From assembly GCA_048885535.1 (NCBI GenBank), contig JBHLLO010000058.1, forward strand, positions 1 to 19,750: 19,750 nucleotides of DNA, read 5' to 3'. Shown in pieces: positions 1 through 19,750 of the stretch. Position 1 is the stretch's first letter. Each line of letters begins with the position of its first letter. Made by a program: the position numbers and the translations under genes. The DNA is from Candidatus Hermodarchaeota archaeon (GTDB lineage Archaea > Asgardarchaeota > Lokiarchaeia > Sigyniarchaeales > SOKP01). Below the pieces are notes generated by a model that worked only from the letters and a program-made list of their open reading frames with translations, was not told the origin of the DNA and ran no database searches.

Positions 1-42
1 TTTATTTCAAAAACTATCAAAAATAAAGGTTTAAGTGGAAAA

Positions 43-483
43 ATGGTTGATAATAATTTAGCCGCCCCTTGTGGGTTATTTTGTGGTTCCTGCCGTCAAT
101 ACCTTGTCTTGAAAAAAGATCAATTGAAGGAAAGAGGTTTTAAAAAAGGTTGTAAGGGTTGTCGAATTAGAAATAAGAATTGTGCATTTATTAGAAGAGA
201 TTGTCCTGCTTTAAGAAAAAAAGAATTAGAATATTGTTTTGAGTGTGAAAAATTTCCTTGTCAAAACTTAAAAAAAATTGATAGACTCTATAGAGAAAGG
301 TATTTTGTAAGCCTTATAGATAATTTAAAAAGAAACAAAGAAATAGGAGTTGATAAATGGCTCCAAGAGCAAGAAAAACTCTATACTTGTCCTGAATGTG
401 GAGGTGAGATTTGTGTACATGATGCAGAATGTTTTGATTGTGGAAAAAAAATTAATCCAAATAAACAAATTGATGAATATTAA
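43..483 (+). CDS. DUF3795-family Cys-rich (metal-binding) protein with C-terminal zinc-ribbon-like motif
   Basis: APCGLFCGSC, CKGCR, CxxxRxxC, YCFECEKFPC pattern typical of DUF3795; extra CPECGGEICVHDAECFDCG at the C-terminus. Confidence 0.8.
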   Translation: MVDNNLAAPCGLFCGSCRQYLVLKKDQLKERGFKKGCKGCRIRNKNCAFIRRDCPALRKKELEYCFECEKFPCQNLKKIDRLYRERYFVSLIDNLKRNKEIGVDKWLQEQEKLYTCPECGGEICVHDAECFDCGKKINPNKQIDEY

Positions 484-545
484 ATGGTTAAAATTGAAAT
501 AGCATATTATTTTGTAAAATTAATAAAAAAAGGGTGAAAATATTA

Positions 546-1568
546 ATGGTGAAAGAGCAATCCTATCTAAATCAAGACATAATTGAATGGTTATTAGAAG
601 AAAGTAATCCTTCAGTACGATACTTCACTTTAATTGATATTATGGGTAAAGACGAGAAAAGTAGCGAAGTTATGAAGTCAAAGAAAAAAATTATGATGGA
701 AGGGAGTGTACCTAAAATTCTAAGCAAGCAAAAGCAAGGAGGATATTGGATAAATAAAGAGAATTTCTATGTATACACAAAATATAAAGGAACTGTGTGG
801 AGCTTTATATTACTAGCAGAGCTTAATGCCGATGGAAGAAACGATCAAATTAGACAAACTTGTGAATTTATTCTTAAAAATTCACAAGATCGTGAAAGTG
901 GAGGGTTTTCTATTCATGGGAATGAGAATGATGGTGGTGTTAAGGATCATATTATCCCGTGTTTAACTGGAAACATGATTTGGGCGCTGATAAGATTTGG
1001 ATTTTTAGAAGATCCCAAGGTTCAACATGGAATTGAATGGATTTTGAAATGCCAGCGATTTGATGATGGAATAGAAAGAGCTCCCAAAGGATGGCCGTAT
1101 GAAAGATATAAAAATTGTTGGGGAAAACATACATGTCATATGGGGGTTGTAAAAAATTTAAAAGCATTGGTTGAAATTCCTCAAGATAAAAGATCAGATA
1201 GAATAAATAATTTTATTGATAAAGCAGCTGAATATATGCTTAAGCATCACATTTACAAACAAAGCCATCATTTAGATGCAATCGCCAAGCAGGAGTGGAC
1301 TCAATTTGGTTTTCCTTTAATGTGGAATATCGATGCTTTAGATGTTCTGGATATCTTAACAAAAGTAGGTTATAAGGATAGAAGAATGCAAGATGCCATT
1401 AATTTAGTAATCGCGAAAAAGAATGAAAATGGTCGTTGGATTCTTGAAAAAACTTTCAATGGACGTATGCAAGCAAATATTGAACTAAAGGGAAAGGAAA
1501 GTAAATGGATTACATTACTTGCCTTAAGAGTTTTAAAAAGATTTCAGTCAAAGCAAAATTTCTGGTGA
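546..1568 (+). CDS. Prenyltransferase/squalene-cyclase-like alpha-alpha toroid protein, function unknown
   Basis: QW-like repeats (KQKQGGYW, SQDRESGGF, CQRFDDG, KKNENGRW), FGFPLMWNIDALDVL and C-terminal SKWITLLALRVLK. ATG at 546 is preferred over GTG 534 because GGTGA (533-537) sits 8 nt upstream. Confidence 0.7.
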   Translation: MVKEQSYLNQDIIEWLLEESNPSVRYFTLIDIMGKDEKSSEVMKSKKKIMMEGSVPKILSKQKQGGYWINKENFYVYTKYKGTVWSFILLAELNADGRNDQIRQTCEFILKNSQDRESGGFSIHGNENDGGVKDHIIPCLTGNMIWALIRFGFLEDPKVQHGIEWILKCQRFDDGIERAPKGWPYERYKNCWGKHTCHMGVVKNLKALVEIPQDKRSDRINNFIDKAAEYMLKHHIYKQSHHLDAIAKQEWTQFGFPLMWNIDALDVLDILTKVGYKDRRMQDAINLVIAKKNENGRWILEKTFNGRMQANIELKGKESKWITLLALRVLKRFQSKQNFW

Positions 1569-1583
1569 TTAATTATAGATATA

Positions 1584-2243
1584 ATGAAAGAAATAAAATA
1601 TGACCAATTAAGAGGAAATTTTCTCAAATATACCAGAAAAGCATTTGCAATTCTTCCAGAAATGCATAAACCTCGTATTCTTGATATTGGTTGTGGCTTT
1701 GGTATACTTACCGTAGAATTAGCTAGACTAAGCAATGGAGAAGTAATAGGAATAGACATTGATCAAGCTGCATTAGATGATCTAAATAATAGAGCTAAAA
1801 TCCTTGGATTATCTAATCGTATTAAAGCTATGAATTGTTCGATGTTAGAATTAAAATTTCAAGATGAGAATTTTGATATTATTTGGGCAGAAGGTGCTAT
1901 AAGACCAATTGGTTTTAAAAGAGCCTTAAAAGAATGGGGTAGAGTACTTAAAAATAATGGTTTCATGGTTGTTCACGATGATCTAGTTGGAAAGAAAAAT
2001 AAATTAAAACAGATCCCTAAATATGGATATTTATTATTTCATGAGTTCCAACTACCTGATGATGCATGGTGGGTAGAGTATTATTATCCTTTAGAGAAGC
2101 AAATTAATAAATTAAGTATTATATATAATGAAGATCCAGAATTTTTGGAAAAAATTGAAAGATTTCAAGACGAGATCGAAATATATAAGAAGGGCCCTAG
2201 TGCTTTTCGTTCAATTTTTTATATACTTCAAAAAAGAATATAA
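1584..2243 (+). CDS. Class I SAM-dependent methyltransferase
   Basis: Motif I ILDIGCGFG, acidic post-I GIDID, FDIIWAEGA, VLKNNG. Confidence 0.9.
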   Translation: MKEIKYDQLRGNFLKYTRKAFAILPEMHKPRILDIGCGFGILTVELARLSNGEVIGIDIDQAALDDLNNRAKILGLSNRIKAMNCSMLELKFQDENFDIIWAEGAIRPIGFKRALKEWGRVLKNNGFMVVHDDLVGKKNKLKQIPKYGYLLFHEFQLPDDAWWVEYYYPLEKQINKLSIIYNEDPEFLEKIERFQDEIEIYKKGPSAFRSIFYILQKRI

Positions 2244-2257
2244 GTAAAGTGAGAGAT

Positions 2258-4774
2258 ATGGATGAGATAAATATTGTTGGGGCACGGATTCATAATCTAA
2301 AAAATGTGAATGTGAATATCCCTAAGAATAAGATTATTCTAATCACAGGGGTATCAGGTTCAGGAAAATCTAGTCTCGCTTTTGATATAATTTTTGATGA
2401 GGGAATGAATAGGTATTTACAATCAATTGGTTTTCCGCCTAAGTTTGAAGATGAAAAACCATTTGATATTATTGAAGGTCTTAGTCCTACCGTGGCAGTA
2501 GAACAGAGAACTACAAGGGTTTTTAACCCTCGCTCTACAGTTGGTACAAAAACTGGGCTTTATGGACTCCTCCGTATGCTTTATGCGACAGAGGGCATTT
2601 TAATTTGCCCAATTTGTAAGAAATCCGTTAATGAAGCTACTCTAGAATGTGAAATATGTGGAATGGTTACAGAGCGTAAACAAATTAAACATTTTTCATT
2701 TAATGAGCCTTCTGGTATGTGCTTGGAATGTAAAGGAAGGGGATACACTATGCATCTTAACGAAGAAATGATAGTTCAAGATTATAATAGGAATTTAATA
2801 GAAATTACTAAAGCAGGGTCTGGTTGCTTTGCTGATCAGATTAGATTCGTTGAACAGTTACCTAGTTTTTATAATTTTGATATTAAAACAGCCTATAAAG
2901 ATCTACCAGAAAAGATTAAGAAAGTTTATTTATATGGGAGTGGAAACAAGTTACAATTTAAATGGGAGTCCAAAAGATTTAGTGGTGAATTAGAAAGGGA
3001 ATTTGAAGGAATTATTCCTCATTTAGAGAGAGCTATGACTGAGAGTAAAAGTGAATATCGAAGAAGTAAAATTGCTAAGGATTATATGAGCAAGAAAAAG
3101 TGTGAAGAATGTGTTGGCTATAGAATTAATGAACAAGCTAGAGAGATTAAGATCAATAACAAGCATATAGGAGAATTAGCAAAAATGACTATCGATGAGT
3201 TGATTGATTTCTTAGAAAACTTGGGTAATAAGGATATAAAGAGTCCCCAAGGTAAATCAATGCTAGAAAGTTTAATTAAAGGCCTAAAGCGTATGATTAA
3301 TGTTGGGCTTTCCTATTTACACTTACATCGTTCCTTACCTACTTTAAGTGGAGGAGAATTACAAAGACTATCTCTTATGACTCATCTTGATGGTGGGCTT
3401 GATTCTCTTATTTACATATTAGATGAACCAAGTATGAGTCTACATGAAAAAGAAAAAGAATCATTGATTAAGATTTTAAAAGAACTTAAAGATTTAGGAA
3501 ATACTCTAATTATTGTTGAACATGACAAACAATTTATCAAAATAGCTGATGAAATTATAGATATTGGACCAGGAGCAGGAAAAAATGGAGGAAAAATAGT
3601 TTACCAGGGAGATTTAGATGGGATTAAGCAAATTGATAATTCATATACAGGTCAATTTTTATTAGGTAAAATTAAATTACCCACTAAATCGACTCAACAA
3701 GTTAAAGTAATTAATGATGAGACAAAATTCTTAACTATTAAAAATGCTAATACAAATAATCTTAAAAGCATTAATATTAAAATACCTCTGGGTATGATGG
3801 TTGGAATTGCAGGGGTTTCCGGATCTGGTAAGAGTTCTTTAGTGTTAGATACATTAGTACCGCTTTTAAGACCTTATTTTTCTAGAAGTGCACGAAAAGT
3901 TGTAGAAAAACAAAATGAAAATGAGGAGGAGGCAGAAAATGGAGAAGATCTAACAGAATTTTCTGGAATTGTTGAGGGATGGGAAAATCTAGATGGTGTA
4001 GTTGTAGTAAACCAAAAACCAATATCTAGAGTCCGAACATCCACACCCTCTTCATTTATTGGTATTTGGGATAAAATTAGGAATTTATTTGCCAAAACTC
4101 TAGAAGCAAGAAAGAGAAAGTATACTGCAGGACATTTTTCATATAATTCTGATAATGGAAGATGCCCAGTTTGTAGAGGTAGTGGAGTTCAAGATTTACA
4201 AATTTCATTTTTAAGCAGCTTCACCATACCTTGCAAAGAATGCAAAGGATTAAGATATAAACCAGAAATCTTAGAAGTTCTCTATAAAGATAAAACTATA
4301 TCGGATGTATTAGAAATGACAGTAAGTGATGCCTTGAATTTATTCAAATCTCAAACTACCATTTCAAACACACTTAAGATTCTTGATGAGATTGGTATGG
4401 GATATATCACACTTGGGCAACCAGCTCCAACACTAAGTGGTGGAGAAGCACAACGCATTAAGTTGGCAAAAGAACTTGGAAAAACACGTAAAGGCAATTA
4501 TCTCTATATTTTAGATGAGCCTACAGTGGGATTATCATTCTTTGACGTAGTGAAATTGATTCAATTATTAAATCAGTTAGTGAAAGAAGGTAATAGCGTA
4601 CTAATTATTGAACACGATCCTGAAATTCTTGCATATTCTGATTATATAATAGAATTAGGACCTGAAGGAGGTCCAAAAGGAGGAGAAATTATTGCTACAG
4701 GAACTCCAGAAGAATTAAAAAATAACATTAATTCAAAAACAGGATCTTACCTTTTTATTCAAGGTTTATCTTAA
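2258..4774 (+). CDS. uvrA: UvrA-like ABC ATPase, class II type (no UvrB-binding domain)
   Basis: GARIHNLKNV; two Walker A motifs GVSGSGKSSL; two LSGGE signatures; YILDEP Walker B x2; zinc-finger CxxC pairs; start could be GTG 2249. Confidence 0.9.
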   Translation: MDEINIVGARIHNLKNVNVNIPKNKIILITGVSGSGKSSLAFDIIFDEGMNRYLQSIGFPPKFEDEKPFDIIEGLSPTVAVEQRTTRVFNPRSTVGTKTGLYGLLRMLYATEGILICPICKKSVNEATLECEICGMVTERKQIKHFSFNEPSGMCLECKGRGYTMHLNEEMIVQDYNRNLIEITKAGSGCFADQIRFVEQLPSFYNFDIKTAYKDLPEKIKKVYLYGSGNKLQFKWESKRFSGELEREFEGIIPHLERAMTESKSEYRRSKIAKDYMSKKKCEECVGYRINEQAREIKINNKHIGELAKMTIDELIDFLENLGNKDIKSPQGKSMLESLIKGLKRMINVGLSYLHLHRSLPTLSGGELQRLSLMTHLDGGLDSLIYILDEPSMSLHEKEKESLIKILKELKDLGNTLIIVEHDKQFIKIADEIIDIGPGAGKNGGKIVYQGDLDGIKQIDNSYTGQFLLGKIKLPTKSTQQVKVINDETKFLTIKNANTNNLKSINIKIPLGMMVGIAGVSGSGKSSLVLDTLVPLLRPYFSRSARKVVEKQNENEEEAENGEDLTEFSGIVEGWENLDGVVVVNQKPISRVRTSTPSSFIGIWDKIRNLFAKTLEARKRKYTAGHFSYNSDNGRCPVCRGSGVQDLQISFLSSFTIPCKECKGLRYKPEILEVLYKDKTISDVLEMTVSDALNLFKSQTTISNTLKILDEIGMGYITLGQPAPTLSGGEAQRIKLAKELGKTRKGNYLYILDEPTVGLSFFDVVKLIQLLNQLVKEGNSVLIIEHDPEILAYSDYIIELGPEGGPKGGEIIATGTPEELKNNINSKTGSYLFIQGLS

Positions 4775-4787
4775 AAGATAGATCTTT

Positions 4788-5210
4788 TTATTCTTTATCA
4801 TTTTTTTGAGGGTTTTCTTTTCCTGTAAATTTATTTATCAATTTTTGAATTTCTTTGCCTAATTTCGAATTTAAACTAGGATGGTTTTCTGAAGGAAGAT
4901 CTATTCCCATAATTGGAGTCAAAATCTTACCTTCTTCATCTATAACATTATATTCTTTCAGAATACTTTTTTTAGTCTCTAATTCTTCATCATTTGATAT
5001 CCAAAACATACCTTTAGGACAATTTATCAAAATTTTTGTAACTAAATGTATCTGTATCTTACAATTTGGACATGTATAATAATATTTATCGTCAAGGAAA
5101 TTTTGGATCAGTTCTGGATTTAACCAAGTATTAATCGATGCTGCCCAAGTAACCCTAAAATTATTTTTACAGTGGGGACAATTTAGTTCAGTACTAGTTA
5201 AACGCGTCAT
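4788..5210 (-). CDS. CpXC-domain protein
   Basis: CPHC...F...W..SIN...NPEL...CPNC pattern of the CpXC family. Confidence 0.75.
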   Translation of the reverse strand: MTRLTSTELNCPHCKNNFRVTWAASINTWLNPELIQNFLDDKYYYTCPNCKIQIHLVTKILINCPKGMFWISNDEELETKKSILKEYNVIDEEGKILTPIMGIDLPSENHPSLNSKLGKEIQKLINKFTGKENPQKNDKE

Positions 5211-5290
5211 TATTCACTCTACCTATTTTAAGAACTTAAAAGTTTTTTGCTTAAATATTAAAACATGATTATTATTTTAATTTATTGTTT

Positions 5291-5350
5291 TGAATATATA
5301 TTCACTTGTCGCATATGTGCGTCAGTAGTGTCACAATATTTATATATTGT
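5291..5350. promoter_or_regulatory. Divergent promoter/operator region upstream of actin: two inverted repeats flanking three phased heptamers
   Basis: Perfect palindrome TGAATATATATTCA (5291-5304); TGTCGCA/TGCGTCA/TGTCACA at 5307, 5318, 5329; ACAATAT-N4-ATATTGT (5333-5350) overlapping TATA-like TTTATATA (5339-5346). Confidence 0.5.
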
Positions 5351-5406
5351 TTTTTATATTTTAATCTTACAATAAAATTTATTAAAAATAAAATGGTGGG
5401 TTTTGT

Positions 5407-6552
5407 TTGTCAGTCAATGGGGATTTTATTGGACAAAAGCCAATTATAGTAGACAATGGAACTGGAATCTCAAAGAATGGTTATGGTGGAGAGGATCAGC
5501 CTCGCTCGGTTTTCCCTACTATGATAGGAACACCCAAATATGGAACTGTTATGCCTGATGTAGAACACTTCTCCAGAGAATATTATATTGGTGAAGAAGC
5601 AATGGAATTAAGAGGTCTTTTAAGTCTTAAATTTCCAATTGAGCATGGTATTGTAGAAGATTGGCCTGCTATGGAAAAGTTATGGCATTATACATTTTAT
5701 ACTGATCTACGAATTGATCCTTCGGAACACCCAATTCTTCTTACAGAAGCTCCACTAAATCCACGTTATAATAGAGAAAAAATAGCTGAAATCATGTTTG
5801 AGACGTTCAATGTGCCTGCATTATATGTCGCGATGCAAGCAGTGTTATCTTTATATGCTTCAGGTAGGACAACAGGTACAGTAATAGATATCGGGGATGG
5901 TGTATCTCACATAGTACCGATTTATGAAGGATTTGCATTAAGTCATGCTATACAACGAACTGATTTAGCCGGTCGAGATATAACTAGATATTTACAGAGA
6001 TTATTAAGACAAAAAGGATATTCATTTGAAACAACTGCAGAAACAGAAATTGTAAGAGATATTAAAGAAAAGCTATGTTATGTAGCAATAGACCCAGAAA
6101 AGGAACTTTTACTCTCAAAAAAGGTTACAGGTATAGAAAAAAATTATATGCTTCCTGATGGTGAAACTATTACTCTAGGAATAGAAAGATTTCTAGCTCC
6201 TGAGTGCTTTTTTAATCCGTCAGTTATAGGGAAAGAACTGGACCCAATCGATGATCTTATCGTAAGTTCTATTTCTGAATGTGATGTTGACCTTCGCCGA
6301 GATTTATATAGTAATATAGTCCTTTCTGGTGGTTCTACTATGTTTCCTGGGATTAAAGAAAGATTAACTAAAGAAATAAAAGAAATGATCTCTGAATCCG
6401 TGGACGTAAGAATCATTAGTCCTCCAGAACGAATGTACTCAGTATGGATTGGAGGTTCGATTTTAGGCTCATTAAAAACTTTTCATAGAATGTGGATTAC
6501 TAGGCGTGAATATAAAGAATATGGTCCGTCCATTATACATAGATGTTTTTAA
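5407..6552 (+). CDS. Asgard actin (eukaryotic-actin-like)
   Basis: DNGTG phosphate-1 loop, [78 protein letters not shown]-terminal GPSIIHRCF; TTG start with GGTGG at 5395-5399. Confidence 0.97.
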
Positions 6553-6566
6553 TTATTTTATCTAAA

Positions 6567-6580
6567 TTTTTTTTTATTTT
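6567..6580 (+). terminator. Possible archaeal T-tract terminator/attenuator after actin
   Basis: T9 run (6567-6575) followed by ATTTT, starting 15 nt after the actin stop. Confidence 0.35.
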
Positions 6581-6603
6581 ATATTGAAGTGGTTGAGTAA
6601 AAG

Positions 6604-7806
6604 TTGGAAAAAATTGTAAGAAAATTAGATAAGTATGTTTCAAAAGATAGTAGGATAATTTCAACTACTATAATCGAAGGTGAAAATAATATTCTTTATT
6701 CATCAGATAATTGGGATATTTCTGGTGATTTAGAAAGTATTAACGCTTTATGGAATTCAGAAAATCTCGGTGAATTAATTATTGAAAATATTAAATACAA
6801 GGTTTTACAAAATTCTTCAGAAAAGCTTGTTGCTGTAAATTTGGAGAAGAAAGGGAGCATAATTGGTTTTAAAGATAGTGAAAGGAAAATAATCAGCAGA
6901 ATCGAGCCTGGTGAATCTGCTTATTTAGGTTTAATAGAAACTTCAAGAACTTTGGGGGAATTAAGTAAAAAGAAACCTTATTTAAATCCAAAAGTGATTT
7001 TAGGAAAAGATAAAGAAATCAAATGGGCGACTCCAAAAGTCCTCCTCGATGATGCTCAAAATCTTCAAAGATTGGGCTTATTAAAAGCAGGGTTATCATT
7101 CGAGGAGGCAAAAGTATATTTAACCTTGCTTCAAAGTGGCGAAAGAGGGGAAAAAGTAGGAAATTTAAATAAAAAACTAGAGATAAAAAGGACAACAATA
7201 TATCGAATTATAGAACGGTTAGTAAATAAAAGGTGGGTAGATAAAGTAATGGAAAGACCAACTGGTACAACAATCTATGTTGCTCGACCTCTTAATGAAA
7301 TTATTGATAATTTAATTAGAGATAAAGAAAATGAATTAAAGTTGCTAAAGAGCTTCAGATATATTATGGGAGAAAGTTCAGAGAATGGATGGATTGATGT
7401 TTCTAAAGATTTTAACACTTTAGGAATCGTTGGTGTAGAAAAAGATTGTGGTTTAATCATCTTTGAATATGGTAAAACTGTTAAGGAAGAAGTTATTCTA
7501 CAAGCAGCTTTACAATTGTCTTATGAGAAATTAAAGGAACATTTGCAACCAGAACCCGAAATTGAAGAATTCACAATTCCTGATTTAGAAGAAATCAAAA
7601 TAATTCATAGGAAAATTGATGATTATTTTGGAGCTATTATGGAATTGAAATTTAAGGAGGGAAGTGCTATAGCAAATAATGTTGGAACAGATTGGATCGT
7701 AGCTGCTAAACATGTTGCAGTACCTATTGATGATAAAATTTATGTGATTTGGGGTTCTGAAGAGAAGTTTCCAATCTTGTTGAGTATAATTTTAAAAATT
7801 AGTTGA
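6604..7806 (+). CDS. Profilin-like domain fused to TrmB-type winged-helix domain and an unknown C-terminal alpha/beta domain
   Basis: aa 1-120: IIEGENNILYSSDNWDISGDL...LIIENIKYKVLQNSSEKLVAVNLEKKGSIIG resembles Loki profilins; aa ~155-250: GLSFEEAKVYLTLL...LEIKRTTIYRIIERLVNKRWV...YVARP is the TrmB N-terminal wHTH pattern. Confidence 0.75.
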   Translation: MEKIVRKLDKYVSKDSRIISTTIIEGENNILYSSDNWDISGDLESINALWNSENLGELIIENIKYKVLQNSSEKLVAVNLEKKGSIIGFKDSERKIISRIEPGESAYLGLIETSRTLGELSKKKPYLNPKVILGKDKEIKWATPKVLLDDAQNLQRLGLLKAGLSFEEAKVYLTLLQSGERGEKVGNLNKKLEIKRTTIYRIIERLVNKRWVDKVMERPTGTTIYVARPLNEIIDNLIRDKENELKLLKSFRYIMGESSENGWIDVSKDFNTLGIVGVEKDCGLIIFEYGKTVKEEVILQAALQLSYEKLKEHLQPEPEIEEFTIPDLEEIKIIHRKIDDYFGAIMELKFKEGSAIANNVGTDWIVAAKHVAVPIDDKIYVIWGSEEKFPILLSIILKIS

Positions 7807-7838
7807 TGCTTTTAATTCGGATAATCATAAATGCATCT

Positions 7839-8429
7839 TTAAATTTCCTTTTTAATCTCATCATAAAAATTCATAATAATCTTATGCCTCTTTTCAGCAA
7901 TTTTTTTTGAGATATCAAGGAATAATAAATCCTTAATTTTAAGAATTTTTTCTTCCAAATGTTTAATTACATCATTCAAATTACCTTTCTTTTGAATAGT
8001 ATACCCAATAGTTCGGTATAACCCGATTGCTCCAATTGCATCTAATTTATCAGCATCAGATAAAATCTTTGCCTCAAGAGTTCTTGGTTTTATATTATTT
8101 GAAAATGAATGTGATTTGATACAATGAATTATATTTTCTAATTCTTCATCAGTAATATTAAAATTTTGAGAAGTTAAATACATTTTAGCAAGATTGGCAG
8201 AAATTTCAGCATGGCCTTTCTTGATTCTAATATCTTTCTCTTTTTTTCTCCCTAGATCATGGAGTAAAGTCGATATTTTTAAGATTTTTAGGTTAGCATT
8301 AAGTTGGTTCCCCAAAATCAAGCATAAATTGTAAACTCTCTCAATATGAGGAAATCCATGAATATCATCTAATTCAGAGTTAACAATTATATGATCACGA
8401 ATAATCTTAATGAAATTTTCATTTTTCAT
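7839..8429 (-). CDS. HD-domain metal-dependent phosphohydrolase
   Basis: HGFPHIERV, LLHDLGR, HA, HS, DADKLDAIGAIG. Confidence 0.9.
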   Translation of the reverse strand: MKNENFIKIIRDHIIVNSELDDIHGFPHIERVYNLCLILGNQLNANLKILKISTLLHDLGRKKEKDIRIKKGHAEISANLAKMYLTSQNFNITDEELENIIHCIKSHSFSNNIKPRTLEAKILSDADKLDAIGAIGLYRTIGYTIQKKGNLNDVIKHLEEKILKIKDLLFLDISKKIAEKRHKIIMNFYDEIKKEI

Positions 8430-8528
8430 TGGAAAATTCTTTCAAATTTTTCAATTATTTATTATATATTAGGAAAAACAAAAAAGTAAATAAATTATTG
8501 AGTTTAAATAAAAACCTTGTTTAAATTA

Positions 8529-10217
8529 TTAAACTTCTTCTCCTCGTCTTTTTGCTTCGATATCTTTTAATTCTTTTCTCTGTACTTTACCAACCAGTGT
8601 TTCTGGAAGTTCTTTTCTGAATTCAATGAATTTTGGGACTTTATATGGAGCAACATTTTGTCTTAAGAATTCCTTTATCTCATTTTTAATTTCGTCACTT
8701 TCTGGGTACCCATCTTTTAAAACAAGATATGCTTTAACTTTTTCACTTCCAGGTAGGTCAGGATCTGGTATACCTATAATAGCAGCATTTTCTATAGCAT
8801 CATGTTCGAATAAGACATCTTCAAGTTCTCGAGGATATACCTTAAAGCCGCTGACATTTATCATATCCTTCTTTCGATCAACAATGTAGAAATAGCCATC
8901 CTCATCCATCTTTCCGATATCTCCTGTTAAAACCCATCCTTCCTTTAATTGATTAGCTGTTTCCTCTGGTTTATTCCAATATCCTTTAAATACTTGAGGA
9001 CCCTTCATCATAATTTCTCCTGCTTCGCCAAGAGGAACAATTTTTGTGTAATCTTCAATATCAACTATCTTAACTTCTGTATCAGGTATTGGCATCCCTA
9101 CAGAACCAATTTTTCTTTCTCCTGCTATTGGATTACTATGTGTTACGGGAGAAGTTTCTGTCATGCCATAACCTTCTAATACTTTTCCACCTGTTCGTTC
9201 TTCAAATTCTTTAAGAACTTCTGGAGGCATTGGTGCTGCTCCTGTGTTACAAATTCTGATAGATTTAAGATATTTAGCATAATCTTCTAAGTCATCTCTT
9301 TCCAAAAGACGCATATACATGGTTGGAACTCCTGGAAACATCGAAGGTTGAGTGGATTTAATCACTTCAAATAGAGATTTTTGATCCCGCGCATCAGGAT
9401 TTAAAGCTATTGTTGAAGCAAAATATATGTGTATATTCATACAGACAGTTTGACCATAAATATGAAAAAGAGGTAAATTAGTCAAAATAGTTTCCTTACC
9501 TCTTGATGATGCTTGACCAATCCAAGAAAGAGTTGCTAGGCTATTTGATACAAGGTTATAATGAGTCAGCATCGCACCCTTTGGTACTCCCGTTGTTCCT
9601 CCTGTGTATTGAAGGCAAGCAATATCCTCCTTTGCACTAGTTTCGAATTTGGGTGGACTTGGTTTTGTATTATCGACCAAATTGAGGAATTGTAGAGTTC
9701 CTGCTATCTCGGGAGGATTCCTTGGAGCCATTGGAGAATAATCTAGAACATTTGTTATTATAACATTCCTTAAACGAGTTCTATCTCTAATTTTATTGAT
9801 TTTTTCAACTTGATTATCCCACGCAATAATAGTTTCAGCTCCAGAATCGTTTAATTGGTACATTAATTCATGTTCTGTATGTAGAACACTAACACAAGTA
9901 ACTATTCCACCAGCCTTCAATATTCCATAATAACTCATTATAAATTGAGGGAAATTTGGAATCATAATAGCTACAACATCGCCTTTCTTAACACCCAAAT
10001 TAACAAGTGCTGTAGCTAATCTATCTGTTATATCTTTCAATTTTTTATATGAGATTTTATTTTTTGAAAACCAAATTGCTGTCCGGCTTCCAAAATCTTT
10101 TGTCGAATTGTCTAAAAACTCATAGATATTCATTTCAGGATAATCTATATGGGCTGGAACGCCCTCATCATAATGTTTTAACCAAGGTTTTGAAGCATAG
10201 GGATTCATTTCACTCAT
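8529..10217 (-). CDS. fadD: Long-chain fatty-acid--CoA ligase (AMP-forming)
   Basis: YTGGTTGVPKG AMP-binding motif, EGYGMTETSP, TGDIG, DRKKDMI, LPETLVGKV. ATG at 10217 (MSEMNPY) is chosen because GGAGGT lies at 10234-10229. Confidence 0.92.
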   Translation of the reverse strand: MSEMNPYASKPWLKHYDEGVPAHIDYPEMNIYEFLDNSTKDFGSRTAIWFSKNKISYKKLKDITDRLATALVNLGVKKGDVVAIMIPNFPQFIMSYYGILKAGGIVTCVSVLHTEHELMYQLNDSGAETIIAWDNQVEKINKIRDRTRLRNVIITNVLDYSPMAPRNPPEIAGTLQFLNLVDNTKPSPPKFETSAKEDIACLQYTGGTTGVPKGAMLTHYNLVSNSLATLSWIGQASSRGKETILTNLPLFHIYGQTVCMNIHIYFASTIALNPDARDQKSLFEVIKSTQPSMFPGVPTMYMRLLERDDLEDYAKYLKSIRICNTGAAPMPPEVLKEFEERTGGKVLEGYGMTETSPVTHSNPIAGERKIGSVGMPIPDTEVKIVDIEDYTKIVPLGEAGEIMMKGPQVFKGYWNKPEETANQLKEGWVLTGDIGKMDEDGYFYIVDRKKDMINVSGFKVYPRELEDVLFEHDAIENAAIIGIPDPDLPGSEKVKAYLVLKDGYPESDEIKNEIKEFLRQNVAPYKVPKFIEFRKELPETLVGKVQRKELKDIEAKRRGEEV

Positions 10218-10296
10218 TATATATATATACCTCCAAAAAATAGATAACTCATAATAATTCAAAAGATTTATTATAAAATAAAAAGGTTTTGATAAA

Positions 10297-11817
10297 TTAC
10301 CTTTCTAGGCTATCCAAGGCAGTTATAGCAGATTCACAAACATAATCACATTTGTCTTGTATAAGAGCTTTCAAACCTGAAACAACTTCTGGTGTAGTTA
10401 CACCAATTCTTGCCAGTGCTTCAGTTGCTCTCCATCTAACATCTGGATTTTTATCATTTAACGCATTTATCAATGATGGAATTGCTTTTTCAGCAAATTT
10501 ACCTAATTTACCTATTGATAACGCGACTGCTCTGCGTACAAACTCCGATTTATCATTTAAAGCATGTATAAGAGCAGATAAAGCATCTTCTGATTCAATT
10601 CCGATAAGTCCTAATGCCCTTGCCGCTTCTACTCGAACATTTTTTTTCCCAGTATTCAAAACTTCAATCATGAATGGGATAGCTTCTTTTGCGTCAACAC
10701 CGATACCCCCAATTGAAGAAATAATCATTTTTTTGCGTCGTTTATTAGTTATAAAATATTTAGCTATATAGTAGAGAGTAAAAATTAGAGGGCTTATTAA
10801 GGATAAAACTAGTATGAAGTTTACAAGAAAATTTGAAAATAATAATACTATATACCAAAGAAGGTAGTACCCAGCATATACCAAAGAAGGTAGTATCCCA
10901 TACAATATCGGATAAAATGAAAACCTCATATTCTCATTATAAGCTTTGATTAATAAAGGTACAGAATCTTTCCCAATCGAGTGAAGAGCATCAGCAGCTT
11001 TTCCTTGAATAATTTCATTGTTATCTCTTAATCCTAAATATAAATTTTCTATAACTTTAGGATCTGATATTTTTAACTCTCCTAAAGTTTCAATAGCTTC
11101 TTTTCTTACAATCAGATTTTCATGATTTAATAGATCTAATATAGATGGTATCGCTGTTTCTCCCATCTCAGCTATTGTGTTAATTATTCTATATCTTACT
11201 CTCCAATCCTTATCATTAAGCGCTGAAATTAAACTTGGAAGAGCTTCTATAGATCCTTTTCCAATTTTACTTATTGCTTGAGCGGTGGCAGTCCTAACCG
11301 CCCAACTAATATCTTTAAGGCTTTTCATTAAATAAGGAATTGAATCACTTGCTTCAGGACCAATAAGTCCAAGAGCATTTGCTGCTTCTATTCGAACTTC
11401 TTCATTATTATCTTTTAATGCTTTATTTAAACTATTTAAAGATTCAGGAGTGGGATTCTTTATCTTGCCTAATGAGACTGCTGCTTCTTTTCGAATTGAT
11501 TCATATTCACTGTTTAATAATTTAGTGAGTTCTGGGACAGCTTCTTTTACACTACTTCCAATCTTTCCTAAGGTTCGAACGGTCTCACGACAGACACTCC
11601 AATCCTCATCTGATAGACAGTTTATTAATTTTGACGCTACAATAGCCGATTTCTCTCCTAATTCTCCTAAAATAAATATCGCATTAAATTTAATTGACCT
11701 GATTTCATTATCTAAATTTTTAATTATTTGATTGATAATTGAAGGATCTTTTTCAATTCTTGCTAATATTAAATCAATTCTGGCATCTCTGAGTAGTTTT
11801 TCTAAAGTAACTGACAA
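10297..11817 (-). CDS. HEAT/PBS-lyase-like repeat protein with an internal transmembrane hairpin
   Basis: Repeated L..AL.D....VR..AA.ALG.IG units; hydrophobic stretch aa ~298-356; TTG start with GGGTGA upstream. Confidence 0.85.
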   Translation of the reverse strand: MSVTLEKLLRDARIDLILARIEKDPSIINQIIKNLDNEIRSIKFNAIFILGELGEKSAIVASKLINCLSDEDWSVCRETVRTLGKIGSSVKEAVPELTKLLNSEYESIRKEAAVSLGKIKNPTPESLNSLNKALKDNNEEVRIEAANALGLIGPEASDSIPYLMKSLKDISWAVRTATAQAISKIGKGSIEALPSLISALNDKDWRVRYRIINTIAEMGETAIPSILDLLNHENLIVRKEAIETLGELKISDPKVIENLYLGLRDNNEIIQGKAADALHSIGKDSVPLLIKAYNENMRFSFYPILYGILPSLVYAGYYLLWYIVLLFSNFLVNFILVLSLISPLIFTLYYIAKYFITNKRRKKMIISSIGGIGVDAKEAIPFMIEVLNTGKKNVRVEAARALGLIGIESEDALSALIHALNDKSEFVRRAVALSIGKLGKFAEKAIPSLINALNDKNPDVRWRATEALARIGVTTPEVVSGLKALIQDKCDYVCESAITALDSLER

Positions 11818-11828
11818 TTTAAATCACC

Positions 11829-12542
11829 CTAAATTCCTAAATATACTTCTTTTATTCTAGGTTCTCGTTCTAATTCATCTTTTGTGCCTCTCATTTCAAT
11901 TTTTCCTTCTTCCAAAACATGAATAGTCTCAGAAACATCCATGGCTAATACAGCATCTTGTTCAACTAATAATATGGTAGTACCCTCTTCTTTTATTTTT
12001 TGTATGGCTTTAAATATGTTATTTTTAATTTTAGGAGCTAATCCCAAAGATGGTTCATCCATTAAGAGTAATTTTGGATTTGACATAAGAGAACGTGCGA
12101 TAGCAAGCATTTGCTGTTCACCACCACTGAGAGTCCCGGCTCGCTGCTTTTTTCTCTCCTTAAGACGTGGAAAAAGTTCAAATATCATCTTTATTAATTC
12201 TTTATATTTTGTTTTATCTTTTAGTGAATAGGCACCCATACGAAGGTTTTCCTCGACATTCATATCATAAAAAAGTCTTCGACGTTCTGGACAATGCCCA
12301 ATTCCCATTCTTGCGATTTTATAAGCTTTTTCCTCGTCTATTCTTACTCCTCTAAAGATAATTTTTCCTCTGTCAGGTTCTTCTAAGCCAGAAATCACTT
12401 TTAGGAGTGTAGACTTACCAGCACCATTAGGTCCAATAACAGAATCTAATGATTTTTCTTCTATTTTTAAATTTACTTCTTCAAGGCTTTTAGCTTTTCC
12501 ATAATAATGATAAATTTTTTTTAATTCAAGCAAATTCTTCAC
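11829..12542 (-). CDS. livF: HAAT (LIV) family ABC transporter ATP-binding subunit
   Basis: GPNGAGKST, LFPRLKER, LSGGEQQMLAIAR, LLMDEPSLGLAP, LLVEQ; true start may be TTG at 12533. Confidence 0.92.
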   Translation of the reverse strand: MKNLLELKKIYHYYGKAKSLEEVNLKIEEKSLDSVIGPNGAGKSTLLKVISGLEEPDRGKIIFRGVRIDEEKAYKIARMGIGHCPERRRLFYDMNVEENLRMGAYSLKDKTKYKELIKMIFELFPRLKERKKQRAGTLSGGEQQMLAIARSLMSNPKLLLMDEPSLGLAPKIKNNIFKAIQKIKEEGTTILLVEQDAVLAMDVSETIHVLEEGKIEMRGTKDELEREPRIKEVYLGI

Positions 12543-13266
12543 CTCTACCTAAATATGCCTCAAGAACTATTTTATTATTAGCCACTTCTTTTGGGGGGCC
12601 ATCAGCTATAAATTTACCTTGATGCATTGCAATTACTCTTGGGACTAATGACATTAATTCCCTTAATACATGTCCCGTGATAAATATAGTTACTCCATCA
12701 TCATGTAATTTTTTAATTAAATCTGTAATAACATCTTGTTCTTCGTGACCAAGACCACTGAAAGGCTCATCAAGAAGTAGCAATTGGGGATTAGTGCCAA
12801 TTGCTTTACCAATTTGGAGTTTTCTCAAATCACCATGAGGTAAAATAACTGGTGGTATTCTAGCTTTGTCGATAAGTCCGACAGAAGCGAGGATTGAACT
12901 AGCATACTCCTCAACCCCAATATTTCTTGCAACTACTTTTCCTCGTGGTGAAAGACATGAAACTGTAACATTATCAAGGAGATTTAGATACTTAAACGAT
13001 CTTACTAATTGAAAAGTTCGGGCAATTCCTAAATTTACAATTTTATAAGGCTTCTTGCCTGAAATATTAATTCCATCAAATCTTATACTGCCTGCATTAG
13101 GCTTTTCAAAACCAGATATTAAATTAAACACTGTAGTTTTTCCAGCACCATTCGGTCCAATTAAACCAACAAATTCTCCACGTTTAATTTCAAAACTGAA
13201 ATCATTAACAGCTGTAAGTCCACCAAATTTCTTCGTTAAATTTTTAACCTCTAAAATTATACCCAT
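12526..13266 (-). CDS. livG: HAAT (LIV) family ABC transporter ATP-binding subunit
   Basis: FGGLTAV, GPNGAGKTT, GIARTFQ, LLLLDEP, C-terminal VLEAYLG. Confidence 0.9.
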   Translation of the reverse strand: MGIILEVKNLTKKFGGLTAVNDFSFEIKRGEFVGLIGPNGAGKTTVFNLISGFEKPNAGSIRFDGINISGKKPYKIVNLGIARTFQLVRSFKYLNLLDNVTVSCLSPRGKVVARNIGVEEYASSILASVGLIDKARIPPVILPHGDLRKLQIGKAIGTNPQLLLLDEPFSGLGHEEQDVITDLIKKLHDDGVTIFITGHVLRELMSLVPRVIAMHQGKFIADGPPKEVANNKIVLEAYLGRGEEFA

Positions 13267-13309
13267 CTTTTAAAGCACTGTATTTTAATATTTAACTTTA
13301 TGATTATTT

Positions 13310-14338
13310 TTACCTTCCTAGCAGGAGATCCCATAAATCTTTTAAACGCTCTAAAGCAGGTCTTAATATTCCCTGTGACACAAATCGAATTATAAGTATT
13401 AGCAAAATTGAAAACACAAATCTTGGATCAAAAAAAGCTCCCAAAATAGGAATGGGAGCTAATTGATCTAAATCTCTAAGAATTTCGCTTAGAAAAATAA
13501 ATGTGAATGCTCCTAAGGCTGATCCAGAAATTGATGCAATACCACCTAATGCGGCCATTATCAAAACAATAAATGAATAATACGGTTGGAAAATTTGGGG
13601 GTTTACACTCCTATTATACATAGCAAAAAGGCAACCAGCCAATCCAGCGAATAAGCTACTAATCATGAAAGCAAAAACTTTATATTTCGTTACATTTATT
13701 CCTGAGGCCCTAGAACCCGTTTCATCATCACGAATAGACTTAAAAATTGTGCCCATCTTAGATTTGGTAATTTGAATCATTATTATCATAGAAAGACACA
13801 TAAATATCAATATAGTGAAATAAAATATTACATAATTATTGGAGAGGGGTGGAATACCAGATATTCCTTCCTCACCCCATAGAAAATCTTTGAATTGGGG
13901 TATTCTAAATAAGCTCATTAACATTATGCCAATAACCATAGTACCTAGAGCTAAGTATGGACCTTTTAACCTTAAACAAACGATTCCTATTAGAAAACCA
14001 ATTCCCACCGAAACTAACGTCCCAACAATTAATGATGCCCACCACGGAAAGTCATTGAACATAAGAGTAGCACTAAATGTATAAGCTGAAGTTCCAAAAA
14101 AAATAGCATGTCCAAAACTTACTTGTCCTGCAAATCCAGCAAGAAAATCCCAACTAGCTGCAAAAATAGCAAATATCATTGCAAGTACAAAAATTCCCAA
14201 AAAATAAGCATTTTGAGTCAAGATTGGAAAAGTAAAAAGTCCTATTAAACATACCAAGGTTAATGCTCCTTTGAAAGAAGATGCCCAATCTTTTAAATAT
14301 TTGGGAAATCCCTCTAACTTTTCTTTTATTTTACTCAT
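13310..14338 (-). CDS. livM: HAAT (LIV) family ABC transporter permease
   Basis: GFAGQVSFGHAIFFG, RLKGPYLALGT, SIRDDE..S..SGIN, LGG. Confidence 0.9.
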   Translation of the reverse strand: MSKIKEKLEGFPKYLKDWASSFKGALTLVCLIGLFTFPILTQNAYFLGIFVLAMIFAIFAASWDFLAGFAGQVSFGHAIFFGTSAYTFSATLMFNDFPWWASLIVGTLVSVGIGFLIGIVCLRLKGPYLALGTMVIGIMLMSLFRIPQFKDFLWGEEGISGIPPLSNNYVIFYFTILIFMCLSMIIMIQITKSKMGTIFKSIRDDETGSRASGINVTKYKVFAFMISSLFAGLAGCLFAMYNRSVNPQIFQPYYSFIVLIMAALGGIASISGSALGAFTFIFLSEILRDLDQLAPIPILGAFFDPRFVFSILLILIIRFVSQGILRPALERLKDLWDLLLGR

Positions 14339-14380
14339 TCTAAAAAACCATCCTTAGATTATGGGCTTAATTTATTTTCC

Positions 14381-15253
14381 TCAACTAATTTCTTTTTTAC
14401 CAAATAATCCTCTAGGTCTAATTACAAGAATTATAATTATAATCACGATTGGAACTAACGAGGAGTAGACAGGATCGAGAAAAGAATCTGTAAGGAGTCT
14501 AGCATACCCTAGAATGAAAGCTCCAATTACACTACCAGGTAGACTTCCCATCCCTCCAAGAATTACTACAGCAATTGCATTTGTAAGTATAGGCCATCCT
14601 TTATATGGCGCTACCAAATCCAAAGGCACATACAGTATAGCAGCTGTACCCGCAAGAAATGCTGATATCATCACAGTATACATAAGAATTCTATCAGCAT
14701 TTATACCCATTAACATGGCTGCCTCTCGATCCTGGGAAACTGCTCGAATAGATTTCCCGAGTTTAGATTTTTTTATAAAAATTGTGACCAAAACTACAAA
14801 TACTAATGATAATATAATAAGTATAATCCAATGTACTTGAACTTGTAAACCAAAAAATTGTACCCTCTGATCCCAAATAGTTGAAATTGAATGGGTATCT
14901 GGATCACTTATTGCGATTACTAACTGTTCGCAAAAAAAACCTATTGCAAACGTTCCAATTAGAACACTTATTTCATGCCCTTTTAAAGGCTTTATAAGCA
15001 ATAAATATGAAAGCATACCTACTGTAGTTGCTGCAATTAAAGCTAAAACCATCCCTAAATAAAAACCCAATAAGGGGAATGCACCAAGATATAACCAAGT
15101 TAAATAAAAAGTATATGCCCCAATTAAGTAATAAGCACCATGAGCTAAATTTAAAATACCACCCACTCCATATACTAAAGAATACCCTAATGCGATCAAT
15201 GCATTAACAGCACCTTGTGCTGTTCCGTAAAAAATTATATCTTCACCAGCCAA
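14381..15253 (-). CDS. livH: HAAT (LIV) family ABC transporter permease
   Basis: ALIALGYSLVYGVGGILNLAHG, LGKSIRAVSQDREAAMLMGIN, VILGGMGS, RPRGLFG. Confidence 0.92.
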   Translation of the reverse strand: MAGEDIIFYGTAQGAVNALIALGYSLVYGVGGILNLAHGAYYLIGAYTFYLTWLYLGAFPLLGFYLGMVLALIAATTVGMLSYLLLIKPLKGHEISVLIGTFAIGFFCEQLVIAISDPDTHSISTIWDQRVQFFGLQVQVHWIILIILSLVFVVLVTIFIKKSKLGKSIRAVSQDREAAMLMGINADRILMYTVMISAFLAGTAAILYVPLDLVAPYKGWPILTNAIAVVILGGMGSLPGSVIGAFILGYARLLTDSFLDPVYSSLVPIVIIIIILVIRPRGLFGKKEIS

Positions 15254-15545
15254 ATACTTTAACCTCTCTACTCAATTTAAACAGAGTGAATTTTATTATT
15301 CTAGTTAAATTTTGCTAAATCCTAATTCGATTATAAAAATCTATTTCTAATGTAAATTATTTTGTGTCGATTATTTAAAAAGCTTTTTATTCAATCATTT
15401 TCAAATATGCTAATCAATGTCCTTAATTTAATAAAAATGTCAGAAATTTTTAATTCCCAAATCAAAAATTATAAATCTTTAAATATATGTTTATCTCAAT
15501 TAGAAAATGTTAATCTAAAATTTATACAAAAAAGTGATTTTAAAA

Positions 15546-16997
15546 ATGGAAAGAAGAACAAAAAGAATTTTAGCTATAGTACTAGTCGCAATAATTGGTA
15601 CAGCTTCAGGAATTACCATATGGTTAGTTTTAAGACCATATCAATGGAGCGCTGCAGATTGCCCTGGTGTAACACATTTAGATATACCCCCAGAGCGAAT
15701 AATTAAAATAGGAGTTATAGGTGATCTTAACCGAATACAAGGAGAAGGCCAAAAAAATGGAGCATGGCTAAGAGCGTATGAAATCAATACTCACGGTGGC
15801 ATAGATATTGGTGGCACCACCTACTATATTGGAATAACTGCTGAAAATTCAGATGAAGCTAATCCTATTCTTGATACCTCTATTGGTGTAGCAGCGGCGC
15901 AAAGGCTTATTGACTATAAACAAGTTCAATTTGCCACAGGTGGATTTAGAACTGAAGCATTACTTGCATATCGAGACTTTTTCATGGAAAGAAAGATTAT
16001 TTTTATGAATACTGGAGCCGCTACCTCTACTTTTTGTAAAAATGTTTCAAATAATTATCCTGTATATAAATACTTTTTCCAACCTAATCCAATCAATACA
16101 ACTTCCTTGGCTAAAGAATTAATAACTTTAATTATGGGCACAGCATATGTATTAAGCCTTCCAGTTCCATTTGGAACAGGGCATAATGTTACCAGATTTT
16201 CATTTATGAGAGAAGCGTTAACCTGGACTGAAGACTTCCGAAATGCTATGGTTGCTGTACTAACAAACCTAACAGGTACAAATCCATTGTTTGAAATGGA
16301 TTATACTGGTACAGATATAGCATTTCCCCAGGATGTGCAACCAGCACAATTGAATACCTATTGGCAATGGATTGAAAATAATAATACTCAAATTGTAATC
16401 CCTATAATCTCTGGTGTTGCAGGACTACCATTTGTTAATACTTATGCTGATAATACACCACATTGTATCCCAATTGGTATTAATGTAGAAGCTCAAGCTG
16501 GTGATTTCTGGACTAGAACTGGCGGAAAATGTGAGTATGGAGTTACTCTTGAATCTGTATTTAAAACAAATAAAACTGAAAAGACACTCAAATTCTGGAA
16601 TAATTATATTGGTAACCATACCAATTTTGGTTCGCCTACTCCAATTTCGCCAATTTATACCGCTACTGGCAGTTATGATGCGGTCAACCAATTAGCTTGG
16701 GCAATCGAAACAGCTCAATCCTTAAATCCTGACACTATTGTTTCAACATTAGAAACTTTAAACAGAACAAATTACCTTGTAGGTGCTGGGGGATGGGGTT
16801 CTTATGATCCTAGTCATTGTATTACAGAAGGGTGGCCATATGGAACAGCTCTAGCTATTCAATGGTACAGTGGGAATAAGACAATGGTTCCAGGACCAGG
16901 CATATATCCAAGTGGTTTAGGAATAATTTCCCCATATCCACTACAGAATATGTCTCCGCTTCAATTACCATCCTGGGGCCTATACTATTACGATTAA
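15546..16997 (+). CDS. Membrane-anchored HAAT/LivK-type substrate-binding protein
   Basis: Basic N-terminus plus hydrophobic anchor (MERRTKRILAIVLVAIIG...), IKIGVIG, EINTHGGI, GGFRTEA, YDAV..LA.AIE.AQSL; divergent from livHMGF; alternative start GTG 15534. Confidence 0.85.
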   Translation: MERRTKRILAIVLVAIIGTASGITIWLVLRPYQWSAADCPGVTHLDIPPERIIKIGVIGDLNRIQGEGQKNGAWLRAYEINTHGGIDIGGTTYYIGITAENSDEANPILDTSIGVAAAQRLIDYKQVQFATGGFRTEALLAYRDFFMERKIIFMNTGAATSTFCKNVSNNYPVYKYFFQPNPINTTSLAKELITLIMGTAYVLSLPVPFGTGHNVTRFSFMREALTWTEDFRNAMVAVLTNLTGTNPLFEMDYTGTDIAFPQDVQPAQLNTYWQWIENNNTQIVIPIISGVAGLPFVNTYADNTPHCIPIGINVEAQAGDFWTRTGGKCEYGVTLESVFKTNKTEKTLKFWNNYIGNHTNFGSPTPISPIYTATGSYDAVNQLAWAIETAQSLNPDTIVSTLETLNRTNYLVGAGGWGSYDPSHCITEGWPYGTALAIQWYSGNKTMVPGPGIYPSGLGIISPYPLQNMSPLQLPSWGLYYYD

Positions 16998-17014
16998 AAT
17001 TAAATAACTATAAA

Positions 17015-17028
17015 TTTTCTTTTTTTTT
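17015..17028 (+). terminator. Probable T-tract terminator after the substrate-binding protein gene
   Basis: TTTTCTTTTTTTTT shortly after the stop, in a convergent intergenic gap. Confidence 0.45.
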
Positions 17029-17085
17029 AACTTATTGAAAAAATGGAAAGCCTAACTAGAAAAATTCATTTTCTTTTCTTTTATT

Positions 17086-18051
17086 TTATAATTTTAATCG
17101 GATAGATTTAGTTCTATAGTTAAAACTTTCAGTTTCATTAATACATTTATATGTATTATTATCAAATATAAATTTAAGTGCATAAGCATTACTAAATGCA
17201 TAGCTTTCAGCTAAAATTAATATTACAATGATGTTTCTTTTGTTTTCCTGAATAAACGGTATTATACACTTCCATTTATTAAAGAATACATATTTCTTAC
17301 TTAATGAAATAGCTTTTTCAAAAAATTTCATTTCTTTTGAACCTTTTTCTATTTTAAATTCTAATAAATTAATCTCCTTTGAAAAAAATTGATACTTTTT
17401 AATTAATTTAAACAAAAGAATGTTTTCAAAACTCTGGTTTTCATAAACAAAATAGATAAAAGGAAATAATCCCGGAATGTAAAGGGTATTAGGAGGTAAT
17501 TTTGCTTGAATCCATATTTTTGAAATAAAACGATATAAGAAATAAACTAAGTAAAATCCAAAAAAGTATTGAAATAGATATGAAAAAAAAAGTTGTGGTA
17601 AAAAGAAGTATAATAATGAATAGAAAACAATAACAAGACCAGAGATTAGAGCCAATACTAAATTGATTGCCCTATCTATGAAAAATCTATATCTCTTTTT
17701 AGAGAATGGATAAAAAATAGGGATTTTTGATGCTGTTACTAAATCAAGTGAAATATGGATACTATAAAATAGAAATCCCACAAACCAAGCAATAATAAAT
17801 TGTTCAATGGTTATGATTGTAAATATTATTGCAGTGAAAAAAGAAAAGATTAAAGCTGTGAAATAGGAATGTGATAATCCTTTATGGGACAAAAAATTTG
17901 ATTTTATAATCAGCCGTAATGGTGCTAATAGTATATCGAAATCAGCAATTATAGCCATTATTACAGCATAAAGAGCTATACTGAACGGCAACGAGTTAAG
18001 AGTATTGATACTTATGAAGATTCCTATTAAGAAATGTGTGAAGAAATCCAT
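17086..18051 (-). CDS. YdjM-like membrane metal-dependent hydrolase
   Basis: MDxxTH, DFD, HKGLSHS, HISLD motifs, PIFYPFS, multiple TM segments. Confidence 0.8.
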   Translation of the reverse strand: MDFFTHFLIGIFISINTLNSLPFSIALYAVIMAIIADFDILLAPLRLIIKSNFLSHKGLSHSYFTALIFSFFTAIIFTIITIEQFIIAWFVGFLFYSIHISLDLVTASKIPIFYPFSKKRYRFFIDRAINLVLALISGLVIVFYSLLYFFLPQLFFSYLFQYFFGFYLVYFLYRFISKIWIQAKLPPNTLYIPGLFPFIYFVYENQSFENILLFKLIKKYQFFSKEINLLEFKIEKGSKEMKFFEKAISLSKKYVFFNKWKCIIPFIQENKRNIIVILILAESYAFSNAYALKFIFDNNTYKCINETESFNYRTKSIRLKL

Positions 18052-18150
18052 AAGTACTCGAAAATTTAAATTAGGAATTATTTTTTAAGTTTCAGATTTT
18101 AAAATAAAGGGTAAAATAGCTTATATATTTTTTTATAAAAACTAAGGAGG

Positions 18151-18204
18151 CAATCCTTTTGTCAATCTTTCACTAAATTTTATTAAAAGATTTCATCCAA
18201 ATTG
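18151..18204 (-). promoter_or_regulatory. Eukaryote-like SECIS element (selenocysteine insertion hairpin)
   Basis: Minus strand CAAUUU-GG-AUGA-AAUCUUUUAAU-AAAA-UUUAGUGAAAGAUU-GA-CAAAA-GGAUUG: helix I, AUGA/GA core, ~11-13 bp helix II, unpaired-A apex 11 nt after the core. Confidence 0.75.
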
Positions 18205-18687
18205 TTAAATTAGTTTATTAAAATAGTGGGTAAAATTTTCATTTTCTTTACCATATTTCTGACGAATAATTGTTTTAAGTGTTCCCATATCTAATCTCTC
18301 TTTTACTTTTTCTCATCAACATCCTACATCCGGTTGTAATTGAATAAAACTATCAGGGTATAAATTGAATTCGATATTTTCCCTAATAGGATTAAATTTA
18401 CGCATAATTCCATCTTCGTCAGGTGCATAAGCGAATACTCCAACATCATCATAAATTAGACCTTCTTCTATGTTTACAAATAATTGAAGGTAACTATAGA
18501 TATAGTCCTCATACAACGGAAATATTGTATTTGTTGGATCTTCCATTTCTATCTTATCAACTAATGCTAATGCTTCAATAAATGTAGCATTATCATTTAG
18601 TTCAAGAGAATACTTTTTACCCTGTTGAAGTCCTTTAATTGGTATACTAATTTCAAATTCTATCTTTTTAATTTGTAAATCACCCAA
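18205..18687 (-). CDS. Putative selenoprotein: ubiquitin/MoaD-like beta-grasp domain with Gly-Cys-Sec-Sec and a 35-aa tail (160 aa; 123 aa if UGA = stop at 18316)
   Basis: LELNDNATFIEAL...LFVN...LYPDSFIQLQPDVG resembles ThiS/MoaD/Urm1; TGT TGA TGA then 35 sense codons to TAA (18207-18205); SECIS-like hairpin starts at the next base. Confidence 0.7.
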
Positions 18688-18698
18688 AATTATGATGT

Positions 18699-18974
18699 TT
18701 ATATTAAACCTTTTTCTTTAAGTAAGTTTGGCAAATCTCTTTTCAATGAAAACGCAGCGGTGTATTTTCGTTCATTTTCTACTAAAATTGTGTTTCCTTG
18801 TAAGTTAAGGTCTCGAGCTTCCTCAGAATTAAGATTTTTTGTATTATGTTCAATAAATTTAATATAAGGAGTTAATACAATAAAAACTCGATTCATAAAC
18901 TTATCCCATTCGCAAGCACAGCTATCTAATGGCACAAAAATATCTACTTTTAACTTATTACTTTTTTCCACCAT
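18699..18974 (-). CDS. Small thioredoxin-like/ArsD-like protein with CxC motif
   Basis: KVDIFVPLDSCACEW (strand then Cys motif then helix), later TILVE strand; gaps of 11 and 15 nt to its neighbours. Confidence 0.5.
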   Translation of the reverse strand: MVEKSNKLKVDIFVPLDSCACEWDKFMNRVFIVLTPYIKFIEHNTKNLNSEEARDLNLQGNTILVENERKYTAAFSLKRDLPNLLKEKGLI

Positions 18975-18989
18975 TTATAACCTATAATT

Positions 18990-19307
18990 TTAAGAACAAT
19001 TACAAGATTGATTTGATTGATTTGATTGGTTTTTTACTCGGCTTCTAACATTCCATAGACATCCACAACCAGGTTGTTCTTGCATGATGATTGCTTGGGT
19101 GGGGCAATTCCTTTTACAAGCACTACATTCAGTACAAGTATTAGCGTTGGTTATTTCAAATTTTCCATTTTTACTTGGTTTTGGTAAACCAAAAGGGCAA
19201 ATTTCTCCACACAATCCACAACCATTGCAAAGATCTCTATCAATAAAGATATTTAGACTTTTTATGATTTCCTTAAAATCTAATGAATTAAAATCTATTT
19301 CTGTCAT
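18990..19307 (-). CDS. hgcB: 2[4Fe-4S] ferredoxin, HgcB-like
   Basis: CNGCGLCGEICP and CTECSACKRNCP (cf. HgcB CMECGAC..NCP), downstream GCGC (cf. GVGC), Cys-containing tail SCNCS; ATG 19307 with AGGTGG upstream. Confidence 0.7.
   Translation of the reverse strand: MTEIDFNSLDFKEIIKSLNIFIDRDLCNGCGLCGEICPFGLPKPSKNGKFEITNANTCTECSACKRNCPTQAIIMQEQPGCGCLWNVRSRVKNQSNQSNQSCNCS
19006..19032. repeat. 9-bp tandem repeat x3 encoding (NQS)3 in the ferredoxin tail
   Basis: gattgattt gattgattt gattggttt. Confidence 0.8.
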
Positions 19308-19351
19308 ATATACCACCTTTTATTTTTCAATATTATTAAATTAATTTTCAT

Positions 19352-19750
19352 TTAAAAAAATATGACTCCAATTGTTAATGATACTAAACTGATTATTAAA
19401 AATACTTTATTCAACAAACTAAATAGGGGATATTCAATTTCAATTTTTCTTGGACTTGTTGCCATTGTATAACCACTTGAAGACATTGTTGAAAAGAAAG
19501 CAATCCAAAAGAAAAATGGGATACTAAATAGCATATAGAGAATTGAATGATGTACCCACCACGTTAGCACTCCTAAAATACCAATATTAATAAATCCATA
19601 GAATATTCCTTTAATTACAAACTTCTGGGTAAATTCTGAAGTAGGAAAGGAGATGAATATAATCGCATTAGTAAATATGATCCAAAGACAGACTTCACCA
19701 ATCCACCATAGTTTATCAAAATCAGTAAAGATTGATAAAACCAAAAATAA
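19352..19750 (-). CDS. hgcA: C-terminal transmembrane domain of an HgcA-like corrinoid protein (5' part outside the window)
   Basis: Frame is open to the window edge; F..KG...G and FFSTMSSSGYTMATSPRKIEIE resemble HgcA 'FxxKG' and 'FLAMNFTGSTxxTSxSGVxKE'; lies directly upstream of an HgcB-like ferredoxin. The diagnostic cap-helix motif is not visible. Confidence 0.6.
   Translation of the reverse strand, partial: LFLVLSIFTDFDKLWWIGEVCLWIIFTNAIIFISFPTSEFTQKFVIKGIFYGFINIGILGVLTWWVHHSILYMLFSIPFFFWIAFFSTMSSSGYTMATSPRKIEIEYPLFSLLNKVFLIISLVSLTIGVIFF

Follow-up and report, generated by a model that had tools for sequence, protein, structure and literature searches.

The stretch of DNA analysed here, the window, is a whole contig of 19,750 nt, and a cluster of four genes, all on the minus strand, runs into its end (Table 1). 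A truncated gene for an HgcA-like protein is followed by genes for an HgcB-like ferredoxin, a small CxC protein and a selenoprotein, with intergenic gaps of 35 nt (44 nt counted from the downstream ATG of the ferredoxin gene), 15 nt and 11 nt. A preliminary description of the sequence had already placed four co-directional genes with short gaps here; its start coordinate and gaps were reproduced, and the thiol/selenol motifs it named were all found again, GCGC and CNC in the ferredoxin, CAC in the 91-aa protein and Cys-TGA-TGA in the last open reading frame. Because the contig ends there, the N-terminal part of the HgcA-like protein (approximately 424 residues) lies outside the window; it was not found elsewhere in the 91.6%-complete source assembly, in which ACR3 was not found anywhere either. 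CdhD matches at the ends of contigs C10, C36, C48 and C44, considered as the missing N-terminus, belong to two ordinary CdhD/CdhE-type genes that are split across contigs. A YdjM-like gene lies co-directionally downstream of the SECIS element and is possibly a member of the operon; at 23 of 30 loci such a gene stands 3′ of the one for the selenoprotein.

Table 1. Features of the gene cluster at the contig end
Feature	Position	Strand	Remarks
HgcA-like C-terminal membrane domain	19352..19750	-	ORF open at contig end; last 132 aa only
HgcB-like 2x[4Fe-4S] ferredoxin	18990..19316	-	GTG start at 19316; ATG 9 nt downstream
91-aa thioredoxin-fold CxC protein	18699..18974	-	ORF; AF2 model and fold searches
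160-aa beta-grasp selenoprotein	18205..18687	-	translated with TGA=U; TAA stop at 18205-18207
ORF up to first TGA of selenoprotein gene	18316-18687	-	ends Gly-Cys-TGA-TGA
Tandem UGA: Sec124 18316-18318, Sec125 18313-18315	18313..18318	-	TGATGA invariant in 29 of 29 close orthologues
SECIS-like element, selenoprotein 3′ UTR	18129..18204	-	covariation
YdjM-like membrane protein	17086..18051	-	Pfam YdjM, 62.2 bits

In the selenoprotein gene the codon for Cys123 (18319-18321) is followed by two TGA codons, 35 further in-frame codons and a TAA. Public records cut the protein at the first TGA and name it 'hypothetical protein', and in agreement with these gene calls TGA-TGA could be taken as a double stop after a protein ending in Gly-Cys; the conserved stretch beyond would then be an RNA element or else a small ORF in its own right. 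In 26 of the 29 orthologues a GTG or TTG stands three codons beyond the TGA pair, which also speaks for this reading, but the window copy is without that GTG, and the tail is conserved as a protein: in the 29 close orthologues substitutions in the 35 codons number 2656, 1525 and 4686 at the three codon positions, an excess at the third, 2746 of 6274 codon differences are synonymous, and the two alternative frames of the tail are closed in 28 and in 29 of the 29. TGATGA itself is invariant in all 29, is kept together with an in-frame tail in genomes G018 and G010 and in a 36%-identical copy in G008, and persists in copies of as little as 25% identity, in which the residues on either side have changed. 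With a SECIS following the gene and the AF2 model packing the tail at high confidence, the double stop is scarcely credible. A genome-wide reassignment of TGA is ruled out since 4 of the 18 window genes terminate in TGA. Judged from the conservation pattern, both TGAs very probably encode selenocysteine, and the selenoprotein with a CUU motif of the preliminary description is supported by the conserved TGATGA and tail, by a SECIS with covariation and by the Sec machinery in the genome.

The element in the 3′ UTR consists of AUGA (18193-18196), a helix in which 18185-18192 pairs with 18164-18171, GA (18162-18163) and an extra 3′ hairpin, with 18154-18159 pairing with 18143-18148 around the loop UUGCC. 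In an alignment of 48 sequences 90.8% of the cells are paired and 10 of 14 pairs show changes on both sides; none of 500 shuffles reaches the observed pairing and slid controls attain at most 56.6%. The structure rests on this covariation, as the fold of the single 3′ UTR sequence is no better than shuffles (z -1.2), and an Rfam scan of 17900-18400 with E up to 10 retrieved no SECIS family and only a chance nos_TCE match. The covariance model R1 scores 83.4 bits at the window SECIS, and elsewhere in the genome it has a single match, directly after the selenoprotein pair hdrA-mvhD/frhD. Covariation thus supports the assignment of the element as a eukaryote-like SECIS of the Asgard type. The source genome further encodes tRNA-Sec, SepSecS (385 bits), SelD with an in-frame TGA and a SelB-like factor, which at 230 bits stays under the bacterial selB cut-off of 242.

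With the read-through protein as query, matches were obtained in 130 of the 154 genomes of the order, many of which possess several copies. Among the best 150 of 174 matches of this order-level search, every full-length match contains at least two in-frame TGA codons (2-3 per match), the only two with fewer being partial (residues 2-85 and 2-80), and all six distant matches in other families, with 25-32% identity, have two TGA each. Type B paralogues carry Asp-Sec-Sec instead of Cys-Sec-Sec. No Cys-for-Sec homologue of the tandem-Sec family was found, and homology-based selenoproteome surveys would for this reason miss it; full-length database proteins of 161-171 aa, considered as cysteine homologues, are really gene calls in which TGA was read as Trp (GCWWEKV). 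Distant non-Sec relatives in Bathyarchaeia have the cysteine only (G-x-C-[ITV]-[TS]) and adjoin a DUF1786 gene, not ars genes. None of 40 members of the selenoprotein family matches a Pfam family, ThiS/MoaD included, at a credible E-value, and NCBIfam and PDB sequence-profile searches were without match.

The published comparison for archaeal selenoproteomes is given by the main texts of Mariotti 2016 (PMC4989117) and Huang 2024 (PMC11227280), whose supplementary tables could name more families. The tandem-Sec family is not among the seven Asgard families in the main text of the latter, the supplementary tables of which may name further candidates, nor is it among the 11 archaeal families mentioned in a 2026 review (PMC13188914). 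The ending '_UU' in the NCBIfam names of ArsM fusions was considered as a precedent for adjacent Sec, and according to the motif column of the same review it denotes two non-adjacent Sec. The adjacent-Sec motif and the family are therefore absent from the published selenoprotein lists searched.

The AF2 model of the selenoprotein (pLDDT 89.9, pTM 0.88) comprises a domain of residues 1-122, the triad Cys123-Sec124-Sec125 and a 35-residue helical tail, the helices of which are packed on the domain with pLDDT 94-95. Foldseek matches of this model are weak, and neither it nor the model of the 91-aa protein had a match against PDB at E <= 1e-3. VIA-align matches residues 5-126 with beta-grasp proteins at an overall Z of 6.5-8.0, values that by the tool's own account are often reached by unmatched models. 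SAMP1, CysO and MoaD are matched at Z 6.5-7.8; the entries 4hro, 4n6e_B and 1vjk have Z 7.8, 7.5 and 6.9 with an rmsd of 3.1-3.7 A. According to the predicted structure the fold is a beta-grasp of the MoaD/SAMP-like kind.

For the 91-aa protein, which has no Pfam, NCBIfam or PDB sequence-profile match, the predicted fold agrees with the CxC thioredoxin-like protein proposed beforehand. Its AF2 model (pLDDT 90.2) retrieves thioredoxins by Foldseek at probability 1.00 with TM 0.53-0.68 and by VIA-align at Z 10.1 and an rmsd of 2.0 A over 78 aligned residues, and C19-x-C21-x-W23, at the position of the thioredoxin active site, is invariant in 27 of 27 orthologues. ArsD is not among the best 50 rows of either fold search.

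The HgcA-like fragment in the window constitutes a hydrophobic C-terminus that agrees with the multi-pass membrane domain expected of HgcA, and on its own it matches neither a Pfam nor an NCBIfam family. With residues 425-555 of an orthologue of 556 aa (L027:4460-6130) it shares 82% identity; in that orthologue Methyltransf_11 is found at 48-146 and CdhD (PF03599) at 245-345 with 50.2 bits. This orthologue scores 163.3 bits against HgcA NF040863 (cut-off 275), covering model positions 28-320 of 325, and 173.5 bits against NF043039 (HgcAB_like; cut-off 285), while its N-terminal domain reaches 147.6 bits against CpaM NF043040 ('corrinoid protein-associated methyltransferase'; cut-off 180); a literature search on CpaM together with corrinoid found no paper. 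By orthology, the truncated window gene would encode the C-terminal part of a fusion of a CpaM-like methyltransferase with an HgcA-like corrinoid protein. The full-length orthologues keep the cap helix GINVWC(A/G)ARG in 13 of 13 loci from nine distinct genomes. Where the preliminary description had suggested looking for a CdhD-like corrinoid domain and a cap helix of the form N(V/I)WCA(A/G)GK, the orthologues do have the domain and the cap-helix cysteine, but in all 13 loci the motif reads NVWC(A/G)ARG(N/D/G) and lacks the GK of that form. The ferredoxin matches Fer4 families of Pfam and possesses two CX2CX2CX3C motifs besides GCGC; its best NCBIfam match is HgcB_ferredoxin NF040864 (55.1 bits, cut-off 99), and its Cys-rich tail, CNC in the window, reads CC(G) in more distant orthologues. 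The designations HgcA and HgcB of the preliminary description are not supported in that form, both scores falling below the NCBIfam cut-offs.

The four genes are syntenic in nine of nine informative loci of the genus when found from the HgcA side and stand together in 22 of 30 loci when found from the selenoprotein side, counts that come from related genomes and hence are not independent. Within the genus, the upstream part does carry the corrinoid domain and cap helix and the two small genes do co-occur with the hgcAB-like genes, the two points on which the proposed four-gene unit had been staked. An upstream ArsR-like regulator, which the preliminary description suggested looking for, is present in orthologous loci: ArsR together with ACR3 directly precedes the HgcA-like gene in four of five wide loci (L027, L028, L030 and L029); for the window copy, the ars context is deduced from these orthologues, which are 77-82% identical. 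ACR3 scores 270-295 bits in the orthologous clusters against a cut-off of 282.8. Among 24 loci holding a member of the selenoprotein family, 12 contain ACR3 and 15 ArsR, a tally that includes L086, a member from another family with 24-25% identity. In L073 and L074 the gene just before that of the selenoprotein encodes a bona fide ArsM (356.7 bits, cut-off 263), and a CDF efflux gene stands beside three distant family members. No ars gene occurs within about 4 kb at three loci (L069, L070, L075), and in the examined operons no mer genes and no ArsC, ArsD or ArsA were seen.

The CxC protein and the selenoprotein are found as a pair also in ArsR-ACR3 operons without hgcAB-like genes, the selenoprotein alone beside ArsM, while two other families (L029, L031) have HgcA-like and HgcB genes but not the pair. 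As these arrangements indicate, the corrinoid system can do without the pair, and, on the evidence of gene neighbourhoods, it is an ars-operon module often joined to hgcAB-like genes rather than specific to HgcAB. The earlier proposal of an accessory module of HgcAB is in this respect abandoned, while its alternative of a divergent HgcA acting on another substrate appears the better reading in view of scores below cut-off and the ArsR-ACR3 context. A link between hgcAB and arsenic has been proposed (bioRxiv 10.1101/2022.10.17.512643), and bacterial hgcAB can be flanked by acr3, arsC, arsM and arsR (PMC7438021).

On balance, the cluster is probably the distal part of an operon by which a Loki-type Asgard archaeon handles metalloids, most likely arsenic(III), with a Sec-based binding and hand-over module, a reading that draws on sequence comparison and is favoured with some reserve. 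By orthology, the whole unit would consist of ArsR, (DUF166), the arsenite efflux protein ACR3, the CpaM-like::HgcA-like fusion with its Cys-on corrinoid and membrane parts, the HgcB-like ferredoxin, the CxC protein and the beta-grasp selenoprotein, possibly with YdjM. Read through two UGA as Sec-Sec under the 3′ UTR SECIS, for which the support is strong, the last gene would give a protein whose beta-grasp domain is joined to the C-terminal helical tail by a flexible linker bearing the triad Cys-Sec-Sec. Together with the CxC of the thioredoxin-fold protein the triad could bind As(III), or Sb(III) or Hg(II), by soft ligands and hand it over, so that the metalloid might go on to ACR3, which would export it, and to the HgcA-like methyl-corrinoid in clusters that have one. 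SAM is the reported methyl donor of HgcAB (PMC11588087); here the fused methyltransferase domain may load the corrinoid with methyl from SAM, and the HgcB-like ferredoxin may reduce it again. By analogy, the separate Cys-Sec-Sec protein would provide in trans the counterpart of a motif held in cis by bacterial HgcA, most of which have CU in an extension at the N-terminus (bioRxiv 10.1101/2022.07.06.499078). Against a metalloid module, the Asp-Sec-Sec of type B offers two soft ligands, not three, the Bathyarchaeia relatives without Sec sit beside DUF1786, and the three loci mentioned above lack a nearby ars gene. A vicinal Cys-Sec could equally serve as a redox centre.

It is this last property on which a fairly unlikely alternative builds, namely a redox relay: Gly-Cys-Sec-Sec would form a selenenylsulfide or a diselenide, and the CxC protein would cycle it, for example in arsenate reduction, which in canonical ars operons falls to ArsC, or as a corrinoid reductant. 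The thioredoxin fold of the 91-aa protein would suit such a role, and G-C-U presumably resembles the C-terminal redox centre of thioredoxin reductase. The pair, moreover, sits after ACR3, the usual place of the arsC gene that was not seen in the examined operons; the glutaredoxin-type ArsC (PF03960) was found in none of five genomes, and good candidates for the LMW-PTP type, with 116-132 bits below the cut-off of 174, in only two of the five. One LMW-PTP ArsC-like gene is, however, encoded in the source genome (G000) away from the cluster, the cysteines are spaced as CxC and not CxxC, and the neighbouring ArsM and CDF efflux proteins handle As(III) or metal cations, not As(V). Binding and redox roles of the pair may both apply.

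Decidedly less probable is an HgcAB that truly methylates mercury, aided by an accessory module that depends on selenium and serves Hg(II) delivery or methylmercury sequestration. In NCBIfam the two proteins match HgcA and HgcB best or nearly best, and the cap-helix cysteine, the membrane domain and the Cys-rich tail of HgcB are present; HgcA homologues have been reported in Asgard archaea (PMC10083202), and Cys-Sec and Sec motifs occur in bacterial HgcA and HgcB (bioRxiv 10.1101/2022.07.06.499078). The scores, though, lie far under the equivalog cut-offs, the cap helix has the WC(A/G)ARG form throughout, regulator and transporter are ArsR and ACR3 with no mer genes seen in the examined operons, and the accessory pair is found also without hgcAB-like genes.

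Extending the metalloid-handling operon, the HgcAB-like proteins of these Asgard archaea might constitute a machine that acts from SAM over corrinoid to the metalloid, (de)alkylating arsenic and fed by a Cys-Sec-Sec carrier on a ubiquitin-like scaffold, an unlikely proposal at present. If it were true, the HgcAB family would originally have served metalloid chemistry, mercury methylation being a by-product, and the Cys-Sec motif of bacterial HgcA would have a free-standing archaeal counterpart. What HgcAB does natively, and whether it is linked to arsenic as proposed, is debated in mercury research, and the locus gives defined genes to test this link, with an HgcAB-like corrinoid system placed, in the orthologous loci, physically inside archaeal ArsR-ACR3 operons. 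Independently of this, a widespread archaeal selenoprotein family with adjacent Sec is added.

Compared with known systems, the SECIS shares with lokiSECIS the eukaryote-like AUGA_GA type, the location in the 3′ UTR and the use of one element for several UGA codons and, in tandem paralogues, for two genes (Mariotti 2016, PMC4989117; Huang 2024, PMC11227280). The selenoprotein shares with SAMP1, CysO, MoaD and ThiS the predicted beta-grasp fold, and its reactive residues follow directly after the last strand, in place of the Gly-Gly tail of these carriers; unlike them it has no terminal Gly-Gly, and Val-Gly-Cys-Sec-Sec is internal with 35 residues after it. The 91-aa protein differs from redox thioredoxins in having CxC in place of CxxC.

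With HgcA and HgcB (NF040863, NF040864) the orthologous proteins have in common the CdhD-like corrinoid domain with a cap-helix cysteine, a membrane domain at the C-terminus and, as partner, a 2x[4Fe-4S] ferredoxin bearing additional cysteines, but they differ by scores below cut-off, the altered cap helix and the position behind ArsR and ACR3. The association with a CpaM-type SAM methyltransferase is shared with the HgcAB-like fusion/CpaM system (NF043039, NF043040); whereas the described system fuses HgcA with HgcB, CpaM is here fused to the N-terminus of the HgcA-like protein and HgcB is separate. In contrast to bacterial HgcA, in which it is part of the N-terminal extension, Cys-Sec is carried by a separate small protein. 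As in ars operons, an ArsR-family regulator and ACR3 head the orthologous clusters, small Cys-rich proteins come after the pump and ArsM adjoins some paralogues, while the CxC thioredoxin-fold and Sec-Sec beta-grasp proteins, often with the HgcAB-like corrinoid system, set these clusters apart.

The four-gene cluster occupies the right-hand margin of the window, on the minus strand; the window is the entire contig C58 of a genome (G000) of 3.09 Mb in 112 contigs, 91.6% complete. The nearest database proteins are those of Promethearchaeota, Lokiarchaeota and Hermodarchaeota MAGs, which makes the organism a Loki-type Asgard archaeon, and the actin homologue of the window fits this placement. Gaps of 35, 15 and 11 nt separate the genes, and a check of the open reading frames found the coordinates, gaps and motifs given for the cluster in the preliminary description to be accurate throughout. 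With TGA read as selenocysteine (Sec), the last gene yields a 160-residue product with Cys123-Sec124-Sec125, a 35-residue tail and a TAA stop at 18205-18207. Elsewhere in the window, the binding-protein gene of an ABC transporter set also flanks the cluster in another genome (G018), and further DUF3795 genes are located near selenoprotein paralogues in two other genomes (L069:1000-1311 and L081:9515-9964; L plus number denotes a locus from a related genome).

Features of the window, with positions and strand
Feature	Position	Strand	Remarks
HgcA-like ORF	19352-19750	-	open at contig edge; 132 aa, very hydrophobic
Ferredoxin gene	18990-19316	-	108 aa
91-aa protein gene	18699-18974	-	
123-codon ORF	18316-18687	-	ends Gly-Cys, then TGA-TGA
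Small hairpin right behind the SECIS	18143-18159	-	AGGA-UUGCN-UCCU
ABC transporter set	11829-16997		branched-chain amino-acid type; two ATPases, two permeases; just upstream of YdjM-like gene
Periplasmic-binding-protein homologue	within 11829-16997	opposite to ABC transporter genes	487 aa
Actin homologue	5407-6552	+	full-length; Pfam Actin 440.7 bits, model positions 5-407 of 410; Asgard 'lokiactin'-type
DUF3795 gene	1-483	+	Cys-rich; left end of window

The last gene of the cluster very probably encodes a selenoprotein whose UGA codons are read as Sec. In a tblastn search with the tail, orthologues from two other genomes likewise had it after TGATGA and in the same frame, and so did a copy with an only 36%-identical N-terminal domain, where the preceding Cys is Asp. 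The read-through protein matched 130 of the 154 genomes of the order in a whole-genome search; among the 150 of 174 matches listed, every full-length one possesses two, sometimes three, in-frame TGA codons, the only two with fewer being short N-terminal pieces (residues 2-85 and 2-80), and six more distant matches (25-32% identity), which belong to other families of the order, have two as well. The motif is of three types: G-C-U-U, as in the window, H-A-D-U-U, and the three-Sec form S-U-G-U-U. In a comparison of 29 close orthologues, TGATGA is unvarying, pairwise differences in the tail amount to 2656, 1525 and 4686 at codon positions 1, 2 and 3, 2746 of 6274 differing codons are synonymous, and the other two frames contain stops in 28/29 and 29/29. 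The alternative, a double stop with a protein ending at Gly-Cys, agrees with the public gene calls, which end at TGA, and with a GTG or TTG that 26 of the 29 orthologues have three codons past the second TGA, but the window copy lacks such a codon. Apart from the Sec positions, TGA serves as a normal stop codon, as in 4 of the 18 window genes. On contig C73 the genome has a tRNA-Sec gene adjoining those of SepSecS and a SelB-like factor; its SelD gene contains an in-frame TGA.

The reading is accompanied by a conserved RNA element 3' of the selenoprotein stop, consisting of AUGA, an 8-bp helix, an A-rich loop, GA and a second small hairpin with a UUGCN loop. Across 48 distinct sequences, 90.8% of the cells that make up the two helices are paired and 10 of 14 pairs are changed on both sides, as exemplified by pair 14-42 (AU 33, GU 6, CG 4, UA 3, GC 2, unpaired 0); none of 500 shuffles reached these values, and slid controls gave 41-57%. 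The small hairpin is shared with 47 related loci and shows compensatory changes, with 4 of 6 pairs of this helix 2 altered on both sides. With its AUGA_GA core and A-rich apical loop, the element is of the eukaryote-like Asgard SECIS type known from Mariotti 2016 and Huang 2024 (PMC11227280). A covariance model built from these elements retrieved two sites only in the whole genome, namely the selenoprotein 3' UTR (83.4 bits) and a site directly downstream of the hdrA-mvhD/frhD pair (40 bits, E 4e-5), ORFs which carry in-frame UGA at known positions.

Several related loci display variations of this arrangement. Type C members with three selenocysteines within four residues (S-U-G-U-U) are located at L080:3223-3663 (-) and L083:2638-3087 (+). 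Tandem paralogues, type A followed by type B (Asp-Sec-Sec) or type C followed by type A, are found at L071:4021-4930 and L072:4039-4960 and also in L079, L080, L081 and L083. In L071 and L072 the first tandem gene lacks its own SECIS and runs straight into the second, such that four UGA codons, distributed over two genes, would depend on a single SECIS, like that described for hdrA-frhD. In L034 (G010), L052, L054 and L060 the terminating codon of the selenoprotein is itself TGA, a few nt before the SECIS AUGA, and two TGAs 35-40 codons upstream of the stop are the conserved Sec positions, which suggests position-dependent UGA reading within one mRNA.

AlphaFold2 on a 40-sequence alignment gave a confident model (pLDDT 89.9, pTM 0.88), with tail helices 125-129 and 134-145 at pLDDT 94-95; its least confident block, the Cys-Sec-Sec stretch (pLDDT 71), suggests a flexible linker. 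No Pfam family was found in 40 members at a credible E-value, and no PDB sequence matched the profile. Residues 1-122 adopt a beta-grasp fold in a VIA-align comparison of the model, with the transcobalamin beta domain (Z 8.0), SAMP1 (7.8), CysO (7.5), HVO_2177 (7.3) and MoaD proteins (6.5-6.9) as top rows (rmsd 3.1-3.9 A over 81-93 residues), Z values in a range that the tool rates as common, which show the fold class and not the family; Foldseek weakly returned the same theme. While sulfur-carrier proteins have a Gly-Gly end after the last strand, the selenoprotein has its reactive triad there, but internally. A profile search of 1.84 billion representative proteins yielded 75 clusters only, most cut at UGA, and no Cys-Cys form. 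Some of the few longer database proteins are no Cys homologues but gene calls in which TGA was taken as Trp. Other longer matches are distant non-Sec relatives (hhalign probability 99.5%) in Bathyarchaeia, which keep the Cys, with Ile/Thr/Val-Thr/Ser replacing Sec-Sec, and adjoin a DUF1786 gene. At L093:959-2433 and L094:3919-5378 they overlap the stop of that gene (264 bits), with MarR/RrpB-like regulators, thioredoxins and a heavy-metal P-type ATPase as neighbours.

The 91-aa protein belongs to no Pfam or NCBIfam family. Its model (pLDDT 90.2) has a thioredoxin fold (Z 10.1, rmsd 2.0 A), with an invariant C-x-C-x-W at the end of strand 1, the place occupied by CxxC in thioredoxins. The ferredoxin, the best NCBIfam match of which is HgcB (55.1 bits vs a cut-off of 99), contains two CX2CX2CX3C motifs, a conserved GCGCLW and a Cys-rich tail, CNC in the clade of the window and ...CC(G) in more distant orthologues.

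The HgcA-like fragment shares 82% identity with the C-terminal 131 residues of an orthologue from a relative, 556 aa long; the N-terminal part of the G000 copy was not found assembled in the 91.6%-complete genome. The N-terminal domain of the orthologue is a class I SAM methyltransferase, whose best specific match is CpaM ('corrinoid protein-associated methyltransferase'; 147.6 bits, cut-off 180); it is followed by a CdhD-like corrinoid domain and a membrane domain, which together match HgcAB_like (173.5, cut-off 285) and HgcA (163.3, cut-off 275). The cap helix, the presence of which had been proposed as a check, reads GINVWC(A/G)ARG(N/D/G) in 13/13 loci from 9 distinct genomes of three families, such that the Cys ligand is kept throughout but the motif differs from canonical HgcA. 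No in-frame UGA was seen in the full-length HgcA-like orthologue genes. Two CdhD/CdhE-type (acetyl-CoA decarbonylase/synthase corrinoid) genes of G000 are split at contig ends (C10 end/C36 start and C48 end/C44 start); one 25-residue peptide is encoded both at the end of C10 and at the start of C36, so that these two contigs overlap and could be joined.

With the HgcA-like fragment as query, the gene was found in 25 of 41 related genomes, and the order HgcA-like, HgcB, 91-aa gene, selenoprotein in 9 of 11 fetched loci, the other two ending at the contig edge after HgcB; with the selenoprotein as query, all four genes occur in 22 of the 30 best loci, all of these counts coming from related genomes and thus not being independent. 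Among the 30, L036 lacks the HgcA-like match where its contig ends, L061 lacks the 91-aa gene, and in six no HgcA-like gene and no clear HgcB-like one lies within 1.5 kb. In L029 and L031, from two other families, HgcA-like and HgcB occur without the pair of 91-aa protein and selenoprotein. The Sec evidence and the synteny bear out the selenium-dependent accessory module in an extended hgcAB-like cluster that the preliminary description had proposed; its dedication to that cluster does not hold, as the pair directly follows ArsR-ACR3 without an hgcAB-like gene in L077, L078 and L081.

The most fitting reading of the cluster is an arsenic-type metalloid operon whose HgcA-like protein is divergent and fused to a methyltransferase, in line with the other substrate that had been considered for a divergent HgcA. 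ACR3, for arsenite efflux, directly precedes the HgcA-like gene in four of five 8.5-kb loci (TIGR00832, 270-295 bits, cut-off 282.8), which also contain a divergent ArsR-family regulator, sometimes with a DUF166 gene in between. The latter gene, at L027:7224-7979 (-) and L028:825-1568 (+), weakly matches the NCBIfam 'DUF166 family (seleno)protein DfsP' (41.9 bits, cut-off 200). In L082 the selenoprotein without the 91-aa gene comes after ACR3, in L073 and L074 ACR3 and a bona fide arsenite methyltransferase (NF008823, 356.7 bits, cut-off 263) stand before a type B selenoprotein, and a 24-25%-identity member from another family adjoins ArsR and ACR3 in L086; three other distant members adjoin a CDF cation-efflux gene. 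Overall, ACR3 is present in 12 and ArsR in 15 of 24 selenoprotein loci, and three loci with about 4-kb flanks have neither. Mercury may be the substrate, but nothing in the gene context is specific to it, and a redox role of the pair, such as a selenenylsulfide relay or ArsC replacement, is a serious rival to metalloid transfer. Glutaredoxin-type ArsC (PF03960) turned up in none of five genomes searched, and good LMW-PTP-type ArsC candidates (116-132 bits, cut-off 174) in two of them. In the arsenic-type operon, the CxC of the thioredoxin-fold protein, along with Cys-Sec-Sec (or Sec-Gly-Sec-Sec) on its probably flexible linker, could form a soft-ligand site for As(III)-type metalloids, from which the metalloid would pass to the efflux pump and also to the HgcA-like methyl-corrinoid in clusters that have one; loading of the corrinoid would fall to the fused SAM methyltransferase domain, and its re-reduction to the HgcB-like ferredoxin.

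A link of hgcAB with arsenic genes has been noted in bacteria (PMC7438021) and tested in ND132 (bioRxiv 10.1101/2022.10.17.512643), Asgard HgcA homologues have been reported within the fused-HgcAB clade (PMC10083202), HgcAB-like fusions and CpaM are already represented by NCBIfam models, and SAM has been reported as the methyl donor of HgcAB (PMC11588087). The beta-grasp Cys-Sec-Sec family was not found in the main text of Huang 2024 (PMC11227280), whose seven Asgard selenoprotein families were all found by homology to known ones, nor in passages of a 2026 review that speaks of 11 archaeal families; main-text passages of Mariotti 2016 and Sun 2021 name only known selenoprotein families. Most bacterial HgcA proteins bear a Cys-Sec motif in an N-terminal extension (bioRxiv 10.1101/2022.07.06.499078); the archaeal cluster instead has its methyltransferase domain at the N-terminal end of the HgcA-like protein and a separate, free Cys-Sec-Sec protein, by which the Cys-Sec motif may be supplied in trans.
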